From Minutocellus sp. GHC0000111 (lineage: Eukaryota), in the NCBI GenBank assembly GCA_977018835.1, contig OZ361260.1, positions 620,001 through 684,000 on the forward strand: 64,000 bases of DNA, written 5' to 3'. Of the stretch, positions 1 to 64,000 are shown piece by piece (within the stretch, counting starts at the first letter, position 1; each line of letters begins with the position of its first letter). Under the pieces are notes generated by a model, which did not search any database, was not told the origin of the DNA, and saw only the letters and a list, made by a program, of their open reading frames with translations. Position numbers and translations under genes: made by a program.

Positions 1-31
1 TCCCGTCTTTTTGTTCCAAACCAAATGGTAG

Positions 32-2669
32 CATCAACTACACCAACGAGGCCTTGCAGCAGCAATTCAATAATTTTGTCCTAAAAGTCGAACAAGAGGA
101 GTACAAGCGCGAGGGAATAGAATGGGCTTTCGTCGACTTTCCCGACAATCAAGACTGTCTGGAACTGATTGGAAAGAAGGGGAGTGGCATTATCCCCATT
201 CTTGACGACATGTGTAAGGCCGTCGGTATGACAGATAGTACATTCTGCCATGCTATCTACCAAAAGTGCGAATCTCATCCTCGCTTTGAGGTTAGTCTCT
301 TGCAGAAAGGATCCAAATGCTTTGCTATCCGACATTACGCCGGGGCTGTTGAATATGATACGCAAACTGGCTGGGTAGAAAAGGATCGAGACGAAGTGCC
401 AAAATTCACCCTCAAGTTGATGAAAGGTTCCTCAAATACATTTGTCAAGAGGTTGGGTGATATCATCGGCGGCGCGGACGTTGCCTCTGTAATAGGTGGC
501 GCAGGAAAGTCTCGCCGAGCCCCTCCCAAAAGCGGCAACAATGGTTCTTCAGCCGGGAAAAGACTGACAGTCGGTGCTCAATTTTCCCAACAACTTGCAG
601 AGCTGCGAGCAAAGATTGATCTTACCTCACCGCATTATGCTCGCTGTATCAAGCCAAATGATGCGCTTATGCCCGATCATTTTGACCCAGTTCCAGTCGT
701 CGATCAATTGCGGTGCAACGGTGTCATAGAAGCTATAAGGGTCTCGCGCTTGGGATACCCACAGCGGTTTTCTCATGCACTCTTTGCCAGCCGTTATCGT
801 ATCTTGGGAATCAAGACGATGAAAGATGCGCAACGGAGCTCACGGAAGCAGAGACCCGTTGACCTTATAGTTCAGGCCGTGGCTGCCGAGGTCAAAGACG
901 AAGAAATCGAGGGAATTCAAGTTGGCCGCAGCAAAGTGTTTCTGAGACAAGCAGCATACGATACCATGGAAAGATTGCGCAGTATCAAAATCCGCCTTGC
1001 CGCCATTATGATCCAAAAGGAGGCCCGGAGATATGTGGCCGAAAGAGACTATCACATTATTCACTTTCTTGCTGTCAAGCTGGAATGTCTTGTCCGTCGA
1101 TATCTTGCCATTGCTAAGTTCGGCAGGATGCTGCAAGCTCGCAAGGCTCGTTGTGCGACATTGATTCAGGCCTGTTGGCGGAAACATGCTGGCCGCAGAA
1201 AGTTTCAGAGGACCGTCACGTCCATTGTGCTAATTCAGAGCATGATGCGAAAACACAAAGCTCGCAGGTCCTTTGTCGCTCAAAAACAACATGCAACGGC
1301 AATTCAGGCAATAGTACGGAGGACTATAGCTTCTCAACGAGTTGATAACATGCGCCAAATCAGAGAACATGACAAGAAGGCTAATGCCGAAGCCAAGGCA
1401 GCCGCCACTGATGGAGTACAACGAGAATCGAAGGATTCCAATGAATTAACAGCGCCAAGCAAGATTTCTTCGGCGCCGTTGACGCAGGTGGTTGAGATTG
1501 GCGTTGAAGAATCCAATTTGTCTGCAATTGTTCCGGCCGAAAGGGCGTCCATATCATTGGTGCGCGATCTTACTTCTCATCCTCCAAAAGCCCCTCCAAT
1601 TCCTGTCGCCGATTCCGCCGAGCTAGTTAGTATGCGAAAAGAGCTTGAGCAGTTGAGAACGGAACTCAATGAGAAGAAAAGTGTCGAGAAGAATATTATG
1701 GTTCAACTTGATAAAATCTCGAGAGAGAACTCTGAGCTCAAAGCACAGGCTGACCTGGCAGTATCATTGCGAGGCGATAACATGGAAGTGTCGAAGACCA
1801 TATCTTCCCTCAAGTCCTCTTTGGCCGAGAAGGATGCAGCTCTAAACGAAGCGAGAGTTGAATTAAAGGTAGCTGAGCGCGACCTTGCATCAGCAAACAA
1901 GGCCCTCTCTGAGAGCAAGGCGGAATGTCAGCAGCTTAAGCTCGACATTAGCAAGGCACGAGAGAAGGGTGACAAGTCCGCGGAAGACTTGTCTGAGCGG
2001 TACGCCGAGCTGGCAAGTATTACCCAGGCCATGCTGCGAAAGGACACCGAAATCTCTGAGCTCAAGGCTCGGCATGAGAAGGTGATCATTAAAAAAGACA
2101 AACAAATCAAGAGATTGCAAAAGGAGGCCGAGCAGGAAGATGCGACCATTTTCGGCTTAAACTGAGAAAATGCCGAGCTCAAGAGTGAGTTGGAGACGAA
2201 GGTCGATGTTGCTGAGGAAGAAATTGAGAGCCTTAATGCTACGATCGCAAAGCTTAAGAAGAAAGCGAAAAAATACGACAAGCTACAGGACGATACGAAG
2301 ACTGTCTATACCAATTACGTCGACGAATTATCAGCATTACGCGAGGTCAACGAAATCCTTCGTAACGACGTCGAGCGCTGGGAGGCCAAGGCAACGGCGG
2401 CCGAAGAAGAGGCGACGCAAGTCAAAGAGCAGTCTGACATGGAGCTAAACTCGTTCACCAATGCGCTCGAAAGAATGGAGGAACTTCGGGCTGACACCGA
2501 ACAAGAATTAGTAGATGCACGCCTAGCCATCGGAGATTTGGAAGCTGAGCAAAGACTATGCACGTGCAAGTTCGAGAGAGAGGCCGCTAGGAAGCCCGAA
2601 CCACTGAATTCTTGGGTCATCATCTGCCCTTCCCTCGTAGCCGTCATCCCGAGCGAGGGGAACTCGTAG
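32..2669 (+). CDS. Unconventional myosin, 3' part (end of motor domain, IQ repeats, coiled-coil tail); in-frame TGA at 2163-2165
   Basis: Acceptor tag at 29-31, then INYTNEALQQQFN; motor motifs FAIRHYAGAVEY, HYARCIKPND, QLRCNGVIEAIR, VGRSKVFLR; several IQxxxR motifs. ORFs 54-2165 and 2190-2669 share one frame, separated by a single TGA. The 5' exons lie outside the window. Confidence 0.93.
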
Positions 2670-2713
2670 GTAGCCATTGGATATATATAATTACGTAGCA
2701 AATCTCACTTGGT

Positions 2714-2739
2714 TTATATATACATATATATATATATAT
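2714..2739. repeat. (TA)n microsatellite
   Basis: ttatatatacatatatatatatatat between two convergent genes. Confidence 0.8.
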
Positions 2740-2853
2740 GTAAATGTTAATGATAATTATGTTGGATCCGGCCATCTCGATCATATTTCAGACCTTTTAC
2801 CACGCAAAACTCCGCATTTTAAATTTTTGTCATCCTAGAATCCCTCACAAATG

Positions 2854-5100
2854 CTAATCACTGCCACTGTCGTACTCAGAGAGCTCTCCCCGCTTCTTCA
2901 TTGTACGATAACAATCTTTAATCTGCACCGAGGTTCGATCACGAAGTTCCATAGCCCAATCACTCTTGATGAGGGCCCAGCGCCCCACGCCATGTTCGGC
3001 GATGCCCTGTCTAACAGCTTCCTTCTCTTCATCCGTCCACCGCTTGCGTTTCTTGCCGCCACTGCGAGGAACATTGACACCCCGATTGCTCTGAGGCTGG
3101 ATGCGAGGTACCGGCGAGGAAACAGCCTTGCTCTTGGCCGACGGACTTGGGATTTCTTCATCATCAGAACTACTACTGTCGTCCTTGCCTGCACTCGTGT
3201 CCTCATACTCGCTTGATGAAGAGGACGTACAAAGCTTTGTGCCGGTGAGGCGTGGGGTCCGCTTGGGCGACTTGGAGGTAGCGCCAGTTCCACCACGTGG
3301 AGTTTTCTTGGCTGCTGAGGAGGATGCCGATGTGGCGGTAGTAGCCTTTCTACTCTTCTTCCGCTGTCGCAGGGCAACATCCTCGTCAGTACTTTCCTCG
3401 TCGCTGCTGTCGTCATACCTCAGCCGAGGATGCTTCTTACCGGCCGGAGGAGCGGCCTTGGGTTTCTTGTCGTTGTCATCATCAGAACTATCACTGGCAA
3501 GCGATGAATCTTCCTTCGTCGCCCGCGTCTGGGTAGATTTCCTCTCGGGAGATCCCTTGTAATCAAGATCAGAGTCATTTTGAATTCCTCTGGGAGGAGG
3601 TGATCGCCTCACGGGCGTTTTCCCACTACTTTTCTTTCTGCGACGAGATGCTGTGGCCGGCGCCTTTCTACCGCTATCGGCAGAGGCGGCAGGCTTCTTG
3701 CTCGAGGAACGCGTGGCGGCCACAGCAGCGACAGCAGATTCCGTGATAACATTCGATAGAGACTTGTTCTTGAAGTCAGCCGCACGACGGGTAAGTCGCG
3801 AGGGGGTCACTTGAACGTCGTCCTTCGCGCCTTTGATCTCCTCCTCTTCTTCATCACTGGAAGAAGGAGCTTCATTGCGATCGAATCCCGGTGGAGCTTG
3901 AGTGAGAAGAGGCTGGCTCTCGTCGATATCCGACTCTTCTTCTTCGGCATCTTCGTCGTCACCGATGTGCACACCGACCTCAACATCACTATCGACGTCG
4001 TCAAACATGGGCTTGGGTACGGTGGCCTCATCATCGTGATCGTCGTCATCATCATCAGCAATTGGCATATCATCATCGTCTTGATCTCCAGCCCCAGAAA
4101 CCACTTCCTCTGTATCTTGTTCCACGGCCTTGTCATGCCCAGCAGAAACGGCAGCATCTTCCATCTCTACATCTTCAGAGGGTGCTGTTACAGGCACCGA
4201 TCTCTCATTCAGCGGTTGCGTGGCATAACCGCACGAGACCAATGCTGGTAGATCTAGAACAGCGCTGCACCAACCTCGAAGCAAAGATTCTAATTCTGTT
4301 CTGAGCTTGGTGAGCAGTCCTAGTTCCACTTCCTCAAGTCGGACGAGACACTTCTCGGCCCATTTCTCAGCGACATGTTCCAGCCCGTTGGTCAAGTAGG
4401 AAGAGAATTCTTTGATCGTCTTCCGTACAGCGGCAAAGGCCGCGGCATTGATGGCATCACCCTCCGCAGTATCCGCGGTAGGAGAAGAAAGGAGCTTCGT
4501 GATACTATCGAGGTAGCCATCGATGCGCAACTGAACCTGTCGCTTCTTCTTGGCCAACTCCGTCTTGGTTGGAGGCTTTGGCTTGACAGGAGAGGCACCT
4601 GAACGAGTACGAGGGCGGTCGGTTGCAGCTGCTGCAGCAGCAGCTTCAACGCCAACTGCTTCAATTTCACCCTCAACGATGCTTGTTAGCGTAGCCTTGA
4701 GACCACTCAGTGTTCGGTGCAATTCCAGCTGGTCCAAGATATTATCGTACGAGAACTCGAACACATCGAGGTCCTTGCGCTGCTCATCATGATCCACATC
4801 GATCAAACTATTGACAACATCGTCGTGGTGGCTTTCGATGGCTTGAACTGTTGCAGGTGCAAGCGCCATTTGGGCCGAAGGGCTGCAGAGAGTCAGAATT
4901 TGTTGGTTGGCATCTTTTCGCAGCAGGCTGTCCTTCCCGTTGCGCAGAGCCTTGATGATCCTACCCCACTCCTTCTCGCCGTACAGCGAAAGGGGTACAT
5001 CGACGCACATAGTCCGAGCCTTGGTATTCCGAGGAAGCGTTTTCGCATCAACTGTGGGTTTTGTCACAGGATGGGCACAAATGGTCAATACCACTTCCAT
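2854..5100 (-). CDS. Telomere-repeat-binding-factor-like protein with C-terminal single Myb (telobox-like) domain
   Basis: 748-aa ORF with helical N-terminus, long acidic/Ser-rich linker and C-terminal KRKRWTDEEKEAVRQGIAEHGVGRWALIK...RTSVQIKDCYRTM. Confidence 0.8.
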   Translation of the reverse strand: MEVVLTICAHPVTKPTVDAKTLPRNTKARTMCVDVPLSLYGEKEWGRIIKALRNGKDSLLRKDANQQILTLCSPSAQMALAPATVQAIESHHDDVVNSLIDVDHDEQRKDLDVFEFSYDNILDQLELHRTLSGLKATLTSIVEGEIEAVGVEAAAAAAATDRPRTRSGASPVKPKPPTKTELAKKKRQVQLRIDGYLDSITKLLSSPTADTAEGDAINAAAFAAVRKTIKEFSSYLTNGLEHVAEKWAEKCLVRLEEVELGLLTKLRTELESLLRGWCSAVLDLPALVSCGYATQPLNERSVPVTAPSEDVEMEDAAVSAGHDKAVEQDTEEVVSGAGDQDDDDMPIADDDDDDHDDEATVPKPMFDDVDSDVEVGVHIGDDEDAEEEESDIDESQPLLTQAPPGFDRNEAPSSSDEEEEEIKGAKDDVQVTPSRLTRRAADFKNKSLSNVITESAVAAVAATRSSSKKPAASADSGRKAPATASRRRKKSSGKTPVRRSPPPRGIQNDSDLDYKGSPERKSTQTRATKEDSSLASDSSDDDNDKKPKAAPPAGKKHPRLRYDDSSDEESTDEDVALRQRKKSRKATTATSASSSAAKKTPRGGTGATSKSPKRTPRLTGTKLCTSSSSSEYEDTSAGKDDSSSSDDEEIPSPSAKSKAVSSPVPRIQPQSNRGVNVPRSGGKKRKRWTDEEKEAVRQGIAEHGVGRWALIKSDWAMELRDRTSVQIKDCYRTMKKRGELSEYDSGSD

Positions 5101-5204
5101 GATGGTAAAATAGCTGTGGAGCCGTCCGTTTTCGTATGTAGCCCCAAGACGATCCTGCGTTCAAGAGATTGCAATATGCGTTGGGTGATGATATACAGAT
5201 ATGG

Positions 5205-5612
5205 TTAGATCAATGGATAGGATGGTAATGTACTCGGGCCAAAAATATCGCGTTCACATGAAAATCTTTTGTCCAACAAACCAAATCGACTCACGAGAAA
5301 GTAATTGAGATGTGCCGACTTGTCGAACCTGGTCCCCATCGCCACCTCATCCGGGCCGTCTCCCTCGGCAAAGATGATATTGTAGCAAAGGGCCTCGGTC
5401 ATATCGACCATCATTTGCGACTGGGCAAGGAGGGATCGGTACGTTTCCCCGTAGGGAAAGGGAACGGTTGTTGCTGTAGTTGCCACAGCGGCTGCCGCGG
5501 TTGTGGAATCTTCTTCGTTCTCCTTGCCGGAAACACCCGACACATCGCTCACGGAAGCGCCGGGATCGCCGGAAACGGATACCTCCTGGGCCGCCAGCAT
5601 CCTTGTGGGCAT
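5205..5612 (-). CDS. Hypothetical protein or terminal exon of unknown function
   Basis: 135-aa ORF preceded by a branch-point/acceptor-like ctaac...cag. No family recognised and no convincing upstream exon found. Confidence 0.35.
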   Translation of the reverse strand: MPTRMLAAQEVSVSGDPGASVSDVSGVSGKENEEDSTTAAAAVATTATTVPFPYGETYRSLLAQSQMMVDMTEALCYNIIFAEGDGPDEVAMGTRFDKSAHLNYFLVSRFGLLDKRFSCERDIFGPSTLPSYPLI

Positions 5613-5838
5613 CCTGGTGGTTGATTAGTTAGATTAGGAATTGCCAGGTGGAGCTAATTGATATGCAATGTTCCCTTTGCCGCTGTATCTTGCTTCTCGA
5701 AAAAACGGCACAGCCTTGCCCACGCGTGCGTTGTGTCGACTGTGTCAATTTCTGTCGCGTCTCTCGGTTGACGGACGAACCTTCACACATTTGTCCGTCC
5801 GTCGACCGTAATTCATACCGCTCGAAGCAACGAGCATA

Positions 5839-6316
5839 CAGTCCGTTCTCACCTATAAGCAATTGGTAATTGCTTAGGTGAGGGCTGAGATTTTGCTTTA
5901 TGCTAAGCAATTTGAGGCCTCGTCGCTGGGCAATTGCTTAGTTTCAGAGCTGTTCCAGCAGTTTGCGTCATCTCGGAAACAGCTGGAATGATGATGGAGA
6001 TTACATCCCTCAGGATTTTGGCGAGAGGACGGAGTTTCATGCCTGTCCAAGGAAGACTTCGATACTCTTGCTACTGGCGAGGACATCGGCGTCAGTCTAA
6101 GCGCTTGGTCTGCTGTTAAGCTGGAGTGAGGAAATTTCGACCTTTGTTTGACTTTACTAGCTAATTGTTACTATGTGCATATAGCAATTTGATTAAGCAT
6201 CTGCCACGTCATCGCAATTTAAGCAATTGCTTAGCCCAGACCCCAATTTTTTGAAGTAGTAAGCAATTTGAGGGCTCGGGCCGAGAGCTCAATTGCTTGT
6301 AGGTGAGAACGGACTG
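5839..6316. mobile_element. MITE (Tc1/mariner/pogo-type, non-autonomous), 478 bp
   Basis: 27-bp TIRs CAGTCCGTTCTCACCTA(T/C)AAGCAATTG at 5839-5865 and 6290-6316 (1 mismatch); TA at 5837-5838 and 6317-6318; repeated subterminal AGCAATT/AATTGCT motifs; no long ORF. Confidence 0.93.
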
Positions 6317-6480
6317 TATGGGCCAATGTAGACCTACCAATGGTACAGCAGTCTCCTACATGTAAAAGGAAAGTCTTAGCTTACTTCGGTACTCTATAGA
6401 ATTATTCTACACCTATTATGCAGCCCACATCTACAACACATGAGATACATTTAATCAGATCATTTAGATCTACATGTAAG

Positions 6481-7401
6481 TCAGCAACAAGCGACGACAA
6501 AAGCAAACACTGCTGAGATCGATTGAATTTGCCTCTCTTCTTCATCGAAATCCTCAGCTTCGCCACCCTGATCATCTTTCTCCTCCAATAAGGTTGACAC
6601 GTTGACATTATTATCTACTTCCTGCTGCGATACATGTACAGTATCAATACCGGCATATTCACTCCCATTCACTCCAACGCCTTCGACAGCCAAAGTGCCA
6701 TCCTCCCCCCCTACATCTTGATTGTTCACTTCTCCTTCTTCGACTTCTAGGTTCCATTGGTTCCATTGGACGTCGTCCTTTTCCTCACACACAGTGGGCA
6801 CGTCATGATTCTTATGCACCTCGTCATATCCTTCCCGAATAAAGGCCGAAACAACCTTGGCATGGGCTTGGACGAGGCCGATGGCACACTTGTTGATTCC
6901 ATACTGCTCTACAACAACTCCCATTCCGTCATCTCGCTCGTGGTACTCCGTCGTGTGCGAATCGCGCATGTCAAACACCTTGACGAACAGGTCATCCCAC
7001 TGACGAATCCTGCCCGAGGACTCCAGAAGCGCCGACTTTTCGGCAACGTGCTGCTTGATCCATGCCGACACCTTCTCATTTTCGGACCACGTGGTGGTGC
7101 TAATTCCATCGTCGGTCATGTTGACAATGCGTTGGATATCGTGCCGGTTGTCGACGAGATTGTGAATGGTTGCCATTCCAGATCGACCTCCACCCATTCC
7201 CATTCCCATGCCTCCACCTCCCATGTGGCCACCACCACCGCCACCGCCTTTCCCCATGCCCATCTGAAGGAATCGATGGCCCCTCAGAAAAAAATCAGAT
7301 GGGTCTGTACTTCCCGGCTCATCGACGACAGCAGCACAGGCCGGATAGATCGCAGAAGATGAAAGTAGCGCGATGAAAAGGAGAGCTGTACGTGAGGTCA
7401 T
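6481..7401 (-). CDS. Secreted, possibly GPI-anchored protein with Gly/Met-rich tract and a bacterial-like domain of unknown function
   Basis: Signal peptide, LRGHRFLQ (RxL), MGMGKGGGG tract, globular core, acidic linker, hydrophobic C-terminus; intronless. Confidence 0.75.
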   Translation of the reverse strand: MTSRTALLFIALLSSSAIYPACAAVVDEPGSTDPSDFFLRGHRFLQMGMGKGGGGGGGHMGGGGMGMGMGGGRSGMATIHNLVDNRHDIQRIVNMTDDGISTTTWSENEKVSAWIKQHVAEKSALLESSGRIRQWDDLFVKVFDMRDSHTTEYHERDDGMGVVVEQYGINKCAIGLVQAHAKVVSAFIREGYDEVHKNHDVPTVCEEKDDVQWNQWNLEVEEGEVNNQDVGGEDGTLAVEGVGVNGSEYAGIDTVHVSQQEVDNNVNVSTLLEEKDDQGGEAEDFDEEERQIQSISAVFAFVVACC

Positions 7402-7720
7402 TTTTTTTACTTGAAATGTTTGTCAATTAACAGTTTGTGTAGAAAATGAGAGATAGCACAGCCGATAGCGACAACACCGATGCGATGGAAGCAGCTTCGA
7501 GAAGCAAAGGCGGCACCAATGCGAAGGCAAATGGCCCACTCGGGTAAACTTTTGAGATTGGAGCAGATCAGAGTGGTTTCGAAGCCGAAAGATCTGAAAC
7601 GAGCACAGGTCGATTGTCCGTGCGAAAATCATTGGTTCACCTCCGCTCTGATAGCAATGCAGCAAGACATTATTATTTTTGGGCGCTATCCTCCCCGCCG
7701 CCTCACATTTCACCACCAAA

Positions 7721-9134
7721 ATGAGAATCGATAAGTCTCTGCATGGTCCTATCGACCAGCTGGCTAGCGCCCTCGCGCTGAATTGTCTGCAGCTTGGTGA
7801 GTCTGCTTCTTGAGTTAGCACCAACACTTATTGCCTCAATCTAAACTAATTGTTATTTTCCTTGTTGCAATGTATGTGCAGGATGTGGCATCCAGGATGA
7901 TCCACCGGTGGAGTATTGTTGTGAAAATGCCGATTGGATGACGAAGCTCACGGCAGCCTCACCAGACCTAAAGCTGAGAGATGTCGCCATCCCTGGAACT
8001 CACGATAGCGCCAGTTCCACCATCCAAAAGATGCAGCCCTTCGCTGCAGTCGGACGAACGCAGAATGTGTCCATCTACGACCAACTCCAGCGCGGTGCTC
8101 GCTATCTCGACATTCGTGTAGGTGGAGGCGATGGCCCGACAGACATCTGCATCTTCCATGGATTCCTCAAGGGAGGGAAGTTTTCCACCGTTCTCGACGA
8201 GATCACTCGCTTCGTCAATGAAAATCCTGGCGAATTCCTTTTTTTGGATATTGTCCTCGAATATGGTCGGGAAATGACGGAGCAGCAGAGAGTTCATCTG
8301 TTCGATACCATCAAGACCGCCTGTGGATCCAACATGATTACGACAGAGGATAAAAAGAAATGGTGCAAGTACGGACAGGTTACTCTCGGAGAGCTTGCAG
8401 AGCACAAGAAGAACTATTTCGTTCTGGTCCATGATCGAATTTTTGGGTTTTCCCATAACGGCGTCGTGCACGACGAAGACCACATCAAAGAGAAATATGG
8501 CTTCTTTCGTTCCAATCGCGCTTTGCGTAATAAATGGCACAATACGCGTGACCTGGACCAACTTCTCAAGAGCAACGAGGAGGAATTGGAAGAGTATAAG
8601 GGCAAGAGGAACATGTTCCACAATGCGAGCTACGTGTTCACACCAGGCGTAGGGGGGCCCACCGATATTCTTCACATGTTGGTTGGCCTCAAGAGCTTAA
8701 GACCAGTTTCCTTTGCAAGAATCCTGTACAAATACGATGTTCTTGACGATCACCTTCGAGCCAAAGCTGACGAACCATTCAATCTCGTGACCTTTGACTT
8801 TATCGACTTGGCACCTGCACTCGTTTGCTTTCTCATTGGACTGAACTTTCCCTCAAAGCTGGAAGTAATGGAGGCCAAGGTTGCTGGTGGAGGACAGGAC
8901 AGCATCGATGTTACCGAAAAGATCAAGACATACACCAAGAGAGGCAATTGTCTCTACCTGACCAACATCCAGCAGGATCTGGCTTTGGACTTTGCCGTTG
9001 GCGATCTTTCCATTACTTTCAAGTTTGACGACGAGAGCAAGCCCCAACGCCACGACATTTCCTTCGATGAGGACACGGAATACCTCTTGCACAGATATCA
9101 CCACAACGAAGGCAACATGTGTGTGGTCGATTGA
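7721..9134 (+). CDS. Phosphatidylinositol-specific phospholipase C X-domain protein (2 exons; intron 7797-7881)
   Basis: IPGTHDS, QNVSIYDQLQRGARYLDIR and FHG motifs; the gtgagt...tgcag intron joins exon 7721-7796 in frame. Confidence 0.9.
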
Positions 9135-9595
9135 GAAAGATGGCATGGGAGAACAATTCCGAGTAGATACATGTAGATAACCTGACAATTAGAGACGAAT
9201 CGAATCTTTGTTTACAGATTCTGAGAGGATGAAGCACTTTTTGCTTGCTTGCTCTAGCTAGTCTACATGCATTGCATGCATGCTTGCTTTTTGGGCGATC
9301 GATCGATATCGATAGGAATTCCTACCAATCTCCCGGTTATGGGTGCACCCTGCAACCCTCATTCATCATTCATCGCGCTCGCTCTGCCTTGCTTACGAGG
9401 TCCGGGACAGCAATTTCGGGGACCCGGGTTTTTGGGTCTTTGGACTTTCCGACACGGCGGTTTGCGCGCACCTTGAAAAACACGCGGCAAAGCAAGCAAA
9501 TCAAAACACACCCGTCAACAACCGACCTCCAAGCAATTACCACAAATAGACTGGGCAACTTCTGCCGACTGGCGCTTCAAGAAGCTTCCATACTC

Positions 9596-10731
9596 ATGGA
9601 TACTCCAAAGGGACACATCTTCAGTCCACCGCGTCCACCGAAACGCGCCGAGGCGACTGCATTCAGCCCCTCGCGCCATGAGAAGGAAACTTCCAACGAA
9701 ACGCCGGAACATCCGCGGTATCGAGAGAACAAGGACAACGATGACGAGGAGGACAACCAAGGGGTCCCACCGGCATCGTCAGACCTCACATCTCCTCGTG
9801 TGTTGAAATATCGACGCGAGTACAACGAAGAGGATGGCTTCGCCGCCGAACAAGCCCAAGCAAGGAAGTACTTGCATCATGACATGTTGCGTGCCGACTT
9901 TCGCGGTACCGCTACCGTTTCATCTCATTCTGATGAAGATGATTCATTCTCAGAGATGAGCATAGCAACCGCCGACGCCAAGCCAAGCGGCGAGAGGAGA
10001 AAGCCCGTGAGCTCACTCGACCTTCCCTCCGCCACGCCCATGGTAACAAGTCCAATGTCAGTTCATACTCAGTATGCTCTTACCCCAAGCCGCTCATGCC
10101 CGTCGTTCAGCAACCTTCAATTGTCATCCCCTACCATCTTGGAGCCCTTGCCTCCAACCGAACCAACCGAACGACAGATTGAACGAGAGGTTGAGGAACA
10201 TCGGAGGCTTGCGTGCTTTTTGACGTACGGAGAAGCACCACTACCACAAGATATAAAGAACTACAAGTCACCCACATGTAGTCAGAGGCCCGAACCAAGA
10301 AGAAAAGAGAAAGGGGTCTACCTCCCCTTCAAACAAGTTCCTGGTTGGGGTAGCGAGGTCGCGGTCACCACAGTGCTAGGCATGATCGAAGTCGATCGCC
10401 AAGTAAGAGAGGGTCGTGGTGCCTACCCGAAAGGGTGGAGAAGCAGAGAACTCGGATTGTATGATAACAAGACAATAGAATTCTCTTTGCATTATCTACT
10501 GACAAGATTGCATTAGATGCATATAAGTTGGGATATGAGGATGGGAGTAAACAACCAACTGCTCACCCTGCCCTCACTGACAATAAACTTGCCTATGCAT
10601 ATGGTGTGAAGCGCGGAAAGATTCGTCAGTCCCTCCACGCTGTGTGGCTTTCTGATGATCATAAGAAGGCCAAGGAGGCAAAAAAGAATACCGGTAGAAA
10701 TAGAAGAACAAAGAAGCCCACCGTGATATAA
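9596..10731 (+). CDS. Second (passenger/accessory) gene of the mariner element, ~378 aa, unknown function; frameshift near 10465
   Basis: ATG at 9596 inside the left TIR boundary. Frame 1 runs to 10516. A second frame opens at 10468 (QDNRILFALSTDKIALDAYKLGYEDG...) and ends in basic KKAKEAKKNTGRNRRTKKP at 10731. Confidence 0.6.
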
Positions 10732-10826
10732 ACAAACCAATGCTGCTGCATCTTACATGTAGATCTATAAATAATTTGTAGACGTGTAACATTTATTTAA
10801 TACATGTGTAAAGATATTAATACTAT

Positions 10827-13765
10827 CTATTTATTAGAAGGATGACGAGCTGAGGGCTCCATCCCCTTGGCCGTTTCGTTGAAGTCGATCCTAATTCCAG
10901 TGTGCAAGTTTTCGTCACCCAACCTTCCAACAAACTCATTGCTACCACCGGCCTTAATCACCAGGCCCATTATCCTCCAGTGCTGAATGAAGGCCGAAGC
11001 AATTTTGCAGTTAGGCATGCTATCGTAAACGTCCTCGGCAGTGTCCCAGATCTGGTCGGTGGAAATGACGGAGGTGCCTACCATTTTTCGTGCCCATTCC
11101 GAGTGCCGCCGGCTCATCGCGGGGAACACGCTCAAGTCAAGGACGTTGGCGTGAGGCATCTGCGGTGCCTGTGGCTGCCACGTCCAGCCTTGCTCAGCAC
11201 AGAAGTTAGTAACAAATTGCGTGAAGGTTCCGTCCTCGTGAGGCCCGGCCTGGTCGCCCTGGATAATAACATGGCAATCTTCGTATTGCTTGCCCGGACC
11301 GACAAGGTTGAGAATCGCTGGGAAAATAGTCTCCTTGAACACGAGGAGCAAAGAGCATTTCGGATCCTTTTTGGTGCCTTCGTTCGATCCAGTAACGCAA
11401 CAATCAACAAGAAACGACTCTCCTTTCCGGCGAAGAGGTTCCTTTGGTGTCCCATCGGGGTTGGTATTTTGGTGCCGTATTGAACCATCAGGCTGTGTCA
11501 CTGCTTCGCACTGAGCTCGCTCCGCTATTTTAGGAGCTTGAGCTCGTACCAGTGGCAGTTTTACAACCTCGCACCCATTCTCAAGAGAACCGTCAAAGAC
11601 AGCGGCAACAAATGCAATGGCCATGACCTTGTTGATGTGGCTCCTGTGAAAGGCCGCGTAATCTCGCTTTTTCACGCCGATTTCCTCGCAAGCCTTCGCA
11701 AAAGCTCGGAGGACGAGACCCCAGAACCATTTCTCATCGTAATGCACGAGGAGAACTCGCTTCTTTCCATTCGGTAAATTGCCGTTCTCATCCCGAATGT
11801 TCCAGAAATTCCGCACGAGCTGAGCAAAGGCCAGATGCTTAGCTTTTTGAGCCTCCGACAGGCGCGGTACCAGCCGCTCCTTGTAGAAAGTGAAGATGTC
11901 GAATGACTTGAGCCACCGCTCAATCGTCTTGTGCGAGCACCACAGACCAATGTCCTGCTCCAAACCACGGAACGATCGCTGAGGATTGCTGGAAAGGGCC
12001 GCAACAATGTCGTTCTGTATATGTACGGCTGCCTTGCCAAGTGCTCCCGCCTCTTCAGCTCCCACAGCTGCTTGTCATCGTCGCTGATGGTGTCGTACTC
12101 GGTCAGGTACGTTTTGAGCAACTCATTGTCAGCCTCCTTCGATACAGAATCATAGCAGTCTTCCTTTGCCTCTCTGCACTTATTGATTGCATGCAGGCGC
12201 TTAGCAGTAAAGTACTGCTCAGCCGTCTTGTAATTGTCAATGGCAGACTTTGGCCGAACCGACGAATCCTTGGGAGCGGGGGTGACAAATGCAAGCTCGG
12301 CCTGATCTGCTGGTATGCCCCGGGCAATGGCATTCTTCCGAGACTCGTTCTGGATGTCTCGCAGCCCATTCTTACCCTTCCCCCACGCTCTGCAGAGCTC
12401 ACGAATAGTGACCCTCCCATCCGACTGAAACTTCTGAGATGAACTGTTCCTACTTGAGTGCTGCGTCCCTCCGGTGCTCTTCAAATGCACTTCCAGAAGC
12501 AATCCCTGGGAAAAAAGCATGCTCTTCTCCTCGTCGTTCAATCCCTTCTTGCCTTTGGTTGCTCGATTCGCCTCCTTTCGAAGACATCCATCCTTCTTCC
12601 TGTATCGCATGCCATGCAAAAGCATTCCGACAAGAGTCTCCATCGGACTGCCATCGCTCTTTGCACGCTTATTGGCACCGGCGCTGTCAACACTGTCCAT
12701 CCCCGCCTGAGCAGCTACTGTCCGTTTGCGCCTGTCCTTGGCAATTGAATCGGTGTTGAGGCCGAGTGGGATCGGGGTGATGACCTTGAGAGGCACATTC
12801 TTATGCATCATGCCACCAAAAGGCTTCTCATGCTGGACATCGCAAAGAGTGCCTCCACCGACACCTCGACTGACCACAACAAATCCCTTGCCCTCAGGCC
12901 GATTCATGTTGGGACTGAAGTCGGCAGACACAAGGACATGTTCCCCAGTGCTGATGGCAGGTCGCATGTTGTCTTCCATTCTCATTGCTTTCTTGCGTTC
13001 GGTTGGTGCATCCGTCGGCATCCTGTGCGACCGAAGATGTTCACGCATTTGTACCCTCTGCTCCAAATGACGCATCGCCTCCTCCTTTACTTTGTTCCTT
13101 TTCTTCTCGGCATCGGCCATGGCCTTTTCATCCTTCCGCTTTTCTCGTTTCAAGGTGTCCCTTAGCCCTTTCAAAGCCTCCTCTGCAGCTTTGTGTTGCG
13201 CTTCGGCGGCCTCAACCAGCAGCACATCCAAATTCTCCTCGGTCGATCCACCAGAATTGGCGGTGCCGGTAGCAGAAACACCGACACTGGCAGGATTGCC
13301 AGATTCTTCACTGTTGCCGCTTCCATCCACCACCATGGACTCGGCGATGCCCCCAGCTTCGATGTTGTCATCACCAGGACGAGCAGTGACACCAGCATTG
13401 TCCTCGACCGTCGGCTCAGGGCTGGCATCGGCGTTATTGGATGACGAATTGCGCCGAGCAATTTGAATTTGAGAAATCGGCACATCTTGTGCCGGATCAG
13501 GACCGGTCTGGCTCGGACAGCACAGCTCCTCCTCTCGGGCTTGCTCCATGACATCCTGCTGTTTCTGAAGTGAGAGGCTCGCCCATGCCCGGTTCGCTAT
13601 GGTCTGGATCATCCCAGGAGACTTGCCACGAATCGTAGAGGCATCGACGGTGCCGCTCCGATGGACAAAGTAATCAAAGCATGGGATGGAGCTGCCGGAC
13701 CGACGGGAGCGGCGACACGCTGGCGCATCAGCTGCGGTGGCAGCAGTAGCAACAGCCATTTGCAT
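10827..13765 (-). CDS. Large mariner-like DD38D transposase (~978 aa after removing a 2-nt TA insertion near 12020)
   Basis: Catalytic motifs VHYDEKWF, IQGDQAGPH and QAPQMPHANVLDLSVF resemble plant DD39D mariner motifs IDEKWF/QQDNA/QPPNSPDLNVLDLGFF, with 38 residues between the last two Asp. ORFs 11672-13765 and 10827-12065 join as QPYI-QNDIV if one TA is removed. Confidence 0.9.
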
Positions 13766-14393
13766 TAATATGGTGTTGGATGCAGTATTTTGTGGCAGTA
13801 GAGCAACAGTTTGTATGTCGGGTGGGTTGGAAATGAGGAAGGTTTCATTGAGTGGCGGGCGCGCCCGGGCGGGTGATGATTTTTTTGGCCCGCTCGATTT
13901 TGGCGCGGGGTCACCCGGACCGCATAAGATACGCCATTATGGGGACCATGGAGACCGATATCGGAGCTCAAACCATATGGCTACTTGAATCAATGCATTT
14001 GGGAGGTGGTGGTGGGGTCGGGAGGTGGAGGAGGTGACCGGTTGTCATCGGAAAAACTGCTGGCAGAAGTCGGGAGGGGCGATGGATGGGGTGAATCGGC
14101 CAGACGCTGGCATGGGAAGATGAAATCGATATCTCCGAGTCGGTCCAAGGTCAAGGACCAACCCGTTCTGGAGATACCACGCTTATCCCTTGCGTGAAGC
14201 GGATGCCGTCGGCACTGCCGTCACCGCCATCTTGAAGACAGGATGACAGCAAATAAATGCTGCAAGCTGCGTGCGTTTGTGCTGATTTTTATGAGATTTT
14301 GCCCAAAGACCCGAAAACCGGGTCCCTGAAACTGCTGTCCGCGACCTCGTACGCACTTACGCATCTGGGCTCGTTTCGCTGCCAAAACGCACC

Positions 14394-17300
14394 ATGAGGT
14401 CAACTGGCGCCCCCGCGCCGCTGTCCCCGACTTACGAAGACCGGTCGGTACATGCTCCACAGCAGGGGCAGCAGGGCCTCTTCCTGTCGGCCGTCGCCGG
14501 TGACGATGCATCGCCCTCCCCAATGAGAAGTCGAAACGCCTCGCCCCTTGGCGTCAACCCGGCAGCCTCCGCCGCGGATGAGCAGGATCCCTCTGGATCG
14601 GCGGCGGCGGCATCCCGATTGCTGGCCGTTGCCAATTACGGTCCCTTCAGTCCCAGCGGCTTGGCCACGGCCACGGGTTTGGCCCAATCAGACTTTGAAG
14701 AGACATGTGATGCGCATGATGGGAGGGCGTCGAGTGGCCATGTGCGTGTGTCCTCTCCTACTGGTGCGGCAGCAGCGCAGTCGTTTGCGTCAGGGACGGC
14801 AATCGCTCTGTCGGGTCCGCACGGGATAGCCATTTTGCGCTCGAACAAGCCACACATTCCCAGCGTGGTTTTGAGCCATTCGACACATACTGCCGGTGGA
14901 AGTGCTGGATGCGGACCGTTGGCCTTCCAACCCTTGAGCGACGACCACACTGAGGCAGGTGGCAGTGGCGGCAGATCGACCATGCTACTGGCGACGGCGC
15001 GTGGTTCTGGCGTGTTGGTATGGGATGCGTCGGGTCGAAGTTTGAGTCCATTGCTCGGTAGGCTTGGTGTTGATGGAAGGCACCCGCCAGCTGCTGGTGT
15101 CAAGTTATCGTTACCACATCCTCCCGCAGCGATGCCCGCCAGCAGCAGCAATTCTGTCGTATCATCACTTCCCACTCCAAAGCCATCGACATTGGGATTA
15201 TCGGCCAATAACAATACCGTGGCAGCGCCCAACTCGTCGAGCTACGATATCGTCACATCCCTCTGCTGGTTGTCGGCCAATAGTCCAACTCTAGTAACCA
15301 CATCGGCTCGATCGGCAAGTATCTGGGACCTTCGCTGCCCATCGATTTCGAGACTCCGCCCGTCGACACGCTACGAGCTTGGTGCGGGTAGCTTCGATGG
15401 TGGGGGGTTTGTCAGCTGCGCCGTTGCGGGAGATGGCAGCCACGAGGTGGCCATTTTGGATGGAAGCGGCGTTGTTCGAATTTATGATACTCGGATGGGT
15501 GGATCACACCACCAACAAAGCAAAGGTCAGCACACGAATTCCGATCACCCGCTGCACGCCTTCTACGCACACGAGTCATCTGGAGTTGGGATATCCCGCT
15601 TACCTCTGTCGACCGAAGGTCGTCGTGGCTGGTTGACGTGGGGCTTTGATTCCTACGACGCCGAAGGCGCAGTAAAGGTATGGAGGGAAGGACGCCGTGA
15701 TCCCAACGATTCCAGCGAGATTGTCATCGACTCCGATGACTATTGGAGTCCTCGGCCGGAAGTGGCGAACGCTGTCGATGCTGCACTCGATGCATCCGGC
15801 AATGATTCTCGCCATTTTGAGCTCACAGCGACGTTTGGGTCGTCATCGGGAGCTCTTAGTGCAGCTCGGGTCGTACCCCATCCGTATGGCAATGCCGTGG
15901 TCACTATTGGAGCGGAACAAGACGGTGGCTGGAAAGCGGATTATTGGGCTCTATCCGAGAGCCAGAATACGTCGGACGAAGATTTGATGATTACTGGCGG
16001 TGTATTCGGAGCGAAACTGGAGGGATCTTTCCAAGGTGGCAATAAGTGCAATGATGCATTACGACAGGTGCTAGGCGGATCATCAGATCTTGGATATCTA
16101 ATCCAAGCCGACCTAGCAGTTGGAGCACCATCAGTTCAAGCGGACCATGGTCAGAGTGACTATTCGGAGCTCCTCCTTTGTTGTCTGGGCAGCTCAGGTT
16201 TCCTTACTACTCATGTTGTCTCTGAAGCCATCCCAACAAGAGGAGTGTTAGAAGCTGTCGGTTCTTCCAGTACTTTGTATTCTTCACCTAGGCGAAAAGT
16301 CAACGCTCAGCGCATGGTTCGGACTGATGCTGACTTTATGAATCAACAAAGCCGAATGTATCGACCCAGCTCAGACCCAAATCTGCACCGAAAGAACTTT
16401 GAGGATCTGCGAGATGAAGGGCCACTCAAATTTTCTCGCCCAGATAGCAGTCAGCATGTCGAAGGCAGGGGTGCCATGCAGGCCTCCGAGCTCTCGAACA
16501 TTACCCCCGAGGATGCCTACGCGTATGGGCGATCATCTAACCTGCCAGTTCAAGAACAGGAAAGCCTCCCTGAAGCAGTTACAAGCATATCCCGTGGGGT
16601 TGAAGGTGCTTTATTTCAATTTGAGCTGGACGTGGCGGGCGATGTCGCTCCCAACGCTGCTACACCGACTGAAGGTGTAGCCAAATCACCTGCCAATGCC
16701 GCCGATGCGGTTGCCAAGGGCGACAATATGGAACCACAAGGTGTTGCGTCAGGATCCAGAACATCGACAGTGGATCCTTTCAGAGCGATGAACGTTCCTT
16801 GTCCAAGATTATGCGGTGCTACCTTTGGCAGGGGCGGCGGCGGCATGATCATTTTCTCGAATGGTGACGTTCGACGCCAGTGGACCTGGTTTCAGGCGGA
16901 ACAACAGTCGGGTAGAGATGCAGGCAAGCACCAAATTAGCAAGGCCGATAACAAAGTCCGAAAACCGAAGGCAGACAGCGACAAATCGCAGCAATGTCCG
17001 AGAACGATGCTTGATCTCATGAGGATGAACGCTGCAGCAAAGATTGCACAGTGGGGGGTGGACGATGCCGACGAGGATAGCGGCCAGAGTGACGACGAAT
17101 CCTCCGTAGGATCGGACGACTCCTCAAGTTCTTCGTCTTCTTCCTCCAGCGATGGCTCAGAAGAGTTTGAATCTTTCTTTCTTCAACAGACAACTTCTGG
17201 CGGAGATGACGGATACGCTGAAGATGATGCTAGGCATTCTAGTGCTGGTGCACTCACTCTCGCAACAACAGCCAGCGGTAGATCATCTCTACCTCCTACC

Positions 17301-19194
17301 ACCAAGGAAAAGGGCACCGTCTCTTCAGCTTCATCCGCCCTCCAGCAAGCGAGCCGTTCGTCGAAACGGAGTTCTACAAGAAAATCAACGTCGGGCACTG
17401 GGCCTGACGATGCCTTTTTGAATCCAGCAACGGACCATCTTGCTCCTGTTGTTACCTTCACTCAAAATTATGACTTTCTCGTAATGAACGGCCAGTGTCC
17501 GGAACTCGCTGATAGCATGGAAGTTGGCCCATGGGGTCAAGTTTATCATGATGAAGGCATGCTTCGTTCTCTGGTGAGCTCTACCGCCTTGTCCGGTTCT
17601 CGTGTAAGCTTAAGTAGCGATGGGTGGGGTTGGATAGAAGAGCCGGAGCAAAAGGTCGTTCACCGAGTCAGCCCGAAAGAAGAGGGTAAGTTTCTCTTTT
17701 TGAATTCTATGCATATCTTTTCTTCCCATCACGAAATAGTTACAAAGTTGACCTCACAAATACTTTGCTTAACCCGTTACTATCCCATGGATTATTTCAC
17801 GACGTACCATTTTTATAGACAAAACAAAGAACAAAATCACAACGCGTCCATTGTTTCCGTCCCTATCATCAATTGGGCGGCGGTTTAGTATGAACCCTTC
17901 CAAGAGAGATGCAGCCGCCACGCACGCAAACAAGGAACCCCCATCGCCTCTTTCTCCGTCCAAATCCTTCCCCATCATTCAGCATGCGCTATCAGAAACT
18001 GCCCCGCTCCCGCCCCCACTCACAAGGATGAAGGAGGAGGCAGGACATTCGAGTAGTATGTCAGATGGATTCAATAGCCTGTTCTACTCTCCATCACCCG
18101 ACGATATCGCTGTGATCCCGCCTGATCAGAATATGCTTCCAGTCACTAGAGCTCGGCCGCGCACTCCGATGCGAAGTAGTCGAGAATCCCTTACCGATAC
18201 AACAAACACCAACAATAGCACCATCGACGCAGACTTTCTCGGAGTCCGAATGGTCGCCCAAGTCGAAAGATTGTCTGATTTTTTCCTAAAGCAGTGCGAT
18301 TTGACTGTAGAGCTATGCATCTACAATGCCGCTGTCTGCATGGATCTCAAGCAGAAAGACAAAGCTGATACTTGGTCATTGCTCGGCCAAACTGTTGAGC
18401 ACATGGGAAGAGACCTCCACAATAATTTCGGCGGTTGGGGAGGACCTGGAGGTGGTGCTCTCGGCAAGGAAATCGTTGCCGGAATTCTACAGTACTACGA
18501 GTTGCACGGTGACGTTCAGATGCTCGCCACCATAGTTTGTGTTCTAAGCGGAGGCGTTGGCAGACATGCGGTCAGAGATAAGGACCAAACCTCCCGGGAG
18601 GGGCTCACTGATTCCTACGTTCGCAATCTCCTTCCGGACGATGATCGCCGACTAGACTCCTACATTACTCGATACGCCACTCTGCTATACCAGTGGGGCA
18701 AAATTACTACGCGCGCAGAACTAAATAAACATCTGGCTCAGTCATCGCACGAAAGCAATACTAGTAGAAACCAAGTCCTTGGAGGCGAAGTTTTGGTGCC
18801 TATTGGGTCTGGCGATGAAGGCCGACTCCAGAAGAACTTTGTTTCGCCGCCGGAATCTTTGCCTGATAGCCCAGGGGTGACCTTTGCCCCGCTGTGCCCT
18901 CGCTGCCAGAAGCCAGCGAATACGGAGACGAACGTATGCGAGGAGTGCAAGCAATATGCATTCAAATGTTCGATATGTGAGACTTCCATTCGAGGATTAT
19001 TCACCACATGCTTATTGTGTGGCCACGGCGGTCACGTAGAACATCTATTGCCTTGGTTTGAGAAGGAAACCTGTTGTCCGTCAGGATGTGGCTGTTCTTG
19101 CGTCCTGACGACATATACAAGCGAAAAAGTTGTAGCCGTTGGAAGCGATAAAGCCATCCACGCCCCGCGCATCAAGGCAATGGGTTGGCAGTGA
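14394..19194 (+). CDS. WDR59: GATOR2/SEA complex subunit, WDR59/Sea3-like (WD40 repeats + C-terminal RING-like Zn finger); intron 17686-17818
   Basis: WD repeats (VLVWD, ASIWD, VRIYD, VKVW), VPCPRLCGATFG, GDVQMLATIVCVL, C-terminal CSIC...RGL...CLLCGHGGH...WF...CPSGCGCSC; the gtaagt...tatag intron keeps frame. Confidence 0.85.
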
Positions 19195-19358
19195 TGCATC
19201 GTAAAGTACTTAATAATATAGAACGCCTCGATAACAAATTGTGTGTTTAATAGCTAGAATGTCGCACGGGCAGTATTCTATTGCATTGCCTTGGCACTAC
19301 GTAGCTGAAACTCTTCACCAAATAAAAAAGGTCTCGGTACCATGGTAGATCGATAAAG

Positions 19359-20893
19359 CTAGGTTAGCTGGAACCCCTCCGCTTTTGGGCCCACAAAAGA
19401 TTCGCTGGCAATTATTCTCACAGAAACTTGTTTACTGAAAAGACTAAAGCCAAGGTATTCGTATTCCCACCCAAACTTTTCACATGCTTCCTGGAATGCC
19501 TTGTATTCATCCTCCGGCCACGTCGGTGTCATCAAGTATTCATCAAAAATTAAAACAGAGCCGGGGCCGATCCTGTTGCTCAGATACTGCAGAATTTCCT
19601 TTGTTCCTTGATAGAGGTCACAATCTATGTTCACCAGCCTCACGGGAAGATCTTCCGGCGGCGGTAAACTTGCGACATATCCTGGCAAAGTGTCGGCAAA
19701 CAAACCAACGTGAAATCGAACATTTTCGGGAACTCGTTCAGGAATTTCATTGCTGGCTGTATAAGAGCCCGCTTCTTCCTCACCCCATTGTTCCGGTATG
19801 CCTGTAAAAGTATCAAATCCATCGACCGGATTGTTGAGTCCAACCATTTCAGAGATGAGACGAATGGATTTGCCGTGGAACACCCCAAATTCAGCCACTA
19901 TGCCATCGGGTCGAGCCATACGCAGCGCCTCATCAAGCATTGTGTGGGTCCCGGCGAATATCCGCCCCTGCGGGTTCCTTTCCAAAAGCTCGGAAGGATA
20001 GTGTGACATGGTGTATTTCCAGCTATCTCTCAAATATTGGTCGACAGACACCGAAACTGCATTTCGATCCCCATGAAGAAGACCATGCGCCATAGACCTG
20101 TAAAACTTTGCCATTTGTAACCGTTCCTCTGCATCTTGCATTGCTTCTTCGTTTCCTTCACTGCCATCATCATCACCGTTGGCTTGTTCCATTGATTCGA
20201 TACAAGAGTCCCAAAGAAAGATAGCTTCGTCGAGCCTTCCTTCGTCGGCAACAAAGAACGCCTTTTGATACCATGCAATAGCATTGCTCTCTGGTGTGTA
20301 TTCATATCCTACTGTCTCCAAGGCATCATCAACATGATGCCTCTTTTCACGTCTCCTAGATCATGTGCCCAGAGATGAGCAAGCTTGAGTTCAACATCAT
20401 GGCTCAGTATTGGATCGGCCGCGTCGTTCTGTTGTGCGAGCTCATACATTTCAATCGCTCTCTGTGGTTCGCCATTCTCCTCCAACGCCATGGCCAAGTT
20501 AAACTGCCGATCTACCGTCGGATGAAGTTCCAGTGCCTCTGTGAAGGAGGCAATGGCTGCATTGAGCGCTCCCTTGGACTGCAGTTCGCGACCTCTGGTC
20601 GTTGCCTCGTAGGCCTTCACTAGATCAGCGCCAGTAGTTGCAACGGTGGCCGGTGGCTCTTTGGGCTCATTCTTGACACCAAACCCTCCCCTAGCACCTC
20701 CTCCCTTGCTTTTGTTCTTTCTTTTGGATGGCCGAGACGATGAGGCGCCGGCACCGAAGCCACCACCCGCTGCTTCCAAGGCAAAAGAAGAAGCGGCGTG
20801 TTTCCTGGTCAAACGCAAAGGCTGAAAGGCGTTGCCGAGGTGGCCCGCCGTCCATAGTAGCAGCAGGGACGACGATACTCGTAGGGTCGTCAT
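19359..20893 (-). CDS. Plastid-targeted TPR protein fused to a TylF/MycF-like class I SAM methyltransferase; frameshift near 20337
   Basis: Signal peptide ending GNA-FQPL; TPR helices; EFGVFHGKS, GFDTFTGIPE, GLFADTLP, NIDCDLY, LIFDEY. The frames join as GI-HVDDALETVG with no intron. Confidence 0.8.
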
Positions 20894-21080
20894 GGTTGCT
20901 TTTGTTCTGTGCGTGCGTGCGTCACGCCAGCGTCGCGTCACAGAGCTCGCAACCTGACTTGAACGTCTGACTGGCGGCCAGACGGCGAGATCGTGGCAAG
21001 TGATGGTCGTGGGGCATAATTGTTGGGCAGCAAAACTTCCGCAAGCAAAAGCAGCAGCAGTCGTAGTCAGCCATTGACAC

Positions 21081-22034
21081 ATGTCTTCAATCTTCCTACC
21101 CCAAGCTTACAACCGGAACAACATCATGGCTCTTTCTACTCCCTCAAACTCCCTGACCGCTTTCGCTTTTGCGGCTGCAGTTTTATCCTTTCTCCCATTG
21201 AGTTTTTCTTTCTCATCGTCAGCACGAGTGGTCACCCCATCAAACTTTCTTCTCCAGCTGAACAATGCCGAGACGCTGTCTACTGGATCTTTAACACTTC
21301 CACCGATGATATCTGTGCCATGCTCTCGTCCATCTCCCACCGCCGACAGTACCAGCTTGTTATCGGAGCTGATAAAGCCTCCAAATGTGGAAGATCTTTT
21401 TGAATGGTACTACTACACACAAAACCTACCTGATGCAGACCCAAGCTGGGGCGTTTTATGGCCGACGGCCGTGTCGATCACCAACCACTTATTGGCCGAT
21501 CCCTCAATAGTGCAAAACAAGCGAGTTGTGGAACTCGGCGCTGGTTTAGGTCTATGTGGTCTTACCTCGGCGGCACTCGGTGCAGCAAGTGTCACGTTAT
21601 CAGATCGAGAGCCGTTTGCGCTACATTGCGCTCTGGCAACTGCAGCATGCAATGACCTTTCCGATAAAGTACAGGGCGCCCTATTGGATTGGACCGACGA
21701 AGAAAGTTTGCGAGAACATAGGGCTGATGTCATTGTTGCGAGTGATGTGCTCTACGATGGCGAAACTATCGAGGCATTTGCATATGCCTGCGCCAGCATT
21801 CTCTCCGATGGGGGAGTTGTGCTGGTTTCTGACCCTCTACAAGAAAGGTTCGAGGGTGCCAGACAGAAGCTGAAAGATACACTCGCTGATGCATGCAAGT
21901 CGAAAGATTCTTTTCAGATGGACGTAATAGACTTGCCCTTACCAGCTGTTGGTGCTCGCGGAGGAACATTGGACAGTAAAGACCACGAGGAAAAAATGAA
22001 GGAACCAACGGTTTTAATCCGATGTTCGATCTGA
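21081..22034 (+). CDS. METTL21/Methyltransf_16-family protein methyltransferase, probably organelle-targeted
   Basis: [32 protein letters not shown]; hydrophobic N-terminal leader. The true start may be the later Met (MALSTP). Confidence 0.88.
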
Positions 22035-22115
22035 GCGTAAAGATATAGCGTTTAGATTCCTCTTCTGATAAATTAAGCACTCATTCATTAATTTCTCTTT
22101 TAAGGATGCTGCTCT

Positions 22116-23854
22116 CTATTCTACATAGTAATCAAAATAGTTTTGGGGGCAGGATCGAATCTCTGGAGTCATATCATCAGGACAGTTGAGCTCAGTCAGA
22201 CTTTCCTTCACATCGTCCTCGTTGAGGTTGATGGCGGCATTCATCAGTTGCTTATACACCTGAATCTCGTGGCAAAGTGCCCTGCACATGTTACGATGCC
22301 CCTGTTCGGAAATTGTCTTGTTTTTCACTGGAATCTTCTTCTTGCTGGCATCATTCGCATGCATCTGCGAAGGGACGGTACCATTTCCTCCCAGCAAAAT
22401 GTCTACTCGCTTCCAATCCTCATCGTTGTGCTTCGCTCGGAAGACGATAATTTCTCTACCAAAGGCAAGTGCCGGGCTTCCATACCTGCAAAAGAAAGTA
22501 TGGATTGAGAATGGGGTAAAAGATATCAATGAGTATCAGCAATGGATGCACATCCAGCGGCAACAGAAATTGAATGATGCAAACTCTATCAAAGCACAGT
22601 CTCCTTGCTAAAAAAATAAACTCACCAATCATAGTTCCAGATATTGTGGAAGGATGCTGGCGCAGTGCCCTGCACCACAGCCCAGGCCCAATGGCGGCAA
22701 ACATCCTCGCTGGCATTGCGCTTAACGTGCAGCAATTGCGTCGGCGGGGGACGAGTTCCGGCCAGACCATACTCGGCAAGATCATGAAAGCTATTGTAGC
22801 ACTTGAAGAGCATCTGCTGACCGCAGGATTTGATGCGGTTGCCCCAAAGCACGTCCATGTTCTCAATGTGCTCGTAGTGATACCAAGACGCTATCCGATC
22901 GATGGGATTGCGAATGTTGAGCATGAGCGTCGGATTGTCAAAGCAATGCGTTCGAAAGTCGTAGTGGACGTAGCAGTTGACCATCTTCGATAGCTCTCCT
23001 TCGATATCTCCATTCAGCGGGAATCCTACCACCGTTTCTTGCCGGCCGGAATATTTGGGGCAATGGTACGCATAGGGCAAGGCTCCGCGAATGTTGCAGC
23101 TGAGACTGGATCCACCGGCCTTGCCAATGTGAAGGAAGCTGATGGACTTCTTCCCGGTAGCATTGTTGGCCTCAATGTCCTTGGCCAGACCCGCCGAGTG
23201 GCGCTCTCGGGCATACTTGAGCCTGTAGCGAAAGTGTCCCTTGCGTTGCTGGTCGCCGTATTCCATGGCCCAATTGCCCTTCTCCATGTTGTAAAAGGTC
23301 TCGTCCTGATTCATGAAGGAGGGGAAGCGGCACGATTCCTCCTCCTCTTCCTCCCACAGCTTGCTGCGTCTCTGAATGAGCTCCGCCGGGGGCGGATTGG
23401 GCAAAGGTCGTTCCTCGAAGATCCCTCCCACAGTTGGAGTTTGGAACGGCGCAGGAGCGTCCGACGGAGAGGAAAGGCCAATGCCACCAGCGCCAATGGT
23501 GATGAGGTCCATCCCCGGTCCAAAGTACAGAATGCTCCCGACAATTCCGATCAGCAAAACCACAAGACGGAAGACGCGTGCACACAGGGCATCCATATCG
23601 ACCCGAACTTCGTTGGAATCGACAGATATCGCCGAGGACATGAGCCATCGACGGACGCATCCGCTCTTGGTCGTAACGACATATCGGGAGGCCAAGTGGG
23701 ACGGAGCATTCCCGTTACCGAAGGAGGAGGCAGGCCGGCCAGGACTTGCGCCCATGCCGCCGCCACCGTTCAGCGGCGACCGATCCTCCGACGTAGAATG
23801 AGGTCGCTTGTGCATATTGATTTTATTTTGAGTTGTGACCGAGTGGTGCTGCAC
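22116..23854 (-). CDS. Type II membrane sulfotransferase-family protein (intron 22486-22625)
   Basis: Single TM helix; 5'-PSB-like FLHIGKAGGSS; 3'-PB-like IRNPIDRIASWY; gtgagt...tgcag intron in frame. Confidence 0.8.
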
Positions 23855-24362
23855 GCGTGCCAGTTACGTAGCTGGAAAGAGTTCAATCTCCACCAATACT
23901 TTCACGCACACAGGTCAAGTCTCAAGCCAAAGATTGAGGGCGGCGAAGGTGCGAGAGCAGTTTTCCCTGCTTGTTTTCACTTGTGCTAGCTTTTGGAAGC
24001 ACCCTCTCTTTTGGAAGAGAAGTAAGAACGATGGAAGGAACGAATGATAAACCAACGTTATCACTTCCTTTGTGCTTCGCTCCGTAGATTATTATGGGTT
24101 GGGCGGTCCAGGGTTGTACGTCATCGGCACAGCGGCATTTTTGTTGGTGGCGATGGCGAGCGAGCGAGGCCGAGGCGGCGAGGCTTCCCGCAAACAATGG
24201 CTGCCTACCAAGAAATTTCGCAAGAGCCTGCTTCTTTTTCGTCACATAATGACGTACAAAAGAAACTAGCGAAGCCGAATCCTTTTCGAAGATTTGCGCC
24301 CGTGGCGCGGTTTGCTTGACGCCAAACACATATCACTGCTCCACCCAAAGCACCAAAGTGAC

Positions 24363-25502
24363 ATGACGACTCATCCTGCCCACAAATCGGCACCGAAGCA
24401 CACTCTCTTGCATCTTGTTCTCAATTTATTAATCTTTGCATCGGCATCATCCCAGGCGGCATCGTTCGTGCCCCATAACGACCCCCCGCCATCTCCATCA
24501 ACACAGCAATTCATCGATCGTGTCCAGACCAGCCCACGAAGTGAGGTGAAGATGCGTGCCTGGACCTGTCATGGACGAACTCAGAAGGAAATGGTCGATA
24601 AGTTGGCGTCGGTGAGTTGATATCAATAATCGTGGCCAATGAATTGCTTTGTTCGTGGATTGTTCTCTGTTCTACAATTCGATCCCACACTTACCCAATA
24701 ATATCTTTGTACATAATCGTGGCCAAAGAATATCTTTATTTATGGATTGTATCTGTTCTACAATTCGATCCCACACCTGACTCATATTTTTTTCGCACAC
24801 TCCCACACCCATATCTTTTTCCAGGCCGGGATCATCAAACACAAACCCACGCAGGAGGCCATGATCAAAGTTGATCGAGCCAACTATGCCGGTGGTCGAA
24901 GCGGTGCTTACGTCGACTCGCCCCAGCCCATTGGATACGGTCAAACGATTTCGGCGCCTCACATGCATGCCCATGCCCTGGAGGAACTGATGCCCACTCT
25001 CCAAAAGGCTGCGCTGGACCACCCCGATGAGGAGATCAAGATACTTGATGTTGGCTGTGGCAGTGGCTATCTCACCGCGTGCTTTGGTCGGCTCGTCGAT
25101 CGTGGTCCCAACGGACCCATCCTTCCCGTCAAGGGCCGCGTTTATGGCATTGATGCCTGGAGCGAGCTTGTGGACTTCTCCCGGGCCAACATGATGAAGG
25201 AAGACTCGGATTTATTCGACTCTGGTACCGTTTCGTTGCAGTATGGCGATGGATGGGAGGGTTTGCCAGACGCTGGTCCGTTCAATGCCATTCACGTTGG
25301 GGCTGCTGCAGCAAGCTTTCCGAAGTCTCTAATGAGACAACTTGCTGTTGGTGGAATAATGGTCATTCCAGTAGGGCCCGACGGAGGGGTCCAAAGTCTC
25401 TATAAAGTGGAAAAGGTGAAAGACTCCCCAAAGTTTGATGAAGACGATTATATGATTAAAAATTTGCTCGGGGTGAGATATGTGCCTCTGTTTCATCCCT
25501 GA
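24363..25502 (+). CDS. PCMT1: Protein-L-isoaspartate O-methyltransferase (PIMT) with N-terminal targeting extension; intron 24612-24824
   Basis: YVDSPQPIGYGQTISAPHMHA, LDVGCGSGYL, GDGWEG, PFNAIHVGAAA, GVRYVPL. Confidence 0.93.
24626..24776 (+). repeat. Diverged direct repeat (~65 bp, period 87) inside the PIMT intron
   Basis: ATAATCGTGGCCAA...TCTGTTCTACAATTCGATCCCACAC at 24626-24690 and 24713-24776. Confidence 0.85.
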
Positions 25503-25582
25503 GCTGAAGCTAGCTAGCACGGGCTAGATATACAGTAGATCTATCTTGTATTCTTGGATTGTTTTGTGCGCATAACTTGAAT

Positions 25583-27541
25583 TTAAACATCATTATCTTG
25601 CCTATTGATACTATTTTCTCGATTCTTGTGAAGTAACTCGTATTTGTAGCTGCTCAATTTGAGTTTGTGACGAACTCGTTTCAATCGTTTCTTGGCAAGC
25701 CGCTCGAGATCTTGTTTGGTCAGGCTTCCTGATCTGTTTGTATCGAGCTGATCGAATTGCTGATGCAGCTCATTGAGCAGGTCAGGATCGACCTTCTTCA
25801 ATGTAAGCAACATGAACTCAACGTAATCCAACTTGCTCACCTCGCCGTCTCGATCCCAGTCCATTATCTGAAGATCGCCCACCTTTAATTCCTGAGACCA
25901 GACACGTTTCTGATATACTGCACGCCTGCGTTCCACAATGAAGTTGGCTACTGTACCAAGAGTATGCCCAACAGCCCCAACAGCCAGTGGAATAAAGAAA
26001 ATAGCAAATACTTTCATGGAAGTAGACTGTGGAACAACATCTCCATAGCCAATCGTTGCACTAGTCGAGACGAAAAAGTAGCATGCGTCCACGTAGTGCC
26101 AATCTTCGAGGTAGGCAAAGAGAAACGATGCAAGCACAATGGGTATCAGTGCCGGTAGATATCGACACAATAAGGAAAACATAGACATGTACCACCGAGC
26201 ATGCTCGTCCAGAAGTCGTTTCTTGAACAGATCTTTCTTGGACAACTCGGCTTCATCTGCCTGCAACGACTCGAGAGATTCGAGCGATGTATAACTCGCA
26301 TTGCTGGTCAAGCTCATAAGGGATTCGGTGCTATTGGTTCGGCTAAAGAGGCCCGACGACAATGGCTGGCCCTGTCCACGTTTCTTCTTGAGTCGAAAGA
26401 ATCCAGTCACCTTACTCGTCATTTCTTTATTTGCATTCTCCACCGCACTAACTTGGTACTCTACTAATCGACTTCCCAACACACCAATAACGAGACCGAA
26501 AAATACGATGCTCGTCATTGCAAAAATGGACGTGAATATCTTGGACGCATGAGAAGATGGAACAATATCCCCAAAGCCTACCAACGTGCCGGTGACAATT
26601 GTGAAGTAGAGGGAATCGACGATGCTCCAATTCTCAAATACAAACGAGTACCCAATAACGCCGATGATAAGGTAGAGGATAATTGCTAAAGCACATTCCA
26701 CCAAAGTGATTTCGTATGGCAGATCAAGGTCGCCAAAAGCCGTCGAGACGGCCGATCTTTTCGTATCTTCCTTTCCAATAACACTACCACCTTCGTACCC
26801 ACTAAAGATGCTGCCATGGGCCGACGCACCATCATCAAGTAATTCTCCATCGTCGCCTGCCAAGGACCTGTTGTGGTCTGAAAACGAATGAACCATAAAC
26901 GAGCCCCGCTTTATGCGGTCCCTCATTTTCATCCACAGCTCCTTGGCGCTCCGGGGTGGCTCTTGTGCCTGCGCCTCTTCATTGTTCGCATCGCCGATCA
27001 AATCATCACCCATGAAAAACCCAGAACTGTTTTGATCTACCCTGTTCAAAACAGCGCCATATCCTGGCACATGATACACCTCCTCGACATTCCGCCCCTC
27101 CTCTGATGTAAAGAAAGGAACGTCCTCCGGGCTCATGAACGGAACCTGCTTCTCGTCATCGGTGCTGTCCGTCCCGTGGCTGCCCTCCAGCGAATGGTGG
27201 TCTCCGTCAACGCTTACGTTGGACGGTGTCACCGTCCCACCCCGTGCCTTGATCGTTTTTGCCCGCTGGATGACCGGCGGCGGTCGCGGCGGCGGCGATG
27301 CACTACGTGCTCGGAACCGCACCGATGGCGCAGTGACGCTGCTTTGATCGGCATCGGGATCAGCTCTGTGCCCACCATGTCGTCGCCCATGCGGAGAGAG
27401 GGATCGTCCGACGACACCAAAGTATCGACTTCGGTTGACGTGCCGAGGCGTCTTGCTGAACGTCACGGTCGGGACAGGGGCGATCCCCTGGTCGTCTGGA
27501 TCCCACAGATCGATGTCCGCCTCTTGAATATCGTCCGCCAT
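25583..27541 (-). CDS. Two-pore potassium channel (TPK/KCO-like) with two EF-hands
   Basis: Pore loops GTLVGFGD and SATIGYGD, four TM helices, EF-hands DWDRDGEVSKLDY and DTNRSGSLTKQDL; likely start MADDIQ at 27541. Confidence 0.9.
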   Translation of the reverse strand: MADDIQEADIDLWDPDDQGIAPVPTVTFSKTPRHVNRSRYFGVVGRSLSPHGRRHGGHRADPDADQSSVTAPSVRFRARSASPPPRPPPVIQRAKTIKARGGTVTPSNVSVDGDHHSLEGSHGTDSTDDEKQVPFMSPEDVPFFTSEEGRNVEEVYHVPGYGAVLNRVDQNSSGFFMGDDLIGDANNEEAQAQEPPRSAKELWMKMRDRIKRGSFMVHSFSDHNRSLAGDDGELLDDGASAHGSIFSGYEGGSVIGKEDTKRSAVSTAFGDLDLPYEITLVECALAIILYLIIGVIGYSFVFENWSIVDSLYFTIVTGTLVGFGDIVPSSHASKIFTSIFAMTSIVFFGLVIGVLGSRLVEYQVSAVENANKEMTSKVTGFFRLKKKRGQGQPLSSGLFSRTNSTESLMSLTSNASYTSLESLESLQADEAELSKKDLFKKRLLDEHARWYMSMFSLLCRYLPALIPIVLASFLFAYLEDWHYVDACYFFVSTSATIGYGDVVPQSTSMKVFAIFFIPLAVGAVGHTLGTVANFIVERRRAVYQKRVWSQELKVGDLQIMDWDRDGEVSKLDYVEFMLLTLKKVDPDLLNELHQQFDQLDTNRSGSLTKQDLERLAKKRLKRVRHKLKLSSYKYELLHKNRENSINRQDNDV

Positions 27542-27746
27542 TCTAGCTAGTCGTGTCAGGAGCGACGATGATATATGTCCGCATCGATTGGGAGGTGAGA
27601 GGTGAGCGAGCGGGCAGATGCAGAGGTGATGTGAGCGAGACGCACCTGACGTCACCAAGGAAACCTTAGCGAACATTGCATGCGGTCTGTCCTTCCCCCG
27701 ATCGAGGCAAGGAGGCTCATATTTTGTAGCCGTAGCTGTTGCCACC

Positions 27747-29530
27747 ATGACCGGCAGCGACGCCTCCCTCCTCTTCCGCTCGGCCATCGCCACGTCGGTG
27801 TCCAATCTGGACTCATTCCGGAGGGATCGCCCCAACCTCGACACTCGGAAGGAGGGATGGACAGAACATTGGGGAGGGAACGACGCATCATCCAGCAGTG
27901 CCAGTGCCGACGACGAGGCAGACACGTGCGGTTGGAGGGCAAAGCCGGAGGATTGGGATGCGGAGGATGTGGTTGCTCTGCGGTGAGTTCAATCTCGTTT
28001 GTCTTACCTGTATTATGATGCATAGTTCATCTCTGGCTCGTCCCCACTCACTTCACACTCCACACCTCACGCCCCTTTCTTTTGAATCCTCTTGCATTCG
28101 TCAGTACCAAGGAATCGGCCACGCCTTTCCCATCGATACCATTGACCTTGTATCAGCACCGAGTTGCGTGGCAAGAGCAGCTGTTCCTCCGTATTGCCAA
28201 GATCCCTCACATTGTAATCAACTCGCCTTACAATTCATCGGAGGCCGCTGGGAAGCTGCCCTGCCTCAAGGATGTCGGTTCGTTCACATCAGCAAGTGCA
28301 GGTGAAGATGCCGACGGTGCTTCGGCAACTTCTAGACCACCAGCACTCGTCGGGAGGCGCAATCCAGGCGGTGCCGGAACTCACGCCACTGGCTTTTTGG
28401 ACAGCTCACAGCACCATGTCCCCTCTGGCAGCCACATCATCGACTACCTGCGAACGTCTGATCACAATATTGACCTCGACAAAGACATGGACGCAACTCA
28501 GTCGGCCGACGCTTTGGCATACAGCGCCATGATTGATCAGACTCTGAACGTGGTTTTGTCAGCGTTGCGATATGGTCACTTTCATGCGTGGGATGAGGTA
28601 TACCGTCACCAATCTTTGGCTGCCTGTCTCGACCCGAACGGTACGAACAGCTACATCGAAAAGAAGAGACGTGGGGGCTTCTTCAACTGGGCCAGCTGGT
28701 TTCAGGTTTGGTCTGAAAGGATGGTGTCACTAAAGGAGTTGAAGTTGTCCAATACCACGATGAGAGATGAGTTATTTGGTGGCGAAGAAAATGTTCGTGT
28801 GGAGCGGGCAGTGGCCATGGCGAGGCGGTGCTATTCGGCACTCAATGCTCGTCTGGCCAAAAACAGCGGAACTACATTGCTCGGAACCAAGCACCTTACG
28901 ACCGTCGACGTTATGCTCTTTGCTCATCTCGCTGAGGCTCTGTGCGATCTCCATCTGGTTACCATCTTATCTGAATACGAAAGCCTGGTCAAGTTCTTTC
29001 AAATTACCTTTGAGATGTATTTTGGCAGCGACGCTGGTACCAAAGAGGAATGGATGCAGTGGAACAATCGAGCTAATGGAAGCAATGCGTTCAACCATGT
29101 TCCAATTGGAAGTGGGCGGGTTGGGATTCGCACATCGGAATATAAAGATGCCATTAAGCTGATGCAGACTGTAGCCTTGCATTGTCACGATCTCAGCCAG
29201 GCTTTGGCAGATGTGGCGATGGTACGAGGCAAGGAGGATAACTTAGTCCAGGCTGGGAATGCTAGAAAGGCAGGCGAAATGTTTCATCGATGGAGGATGC
29301 ATGGGACATTGTCAGACGAGAGAGAAAGCGACAACTTGGCAGCCAAGAAGAAGAAAAAGCGCGCAAGTGACGATTCTGACGACGAGGAGGACGAAATGAC
29401 CAAGAAAAATCGAAAGCACATGGAGCAGCTCAAGAGAGACGCTAAAGCCAACGATGAATTGTGGGTTAGTGGCGTTATCCTGGGTTCTATCGCGGCTTAT
29501 GCCCTCGCTGCTGCTTCTGCCAGTTCTTAG
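27747..29530 (+). CDS. Metaxin/Sam37-like GST-fold protein with C-terminal membrane anchor (intron 27983-28104)
   Basis: LFLRIAKIP...GKLPCL, HIIDYL, CYSALNARL...LLG...TTVDVMLFAHL, terminal TM helix; gtgagt...tcag intron in frame. Confidence 0.75.
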
Positions 29531-29539
29531 TCTATAATT

Positions 29540-31041
29540 TTATCCAAAAATCTCTTTGACTGATAATTGAAACATGAAAGTATGGTCATGGTTAGACCCG
29601 GCAACTTGGTGTAATTGGTGGTGAGCATTTTTCTCTCCGGCGCCGAACAGTGCTAAAGAGTTGAAATAACGATGGGACCTTTCAAGCCGACACCCCCCCC
29701 CTGAAAGAGGTCGTCTTCACACATTCCTGCTAGAGGCAAAACATCTTTAGTCCCAGCAAGATATGTGACCTTTCGCTCCAGGAAGCGCCGGCGCAAAGAA
29801 TCAACCCCCCCTACCAACTCTATAGCACGATCTCGATAGGGCGCGACAACATCTCCTCCATCGTCCAAGCCCCATTTATATTGATTGAAACGAGGACACA
29901 CCTGGATCTTATCCTCGTGCGGTTGCTTATACTCATCATCTATATACCGTCGATCATCAAGATAACAATATGATCGAGGATTAGCAGCGACAAGTCTAAC
30001 CTGGATGTTTCGCATCCCTTCTGTGTTTGTTTGAGATATCTTGGCATCGAGCGCCCAATGCGACGATAGCAAAGCATATCGCCGAACGAACTGCCCACCC
30101 GCGGAATGACCGGCAATAGCAATGGCCTCTAAATTTGGATAGAAACTTCTTTGATCCAAGATAAAATGATCTAACAGACTGTCAATAGTGTCGAATGAAC
30201 TGATTCCACCTCGAATGGATTCTGATCCATAGCGCCATGTATGTTCTATCGGATAGGTTTCGTTCCACCGAGCTGGAAGCGCACCGGCTTGTGTGGGCTT
30301 GAAATCAGGCTCTAAATCTTCGGGGACTAGGAAATGAGGTGATACGACCAACACTGAATCAGGGGTATACCGACTCTGCAATTGGATCGTACCAACCGCG
30401 GCACATAGGTAGTCATCTGCTATTCTCGAGCTTCCGTGGATAGCAATAAAAATAAATCGCGCACCTGGTTTGGCTTCACTGATCGAACCCATATTGGAGT
30501 AATAAGCTAGTTCATAGTTGGATTGGCCTTTTGTGGGAAATCCATGCACAGTCTCCAAAGCTTCTCGATTCAAGGTGCACAGGTGATACCGAGGGAAGAA
30601 TGGCGGGTGAATCGCATCTGTTTGGTTGCTACAAATGGTGCCGCGATTGTGACCGCTTCTACGCAATAGTTTTCTACTCTTCTTCACGTCAACTTCTTCT
30701 TCATCTGCGACACGGCTACAATATTCATTGATCTTTCCATCTATGTCTATTTGCGACGTACATCTGTAGCCGGCAGGGCAGCCGGTGAAGATGGGCTGAC
30801 CCCACGGACTGCCACTCCTCGAACTTCCGCAGCAGACACCAGGTCCAGTCGCAATGTGGGAATTCGGGGGAATGCAACTTGATGCATTGGCAAGTAGCTG
30901 CCCATTTGCGTTGTAGACAGGGCAACATGTGTTGTCAGACGGGCAAACGCCCCCGCCGAGCGATGGGCTACATCGGACGGCAGCTTGGCAGCAGGCGATG
31001 ACCAGAAGGAAGGAGGTTGGGAAGAGGGATGTTCGTGTCAT
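29540..31041 (-). CDS. Secreted alpha/beta hydrolase with granulin-like Cys-rich N-terminus; frameshift in the G9 run at 29693-29701
   Basis: Signal peptide; CPSDNTCC...CC...CPAGYRC; IHG; nucleophile elbow GHSAGGQ. The shifted frame continues QG-CRLERSHRYF...VAGSNHDHTFMF (likely catalytic His) to a stop at 29540-29542. Confidence 0.8.
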
Positions 31042-31629
31042 CTATCGTGGCAACTGACCCGATGCAAGTATGCGAATGTAATCTTCGCAACAGTCAAGGC
31101 AGGGTGCGGCTAGCTACTACGTAGGAAATGAAAGATGCGGCACCCCCCGTATCTTCATCAATCTGTGACAAAGGCACTTCTCGACTTTCACCATGAACTC
31201 CGAAATATCCATAAGAGTACTCATTCTCATTTAGATCAGCGGACCGACCACGAACAGACGAAACAAAATAATTGATTGCTGCTCTGCTGCAGCTGATGAA
31301 TTCCCGGCCATGAACACCAACCCTTCGTGCGTGGGCATCAAGGCTGCATGTACTGGAAATGCGATCCCCCCTCACTTGGCCTGTCTGCCGCCGGTTTTTA
31401 CCGTACCGGTACCTGTCTCTTTTTCTGGCAAAAGTTTTACCTCCACCAAGACCTTCCTCCTCCTCTCCTCCTCCTCCTCATCATCATGGGCCTCCCTTGT
31501 TTCCACCAAATGCAGATGTTTGCATTTGCACAAAATGATGCATCGATGCTTCGAATAAGCGATCGAAGCATATCGAAGTATATATATACATTGCTACTAT
31601 TATATGTCGCCTTACCGGCATTCGTTGAC

Positions 31630-32178
31630 TTATTTCTTCTTCTTGCCCTTTTTGCCCTTGCTCATTTTATCTCCACCAGCAGCGTCCGCCGCCTCCTTGG
31701 CACCACCATCATCGCCACCGGCCGCCGCCTGGTCGTCTTCGCTCTCCTTCACCCGAATCCCCATGCTCCGCGCCGTACCGATGACGCTCCGGGCCACCCC
31801 ATCGAGGGGCAGGTGCCACCGATGCTGATCGGCGCTCTTGACCTTGGCAATCTCGTACACGGCCTCGGGCGTAATAAATCCCACGGGGGTGTCGGCGTTG
31901 GGGCTGTTGGGTCCCTTGTCGACGCCCGCGGCCTTCTTCACCAGGTAGCTGGTCGGCGGACTCCGCACGTCGAAGGTGAAGGACCGGTCGCTCAACGCGC
32001 TGAGCTGGACGGTGAGGGGCGTCTCCTTCTCGTAGCCCATGGTCTCGGTCTTGTCGTTGAACTGCTTGCAGAAGTCGGCCATGTTGATGCCCAGGGGACC
32101 CAGCGCTTGGCCGATCGCAGGACCCGGCCGGGCGGCGCCCGCCGGTACCCGCAGCTTCACGTGCCGTACGAGGGACAT
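31630..32178 (-). CDS. MRPL11: Ribosomal protein uL11, probably mitochondrial
   Basis: VKLRVPAGAARPGPAIGQALGPLGINMADFCKQFN, DRSFTF...PPTSYL, YEIAKVK, GTARSMGI. Confidence 0.93.
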   Translation of the reverse strand: MSLVRHVKLRVPAGAARPGPAIGQALGPLGINMADFCKQFNDKTETMGYEKETPLTVQLSALSDRSFTFDVRSPPTSYLVKKAAGVDKGPNSPNADTPVGFITPEAVYEIAKVKSADQHRWHLPLDGVARSVIGTARSMGIRVKESEDDQAAAGGDDGGAKEAADAAGGDKMSKGKKGKKKK

Positions 32179-32573
32179 GTCTCGTTATGAATGAGCGGCA
32201 CCGGCATGGTTCGCGGTGCGAGAGCGAGCGAGCGAGCGAAAACGATGGTCTGTCCGTCGCACGCAAATCATGCCGTCAGATCTTGGAGACAACGGTATCG
32301 GTATCGGTGCTACGTGTACCCACTGACTTCTATCCTCTGCCTGTGCAATCTATTGGCAAAACAGTTATAATCTATCGTGGAGGGATTTTGGAGTGCTCGG
32401 TCTTTGGCGCGATCCTTTCGAGTTTCCAGAACGACTTGATCCGGGGCCGGCCGACGATTTTTTTTTCTCTGTCCCACCTGCCTGGGCCATCCATCTCATC
32501 CATCGCTGCTCCCACGACACGAGCCAAGTTCAGTTAGGTCAAGGTCAGACCAAGCCAAGTCGGCGCTGCCACC

Positions 32574-34486
32574 ATGACGTCCTCGCTTGCCGCCGACAAC
32601 GACCAAATGATGGCCCTAAAACTGCCCGCGGGTTGTACCTCTGTATCCTGGCGAGTGGAGGCGGGCGCCTCGGTCCGAGCGGGGGACGTGCTGGGATACT
32701 GCATCAGCGGCGGTGATGGGGCGAAGGGCAATGCAAGTGGCGGTTCAAATGCGGGTGCGAGTGGTAGCGGCAGTGGTACCGCTAGCGGTGGCCTAATCCG
32801 GCCCAAGAAGCGCGCCCGGCCACGGCACAAGGCAGCAGCGGCGGCCACGGCGGCGGTGGTGGTGACATCATCCGACAAGCAGCAAAAGGCTTTGACTTCA
32901 ACAACGACAGCAGCAGTCCCCAAGAAAAAGGCCGGCGGCCTGAGTCTGGGATCGCTCGTGGCCGGCATCGGTCGGACCGATTCGACCCTCACGGGGGGCG
33001 GCAGCACCACCTCCGGCGGTACCGGCACGACCAACAGCAGCGTTGCCGGTGACGATGGGACGGCCGAGGAGGAGACTCCCAAGGGTGGCAAGACCAATGG
33101 CACAGCGAGTACCACCGGTACTGGTACCTCCGTCAGCGGCGGAGTTCCATCGTCAATTCCACTCAAGGCACCCTCGGATGGGTCCTTCGCATCGCCGCCG
33201 GGAGCAGCGGCAGTGACCCCAAAGGTGCCGAGGGTGGTGGCATCACGATTGTTGGCTACGTCGAACCATGTCACCACCCGGCCGTTATTGATGGCCTGTG
33301 TGCCGTCTGCGGATCCACCGTCGATCGAAAGGGAGGGTCGGCTGTTAGTGGTGGTGCCACAGCAGCGTCATCATCGTCGCCGTCGCCATCGTCTTCGTCA
33401 TCATCTTTGCATTCCCACCCCCCGACAGGCAAAAGCACCCCCGGAGGCACCGCCACTGCCGGTGCTGCTGGTAGCAGCCACCTCACCGTATCGGGAGGTC
33501 TGACCATATCCATATCGCAATCGGAGGCCAAATCCATCGCGTCCGATTCCTCCGCCCGCCTCCGGTCGGCCAAGAAGCTGTCCCTCGTCCTGGATCTGGA
33601 CCACACCATCCTCCGCGCCACGGCCGACCCCCGGGCCGAGGCCTACGTGGCGCGGTCCTGCCTCCTCCTCGACGACGAGAATCCATTTTCGGGTTTTGCC
33701 GATGTCAACAATGAGGCCGGCGTCGACGTGACCAAGGCTGGGGGTGAGAAGGATAATAGGGCAGAAAGTATCGAGGATGAAGAACAGCAAGAGAGACAGC
33801 TTCTATGGATGGGCGATATTTTACGTCGAGTCCATGACCGGTATTATGCCGCAACAGTGAGCGAGGAGAAGCGCGATCGGCTCTCTGTCCCGGGAATACT
33901 TTGCGATTTAAGGAGAAATGTTCTGGGCTCGTCTCCTTCTTGCAAGGTCGTCTTGAGTGGACTGGTACCTCTACACAAACAGAATCAGATGGCCACCGGT
34001 GCCACCGTCCGACCTTCGATTGTTCGGTATGCCGAGAGTCTCGGTGCTAAAGTTATGGCTGACGTAAACTCAGACTCAACGCATGTCATTGCCGCGAGAG
34101 ACGGTACAGAGAAGACACTAAAGGCCCGAAAGGTCCCCGGCTGTGCCGTCGTCCGGATCTCATGGCTCATGGAGTGCTGGTGGTCGATTACACGCCGAGA
34201 GCTTACACCAAATCACCTCATCGGGCCACCGCCAAAGGTTCCCCACGGTAGAACTAGGAAGCCAATTGCTCCCAAACCTGCCAAGCCATCTGTTACTAAG
34301 GATGATGTTTCGGAAGAAATAGGAAACAGGTTGCTCTTGAGCGGAAGCGACAGCAGCGAAGATGAAGACTTTGCTGCTGAAATGGAAGCAGGGCTAGAAA
34401 TCGCTGTATCCTGGTCTTCTTGTCTTTTTTTACCGGCAAGCCTCTCTAGAGTAGCTGGGCCAAATAAGTCATATGCGTCTTTATGA
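32574..34486 (+). pseudogene. FCP1: RNA polymerase II CTD phosphatase FCP1-like gene, disrupted as assembled (frameshift ~33183, apparent deletion of most of the FCPH domain ~33680)
   Basis: N-terminal sandwich-like segment; EPCHHPAVIDGLCAVCG in the shifted frame; KKLSLVLDLDHT; immediate jump to FADVNN; BRCT domain (VVLSG...THVIAARDGTEK...VVRISWLMEC). Confidence 0.78.
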
Positions 34487-34576
34487 TAGTAGTTACATAC
34501 CAATAGCTGCATCTCATGCTAGTACAGTAGCTAGTAAAACACACTAGCTGTAGGAACCCCTACACCCAATACATTT

Positions 34577-36246
34577 TTATTTCTTTGCGGGCTGCTTTTT
34601 GTTTAGTCCCAGTAGAGAGTTGGCTGCTTCCTCGCCTTCGTCATCAGAATCGCCACTCTCATGCTCACCATCATCATCCTGGTCCTCCTTTGCGCCGGTG
34701 TTATCATCGTCGTCATCATTATAAGTGCCCAATTTTTGCTTCTTTCGCTTCAGATTTCGGATACGACGGCACAGATTGTTTCTATGCTGTTGTAGAGATA
34801 CGCCGTCTTCACATAGATTGAAAATGGACGAGAAAAGAACAAGAAGGATGCGTAAATGTTTGTAGACTGATCTAGTCCATGCAAAGAAACAAAGGATATT
34901 CTAGACCTACCTTCGCATACCATGCCGGTGGCACCCCCTTGCCGGGCCTGGAAGACAAAGCCAGCGTCAACAAGGACATCGAAATGAGACATCTCCGGAT
35001 TTGCAAGCTTCAACTCGACAGCGCGGTCCATCTTGGGATTTCGGATGCCTCTCCCTCGTGCCGCAGCTCGCTTTTTCGTATCCGCAGGCTGCGCTCCACT
35101 GGAACCGCCATCGACACTGCTGGCGCTTGCGGTGGTGGCTATGGCGGCTGTTGCGGCGGATGTGCCCTGACTTGGCGGTGCTCCTGGCTGCAAGGCTGCT
35201 GCCATGTTTTCAGCGGATGCATGGCATGTGGCGGCGACTGGTAGTTGTTGTCCGTAAAGGCTTGTGCCCAATGAAGACGCAGTATCAGCAGCTTGGCTCG
35301 CTGCAATCTGCTGAAGTAGTGATTCTACTAAAGAGCTGCTGAAAGAAGGCTGCACTGCCGGCACAGAGTTGGAGGCTGACATTGCGGACCCAGACAGTAA
35401 CAAATGATGCGCCAGGCCAGAGTTACTGAAAATGGCGGCCGGCGGTGGATTTGAAGGAGCAAGAAAAGTGGGGAGAGCAGCAATGGGTCCCAGCCGTTGC
35501 TGCGCTCTTGTATTCTCCACAGAAATACGATTTACCATCCAGTTTCCCATATTTACGACCAAGTTGCCGCCCAGATCGGACGGAATTCGATCGACCGGAA
35601 GGGCAAATTCAGCCAGGCTCTGGAGGACCTGCAAAGTCGAACCCTTGTGCATCTTGAGCCGCAGACGGATGGGTTTCGGAACCAGGCGTTGCATGGCACG
35701 GACAATGGAAGAAATTCTATCAGAGGAAGCGCTGGCAGTAGAAGCCGACTCTCCACCTACACCGCTCTCGAGGCAACACGCGTGAAAGGCCCTGAACGGC
35801 ACGGGGAAAACGCCGCTCAGTATTCCCAGATACTGGTCCAACCTCTTGCTGGTCTGTTCCCACTCCAGGTTTGTCACATGGTACAGGAAGACAACGCCTC
35901 TCCTATCGAGGTTGTTGTTGTTGGCATGGTCCTCGGCAATGGTTTCGAGGAGATACCAGAGCGTCCGTAGCTCCCGTTCAACGCTGTATTGTCCCAAGTT
36001 GCGGTTGGCAGGCTTGCAATACAGGACGGTCCGGCCTGCGGCATCGGGCACAGGCAGTATGTGCCAGATGTGACGATTGGACAGGTCCAGCACCTCGTGG
36101 CGGAGGGCACCGCCCAACGTCATTGGGAGGTGGGCCGACTCGGGACCAAAGAGCTCGACGCGGTGGTGCCAGTACCGGACGATCATGTGCCGCACTTTCT
36201 GGAATTCCACGAATGAATGAATGAATCGAATGAATCGGCTCATCAC
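34577..36246 (-). CDS. CRAL-TRIO (Sec14)-like domain protein with low-complexity tail; intron ~34809-34910; 5' end uncertain
   Basis: YWHHRVELFG, DAAGRTVLY, FPVPFRAFH, IPSDLGG. A spliced last exon reads DGVSLQQHRNNLCRRIR to a stop at 34577-34579. Confidence 0.7.
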
Positions 36247-36434
36247 AACAGGTCACACAAAGATGGATGGACTCACTCGACTCACTCGGCATAATGGCTA
36301 ATAATGGCCCCGCCCAACAGAATGAATGGCCCAACAATGGCCCACAATGACAGCAAGCAAACTGGGGAAGAGCCAAGGAGCAGTGCTGCCTACATGTATG
36401 AGTAACGCAGGCTGCTACGTAGCTACGTAGCTAG

Positions 36435-38288
36435 ATGGTGCCCTCACCCCAGCACCAACCTCATCGGCGTCGGCGAGCGGCGCTGCAACTAGCCTCCGTG
36501 GCGTCCTTGTGCGTCGCCATCATTGTCTACTTCAGTCGTCCTGATATCAATGAGTATGAAAGCAGAGATCACACCAGCTTGGCGGCCCTTCGCCGTTCTC
36601 TTTCGTCGACAACGCTTGCCGACGACACAACTGCCTCCTCAAAAGGAGAGAAGCGAAGCCTCTCCATACTACCAAGAAGAAAAACTGACGCTGATGATTT
36701 TGACATTGTCGAAAGAGACGGCGGTTCGATGAAGGATGCACCCCGGCTACTTTCGATGCTGTCAAATCGGGAACAGCAAAGAGGCCTCCTGTCGCTCCAA
36801 GAGGCGGCACTGTACGCTGAGTTCAGTGGCATGATACAACTTGCTTTGGGATCTGGCCTCAAGACCAAAGAGTCCAGCGTCGATCACATCAAACTCGTTC
36901 CTACTACGATGGACGACGGTGGGCCAAAAGATGGACGGACATTGCGCGAGTTGACGAAATATCTGGGTAATGGACAGTGCGAATGGGAAGAGGGTCAGCC
37001 AGTGACCACACCTGTTTTCTCGACGTTTCTTGTGGGCTTCCCGGGCACTGGCAAGCGCTTGGCGTGGCAGTTGATGGAGGCATTGACTGGTGCCATTGCA
37101 GGAGGTGAGTTTATGGTCGTTCGTCTTTCTTTAGTGGTTTTGAGCATGGTATACATGTACACATTTTAGGGCTCAAAGCTCCTGCTTCTAGCATATTATC
37201 CTCACTAAAAAACCATGAACACATGCTCTCCACACTTCTCCCAACATGCAGACGATTGGAATCACTCCGAGCAGGGTTACAATGTCGTATCGATGAAGGG
37301 GGCCTTTCCCCATCACGAGAGCTCTCAATGGCTTTGGTCAGACCAGATGAATCAAGCGATATTAATGATTCGAAATCCCAGAGATACGCTTATATCTTAC
37401 AGAGATGTGCGGTATGAGATCAACTACGCTCCCACCTGGGGGTCATCTCACCCATTCAATATGTTCACATATTTGAAACAAGAACCGATTGCCAACTTTG
37501 ATCAATGGAAGCGGGCAGGAGACACCAAGTACGGAAACAACGGCCACTTAGAGATACGTATGTGGTCGTGGCATATTGATTGGTGGATGGAGGGTGGCCA
37601 TCGACGTAACTTGAATCACGATGTAGAAATGACCCAGGTATTCAACCATACCAACGAGAATGGGACTTCCATATTCAATAATGTCCCGGTGTCCCCTCCT
37701 CAGTATTGGAAAAAATGCGCCGACGGCAGCGATCCAGTCATGGAATGTCGGCCTGCAGCTGTCGTCAGCTTTGAAGGACTCCATTCCAGCACTACCGGGC
37801 CTAGTGAGATGGCAATTTTGGGCAATGCCCTTCTTGGCAAGCAGGGAGTAGAAGTCATTCCTGAAGATGCATGGCCATGTGTTTTCGAACAAGCCACGGG
37901 CAAGACGATGGAATATGAGCACAGAGGGATGGATTATCGAATGGCAACCGAGGGCGGCCCTTTGCCAAAGACATGGGACGACGACCAAATACAGCAAATG
38001 ATTATTCAAATGGAATATCTTGTCAACAAATTCAGTCAACCAGAGTGGGTAAATGGGCCTCTTAGCACGCAATCTCAGAAACTCGTTTCAATCCTCAATG
38101 GCTACCTCGCCGAGCCGTATTTTGCCAACCATGTGTACACTGGACCTATGCCCGAGGATGACACAAGATTTCCGGACGGGCAGATTGAGGCATCATATAC
38201 CCTTGAGCAGCTCCTTGCGATCGGTGATCAGGTTACATCTGGCATGGTCCTGAACGAGCAACCAGAGTTGACATTACCGACCGAATAA
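36435..38288 (+). CDS. WSCD/sulfotransferase-like type II membrane protein (intron 37105-37251)
   Basis: N-terminal TM helix; FPGTGKRL...EALTG...GDDW; AILMIRNPRDTLISY; VSFEGL. Confidence 0.72.
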
Positions 38289-38373
38289 TTTCAAGAACAG
38301 ACAAGACAAGACGACAACCGTGATACATAGATATATAACTCTCTAGACTACGTAATCCATGTATTTATACATA

Positions 38374-41085
38374 CTAGTCACCAAGACAATTTTTCGAAGT
38401 AGATCTACCGGTAGGAGGAGCAGCTTCTGTATTTTTACCTGTAAGAAAGTCTTCCTCGGCCTCGGGCGTCAAGTAACGTGATAGACGAACACAATGCGTT
38501 CTTATCTCATTTTTCAGGACATCGTTTCCGGATGTTTGTGTTGCCTTGCTATCAGTTCCGATTGAGATCTCACGAGCCAATTCTTTCAACATTATCTGCA
38601 CTCTCTCATTGCTCTGTAAAACCAAGGGGATGCGATTATGAGTTCCTTTCATATTTTCGGCGGACCTACCCACAATGTCCAAGCCTCTCAGAACAAGTTT
38701 TTTCTTAATATCTTCAGACTCTTTGGACAATCGGGCTGCTAGAAGATAGCAGGTCTCGGCAACCGCTGTCTTTGGGGACCAACACGTGTTTCCATAGACA
38801 TTATCAAGGCAATCAAACATCATGTCATCGTTGTCAAAACCATTGAGAACCCAAGAAATATCTTCGTCCATTTTCTCGTAAGAAATGCAGCTCTTATCGG
38901 CGCAGAGTCTAAGATATATTGGAAGAGGCTTGAACAGTTTCATGCAAGGGCTCCTGCCATGCTTCCCTTCGTATTCATAAAACACATCAATCACATATTT
39001 CTGAAACATTTCAAGACATCTCGCAGCCTTGCCATCTGGCCAGCCGAGATGCTGATAAACTGCAAGGAGAGGTAGCACCAATTGGCTAAAAGTGTTGGCC
39101 GAACCCTGATACATTGTAGGGATAAGATTGTTGACGACGTATTCGCATTTTTCCAATGCTCCATCAACATCCATCATACATAGACTCCAGAATGAAGTCA
39201 AGGAGATTGCTTGGGCACATTTGTCTGTCGCATACTCCGTGACTATCAATTCCGAGTGGCGCTCGGGAGAGTAGATGGTTTGCATGTCACCCACTACCTT
39301 CAAAGCTTCTTGATACTTTCCTGATCTACCCATTACCTCACTTTCTAGGGCTAGGGCTCGACAGTAAGGCAAGGATAGAATCCTGGCATCGGCTAAGAAT
39401 AAATGAGATAAACGCTGCTCAACTTCCAAGCTTCGATTCCTTTGAAACTGAGCCCCGTCAGAAAAAACTACCTGAGCCTTGAGTTGTTGATACAAAGCTG
39501 AATAGCACGGAAATAGGATACCACGGTCCTTAAGGCGTCGTGAGGCAGGAGCCTGCTCGAAAATTGCTATTGCATCCATCATGACAGCAGACCCTCGCTG
39601 ATGGTAGTCGAGCACCGAGTAGGAATAGTTTAGCAGTGCCCTACCCTTGGCCACAAGTACCTTCAGGAGCAGCTTCAATGTCTTTGGTTCAAAATTCTCA
39701 ATATCTCGCTTCAAGAAGCCACCAATTTCATCTCCCGTCTTGCTATTACTTTCGACAGTAGCGTTTGATGGATTCAACTTCACAAGGGCATCGTCATATA
39801 ACTCGATTTCTCGATCTTTCTGGCCCATCGCCTTGAACATGCTACCCAAGTCAAGAGCCAAGGAAGCCGCTTTCTCGAAATCGGCAAAACTTTGTTGGCT
39901 TGTATCTCTGCTGTCTTCGGCCTTGGAATCACGTCGGAGATTCACCGCACCACTTCCTCCGCCAGAACGTACGAGGTCAAGCTTTGTTCGGCCCACAAAC
40001 CAGCAGAGAGATAAGGGGGCGCAAAGAATTGTTGCCGAAAGTAGGAATGTTGCTGCGTCCGGGCTAAGTCGAGACATTGCATACGCAGGACCAGTGGTTG
40101 ATATCACAATTGTAGATGTTGATAAAGATAAAGTGAAAAGACGTAGCTCATCGAATATCGGCGGCAATCCACTGGACGGTATTGAAAGAATTATTGTAGC
40201 GGCATAGGGGATAATGGCAAGTATGGCACCCAGCCACGTGAATCCGGCACCAAGCGTACTCTTACACTCATATCTCGACAAGCCAGTGGGACCATCAAAG
40301 ATAACCGTACGCGTCCCACGCATTGAGTCGATGGATAGGTTGAGAATCTGAAGCGTCAGCTGTGGAAGGCAGAGCATAAAGACGAGGAATAGAAGCGAGG
40401 GAATCGAAATGGTACGGCGAAGGCCCTTTGATGATGTTCGATGAACTGCATGTGGATTTGTTGCTGCGACTTGCTTACCGCAGCGGCACAGATGTTTTAT
40501 CCGACGTATATCGCAAAGGCGCCTCCACGCAACGAGTCTATCACATACTGCGATGAGAAAATTCTTTGCCTTGCCAGCAAATGATCTCATTTTGGCATTC
40601 GATACGATGCCTGGCTTGATGTCGGCACCAGAGTTGAGTGCTGGACACAGCAAAACCTCGATCCGCCAGGCTCTGGCCATCAGCGTCGAACCAAATAGCT
40701 GAAGTGACACAAGAAGCAGTGGATCCCGTAACGCACAGCTTATATCGCTGCTTGGGAGCACGAGGTAGCAACTCGCGGTTGTTACAATTCCCGATGACAA
40801 AAAGATCGCCAGGGCAGTAGGCTGACTCAGGCGCATAGATGGCTTCTGCCGATGCAGCAGTATACCGACGAGTATTTTGAGCTGAGCGAGGATTAGGACA
40901 AGCAGTAGGATACCAAACCATATCCGAAATGCAAGGGAGTTGTCAAGGATGATGATTCCATTATTGTCGACATCATCGAGATGACGGTGTTGGTGTTGCG
41001 ATGACGACGCCGAGGCGTCGTGGAGAAGACCCACTGGCAAATGTGGATCGCCAGCCACTGCGCTTCGAAGATATTGGTGAGGCAT
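38374..41085 (-). CDS. Class C (GABA-B-like, 7tm_3) GPCR-like protein with large helical/TPR-like cytoplasmic domain
   Basis: Seven hydrophobic segments; HRQKPSMRLSQP, conserved Cys before TM3, ARAWRI, LPPIFDE; ~500-aa helical tail; intronless. Confidence 0.72.
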   Translation of the reverse strand: MPHQYLRSAVAGDPHLPVGLLHDASASSSQHQHRHLDDVDNNGIIILDNSLAFRIWFGILLLVLILAQLKILVGILLHRQKPSMRLSQPTALAIFLSSGIVTTASCYLVLPSSDISCALRDPLLLVSLQLFGSTLMARAWRIEVLLCPALNSGADIKPGIVSNAKMRSFAGKAKNFLIAVCDRLVAWRRLCDIRRIKHLCRCGKQVAATNPHAVHRTSSKGLRRTISIPSLLFLVFMLCLPQLTLQILNLSIDSMRGTRTVIFDGPTGLSRYECKSTLGAGFTWLGAILAIIPYAATIILSIPSSGLPPIFDELRLFTLSLSTSTIVISTTGPAYAMSRLSPDAATFLLSATILCAPLSLCWFVGRTKLDLVRSGGGSGAVNLRRDSKAEDSRDTSQQSFADFEKAASLALDLGSMFKAMGQKDREIELYDDALVKLNPSNATVESNSKTGDEIGGFLKRDIENFEPKTLKLLLKVLVAKGRALLNYSYSVLDYHQRGSAVMMDAIAIFEQAPASRRLKDRGILFPCYSALYQQLKAQVVFSDGAQFQRNRSLEVEQRLSHLFLADARILSLPYCRALALESEVMGRSGKYQEALKVVGDMQTIYSPERHSELIVTEYATDKCAQAISLTSFWSLCMMDVDGALEKCEYVVNNLIPTMYQGSANTFSQLVLPLLAVYQHLGWPDGKAARCLEMFQKYVIDVFYEYEGKHGRSPCMKLFKPLPIYLRLCADKSCISYEKMDEDISWVLNGFDNDDMMFDCLDNVYGNTCWSPKTAVAETCYLLAARLSKESEDIKKKLVLRGLDIVGRSAENMKGTHNRIPLVLQSNERVQIMLKELAREISIGTDSKATQTSGNDVLKNEIRTHCVRLSRYLTPEAEEDFLTGKNTEAAPPTGRSTSKNCLGD

Positions 41086-41373
41086 TACGAGCTAGTAGCT
41101 AGGAGCCTTCGACTGACATATGCAACAATAACATGGCTGGTTCGCACAGCACGATGAAAGAGGCGAACGGCTATTCGATTTCATGGCTGCATCTTCTCGC
41201 TCCGAGGAGTCGAGTGAGTCAATATATCATGAGCTACGTATTTTGACGAGTAAGTCATCTAAAATCGGTGTGCTCCCCAGAACTTAGACTTCCAGAAAAA
41301 TCCCCGCTGATGACTCTGCTTCGATCTTCGATCGGCTGATGCCAAAAAACGGTTGAAGTCAACAACGGCAACG

Positions 41374-42635
41374 ATGGCGAGAACGATGAGGGTGCCAGCG
41401 CTTCTGTTGGTGGCGATCTCATGCGTGGATGCATACCTTCCAAGCGTACAACATCAACTCTCGCGACATGTCTCTCCTCGCAGGTCGCTGCATCTTTCGG
41501 CGTTCAGCGGCGGCAGTAACAATAACAACGGTAACAGAAATCGTGTCAGCGACTTAGGAAAGACCACAGAGCAGATGGGCACTGGCATCGGGAACTCTGG
41601 CCAGTACGGTGGTGGATTCGACAGTTACAGCGACAATGGCGGAGGATACGACATCAGCGACAGCGATGGCTACGGCTACAACTCCGTCGCAAGTTCGCAG
41701 CAGTTCAAATCCGACCAATTCCTTCAGCACGTCAGGATTTCTGCATCGGGTGCAACGAATTTTGGAAGTCCTTGGTCCTGCCACCCATGAGGAATTGGTT
41801 GGAAACCAGACCAGGCGGTACTGCTCTGTCGAACCCGCTATCCAAGATTCAGGCTGGACCGGAGTATCCTGGAATCTCTCGCCCGGTTTGGCTGGTCATG
41901 GCAGGATCCTTCGCCACTCTCTTCAACTGGTTCGGATACTACAAATTTGTCGTGGAGGAAGAGTTGGTAAGACATGGATTGCTTTATTGCCAATCAATGG
42001 GAATTTCTTGGCCAATTTCCTTTCTTGTATTTGCCTTGCATATGTACCTAGGTACCAATTCAACTTTGCTCACCTCTTTCTTAAAAAATCACTTGACATG
42101 TTTGCACTTGCTTCGTTTCCAGTATCAATACGAGCTGCAAACGACCGGGACGAGTTACCACATGCGGCGGTTATGGAACCTTTGTGGCCTATGTGTGCGG
42201 CGTATTATCGGTGCGCCCTTGGTCTGGGCGGACATTCCCGGTGGCGAATTCATTTTGACGTCAGCTGTGGTCTGGCTTGCCCTTTCGCAGGTGAACTTGT
42301 ATCGGCGTGTCAACGAACTTACTCAGGAGTCCAGGGATGTTCTTGGTTTGGAGGGCGATGGGAGGATGCTTCATGAATGGTGGGCGCTGCTTCCGCCGCC
42401 AATGAATCTTGTGGTCGGCCTTCGGCAGATTTACTTCTTGAGCGAATATTGGTGCGTCATAAGGGGAGATCCACCTGCCACGGATTACATTGCCCAGGAT
42501 TGGCTTCCCTTTGTAGCGGAGAGACGTCGTTTCAGTTTAGAAGAGCTCTGGACTGGTCAAGTGCCGTGGTTCTGGTTTATGAAGAGTGATTTTCGAAGTC
42601 CCTTCAATCGCAATGACAATGGCCGTATGTTTTAG
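41374..42635 (+). CDS. Probable plastid membrane protein of unknown function; intron 41967-42122; several apparent indels
   Basis: Signal peptide VDA-YLP plus Ser/Arg-rich transit peptide; PEYPGISRPVWL, FGYYKFVVEEEL, QVNLYRRVNEL, WWALLPPP...VVGLRQIYFLSEYW; frame changes near 41690 and 42148/42206. Confidence 0.65.
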
Positions 42636-42901
42636 CGGCCACACCAATGCGAAATGAAATTGTTTCTGATATCGGATACTTTTTATGTTTCAATGTTCTC
42701 GTGATGATCAAAGTAATGAATGAAAGGAGTAAAAGAACGAAGCAGCACCGGGACAAAATTGTGTGCGCAACATGGGATGAAACAATGCCGCGCTCGCTAC
42801 ATGTACGATCGTTATCAAGTAAAAATAGCTGGCTTTCTTTTACAATGTTACACTAATAGTAGTATCCGCACATACATGAACTAACTATCACCCGGCTTTG
42901 A

Positions 42902-44104
42902 TTACTCCCTTGCAGCATTGGCGCCGCCACAACAAAACATTGTGTGCATCCCACAAAACATGCCAAGGTCGTCTCTGGTATCATCATCTTCTTCATTTTT
43001 GCTCGTGGCGTTGTGCTTTCCGCTGTGCAAATGAAGACGATTCTTCCACTTGCTCTCGGGCTGCGACTCTCTCATTGACTGTTCCAGCTCGTTCTCGAGG
43101 CGTTTAATGTCGGCCTTAATTACTTCTGGCGGCCGGGATTTGCCCATTGCCTTATTTATCGACTTCATGATTGCTTGTTCCATGGTCACTTCCAGAGGCT
43201 TGCCATTGCCCATGTTCTTGAATTTCGATAGGGCGCTGACAATGAGACCTCCTACCTTGGTCCCAACACTACTAGATGAATCTCGTTTCGCCTTAAGATT
43301 TGGCCCAAAGCCCGATAAGACCTCCTCCACAACATCGTCGAGTCCGCCCTCTTCCGTGAAGTTGACCGACAAGAAATCTCCTTTGCCTCGATCCACGTTG
43401 ACATTCAAGCAGGGGATCAAATCTGGCCGATCCATAAAGGCAATGTACAGCTTCTTGGTCTCGTTGACATACCAAATCCTCAGTTTGGGAACACGAATTC
43501 GCACCCACCCTTCCTCAATGTCGTCGCCATATCCAATCTCTAACTCCATTTGCGTTCCAAAAGGCCCTTTCACAGGGACAGCGATCTCAACACCTTTATC
43601 CATCCTAAGCTCCCCGTCGAAATCGATCAAATCAAGAACCACCATGTCGACGCTACCTCCCTCCGAGCAATGCGTCATGAGCTCACGATATTTTTCTCGT
43701 TCGGGCCAGGAAAAGTCCAGCATTGCCTCCATATCGGCTTGAAGAGTATCAGGATCGATCACATGAACATCCTCGAAGTTGATGGTAATTGGTTTGATGG
43801 ACAGCGTGTTATCAGGCTGGTCCTCGTCGTATGCCTCCACAGGAAGTTCATCGCGAAGAACACCAACCTTTTCGATTAGTTTCTTCGATATGACACGTCG
43901 AATGATCGGTTGAGCAATAGCAAAGAAAGAGTGGACGAGGGCCGATGTCGAAGCGGTGGGGGCAGTAGCATCGGTGTTGCTTCGTGTCAGGCGCAGGCCA
44001 TGATATGGCTGCCTGCCACTCTTCTTGCTGCTCTTGGCGCTACTTCTCGACCACGCCGAAGCGCCCGATGATGCTCCCACCGGCTTGGATCGGCAGGTTC
44101 CCAT
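42902..44104 (-). CDS. N-acylated (MGTC) protein with possible SMP/TULIP-like lipid-binding domain
   Basis: MGxCxS plus basic stretch; beta-rich core (LRIWY...LYIAFMDRPDL). The domain call is tentative. Confidence 0.55.
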   Translation of the reverse strand: MGTCRSKPVGASSGASAWSRSSAKSSKKSGRQPYHGLRLTRSNTDATAPTASTSALVHSFFAIAQPIIRRVISKKLIEKVGVLRDELPVEAYDEDQPDNTLSIKPITINFEDVHVIDPDTLQADMEAMLDFSWPEREKYRELMTHCSEGGSVDMVVLDLIDFDGELRMDKGVEIAVPVKGPFGTQMELEIGYGDDIEEGWVRIRVPKLRIWYVNETKKLYIAFMDRPDLIPCLNVNVDRGKGDFLSVNFTEEGGLDDVVEEVLSGFGPNLKAKRDSSSSVGTKVGGLIVSALSKFKNMGNGKPLEVTMEQAIMKSINKAMGKSRPPEVIKADIKRLENELEQSMRESQPESKWKNRLHLHSGKHNATSKNEEDDDTRDDLGMFCGMHTMFCCGGANAARE

Positions 44105-44460
44105 ATTGGAAGTCTCTCTTCGCTAGAAGAAGCTCTCCTCTCTCCTACGTTGCAACGTACTAGCTAGAAGTAGCAGGATAGCACTCTCTTTGACTAGGAA
44201 TTCCTATGCAAGCACCGCCCTGGTTGGGTCTTGACTCTTATTGACCGGCGACCGCCAAAATTTTGGCGAAAATTACAATTCGGGCGTACGTAGTCGTACG
44301 TAATTTACATGTCATGCTCAGGTTCTGTGTACTTTAGAGCAGCAGCACGAAAGAACAAAAACCAGCACAACATGTGTGCCAAAACAGGGGACCATCGGTA
44401 TCTTGCAAAGCCAGCAATAATTCGTCCCACTTGCCTTGCCGATGCTCAAAATTGCACCAA

Positions 44461-45450
44461 ATGAACCTCCCCGTTCAATACCAACACGTGCTCGAGGCTC
44501 TGCCAAGAGTCCATGGGGTTCTTCGGCCGACGCTGTTGCGATCGTGGCCAATGCTGAACAAGTTGCTTGGGTTTGAATTCTACCTCAAGCACGAGAATCA
44601 TCAGCCAGTCGGGGCCTTTAAAGTGAGAGGCGGCGTCAATCTTGTCTCGACACTGAATTTGGATGAAAGAAAACGAGGGCTTGTGGCGGTGTCAACGGGC
44701 AACCATGGCCAATCACTCGCATATTCTTCTGCGTTGGCTGGGGTGAACTGTACGATCGTGGTGCCCGAAGGAAATAATCCTGGCAAAAATGAGGCAATGC
44801 GCGGTCTTGGTGCTACATTGATTGAAGAGGGAAAAGATTACGATGGCGCCAAAAAATATGTGGAAGAAGTGGTAGTGCAAGAGGGCGGGGCACGATACGT
44901 CCACTCGGCAAATGAGCCAGCTCTTATTGCTGGTGTCGCAACTTATGCATACGAGATCTTTCAGGACTTGCCCGATCCAGATGTCATTTTGGTTCCCATC
45001 GGTCTTGGCAGTGGTGTTTGTGGAACAGCGGTTGTTGCCAAGCACTTGCGACCGGAAACACAAGTGATTGGTGTTCAGGCTGAAGGTGCCCCCTCGGTGG
45101 TAGAAACATGGCGAACTAAAGAATGGACGACTGCCGACTCGGTCAACACTTTTGCAGAGGGTATTGCAACAAGAGTCCCAGCAGAAATGACGATAATGGA
45201 TGCATTGATGGACGACGCCCTTTTGGTCCGTGATGATGAAATGAGAGAAGCTGTTGGCCACATACTTCAAGCAACTCACAATTTGGCTGAGGGGTCGGGA
45301 GCAGCATCATTGGCAGCAGCGATGAAATACCGAGACCGTTTCGTTGGCAAAAAGGTTGTTGGAATACTATCTGGCGGGAATTTAGATTTGTCAGAATTGC
45401 CTCGAATTCTGGAGACGATGAAAAGCCGAAGAATGCATGCAAATGAATAA
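44461..45450 (+). CDS. PLP-dependent threonine/serine dehydratase (fold type II, no regulatory domain)
   Basis: LKHENHQPVGAFKVRGG (PLP lysine), STGNHG, VPIGLGSG, ILSGGN; intronless. Confidence 0.92.
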   Translation: MNLPVQYQHVLEALPRVHGVLRPTLLRSWPMLNKLLGFEFYLKHENHQPVGAFKVRGGVNLVSTLNLDERKRGLVAVSTGNHGQSLAYSSALAGVNCTIVVPEGNNPGKNEAMRGLGATLIEEGKDYDGAKKYVEEVVVQEGGARYVHSANEPALIAGVATYAYEIFQDLPDPDVILVPIGLGSGVCGTAVVAKHLRPETQVIGVQAEGAPSVVETWRTKEWTTADSVNTFAEGIATRVPAEMTIMDALMDDALLVRDDEMREAVGHILQATHNLAEGSGAASLAAAMKYRDRFVGKKVVGILSGGNLDLSELPRILETMKSRRMHANE

Positions 45451-45630
45451 TTTCATGAACTAGAGAACATATTATGCGGGCACTACCCAACTACCAGTTA
45501 CTCCTACTGATCTGAAGCCTACGAAAACGTTTGTAGTGTATATTAACCTCTAGCTACGTACATGTAGAATTATGAAAAAGCCTAAAAAAGCAACGTTTGT
45601 ATGCAAGACATGTGAATAAATTCAGGACAT

Positions 45631-46386
45631 TTACTCCCAACTACTTTCATTTCTTTCATCTTCGATATCACATTCGCCATATACTTTCATACAATCACCA
45701 GGATCATCTGGAAGTTGGCATTCTCCAAACACATAGCAACGAAGAATACCTTCCACCGCAGCAATGTGCTTCTTTGACACGGCTCTTTCTTCGCATAGGC
45801 CTGCCACTGGGTGGTATATATGGCTGAAAGGGAGACTGGGTATACCCAGGGCTTCGTGGAGCAATTTGGTCTGCTTAGTGAGAGGGACCTCGACGAATTT
45901 GACATTGCGCGCAAGGGCAGACGAATGAGTCGCGTAGTCATAAGCGAGTTTGTAGAAGAGCGGAGCAGAGGCCCGACAACTCGCACAGTACGAAGCAAAG
46001 AATCGGACGACAGTGATCTGATTGGACTCATTCACGACGATATCTTTGTACTCTTGAATTGACTCGACGCGTTGGACAACGTCCTTTCCATGCTTAGGCT
46101 TCGTTGATGGGATCTTTCTTTTCGATATCTTGTTGTGAATATCTTTGTATCCTTGAGTCGAAGGGGTGGAAACTGCGACGTCCTTTCCATGCTTAGGCTT
46201 CTTTGATGGGATCATTCTTTTCGATATCTTGTTGTGAACATTGTCTTCGTATTCTTGGGTCGAAGGGGTGGAAACGGCACTGAGCACCTTGGGCGAATTA
46301 TTTGTCGATGCAACTGCTAGCAAAGTGAAGGCGGTCACTCCAAATGGGGCGAAAGCGAGGAGAGAGATAGGTGCAAGCGGAGCCAT
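45631..46386 (-). CDS. Plastid-targeted atypical thioredoxin-like protein (YCASC)
   Basis: Signal peptide VTA-FTL; VVRFFASYCASCR, VKFVEV, LGIPSLPF. Confidence 0.85.
   Translation of the reverse strand: MAPLAPISLLAFAPFGVTAFTLLAVASTNNSPKVLSAVSTPSTQEYEDNVHNKISKRMIPSKKPKHGKDVAVSTPSTQGYKDIHNKISKRKIPSTKPKHGKDVVQRVESIQEYKDIVVNESNQITVVRFFASYCASCRASAPLFYKLAYDYATHSSALARNVKFVEVPLTKQTKLLHEALGIPSLPFSHIYHPVAGLCEERAVSKKHIAAVEGILRCYVFGECQLPDDPGDCMKVYGECDIEDERNESSWE
46079..46275 (-). repeat. In-frame tandem duplication (~99-bp period) in the thioredoxin leader
   Basis: VSTPSTQEYEDNVHNKISKRMIPSKKPKHGKDV / VSTPSTQGYKDIHNKISKRKIPSTKPKHGKDV; DNA copies at 46079-46173 and 46178-46275. Confidence 0.92.
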
Positions 46387-46619
46387 TTTTCTCGTTGTTA
46401 GCGAGAATGAGGGCAAGTTGCGAAGTAAATCTTTTTGGCGGGCCGCGGGTTCTGGGTGCAACGTCAGCGAGCCACAGCGCGGCAGCCATGCATGACACCG
46501 CCGTACGTACGTTACGCGTTCGTAGGCGTAGGAAGAGATGTGCTGACTGGAAGGCGTCAGCCACCATAACCGCTCCCGGGTGCATACTAGTAGCTACGTA
46601 GTATCTCACCAGCAGTAAG

Positions 46620-47689
46620 ATGAGGCATCGATTTCAACTTCTGTTATGCACATGCGCAGCGTCGGTTGTAGCTGCGCGGGCTTTCCATGGGCCATCTTCT
46701 CATGGTCAGCATCTCCATCAACGCGCCCTGATCAAAAGACCAAATTCGCTGTCACGTACGTCACCCGCCCTTTCACAAGGACTACATGCGGCGCAAATCA
46801 TCCCGAGAGGAGGAACTACCGCATCATCTGGAACAATTTGATGGCTGATCCGTCTGTTGTTTTCGAAAATGCCCCCTTCATTCAATCCACCGCTATTTTC
46901 GCATTCGCAAACGGGGTCGGATGTATTCTTTCTCTTGTCGGCAAAACACAGATCCATGTGGATCTTCTCGGCACTGGTTCCTTTTGCTTGGCAGCTCTTC
47001 CAGCCCTCTTTGGAAAGGGTGCCGCTTTGTCTCGCATCAAGATATCTGCAGCAGCAGTGACGCTTTGGTCAGTCAAATTGGCTGGATTTCTCCTATTTCG
47101 TATTATCAAACTTGGGGAGGACAAAAGATTGTCTGATCTGTTCGCTTCAGCGAGTGGAACTATCTCTTTCTGGGTATTCTCCCTAATGTGGGGTGTTCTG
47201 TGCTCTCTGCCTCATGCGTTGGGTAGTACAAGCTCCTCACTTGGCATCTCAGCTGCAACTATTACCGGGGCCGTCGTTTATGGCATCGGCCTAATCATGG
47301 AAACAACGGCAGACTATCAGAAGTGGACGTTCAAGGCTGACAACCCTGGCAAGTTCTGCAATGTAGGTTTGTGGTCGATCAGTCAGCACCCGAATTGGTT
47401 CGGTAATCTCCTTATTTGGGCTGGTATTTTGATCATGAATGCGCCGGCTCTCGTCGATGTCCCTGCCGCGGTAGCGGTGGGAGAGAATGCGTCCTTTTTT
47501 GACACTGTGTGGAGATACCGTCGCCTTGCGTTGGCGTGCCTATCTCCTGCTTTCATGCTGTTTTTATTCAATGGACAAGCAGATGGATCGCTCACAACCA
47601 CATCCGAGTTGGCCAAGAGTAAGTATGGCTCGGCAGAGTACGAAGACTATCTAGCCAGGGTGCCCAAGATATTCCCAAAACATTTTTGA
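46620..47689 (+). CDS. DUF1295 / steroid 5-alpha-reductase-like membrane protein, plastid-type leader; frameshift near 46836
   Basis: Leader ARA-FHG...IPRGG in ORF 46620-46841; core RIIKLGEDKR, ETTADYQKW, GLWSISQHPNWFG. Confidence 0.85.
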
Positions 47690-47985
47690 TCTTTTGTATT
47701 CGCACTGTAGGAATCCCTAGATATGAAAAATTAATGATGTACAGTTGTATCCCTACATACGCTTAATATAAGTCATGAGCTTACTTACTAGTAGTACTGG
47801 ATGCTGAGGGCACGTGACTTTAATCCTAGCTAGCTAGAGGACATACTAGTAGAGTAAGCACTACCATATCGTGGATGAATAAGTCCTCAAATAATTTTAC
47901 AAGGTTTGAGTACCGGTAATAATGTAAAGAATCAAAAAGTGCTTTCCTTGGTCTAGGATTTGGTCTTTGGTTACCCACAAGCCGC

Positions 47986-48993
47986 TCATCTCTTCGCAAC
48001 GGACCGTTTGCTCTTTCGTCGGACGGACGAAAAGTCGCAATCCTCCGGCCGAGGCCCCCTTCGCTTCGTCGATCCCTTCATGGCATCGTCGATGGCCCAT
48101 TGGCTGGCATTTTGCTTGTAGGAGACAATGACCGCCTCGGGATCCACTTCGATGTCTTCGTGGTCACTATCTACGGTAACTTCGTCGGAGGGGGCGGATT
48201 CCACCTCGGCATCGTCGATTGGTGATCGCCTGGTTGTCGACTTCTTCTTCTCCTCTGCCTTTACGAGCGTGGTCATGGTAGTATTTGCAGTCGAAGCAGC
48301 CTTTGCATCGTCGTCTCCAAGTAGAGTGGCGGCGGCACCGGCGACAATGGCGGTGGGATCGAGGTCCCATACGGACTTTTTCGTCTCTCCGTCAGTCGAG
48401 TTGGACGACAGGACGCTGGTGAGGGCGTTGACCCCCTCGGGCATGACGAGGTCCGACGCCATCTGGAGGACGGAGGTGGGGATCTTCCCAGATACAAAGG
48501 GAAGGACGAGGCTGTAGGCCGGTGCGGCGTCGCCCTTGGTCACGAGCTCGTCGCTGTCGGTGTTCTTCGCGCTGGTGGGTTTGCCCGGTGGCGGCGGTGG
48601 GATGTCCTCGTCGTCGTCAGAATCGTCGTCGTGGTCGTCACTATTACTGTTGTCAGCGGCGACCTTTTCCCCCTCCTCTGCTACTATTTGGTTTTCGCTG
48701 GAGTTATTTTGGGACGATGCGTCTTGGCTGTCCTTGCTGGTCGCTTCGCTGAGCTCGGCAGTGGGAGACAAAGCCAGGCCGCCATTGGGCACCTCGACGT
48801 TGCCGTCGGTCTGGATCTGCAGCAGAGGCTTCCGGTCGGTGGTGACGGTAGATGCGTCGGAGGTCACGACGGTACTGGCATCTGCGCCCTTTCCATCGGC
48901 GTGCTTGAGGGTGTCGTAAGCTGCTAGCCCATTTCCATTCTGACCCGCCACGACGACGCCGGCGGCAGCGGCGGAGCTCTTGCAGTTACCCAT
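47986..48993 (-). CDS. N-myristoylated/palmitoylated (MGNC) acidic, largely disordered protein
   Basis: 335-aa ORF with MGNCKS start and low-complexity D/S/A composition. Confidence 0.7.
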   Translation of the reverse strand: MGNCKSSAAAAGVVVAGQNGNGLAAYDTLKHADGKGADASTVVTSDASTVTTDRKPLLQIQTDGNVEVPNGGLALSPTAELSEATSKDSQDASSQNNSSENQIVAEEGEKVAADNSNSDDHDDDSDDDEDIPPPPPGKPTSAKNTDSDELVTKGDAAPAYSLVLPFVSGKIPTSVLQMASDLVMPEGVNALTSVLSSNSTDGETKKSVWDLDPTAIVAGAAATLLGDDDAKAASTANTTMTTLVKAEEKKKSTTRRSPIDDAEVESAPSDEVTVDSDHEDIEVDPEAVIVSYKQNASQWAIDDAMKGSTKRRGPRPEDCDFSSVRRKSKRSVAKR

Positions 48994-49449
48994 GATGCCT
49001 TTGGTGTATTGATTGTCTGGTGCTACTTTTCTTTCTCCCCAATGCTTTGATCGATCGACGTTCAGCCAAGATAAGATTGCTCGTGCCTTTTCCTTGAAAC
49101 GAGAAGGCGGGCAGGCTCAAATAAATGTTCGAACAAAGCAAAGTGCTACTAGTAAGCAAGATGGATAGATGATGATGATCTGGTTCGTCGAGCGCTCAAA
49201 CAAACGAGACGCAAGCAGATCCTCTGTATCCCATCGCCAAGAGGATGATTCTCGTCCTCGCCGATTTTTCCGCGTTATCACTCCTCTACTTTCAATGTTG
49301 AGTCAAACGTAGGGTACTATTTTCTTTTCAGGAGTGTTAATAGACTTGTTCGACTCGATGAGACGACTTACTCGACTCGACTCGCTCTCGAAAGTCGTTT
49401 GCATGGCACTGCTGGATCGCCAATCTCATTCCACGACGAACCAGCCAAG

Positions 49450-51563
49450 ATGACGGATCAAGGACCTCCCACGTCCAAGCGGAAGCTGGACTTCCTCTCC
49501 AGCCCCCCGCGGACTCCATCCCTCGCCAAGGCTGCCGCCGCCACTGCTGCTGCCAATGGTGCCGCTACTTCCACGGCCACCGCTGCTTCCACTTCCACCA
49601 CCGTCCGACGCAATCTCCTCGACGTCTCGGGCGCCCGGGAGCGGAGCAGCCGGGACGAGATCCACGGCAACATCTCCATGGAACCGGCGCTGACGGCCAT
49701 CATCGACACGCCGTACTTCCAGCGACTTCGTCAGGTCCGACAGCTCGGGGCGACTCACTGGGTAAGTCAAGTGAAGTTAATTTGTTTGAGTTGAAACTTT
49801 CTTCTAAGATGAAAAGATTTTTTTCTGCTGGCAGAACGAATGATCTGAACGACTTGACTTCCATCCATCCCTTCACACTAGGTCTACATGAACGCCACGC
49901 ACACGCGGTACGAGCATTCGTTCGGGGTGGCACATCTGGCTCAAAAGTCGGTCGAATCCCTTCGGACCAAGCAGCCCGCCCTCCAGATTACGGCCAAGGA
50001 GGTATTGCTCGTCAAGATGGCCGGTCTGACACACGACATGGGCCACGGTCCACTGTCGCATGCCTTTGAGTTTGTTTTGAGTACCATGGGCGTCGATGCC
50101 CGTCATGAAGAGCTGTCGCTCAAGCTGATCGATGCGGCTCTGGCCTCGCGGGGTTTGGCGGTCGATATGACCCGGCTGGATGAACCGTTGATGGAGATTG
50201 ATCCATCGTCCAAGCCAAGCGGCAGCAGCAGAGCAGCGGGAGGGGTGGCCATCCACGCCAACACCTTTGGGTACATTGACGATCGGTTCCAGGAGGAGCA
50301 TGTTCTGTCTACAGATCATGTCATCACCTCCCGTGATATCGTGTTTGTCAAGGACAAGGAGTGCATCCTCGGCGAGCCCCTCCCCGGTCTGCAGGACTTC
50401 ATCGGCCGTCCCATTGAGAAGGAATTTCTGTACGACGTCGTCAACAACCGCCACAGCGGCAAGGATGTCGACAAGGACGACTACTACGTCCGAGATGCCG
50501 CACGGGCCGGCAGTTGTGAGGCAAAGATGGACATGCTCCTGATTGAAAGTGCACGCGTGACCAAGATCCAATGCCAGGTTGCCAATTGCTTCCGGTGTCA
50601 GCAGCGCCGGCTTCGGCAGCATGAACGAACCGTACTTGGCAATGGCAGCAACAGCAACAGTGTAGAGTCTGGTTTGGAACCAGGCACGCACTTGAGCCTT
50701 GCGTACCCCAAGAAATATGCCACCACGGTGATCAAATTCTTTGACAGGAGACAAGAGCTGCATCAGACTATCTATACGCACAAAACGGCCAAATCGATCG
50801 AATACATGCTGTGCGATGTGCTGATGAAGGCCGAGCCCACCTTTCGCATTCATCTGCCCAACGGACAGGCCTTGAGCATATCCCAGGCGGCACAGAATCC
50901 AGAGGCATTCCTCAAGCTTACTGATCGTATCCTTGATCGCATCGAGGATAGCGATGCACCAGACTTGGAGGAGGCCAAGGACCTGTTGGAGCGAATCAAG
51001 TACCGCGATCTGTACAGCTGCATCGTTAGCTGTCGGCTGAACGAGGATTCCAACGGCGAGATATGGGGAATGACAGATGAAGAAATTCACGACGAAATGA
51101 TGGATTTCGTTCACAGTGCCGGCGATCAGGAGGACAATTCCTTTGTTGTCATGGATGACGACGAAGATGATGACGACCAAGATGGTGATGAAAGTGCCAA
51201 CGACGCGCTTATCGGCAATATGTTGAACGAGGACGATTTCATTGTCGAAGTGAGAAAAATTCACAAGGGAAAGAAGAAGGAGAACCCGGTCAATTACGTG
51301 CCGTTTTTGACACGCATCAGGATGAGCGGCAGCTACGGAACGGCGCATTTAGCCTGCCGATGGCGGTTCAAATCAAGGAGGAGGAATATGCCACTCGCAA
51401 TACCATGGCATATCTTGACAAGACCGTGCGAATCTTCTGCCGAGCATCGACAATAGATGCCGACTACGAAGACAAGAAGAAGGCAATCTCCGCATGCTTC
51501 AAAAAGTGGTTCGCGAGCAAGGGCGGCAGTGAAAATTACGGCCCATCTCTGAGTCAGTGCTGA
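49450..51563 (+). CDS. SAMHD1-like HD-domain dNTP triphosphohydrolase (intron 49762-49881; frameshift ~51310-51350)
   Basis: DEIHG, IIDTPYFQRLRQVRQLG, HTRYEHSFGV, HDMGHGPLSH, DVDKDDY, LHQTIYTHK; the C-terminal TVRIFCR lies in another frame. Confidence 0.9.
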
Positions 51564-51638
51564 ATCAAATACATTTCATTCGCTATGCTTTGCTAAAACA
51601 AGTTATGGTAGTTATATCTATGATGCATCTACAATAGC

Positions 51639-54499
51639 TTAAACTTGACTTGAATCCGATGTGTGGCACTCGTCTTCGGCATGTGCAGAGAGTGCATTCG
51701 GATCAAATGAGAACATTCCCTCGAGCGAGCTGGCCATCTTCCTACGGCCCCGTGACCTACCGACAGAAGATGTGCTTCCTGTACTGTTTGGGGGTAGCGA
51801 CCCAATGGTCTCAGCTAAATGAGGAGGAAGTGTCTCGCAGCACATCTCGGCGAGGTTGGACACACTCTTCTTGCGATCGTGAAGTCTTCCGCTCCGTCTC
51901 TTTGCGACATCAATCTTCTTTTGCATCTCATCCTGCGCTTGCTGGACCATTGAACGGACTGAATCGGAAGATGCTGCTGCGTTTTGACTATGTCGCATAA
52001 TGAGACCCGCTCGATACAAATTGTTGCTGGACACATTCTTCCCAGTGTCTCTATTCAAGGCTTGGTTCAATTTCTTCGCCGTTCTCTTCATCTGTTCCTC
52101 CTCAAATCGCCGAGTAGCTTCCAACACTGCCAGTCTTGATTGGCGGTGTGCCCGGTACAGCATTCTATTAACAACAAGTGGCGTTGCCTCCTCATCCTTG
52201 AGGGCCTTGGCCACCGGCTGAGCACCGGGGCTTGTGATGTCACTCTCGGGCAAAGTAACTGCCCGGCTAGCGTCCTGTTCCACCATATCGAGAATTGGCG
52301 GCATTTCGTCGGTATTAATGCTCCTGGACGGGCGCCGTTCTTGTCTCTGTCCCTTCATGAGTAGGACAAACTCCTTCTTTGATACACGGCGGCACTTGTC
52401 GAAACTCTTGTCTTTGAAGACATCTTGCCACATTTCGCGGATGCGTCCCTCGTCTTCATCCACATAACCACCCATCAATTCAATTATATTTTCCACCTCG
52501 ATATAGCCCCTATTTTCGGTATCGAGTCGCTGAAAGGCAAGCTCGAGATTTCGGTCGTCAATTTCAACCTGGCTGAGTGCGGCCGCAATGAACTGTGGCG
52601 TGGAAGAAAATGAATTCATTTTGAGATGAAGATCAGATACTGTGAGCATTTTACATGCAAAAGTGACTACAGACATTTTGCATGATGATGTTACGATACT
52701 CACCTCGTGCCAATGGATACGCATCTCTGTCTTCCGAACGCGCATGGCCTCGAAGATATCTTCAACTTCCTCCTCCGTGAGAGAGCCTAGTGATCCCGCT
52801 CCAGCATTATTCATCAAGGCTCGCTTCAACGCCCCAAGAGAGATCTCACCGCGGCCTTCGGGATCAAGCAGCTCAAACTGCTTCCTCAATTCTTCAAGTT
52901 GGCCAGGAAGTAGGGTGAAACTTAGCACTTCGCATAACAGCTTCGTCATATCTTCCTTCTCTTTGAAACCGACCAAAGCTTGCACAACGCCAGCACTGAG
53001 CTCCTTGGCCTCGGCGTCGTTGTCCGCATTGGCCCATTTGGTAAGCCATTCCGACTTCTGCAGATCCTTCACAGTCGGCCGCTTAATGGGATCCGTCACC
53101 AACAGCGACTGAATAAAGTCGATTGCCTCCTGGCTCACATTCTCCCAAATATAGTCCGGCTCAAACACATAGTTGGCCGACAAAATCGCCGCCCGAGTCT
53201 GCATCGGCGAGATATCCTCCTCGCCGGCACCACCAAAGGGAGTTTCACCACTGAGCAGAAGGTACGTAATAACGCCAATCGACCACTCATCGGCCCTTTC
53301 GTTGTACTTGCCCCTGATGACCTCTGGTGCACATGTGTACGCTGAGCCCACGGCCTCATCCTGCACATCTCCGAGGGCAAAATGCTTGCTGAGGCCAAAG
53401 TCAATCATTCGCAATTCGCTATCGGCACTCATGCTCGAGAACATGAAATTCTCCAACTTCAAATCGCGGTGGATGATGCCCCGATCGTGGATGTAGCGGA
53501 CGGCATCGACAATCTGCTTGATCAGCCGCGCGCACTTGGCCTCGGTGTAGTGCACATCCTCCTGTGCATCGAGCCGGTCGAACAGGTCTCCTCCCAGGCA
53601 CAATTCCTGAACAAGATAGATCGCAGTCGGACTTTCGTACACCTCCTCGAGCCGAACGACGTTAGGATGGTCCAGTTGGCACATGATGGCAATCTATGCA
53701 AATGCAAGGTGGTTCAGATGTGAAAGAGGAATAATGCGGTGAGAAAACCTGTGGGCATTGGCAGATACGTGCAAACAAGAACAAACTCGATATTGAATTG
53801 AAATAAACTCACCTCCTCCCTGAGCTGCTGCAATTCGGCCTCGGTCTTGATCTTGCCCAGGTCGAGGTTCTTCACGGCGTACTCGTGCTTGGTCTTTTTG
53901 TGGGTTACCTTGCGGACGACGCCGGTGATGCCGGTGCCAAGCTCGGGACCGTCGTGCACACCGTCGTAGACCGATTCGATCGGTTTGCCCAGCTGCGTTT
54001 CGATGGGCACTAGAACCTTGTGCTCGGACTTGTCGAACTCGACGATGGACTTGGAACGGCGGAGGGTGGGCTTGGGCGGGCCGTTGGTGGTAGTGGAAAT
54101 GAGGGGGGTGGGACTTGCGGCGGTGGCAGAGGCGGGCCTGGGAGGCAATGCTGGTGGTGGTGGTGGTGCTGCTGCCGCAGATTCGCCAGATGCGGCCCGG
54201 TTTGCAATTTCCATGGCCGAGCCAACACCGGTAACGGCAATGCCACCAGCATTGGGCGAGGTAGCTGCCAATTGCGGGAGATTCTCCGCGCTGTTGTGCG
54301 CACTGCTGCCAATGGTGGGTGCATCACTTGCATCACCTCCTCCTCCTGTCGCCGGTCGTGCATTTTCCTCCGGTACCGCATTGGTCGTTTTCGCCGCCGG
54401 TGGACTTTGAGGTTTTGGCACTTCCTTGGCCGCCTTGCCGCCATCGACGGAGGCCTTGCTCTTGTCCTTCTTCTTCTTGAACGCCTTGAGGAATCCCAT
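51639..54499 (-). CDS. Calcium-dependent protein kinase (kinase + EF-hands); introns 53694-53812 and 52593-52703
   Basis: LGTGITGVV, YAVK, HRDLKLEN, DFG, APE; EF-hand-like DPEGRGEIS and DTENRGYIE; MG start. Confidence 0.92.
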
Positions 54500-54932
54500 C
54501 GCTTTGTTGGTTTGTGAGCTTTGTCTTTTGGTTTGTATTCTTTTTTTCTTACCTCCAGTCAAACGAAAACTGGTGGTGCTCACCAGGTAAATCGTGGCTT
54601 TGTTGCTCCTGCCCGCGGCCATTTTTGCTGGTGCACAGCACCAAGACGCCGCACAAAGTCGGTCCATTCATGCGCTGCGTCATAATCTCCGGGTTTCCCC
54701 TATTCTTCCGGGTGTCTTACCAACCCCTCGACGAGGTGAGGCAGATGGGCTTTCGAGGAAGCATGTTACGCACATTTGAAGAACAGTAACGCATGTAACA
54801 TAGATTAAATACATGTAGGAAGGTTTTATATCCATTTACATGTAGTTCTAATACGTACATGTGTTTAGTTTGCCATGTCAAAGTCAAAAAATCACGTTAA
54901 AACACACCTTGTTTTTACAGCAGTCTCATCAC

Positions 54933-56742
54933 CTAATCACTGTCTTCTCCAGATTCAGCAGCATTTGAAGCAGACAAAGCCTTCCGATAATCATCTTTGA
55001 TCTTCTGCTTCTTGCTAGTTTGTACCCTTGTCCTTTTTTTTGGCTTTCGCTTTCTCTCAACTGAAGCATCCTGGACGTCTCGGTTTGAGCTCCGGTGGAC
55101 TGACTTCATTTGGGCGGACTGCTTGGACTTAAACGATCGCATTGCCTGCGTCCTCCGATCCTCCTTTACACCTACTTGATGTTCATGCTCAACATATGAC
55201 TCATCTAACCAGCGCTCTCCACCATATCCCTCCTCTATCAACCAGTAGTGGTGGTCATGGACGTGGTCTTCTTGAAGAGTCCACTTCGGGGTCACACTCA
55301 TTTCAAGCTTCCTCACCAATTTCAATGCCCCCTCATTCAAGTCTTTCAGTTCTTGTAATGCCCTTTTAGTTTCTTCATCATTTACATCGTAGTACCATTC
55401 CATCAGGTTAGCATTGATGGCATCGATTGTCTGCAATAGCTCAACACACTCCTTGCAGAAAGCATCGATGTCGTCATCGCTCATCACGCGTTCGGGACCT
55501 TCAGGCCGATTCGCGGCCTCGTCAGCAGCTTCGCACATCTCTTTTTCATACCGACGCCAAAGATATGTACCAATGCTTCTGGCTGCATGAGTTTTGTCCT
55601 CCTCCTTACCTCCAGCCACCTGAAGCAATAATTCTTCGATGTTGCCCAAATCCTTGGTCTTCCTCCGAAAAAGTTTATCACCTGCCGCCGGGTTGGTATA
55701 GTCAACCTTCGGTACAAGAACCAACTCTCCCTTCCAACATGTCTTGTGGTGGCTAAAGGATATAGAAGTTGGCTTCTTTTTCCCTTCATTTTTAGCAAAC
55801 ATACTATTTGCCCGCCATATCTCTCCAATAATCTTCTTCATTTTGTCTCGATCACCCTCCTTTTCATTATTTGGGTCAATACCAAATCTTTTCAGAAGGT
55901 GAAATTCGACGGGGCCTTCTTTTTCGTCCGTGATGCGATGTTCCTCCTCATACTGCTCCAGGAATTCTTTCTCAGCTTCATCATCAAGGGCACTATCAAT
56001 ATGCTCATCGTCAGCTGGATTATAATCTTCATCATCGGTGTCATCTTCCAATACAAGCTGCATCGGTCATCGTTGAGGACTCTTCGTCATTGGCGTCATC
56101 GCTATCATCATTGTAACGAGCACAAGCCTCGTCAGAACCGATGGCTGCTGCAAACTTTTTCCCCTGTTCCAGTGTTGATTTATTTGCTTGCCAATGTAGC
56201 AGTTCATACCCTCCCATGATATGCGGGGCCACGGCTTGCTGAAACTTGACACGAAGATTGAATGAGTTGCGCCGCGGAGGAGGAATCGGTGGCGTCGACG
56301 AAAATTGTTGCTCGGCCGTCATGATGTCATTTTTCCGGAATCGACTCTCGTTAGCACGCTCTGCTCTGACCGGATTCATCGTTCCAATCGACACAACGAT
56401 GGTCTTATCGTTGCCATATGTTGTCATCTTGCCGGTGTCGTCGATCTTGGCATCAGCCATGATCGATTCCCAATGCCCTTTGTTTATCGAGAGAATTTTG
56501 TCGTCGTCGCCTCCACCTGGGGCCTTTCTCAATTTCAGAACCCCGGCAGTGAGCATCATAGCGCCGAATGCCATCAGGGCCATACCAAACACATGCATCA
56601 GCGCGTCTTTGTTGTTGCCGATGATATTGTGGTAGTGGAGGTCGGTTCCTCGCAACTGGCTGACGAAGAGTCCGAGGGAGACACGAACCTCCAACCAGTC
56701 ATCTGACTTTATGCCATCCGGGCACTTGTTCATGTCGGCCAA
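54933..56742 (-). pseudogene. Internally deleted, frameshifted transposase relic, Transib/RAG1/Chapaev-like
   Basis: C-terminal SVTPKWTLQEDH...GG...DESYVEHEHQVG resembles the TxxxHxxxxH...G...E..E motif of RAG1/Transib. Basic tail; frameshift near 56064; AT-richer than host genes; no upstream catalytic Asp region visible. Confidence 0.55.
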
Positions 56743-57185
56743 AATATCCGCGAAGACACAAATAGCCCCGACAGTATGTCAAGAGCCCAAATGTGTCTCG
56801 GCGGATATTTTTCTCCTCAGAGACAGAAGATACGAGCAGCGATCTGTGGCTACCACCCTACTAGTATTACAGAACAAAAATTCATCGCTGACAACGCGGT
56901 GTTGTGCGGTACACGGTCGACGCAAAGACGTTATTTTTGGCGAGTGAAAGTAAAAAATAAACATTGTTACCAGTGACCTAGGCCTAGGGTTGCAATTTGC
57001 TGAGGCTTGTTGCTGTGGGTGGGCGAAATTCGTTGCGTTGCTCATGCTTGCAATCGTCATGTTGTCGCAACTCAATGGTGACACGTCATTCGATCAAACG
57101 AGTCATGTCGGCGAAGTTAAGACGGCGAAGTTGAATGTTGCAGGCGACCGGCCAGCTCATTTTTTACTCGTTTGTTCCCAACAAG

Positions 57186-58142
57186 ATGATGTGCCCGCCG
57201 TTGTTGCTCTTCTCCGCTCTCCTTGCGCTGTTGATAGCAGGGAGTGATGCATTCTCGGCCTCCCACTCCCCTCTCTTTGTATCTCGAAATATCATATCAA
57301 CAAGCATCAGCAGACTTGCTGCATCTTCCTCTGCATCACCAGCACCAGCACCAGCACCAACAGCCGATGATCTCAAATCACAGCTTCTCGACGCCATATC
57401 CAACCTCCGAGCCCTCCAAGAGCGGGATGGGTCTTTCTCCATAGACTTTGGAGTCAAGGGAGGTGAGATCAACGCTACGAGCCGCGCACCGCAAAAGGTG
57501 GACTACTATGCCATCAGCCGAGATGTGGGGGATGCGGCAGAGAGGGTCATGGCACTGACAAATGAGCTGGCGGCAATAAGTCCCACGGGCGTGCCCACGC
57601 AATACCTCGGCGATAAGGAAAACGGCGACCAGGCACCTCTCAATGGACCGTGGAAATTGCTGTTTACCACCGCGGCCGATGCATCGTTTAGCAAGAATTC
57701 CACCCGAGGATCGGCCGGAGTGCAAAACATTGTGGACGGGCAGCGTGGGCGCATCACCAACGTCATCGACTTTCTTCCCAAGGAGGATGGATCGGTACCA
57801 CCTCTCAAGCAGCTCAATGTCGTCATCAAGGCCAAGGCCGAGAGTGAAAAGCGGGTGGGACTGGTGTTCAAGTACGCCAAGGCGGTATTCAACAAGAAGC
57901 TCTTTGGGAGAAATTTGGCATTGTACATTCCGGTCCCCGCCCCCTTCCTCACCAGATTAATTGTGTTATTGAGCCGCATATTCAAATTCGGAAGAAAGAA
58001 GGGAACCGAGCGGAAGGTGCCCAAGGCATACTTTGATGTTGTGTATTTGGACAAGTCCCTGCGCATTCATCGCACTGGAGATGATAATTTGTTTGTACAG
58101 GGTAAGGAGGAATGGCAGGAAGCTCGGCCTCTGTTCCAATGA
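57186..58142 (+). CDS. Plastid lipid-associated protein (PAP/fibrillin family)
   Basis: Leader SDA-FS; LKSQLLDAI, LNGPWKLLFTT, FDVVYLDKSLRIHRTGDDNLFV. Confidence 0.9.
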   Translation: MMCPPLLLFSALLALLIAGSDAFSASHSPLFVSRNIISTSISRLAASSSASPAPAPAPTADDLKSQLLDAISNLRALQERDGSFSIDFGVKGGEINATSRAPQKVDYYAISRDVGDAAERVMALTNELAAISPTGVPTQYLGDKENGDQAPLNGPWKLLFTTAADASFSKNSTRGSAGVQNIVDGQRGRITNVIDFLPKEDGSVPPLKQLNVVIKAKAESEKRVGLVFKYAKAVFNKKLFGRNLALYIPVPAPFLTRLIVLLSRIFKFGRKKGTERKVPKAYFDVVYLDKSLRIHRTGDDNLFVQGKEEWQEARPLFQ

Positions 58143-58192
58143 AGCACCTATCTATAAAACATCCATTGTATCAAGTCATGTAATAACTTGGG

Positions 58193-59200
58193 TTATAATT
58201 CATCCTTTTGCTCTGATACTTCTGGTGGAACAAATCCCAAACTCATGTACCAATCAACAGCTCCATAGTAGGGCAGGTTGTAGTTCACTGTGATCTCGTC
58301 ATTCACATCCAACTCCTTTGTCTTCCAATCAGCGCCCCAAACGGACCGAATGACGAACGATCCGGCATCGCTTGCGCTGGCATCCACCAAACCTCCATTG
58401 GCGACACGTTCGTTACCGGAAAGTTCAATAAAGCCCGCCGATAATAAATCGTGATTGGCCATGTCTGCCAATGGTACGAGCCTGATACCTGTGCCTCCTT
58501 CGCTGTTTCCGGGTATTTGATTTGCTGCTGTACCACGGGAGCTTACCGTACAAAGTCCCCAAAGCAAGGCATTTGACTTTTCTCCCTTCCAATCTTTGGG
58601 CCATGCCGATTTGGCCAAGTATTCACCATAATCCGAAGCCATCCCTGTCGATACTCGGTTGGCATATGCGAGACCAGCCTCCACGTCTTCCGGCTCAACC
58701 TCTCTTGGTAACTTTCGGAAGTCACGTGCTCCTTCACTTGCCCACCCACATCCAGCCCCATCGACTGAATCGGACAATGTGTCGATGTATGCCTTGAATT
58801 TGGACTTTTTGCCCAGTCCCTTTTCGTGAGCCAGGAGCAATACGAGGAGGGCGGCATCGTCCAGCTCGTCGAGGGGAAGCGCTTGCAAGACATTTGGCGG
58901 AATGAGCGGCGTCAGCGTGGACAGAGCCAGCTGACGAGTGAGCTGATACTCAATAGGTATCTTGAACAGGACATCGTCAGTTTCGCGTCCTTTCTTTTTC
59001 TTGCTGCTTACAATGCCCAATCCTCTTGGTGCTCCGCAAGGCGCTGGGCTGAGTAGTCCGAGACGCTCATCAACGTATCCGCCGCTTTTTTCAATGGCTT
59101 TGCGCAACGCTTCGAATGCTTTGTCGGCAGCGATCACGCTTTGCGCAGCCAAACATGAGAAGAGAATGGCGGTGAGAGATAAACGGATGCTCCTGTACAT
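58193..59200 (-). CDS. SET-domain (LSMT/SETD3-like) methyltransferase with signal peptide and KDEL
   Basis: N-terminal signal peptide; RGL, TVSSR, LVPLADMANHD, EITVNY, LGFVP; ends QKDEL-stop. Confidence 0.88.
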   Translation of the reverse strand: MYRSIRLSLTAILFSCLAAQSVIAADKAFEALRKAIEKSGGYVDERLGLLSPAPCGAPRGLGIVSSKKKKGRETDDVLFKIPIEYQLTRQLALSTLTPLIPPNVLQALPLDELDDAALLVLLLAHEKGLGKKSKFKAYIDTLSDSVDGAGCGWASEGARDFRKLPREVEPEDVEAGLAYANRVSTGMASDYGEYLAKSAWPKDWKGEKSNALLWGLCTVSSRGTAANQIPGNSEGGTGIRLVPLADMANHDLLSAGFIELSGNERVANGGLVDASASDAGSFVIRSVWGADWKTKELDVNDEITVNYNLPYYGAVDWYMSLGFVPPEVSEQKDEL

Positions 59201-59494
59201 GCTGCCGTCGTACTAGAGTATGTCCCTGTTTTGCTGGTTTTGCTTGCAGGTAGGTTGCAGAGAGAGATTTCGTGCGTGTTTTACGTACGCACTGTACGTA
59301 CTCGGCATCGGTAATGTGAAAAGACACCCGGCCATGGTACCACGCACGAAACGCCGACCACAGAAAATCGCTTGAACTTGCATTTGCGCAAGTTCAAGCA
59401 CTTCCGCCGCTCCCTCCGCCGACAATTATTGTCACAATTGCTGCAGGCAGCGAATCTTTGCTGTTCGTCTTATCTTCTCGAAGGCAACTCAACC

Positions 59495-60964
59495 ATGTGC
59501 TTTCCTACAGACAATGGCTCCTCGGCCTCTACAACGGCTGCTGCTACCGCCACGGCCGCCGCCGCCGCCACATCGGCAGCAGCTGGCAAAGAAAACACCC
59601 CCTTCACGCTCTTGGTAACTCTCAACTTTGCCACGTCGGCGTTGGTTTCCAACTTCCTCGCCGAGATCCAACCTCTCTGCGAGTACATCGGCCAGCACGA
59701 GCCGACGACTCTCTCCTACGAGGTGCTCCTCTCCGACAAGGACGATACCATGGTCACCCTCCTCGAACGATATGAAGACAAGGACAATGCCTTTCTCAAG
59801 ATTCACCGATCGAGCGTCCCCTTCCAAAACTTTCGTGCCAAGTTGAAGGCGATGGAGGAGAAGGGCCTGGTCAAGGTGGATGGCAGTTCCTATCTGGACA
59901 GTGGCGTGGGACATGTCGACTCGATGGATCGGTTGAATCCTGCTGCTAATTCCACTACTATTGTTCCTTCGCCCGCCGCCATCAGCCGAACTCTGCCCTC
60001 CCGCCACGTTGCCAAAATTTCCGACCTTTCGCGTAAGGAAATTGCCTCCATCCTTACCCTCGCCATGAAGATGAAGGCCAATCCCGAGGCCTACTACACT
60101 GCCCTTCAGAACAAGACGCTGCTCATGCTGTTCGAGAAGCCGTCGCTTCGCACCCGTGTTTCTCTCGAGGCCGGCATGACCAGCCTCGGAGGTCATGCCA
60201 TCGCCTACATGATGGGAGACAGCCCCCTGGGCGTCAAGGAGAGCTACGAGGATTTGGGAGCCGTCCTCAGCCGCATGTCCGACGCCGTCACGGCCCGCGT
60301 CAAGAGCCGCGATCAGATTGCCGGCCTGGCCGCCAACTCAACCATCCCCATCATCAATTCGCTCGATGATTTTGCTCATCCAATGCAAATGTTGGCCGAT
60401 ATGCAGGTGATGATGGAATATCTTGGCGTTGCGCCCGAGGAGACTCTGGATGGACTGCAGGACATCACCTTCGCCTTCGTTGGTGATCTCAACAACAACG
60501 TCACGTACGATCTGATGAGGACCGGCTGTATTATGGGAATGAACGTGCGCGTTGCCGGACCCAAGGGTGAGGACTTTGCCATTGAGCAGAGCGTACTGGA
60601 CGAGTGTACCAAGCTTTCGGCCGTCTCGCCCAATGCCGGTACTGTCCAGGTGTGCGATACCGCCGAGGAGGCTGTCGCTGGTGCCGATTTCGTTTACGCT
60701 GATTCCTGGATGTCCTATGGTGTGCAGGGTGAGCAGAGAGAGAAGCGATTCAATCAACTTCTTCCTTATCAGGTCAATGCGGCGCTGATGAAACATGCCA
60801 AGCCAAGTGCCAAGTTTATGAACTGCCTCCCGGCAATGCGGGGAGATGAGCAAACCGCCGAGGTCATCGATGGTCCTCAGAGTATTGTCTTTGATCAGGC
60901 CGAGAATCGACTGCATGCTCAAAAGGCATTGCTTGTGAAATTGATTCACAGGGAGATTGTTTAG
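59495..60964 (+). CDS. OTC: Ornithine carbamoyltransferase with N-terminal ABM (dimeric alpha+beta barrel)-like domain
   Basis: EPTTLSYE...LLERY...HRSS.PF (ABM-like), then FEKPSLRTRVS, HPMQ, DSWMSYG, FMNCLP, QAENRLH in one ORF. Confidence 0.9.
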   Translation: MCFPTDNGSSASTTAAATATAAAAATSAAAGKENTPFTLLVTLNFATSALVSNFLAEIQPLCEYIGQHEPTTLSYEVLLSDKDDTMVTLLERYEDKDNAFLKIHRSSVPFQNFRAKLKAMEEKGLVKVDGSSYLDSGVGHVDSMDRLNPAANSTTIVPSPAAISRTLPSRHVAKISDLSRKEIASILTLAMKMKANPEAYYTALQNKTLLMLFEKPSLRTRVSLEAGMTSLGGHAIAYMMGDSPLGVKESYEDLGAVLSRMSDAVTARVKSRDQIAGLAANSTIPIINSLDDFAHPMQMLADMQVMMEYLGVAPEETLDGLQDITFAFVGDLNNNVTYDLMRTGCIMGMNVRVAGPKGEDFAIEQSVLDECTKLSAVSPNAGTVQVCDTAEEAVAGADFVYADSWMSYGVQGEQREKRFNQLLPYQVNAALMKHAKPSAKFMNCLPAMRGDEQTAEVIDGPQSIVFDQAENRLHAQKALLVKLIHREIV

Positions 60965-61295
60965 ATCTAGACTAGAGGCACCTTAGAGGAAACATCATTA
61001 CATATTTTTCGATAAAGTAGGAAAGTAGACGTATTTTTGGACATCATGCCGTACTAGGCAGTAGATCTAAGATTCTCGAAGCAATTGCTCGAAGCAATCG
61101 CAGGAGAGGCGACGCCGCGTTAGTTAGAGCTGGTTTCGTCATTTCGATATTTCATCACTACTTCATCATAAAGAAACATTTTCGTACGACCGACAACGGT
61201 CGACAGCCAACGACCGACACAAGATGTGCATGAAGAGGGGAAAGAGATACCGCCGCCGAGTAACAGGTCAAAACCACGAACACCGGCAAAGAATA

Positions 61296-63227
61296 ATGAA
61301 TGACACAGCTGTAGATGAAGAGGATAACGACATGGGGGTTGAGGAGGAGAAAATCCCTGCAAATGCCGCCGCATTGGCCTCTGTTGATCCCGAAGGCACG
61401 CCAGAGAAACGAAAATCCCTTCACTCATCATTCCCTCGCCACATCGGATACATATCCCTTTTGTTCTCGCTGGGAAATGTTGCCTTGCAGATATTTTCCC
61501 ATCTCAGCACATCGGCGACTTTTCTTTCGTCCATACCTTACGAGCGGAATGCTCCTGCAATGGGCATAGGCGGTGGCACCACACCGCCTTCGGGGAATGA
61601 CGAGACTGCAACAACATGTGCCGACGATCGAGATGGTTTCGATGAGTGGTGGAACCTTCGGGGAAAAGATGAATTCTTTGACTATGCCCAAGCATGTGGA
61701 CCACGTATCTTGGTTGGTGAAGACCAGTACTTTGCATGTTTGGTCGACGATTACGGTTTCAATTCGACTCAAGCCTGCCTTGATTGCTTCCTCCTGCCGA
61801 TCGAATGCGTCATGACCTCTTGCCTGGGAACTTGTTTGGCCATGGGCGTAGAGAGCACTGGCTGTGTGGACTGCCTCATCGAAAACAATTGCGATGGTCC
61901 GTTTGAGGTATGTGCTGGAGTATCGGCTGGGCTGGATGAGTGGGAACCAACGCCTGCGGCACGCATGTTGCAACAACAGGACAACGCCGAGAACAATGAT
62001 TCGTCGTCTACAGTTCTCTACGAGGTCTATTCCATATCATTTGTGGATTCCATCCGAGACGCAGCCAACGGTGGAGCATGGTGGCTTGTGATAATTATAG
62101 TTTGCCTTTCTGGCATCTGGCCCTACTTGAAGAATGTAATCATGATGGTGGCCTGGTTCGTACCAATGACAACCAAACAGAGAAGCTCGTTGCTCCAATG
62201 GCTGACAAGATTGGCAAAATGGTCTCTTGTTGATGTATTTGTTATTGTTATAATATGCACGGGGGTAAAGATCGATCAAACTATTGCGGGTGGGTTTCGA
62301 TTTGTCCTTGTTGGTGAGCCGCGCGTGGGCATTGTCACCTTTTGCCTTGCGGCTTTATGGGATCTCAGTCAAGGAGAGTGGATGCGAAGCAAACATTTTG
62401 AGGCGATGCATCAGCAAGAAGAAAAGAGCGGGGATATTCCACAGTCGCATGTTCCGGCCCCTATCACGAATGGCAACCAATGCTTGCTCGACCAAGTTCA
62501 CTATCAGAAGGATACTCGGAGATGCTCGTCTTTTGGCAAAGCCTTGTATTCTTTCATCGTTCTCGCCCAGATTGCCTTTATTGGGGCAGTAATTGGGACC
62601 ATTTGCATTATATTTCGAGTTGGAGGCTTTCCTGAAAGCTCTACTGGCCAAAACACGTTCGAATACACCGCAGTTACCATCGCTACAGCCTTGCTTAATT
62701 CCTTTGGCACTATAATTCCTGGTGGGACCACTGCCTTCGTGGGATCGATCTTTATGGTGGTTGTGTATCTCGGAATGTGCATTGTCTTGCCGTTGCTTTG
62801 CTGCCTTCTCATGGCTTCGTCATCATTACTCCCGAGCCGCATCATCAACCAGAATCCCAATCGATTACGGCGAATCTTTTCGAGTGTAGATATCCTCGGG
62901 GGATTTTCATGCTTGGACGTATGGTTACTCGCATTTATTCTGTGTGCCCTTGAATTCAACCATCTCATGGAAGGTGCATTGGAAGAAATCATCGGCGATC
63001 GGTGTGAACAAATGGGCCTCTGTATATCGCTCTCTTCTACCATTGAAATCGGAGTTTATTTATCCATTCCAGCGGTTCTCTTCGGCTGGATTGTCGAGGC
63101 CAACTTTACGTATCTGGAGGCATACTTTGTCCATCCATCTGAGATGTTCAAACCTTGGGATTGGCTATTTGGTAGAAAGCTTTGGACCAAGGATGCTGCA
63201 GATACTGGCGTTGTTGAATCAAGCTAG
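61296..63227 (+). CDS. PqiA-like multi-pass membrane protein (two PqiA-like halves) with Cys-rich luminal domain
   Basis: SGIWPYLK...LAKWSLVDVF, and a second half CIVLP...LGGFSCLDVW; C-x3-C repeats in the N-terminal loop. Confidence 0.72.
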   Translation: MNDTAVDEEDNDMGVEEEKIPANAAALASVDPEGTPEKRKSLHSSFPRHIGYISLLFSLGNVALQIFSHLSTSATFLSSIPYERNAPAMGIGGGTTPPSGNDETATTCADDRDGFDEWWNLRGKDEFFDYAQACGPRILVGEDQYFACLVDDYGFNSTQACLDCFLLPIECVMTSCLGTCLAMGVESTGCVDCLIENNCDGPFEVCAGVSAGLDEWEPTPAARMLQQQDNAENNDSSSTVLYEVYSISFVDSIRDAANGGAWWLVIIIVCLSGIWPYLKNVIMMVAWFVPMTTKQRSSLLQWLTRLAKWSLVDVFVIVIICTGVKIDQTIAGGFRFVLVGEPRVGIVTFCLAALWDLSQGEWMRSKHFEAMHQQEEKSGDIPQSHVPAPITNGNQCLLDQVHYQKDTRRCSSFGKALYSFIVLAQIAFIGAVIGTICIIFRVGGFPESSTGQNTFEYTAVTIATALLNSFGTIIPGGTTAFVGSIFMVVVYLGMCIVLPLLCCLLMASSSLLPSRIINQNPNRLRRIFSSVDILGGFSCLDVWLLAFILCALEFNHLMEGALEEIIGDRCEQMGLCISLSSTIEIGVYLSIPAVLFGWIVEANFTYLEAYFVHPSEMFKPWDWLFGRKLWTKDAADTGVVESS

Positions 63228-63274
63228 CTTGGCCTCTGTATCTTGTAACTATTAGATAGAATGAATCAGCCCAC

Positions 63275-63835
63275 TTAGAATCTCGACACTTTATGCAATT
63301 GTACTGTACTGACCTGCGCCACCACCTCCAATACCTCGCTCTTCTGTGCTTGACCTTGCCTGATTATTTTGCCAAATATTGTTCCCCAAAGAATATTATG
63401 TGCCATTAGAAAGGATCGAAATGTCCACGCCCACGCGGTTACAATTGTTCCACTCTCGCCTGGATACAATGGCTGCGCCAAATCCTCGTCACTTGTAGCA
63501 AACGCCTTCCCACAGAGCATGCCGATTATTCCAAGGACGCAGAACAAAGATATTAGAGAAAGCAGCCGCTTCTCATAGTAGGAGGTCGTTGCCAGCAGCA
63601 AGAATACCATACCCAGAACAAAGAAGGAAGTGACCCCACTGGCGTCAGTGCTACTATCGATGTCATCGGCGGACGACAGAATGTATTGGGTGCTGGCCCA
63701 GAGACAATAGAATGTGCTAATGGGAAATGCGGACGCAAATGCAGAATGCTGTGTTCGATTCAGCCAAAGTAGATAGAAAGATGCCACCAGCGATAGGGGC
63801 ATCAGCGCCAGGTCGATGTAGATCGAGAAGCCCAT
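63275..63835 (-). CDS. Small multi-pass membrane protein of unknown function
   Basis: About five hydrophobic segments; likely start MGFSIY. Confidence 0.6.
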   Translation of the reverse strand: MGFSIYIDLALMPLSLVASFYLLWLNRTQHSAFASAFPISTFYCLWASTQYILSSADDIDSSTDASGVTSFFVLGMVFLLLATTSYYEKRLLSLISLFCVLGIIGMLCGKAFATSDEDLAQPLYPGESGTIVTAWAWTFRSFLMAHNILWGTIFGKIIRQGQAQKSEVLEVVAQVSTVQLHKVSRF

Positions 63836-64000
63836 GGTTATCGCTGCGTATCTTTTTTTAGCGCGAGCAGTCAGGTGAATGAAGGGCCAGCAGCAGAGCA
63901 GGCCTTTCACGTCAACCTATCGTCATTCCGATACTCTGACTCAGCGAACTCTCCTGACGATGACGGGAGATGATGACGAAGTGGCGTATCGAATGTTCCA

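What the first reader, a model, noticed from the sequence alone, without database searches (positions are those of the whole stretch)
9396..14349. Giant two-gene mariner: 4.95-kb TA-flanked element with a DD38D transposase and a convergent partner gene
Seen: ~48-bp CGAGG-initiated TIRs, TA on both sides, and two convergent genes whose stops (10731 and 10827) are separated by a 95-bp AT-rich spacer. Known: typical Tc1/mariner elements are about 1.3-2.5 kb and encode one ~350-450-aa transposase, whereas two-gene layouts are typical of PIF/Harbinger, CACTA and MuDR. Inference: this may be an undescribed two-component mariner lineage related to plant DD39D elements.
Basis: partly seen in the sequence, partly recalled or inferred. 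Interest (0 to 1): 0.88.

Follow-up and report, generated by a model that had tools for sequence, protein, structure and literature searches.

The report
Mariner transposon with transposase-derived helper gene
This is a real, multi-copy cut-and-paste transposon of a long-transposase mariner-like family that carries a second gene whose only folded part resembles a predicted DNA-binding domain of that family's transposases, so it likely acts as a regulator of the element, as TnpA does in plant Spm elements.

Summary
Observation confirmed: a 4,954-bp TA-flanked element with 48/47-bp TIRs, a DD38D transposase (~977 aa) and a convergent 378-aa ORF A. Both genes are frameshifted only in this copy. 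The element is about 100-fold deeper than its flanks in a DNA run, and TIR plus ORF A occur at 11 other flanks, so ORF A is no one-off capture.

ORF A is a disordered acidic arm, one five-helix domain ending in a predicted helix-turn-helix, and a basic tail. That domain is homologous to an internal domain of this family's transposases (hhalign 89%, controls under 1%), closest to distant members rather than its own. Two divergent homologs conserve it.

The two-gene layout is not lineage-wide. A complete sister element with near-identical TIRs lacks ORF A, 15 of 21 relatives with a visible end have no second gene, and another branch carries an unrelated selected gene in the same slot.

Best reading: a TnpA-like, transposase-derived regulator (function untested, ~0.4). 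The DD38D family, with predicted Tudor-like and HMG-like domains, was not found in the papers searched. Repbase and Dfam could not be checked.

The parts
9394..9395 (.). TA target dinucleotide, left
9396..9443 (+). Left TIR, 48 bp, begins CGAGGT
   Evidence: about 85% identical to the TIRs of sister elements L001-L003
9596..10731 (+). ORF A, 378 aa when intact (P0037); this copy lacks one A at 10486. Disordered acidic Ser/Pro/Thr-rich arm (about 1-234), folded domain, basic tail (353-378, 10 K/R of 26)
10349..10644 (+). Five-helix domain of ORF A (about residues 252-350) ending in a predicted helix-turn-helix (329-350); homologous to the 'GWR' domain of the family's transposases
10732..10826 (.). 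95-bp AT-rich spacer between the convergent stops
10827..13765 (-). Transposase, about 977 aa when intact; this copy has a 2-bp insertion at ~12018
11136..11738 (-). Catalytic triad: D at 11738, D at 11255, D at 11138 (DD38D; 160 residues between D1 and D2)
11820..12011 (-). Tc3-type helix-turn-helix (Pfam HTH_Tnp_Tc3_2, E 3.6e-8, above the gathering score)
12023..12271 (-). Predicted HMG-box-like domain (Z 7.1, rmsd 2.9, 73 residues vs HMGB1 box A; middling score)
12323..12646 (-). Five-helix 'GWR' domain of the transposase, the homolog of the ORF A domain; the family's conserved Trp is replaced in this element's clade (P0001-P0003)
12764..12958 (-). Predicted Tudor/KOW/SH3-like beta-barrel (Z 7.5, rmsd 2.5, 56 residues vs PHF19; tied with several other SH3-fold barrels)
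11791..13082 (.). Stretch missing in the commonest deletion derivative; in frame (1,290 bp without this copy's 2-bp insertion); removes all four predicted binding domains and keeps the DD38D core
14303..14349 (-). Right TIR, 47 bp
14350..14351 (.). TA target dinucleotide, right

Best explanation
This is a mutated copy of a multi-copy, TA-flanked mariner-like transposon with a DD38D transposase and a second gene whose folded domain is homologous to a predicted DNA-binding domain of the family's transposases, and that second protein likely binds the element's own DNA to regulate it, most probably to keep it expressed. Shown: ends, TA flanks, two genes, many insertion sites, the domain homology, conservation of that domain. 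Inferred from the family: the transposase binds the TIRs, excises the element and inserts it at TA. Inferred for ORF A: an ancestor took up the N-terminal DNA-binding part of a distant family member, without a catalytic domain; the product (disordered acidic arm, helix-turn-helix, basic tail) has the build of a transcription factor and would act like TnpA of Spm elements or VANC of VANDAL elements. It looks optional, not a required subunit.
For: Profile-profile match of the ORF A domain to the transposase GWR domain: probability 88.9%, E 2.4e-6, 72 columns. In the sliding control all 21 reversed windows and the 16 forward windows not overlapping the domain scored under 1%; the 5 overlapping windows scored 3.7-89.8%. 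An HMM of the 3 ORF A proteins hits 4 of 36 transposases at E<0.01 (best P0028, 4.5e-8), and in the alignments printed the match lies in this domain. Two models folded from separate alignments give the same helix order: ORF A 252-271, 281-285, 294-315, 329-336, 340-350; transposase 112-125, 132-136, 149-168, 192-198, 205-219. Against P0053 the domain is 62% identical (73/118) and the linker before it 26% (24/91), so it is under constraint. ORF A travels with the element: 11 stored proteins read from 11 different flanks through the left TIR; clusters of 35 and 150 members; ORF A half about 19,000-21,000 deep against about 200 for flanks in X10; the four internal deletions near the transposase middle all spare it. 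Precedent: Spm TnpA has an HTH domain derived from an ancestral transposase and is encoded separately (bioRxiv 10.64898/2026.08.24.746577, abstract, passages and section 6). Tyr-to-His/Cys exchanges are 38 of 131 replacements among transposase copies, a sign that the host mutates these repeats.
Against: No binding or regulatory activity was tested. Expression is not shown: RNA-run contigs also cover the TIRs and other flanks, two of them (X2, X15) run across the spacer, and the excess over flanks could be DNA. Fold matches of the ORF A domain are weak (best Z 5.1; HTH proteins such as LsrR, KorB and TnpE at Z 4.0-4.5; Foldseek none at E<0.001). The reverse HMM tests are weak: the whole-transposase profile does not beat shuffles, and the domain profile ranks P0058 first (E 0.004) but one shuffle outranks P0037. 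In a quick tree the ORF A domains sit on a long branch among distant transposases, not with the element's own, so their DNA specificity may not be for these TIRs. The sister element lacks ORF A yet is seen at three different flanks. The genomic context of P0053 and P0058 is unknown, so the link of ORF A homologs to transposons rests on one family. Activation versus repression is not separable by these data.
Confidence: 0.4

Rival explanations
1. ORF A is a brake: its helix-turn-helix occupies the TIRs and blocks pairing of the ends, limiting damage at high copy number.
For: Same domain homology. Mariner synapsis needs a naked second end, so end occupancy inhibits it, and Tn5 uses a truncated transposase as inhibitor (PMC4013102, passages). 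The domain lies first of two HTHs, where mariners carry their TIR-binding module.
Against: The family with ORF A is highly amplified. The domain is closer to distant transposases than to its own. Mariners already self-limit by overproduction inhibition. The long acidic arm, 45% conserved in residues 1-130, is not needed for simple occlusion.
Confidence: 0.2
2. ORF A is a hitch-hiking relic: a captured piece of another family member's transposase gene with no present function, amplified because it lies between the TIRs.
For: Absent from 80 of 80 related loci and from the sister element; only 2 divergent homologs among 1.84 billion representatives; many copies truncated; expression not shown.
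Against: P0053 is intact over 360 aa with the same layout and stop position at 42-44% identity, and conservation peaks in the domain. Another branch has a different gene in the same slot with dN/dS 0.14-0.66 in 6 of 6 pairs, so this slot can hold selected genes.
Confidence: 0.2
3. A split transposase is arising: ORF A supplies DNA binding in trans to the ~550-aa catalytic protein of the in-frame deletion derivative, as in two-gene PIF/Harbinger elements.
For: The commonest deletion (11790 to 13083) is in frame, removes all predicted binding domains and keeps the DD38D core. Its depth is similar to the intact middle in 3 runs of 3 studies (X10 8576 vs 7721; X2 43 vs 56; X7 46 vs 50). The element's own GWR domain has lost the conserved Trp that ORF A keeps.
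Against: One deletion in three is in frame by chance, and the two other deletions tested are out of frame. The joint is not listed in X1, X4, X9, X15 or X20, and the tool marks its between-letters as not known. Full-length copies can mobilise derivatives. The ORF-A-less sister has the same Trp loss.
Confidence: 0.08
4. ORF A targets other DD38D families in the same genome (the kind its domain came from) and interferes with these competitors.
For: The domain groups with P0023, P0028, P0029 and P0017-type transposases.
Against: Long branch (2.1) and quick tree only; no such family was shown in this genome because none is held.
Confidence: 0.06

Closest known systems
PlantMar / DD39D family of Tc1/mariner (Dupeyron et al. 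2020, PMC7325037, passages)
   Same: DDD triad of similar spacing, short TIRs, length within 2-6 kb, stramenopile members known; the catalytic half of a relative is nearest to clusters of mostly streptophyte and diatom proteins, and its GWR domain weakly (0.78, lead only) to DUF7769 clusters of plants and oomycetes. Motif likeness around D1 and D2 is recalled, not tested.
   Different: DD38D in 33 of 37 proteins (1 with 39, 3 unparsed); transposases of 735-999 aa in the length-selected set, with predicted Tudor-like and HMG-like domains; second gene; named relatives are from the diatom Nitzschia inconspicua.
TnpA of Spm/CACTA elements (bioRxiv 10.64898/2026.08.24.746577; abstract, passages, section 6)
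   Same: Separately encoded accessory protein whose HTH domain derives from a transposase and is flanked by disordered sequence. This is what ORF A likely works like.
   Different: Different superfamily; TnpA has two tandem HTHs and is required for transposition in maize, ORF A has one predicted HTH and is missing from an intact sister; ORF A is convergent and closer to distant transposases, so capture fits better than splicing. The word 'mariner' does not occur in that preprint's main text.
Ciliate TBE and Tec elements (PMC7325037, passages)
   Same: Multi-gene members of the same superfamily.
   Different: Three ORFs, DD34E, accessory genes are a zinc-finger protein or a recombinase, telomeric or ~700-bp TIRs.
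VANC of VANDAL elements (PMC10398659, search listing only; also passages in the preprint above)
   Same: Element-encoded sequence-specific anti-silencing protein.
   Different: Mutator superfamily; no homology tested or claimed.
PIF/Harbinger two-gene elements (features recalled)
   Same: Catalytic gene plus a separate DNA-binding gene.
   Different: 3-bp target, Myb/SANT partner, obligate pair; here TA, no Pfam match for ORF A, and the transposase keeps its own HTHs.

Membership tests
IS630-Tc1-mariner superfamily | Terminal inverted repeats | tested here: met
   48/47 bp, 87.5%; same CGAG(G/C)T start across relatives
IS630-Tc1-mariner superfamily | TA at both ends | tested here: met
   Window and L001 on both sides; other flanks part at 9394 or 14351; one CA-flanked right end seen in X2 and X9
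IS630-Tc1-mariner superfamily | TA is duplicated on insertion (empty site) | tested here: inconclusive
   Element-free haplotype differs over about 70 flanking bases; no clean empty site listed
IS630-Tc1-mariner superfamily | DD(D/E) catalytic triad | tested here: met
   Three Asp invariant in 35 of 35; relative's catalytic half matches DDE_3 clusters at 0.92. No Pfam DDE hit and no hit to solved transposases by sequence; the catalytic fold was not predicted.
IS630-Tc1-mariner superfamily | Tc1/Tc3-type HTH before the catalytic domain | tested here: met
   PF01498 in the window protein and in 31 of 35 relatives
PlantMar / DD39D | 39 residues between D2 and D3 | tested here: not met
   38 in 33 of 37; 39 in 1
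PlantMar / DD39D | Falls inside the PlantMar clade in a tree | not testable with these tools
   No reference DD39D sequences were returned by any search; the tree holds family members only
PlantMar / DD39D | Length 2-6 kb, short TIRs | tested here: met
   4,954 bp; relatives with both ends 2.3-3.7 kb
mariner sensu stricto (DD34D) | DD34D spacing | tested here: not met
   DD38D
TBE / Tec | Three ORFs, DD34E, zinc-finger or recombinase partner | tested here: not met
   Two ORFs, DD38D, no Pfam or NCBIfam family for ORF A
Spm TnpA (works-like comparison) | DNA-binding domain derived from the family's transposase and encoded apart | tested here: met
   Homology and separate gene shown; DNA binding itself is only predicted
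Spm TnpA (works-like comparison) | Helix-turn-helix fold of the domain | tested here: inconclusive
   Helix pattern fits; best Z 5.1, HTH proteins at Z 4.0-4.5
Spm TnpA (works-like comparison) | Sequence-specific activation or demethylation of cognate copies | not testable with these tools
   Needs experiment
Spm/CACTA (membership) | CACTA ends and 3-bp target duplication | tested here: not met
   CGAGG ends, TA flanks
PIF/Harbinger | Obligate Myb/SANT partner and 3-bp target (recalled) | tested here: not met
   TA flanks; intact sister has no partner; no Myb/SANT Pfam match

The most novel reading that the evidence does not exclude
An undescribed algal DD38D branch of the mariner superfamily, with long transposases bearing Tudor-like and HMG-like domains, has an exchangeable accessory slot between the transposase stop and the TIR. 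It was filled at least twice with selected genes, one being a transposase-derived DNA-binding regulator, the first TnpA-like factor in this superfamily. In the boldest form, it also partners an amplified catalytic-only transposase, a mariner caught splitting into two components (about 0.08).
Probability: 0.35. Interest if true: 0.82.

Novelty: new variant of a known kind. Interest (0 to 1): 0.66.

Why it matters
Mariner-type transposons are the textbook one-gene elements. A 2026 preprint argues that accessory regulators such as Spm TnpA arose from transposase DNA-binding domains; this element would be an independent case in another superfamily, with a natural control in the one-gene sister element that has near-identical ends. 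That makes the role of the accessory gene directly testable. The family also offers long transposases with predicted chromatin-reader-like domains, and a young high-copy element in a probable diatom, a group with few characterised DNA transposons.

Tried and rejected
No genome is held for the window, so copies were judged from run contigs and stored proteins, not from a consensus of loci. Assembly artefact or chance ORF: rejected. Intron at either break: rejected, both are small indels absent from other copies. One-off capture: rejected. Lineage-wide two-gene layout: rejected. Homology of ORF B to ORF A or to the transposase: none (hhalign 0.1% and 0.6%). N-terminal HMG box in this element's transposase: weak only (5%). 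Complex prediction of the transposase GWR+HMG part with the ORF A domain: score 0.00, no verdict, alignments not used; no evidence either way. No relatives of the transposase or ORF A in viral contigs or prokaryote genomes. No Pfam or NCBIfam family for ORF A. The Atlas does not hold P0037 or P0053. The family profile found no solved transposase by sequence. X20 covers only 10965-11260 and says nothing. RNA contigs of X4, X7 and X9 stop near the spacer but at different places (10813, 10653, 10719), while X2 and X15 cross it: not counted as evidence of transcripts. The careful tree did not finish; quick trees were used. Literature: 'DD38D' anywhere gave 11 papers, 10 listed, one on transposons, where it appears to be a slip for DD38E/Intruder; searches listed no description of this family. 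Motif search in the supplements of PMC7325037 found nothing in 6 text files, not even a recalled plant motif used as control, so its alignment is probably not held and the test is void. Two recalled plant motifs gave 0 papers. Two-ORF L31 elements of bivalves are recalled and were not found among the 20 papers listed. PMC1461862 is not held.
Full report
1. Observation. The element spans 9396-14349 (4,954 bp), with TA on both sides and TIRs of 48 and 47 bp that are 87.5% alike. Two genes converge on a 95-bp spacer of 26% GC. The minus-strand gene (ATG 13765, stop 10827) is a transposase with a Tc3-type HTH (PF01498, E 3.6e-8) and three aspartates invariant in 35 of 35 aligned sequences, spaced DD38D. 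The plus-strand gene, ORF A, runs from 9596 to 10731. Each gene has one frameshift in this copy (10486, ~12018). Both are absent from the covering contigs of X2, X4, X7, X9 and X15 and from part of those of X1 and X10, and intact proteins are stored (P0037, P0084, P0094). This is a decayed copy of a family with two intact genes.

2. Copy number. No genome is held. Of 24 runs listed, 19 hold half or more of the element's words; I laid 8 of them. In X10, single contigs over the ORF A half are 18,700-20,945 deep, the transposase middle 7,721, the flanks about 170-250. The tool warns that depth is no copy number, so I read this only as roughly 100-fold amplification. Contigs leave the element into other flanks at both ends, and 11 stored proteins read from 11 different flanks through the left TIR. 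A half-depth haplotype lacks the element but also differs in the flanks, so the TA duplication is not shown directly. The host is not identified; the only named relatives of the transposase are from the diatom Nitzschia inconspicua (42-44%).

3. The family. A search restricted to proteins over 728 aa gave 36 relatives of 735-992 aa; shorter relatives were not searched. Of these plus P0094, 33 of 37 are DD38D (31 parsed, 2 counted by eye), 1 has 39, 3 were not parsed. Eighty related metagenome loci (the best 80 of 90) show ends starting TA-CGAG(G/C)T and complete elements of 2.3-3.7 kb. The N-terminal half of the window transposase folds well (mean pLDDT 83.9): a beta-barrel like Tudor/KOW domains (Z up to 7.8), a five-helix domain that I call GWR after its motif, and an HMG-box-like domain (Z 7.1). 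These Z values are middling and show fold, not function. The catalytic half of P0027 is nearest to clusters of mostly streptophyte and diatom proteins and to DDE_3 clusters (0.92-0.95). Kinship to PlantMar is therefore a lead, but DD39D is not met and no reference tree could be built.

4. ORF A. It has no Pfam or NCBIfam match. Besides near-identical copies, a search of 1.84 billion representatives found 2 divergent homologs among 15 hits: P0053 (360 aa, 44%) and P0058 (99 aa, 56%); a further search with the P0053 domain added none. The model is disordered up to about residue 250 and confident over about 280-350 (pLDDT about 80 in its helices). That domain aligns with the GWR domain of the transposases: hhalign 88.9%, E 2.4e-6, with 37 of 37 reversed or non-overlapping control windows under 1%; the ORF A HMM hits 4 of 36 transposases at E<0.01. 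The two models, built from separate alignments, share the order long helix, short helix, long helix, helix-turn-helix. Against this, the reverse HMM searches are weak and fold searches give only Z up to 5.1, many of them HTH proteins. The domain is 62% identical to P0053, the linker before it 26%. It scores best against distant transposases and below zero against its own, and a quick tree places it on a long branch away from P0001-P0004. So it looks like an old capture from another branch rather than a recent self-duplication.

5. Distribution. ORF A is in 0 of 80 loci. L001 is a complete 3,706-bp element, TA-flanked, with TIRs about 85% identical to the window's, a 78%-identical catalytic region (dN/dS 0.07 against the window) and 409 bp after the stop with no trace of ORF A; L001-L003 have three different flanks. 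Of 56 loci that reach the transposase end, 21 show an end motif downstream: 15 have no second gene (14 with 188-409 bp, 1 with 669 bp), 4 carry an unrelated convergent ORF B, 1 has a doubtful GC-rich frame (L020) and 1 motif is probably chance (L005). ORF B (about 155 aa) is in 7 of 80 loci, with dN/dS 0.14-0.66 in 6 pairs against 0.05-0.07 for their transposases. In a quick tree of 37 rows (L073 and L074 left out as too short or unparsed) the window element is sister to P0002, then to L001/L003, and far from the ORF B clade (100 support). Two independent gains are the simplest reading; a loss in L001 is not excluded, because the contexts of P0002, P0004, P0053 and P0058 are unknown.

6. Derivatives. 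The commonest deletion, 11790 to 13083, is in frame once this copy's 2-bp insertion is discounted, with a 3-base microhomology. It would give about 550 aa with the whole catalytic core and none of the predicted binding domains. It is about as deep as the intact middle in X10, X2 and X7 and is not listed in the other 5 runs. Two other deletions are out of frame. One in three is expected in frame by chance, so the split-enzyme reading stays a minor rival.

7. Mechanism. Cut-and-paste at TA follows from the superfamily. For ORF A I commit to a sequence-specific regulator of the element, likely activating or anti-silencing (0.4). Its build (acidic Ser/Pro/Thr-rich arm, HTH, basic tail) is that of a transcription factor; Spm TnpA is a precedent for a transposase-derived HTH regulator (supplements not seen); and the host mutates these repeats (Tyr to His or Cys in 38 of 131 replacements among 15 stored copies; 4 of 8 window C/G-for-T/A transitions are at TpA, where 12% of T's are). 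Rivals: end-occluding brake (0.2; PMC4013102), functionless relic (0.2), split transposase (0.08), interference with other families (0.06). Expression is not shown, since only contigs were available and they include TIRs and flanks.

8. Novelty. Multi-gene members of the superfamily are known (TBE, Tec) and PlantMar elements reach 6 kb, so size and gene number alone are not new. Ten paper searches listed no description of a DD38D algal family or of a transposase-derived accessory gene in a mariner; Repbase, Dfam and subscription journals were out of reach. Two unchecked notes of this scan report two-gene diatom elements with a cysteine-rich partner; ORF A has 3 Cys in 378 residues and seems a different gene, but I could not compare sequences. 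Verdict: new variant of a known kind, interest 0.66.

Noticed in passing
L013:1395-1901, L016:2331-2858, L053, L065, L066, L073, L074 (minus strand): A distant branch of the same DD38D family carries an unrelated convergent gene (ORF B, about 155 aa, likely coiled coil, no Pfam match) between the transposase stop and the TIR, with dN/dS 0.14-0.66. L065 and L066 keep it while their transposase is cut short.
   Followed up: partly
window 12023-12958 (minus): Predicted Tudor/KOW-like barrel and HMG-box-like domain inside a mariner-type transposase; 4 of 35 relatives also have a Pfam HMG box. Possible chromatin targeting, untested.
   Followed up: partly
copies P0001, P0093-P0106; window 9886, 10654, 10982, 11340: Strong excess of TpA-to-TpG/CpA changes among copies (Tyr to His or Cys in 38 of 131 replacements), in line with scan note e1-9871287 on TA-erasing mutation in repeats.
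   Followed up: partly
window 14340 to 9457 (X15) and 14349 to 9403 (X1): Right end joined to left end: excised circle or head-to-tail pair. The X1 junction keeps a single CG, which self-complementary 2-base overhangs would give (inference).
   Followed up: no
window 14349 (X2, X9) and 9395 (X4): At least one insertion appears flanked by CA rather than TA. Several other flanks match the window out to 9390 or 14355, a hint of a TGCN-TA-NGCA preference that other flanks do not share.
   Followed up: no
window 9134-14394: The element sits between a PI-PLC X-domain gene (stop 9134) and 44 bp before the first ATG (14394) of a long ORF without Pfam match, on one haplotype only. X2, X4 and X9 share a different sequence upstream of 14593.
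   Followed up: no
window 9657 to 14314 (X1): Very short derivative (about 300 bp, MITE-like) at single-copy depth.
   Followed up: no
L032:2-3430; L012:1-270 and 2857-3126; L033:27-82: Two family transposases in tandem (L032); an inverted repeat of 270 bp at the contig ends (L012); a member with different ends starting CTATCTCC (L033).
   Followed up: no
window 5835-5865 and 6290-6320; 24626-24776; 46040-46278: A 31-bp inverted repeat pair 486 bp across (possible MITE) and two short tandem duplications.
   Followed up: no
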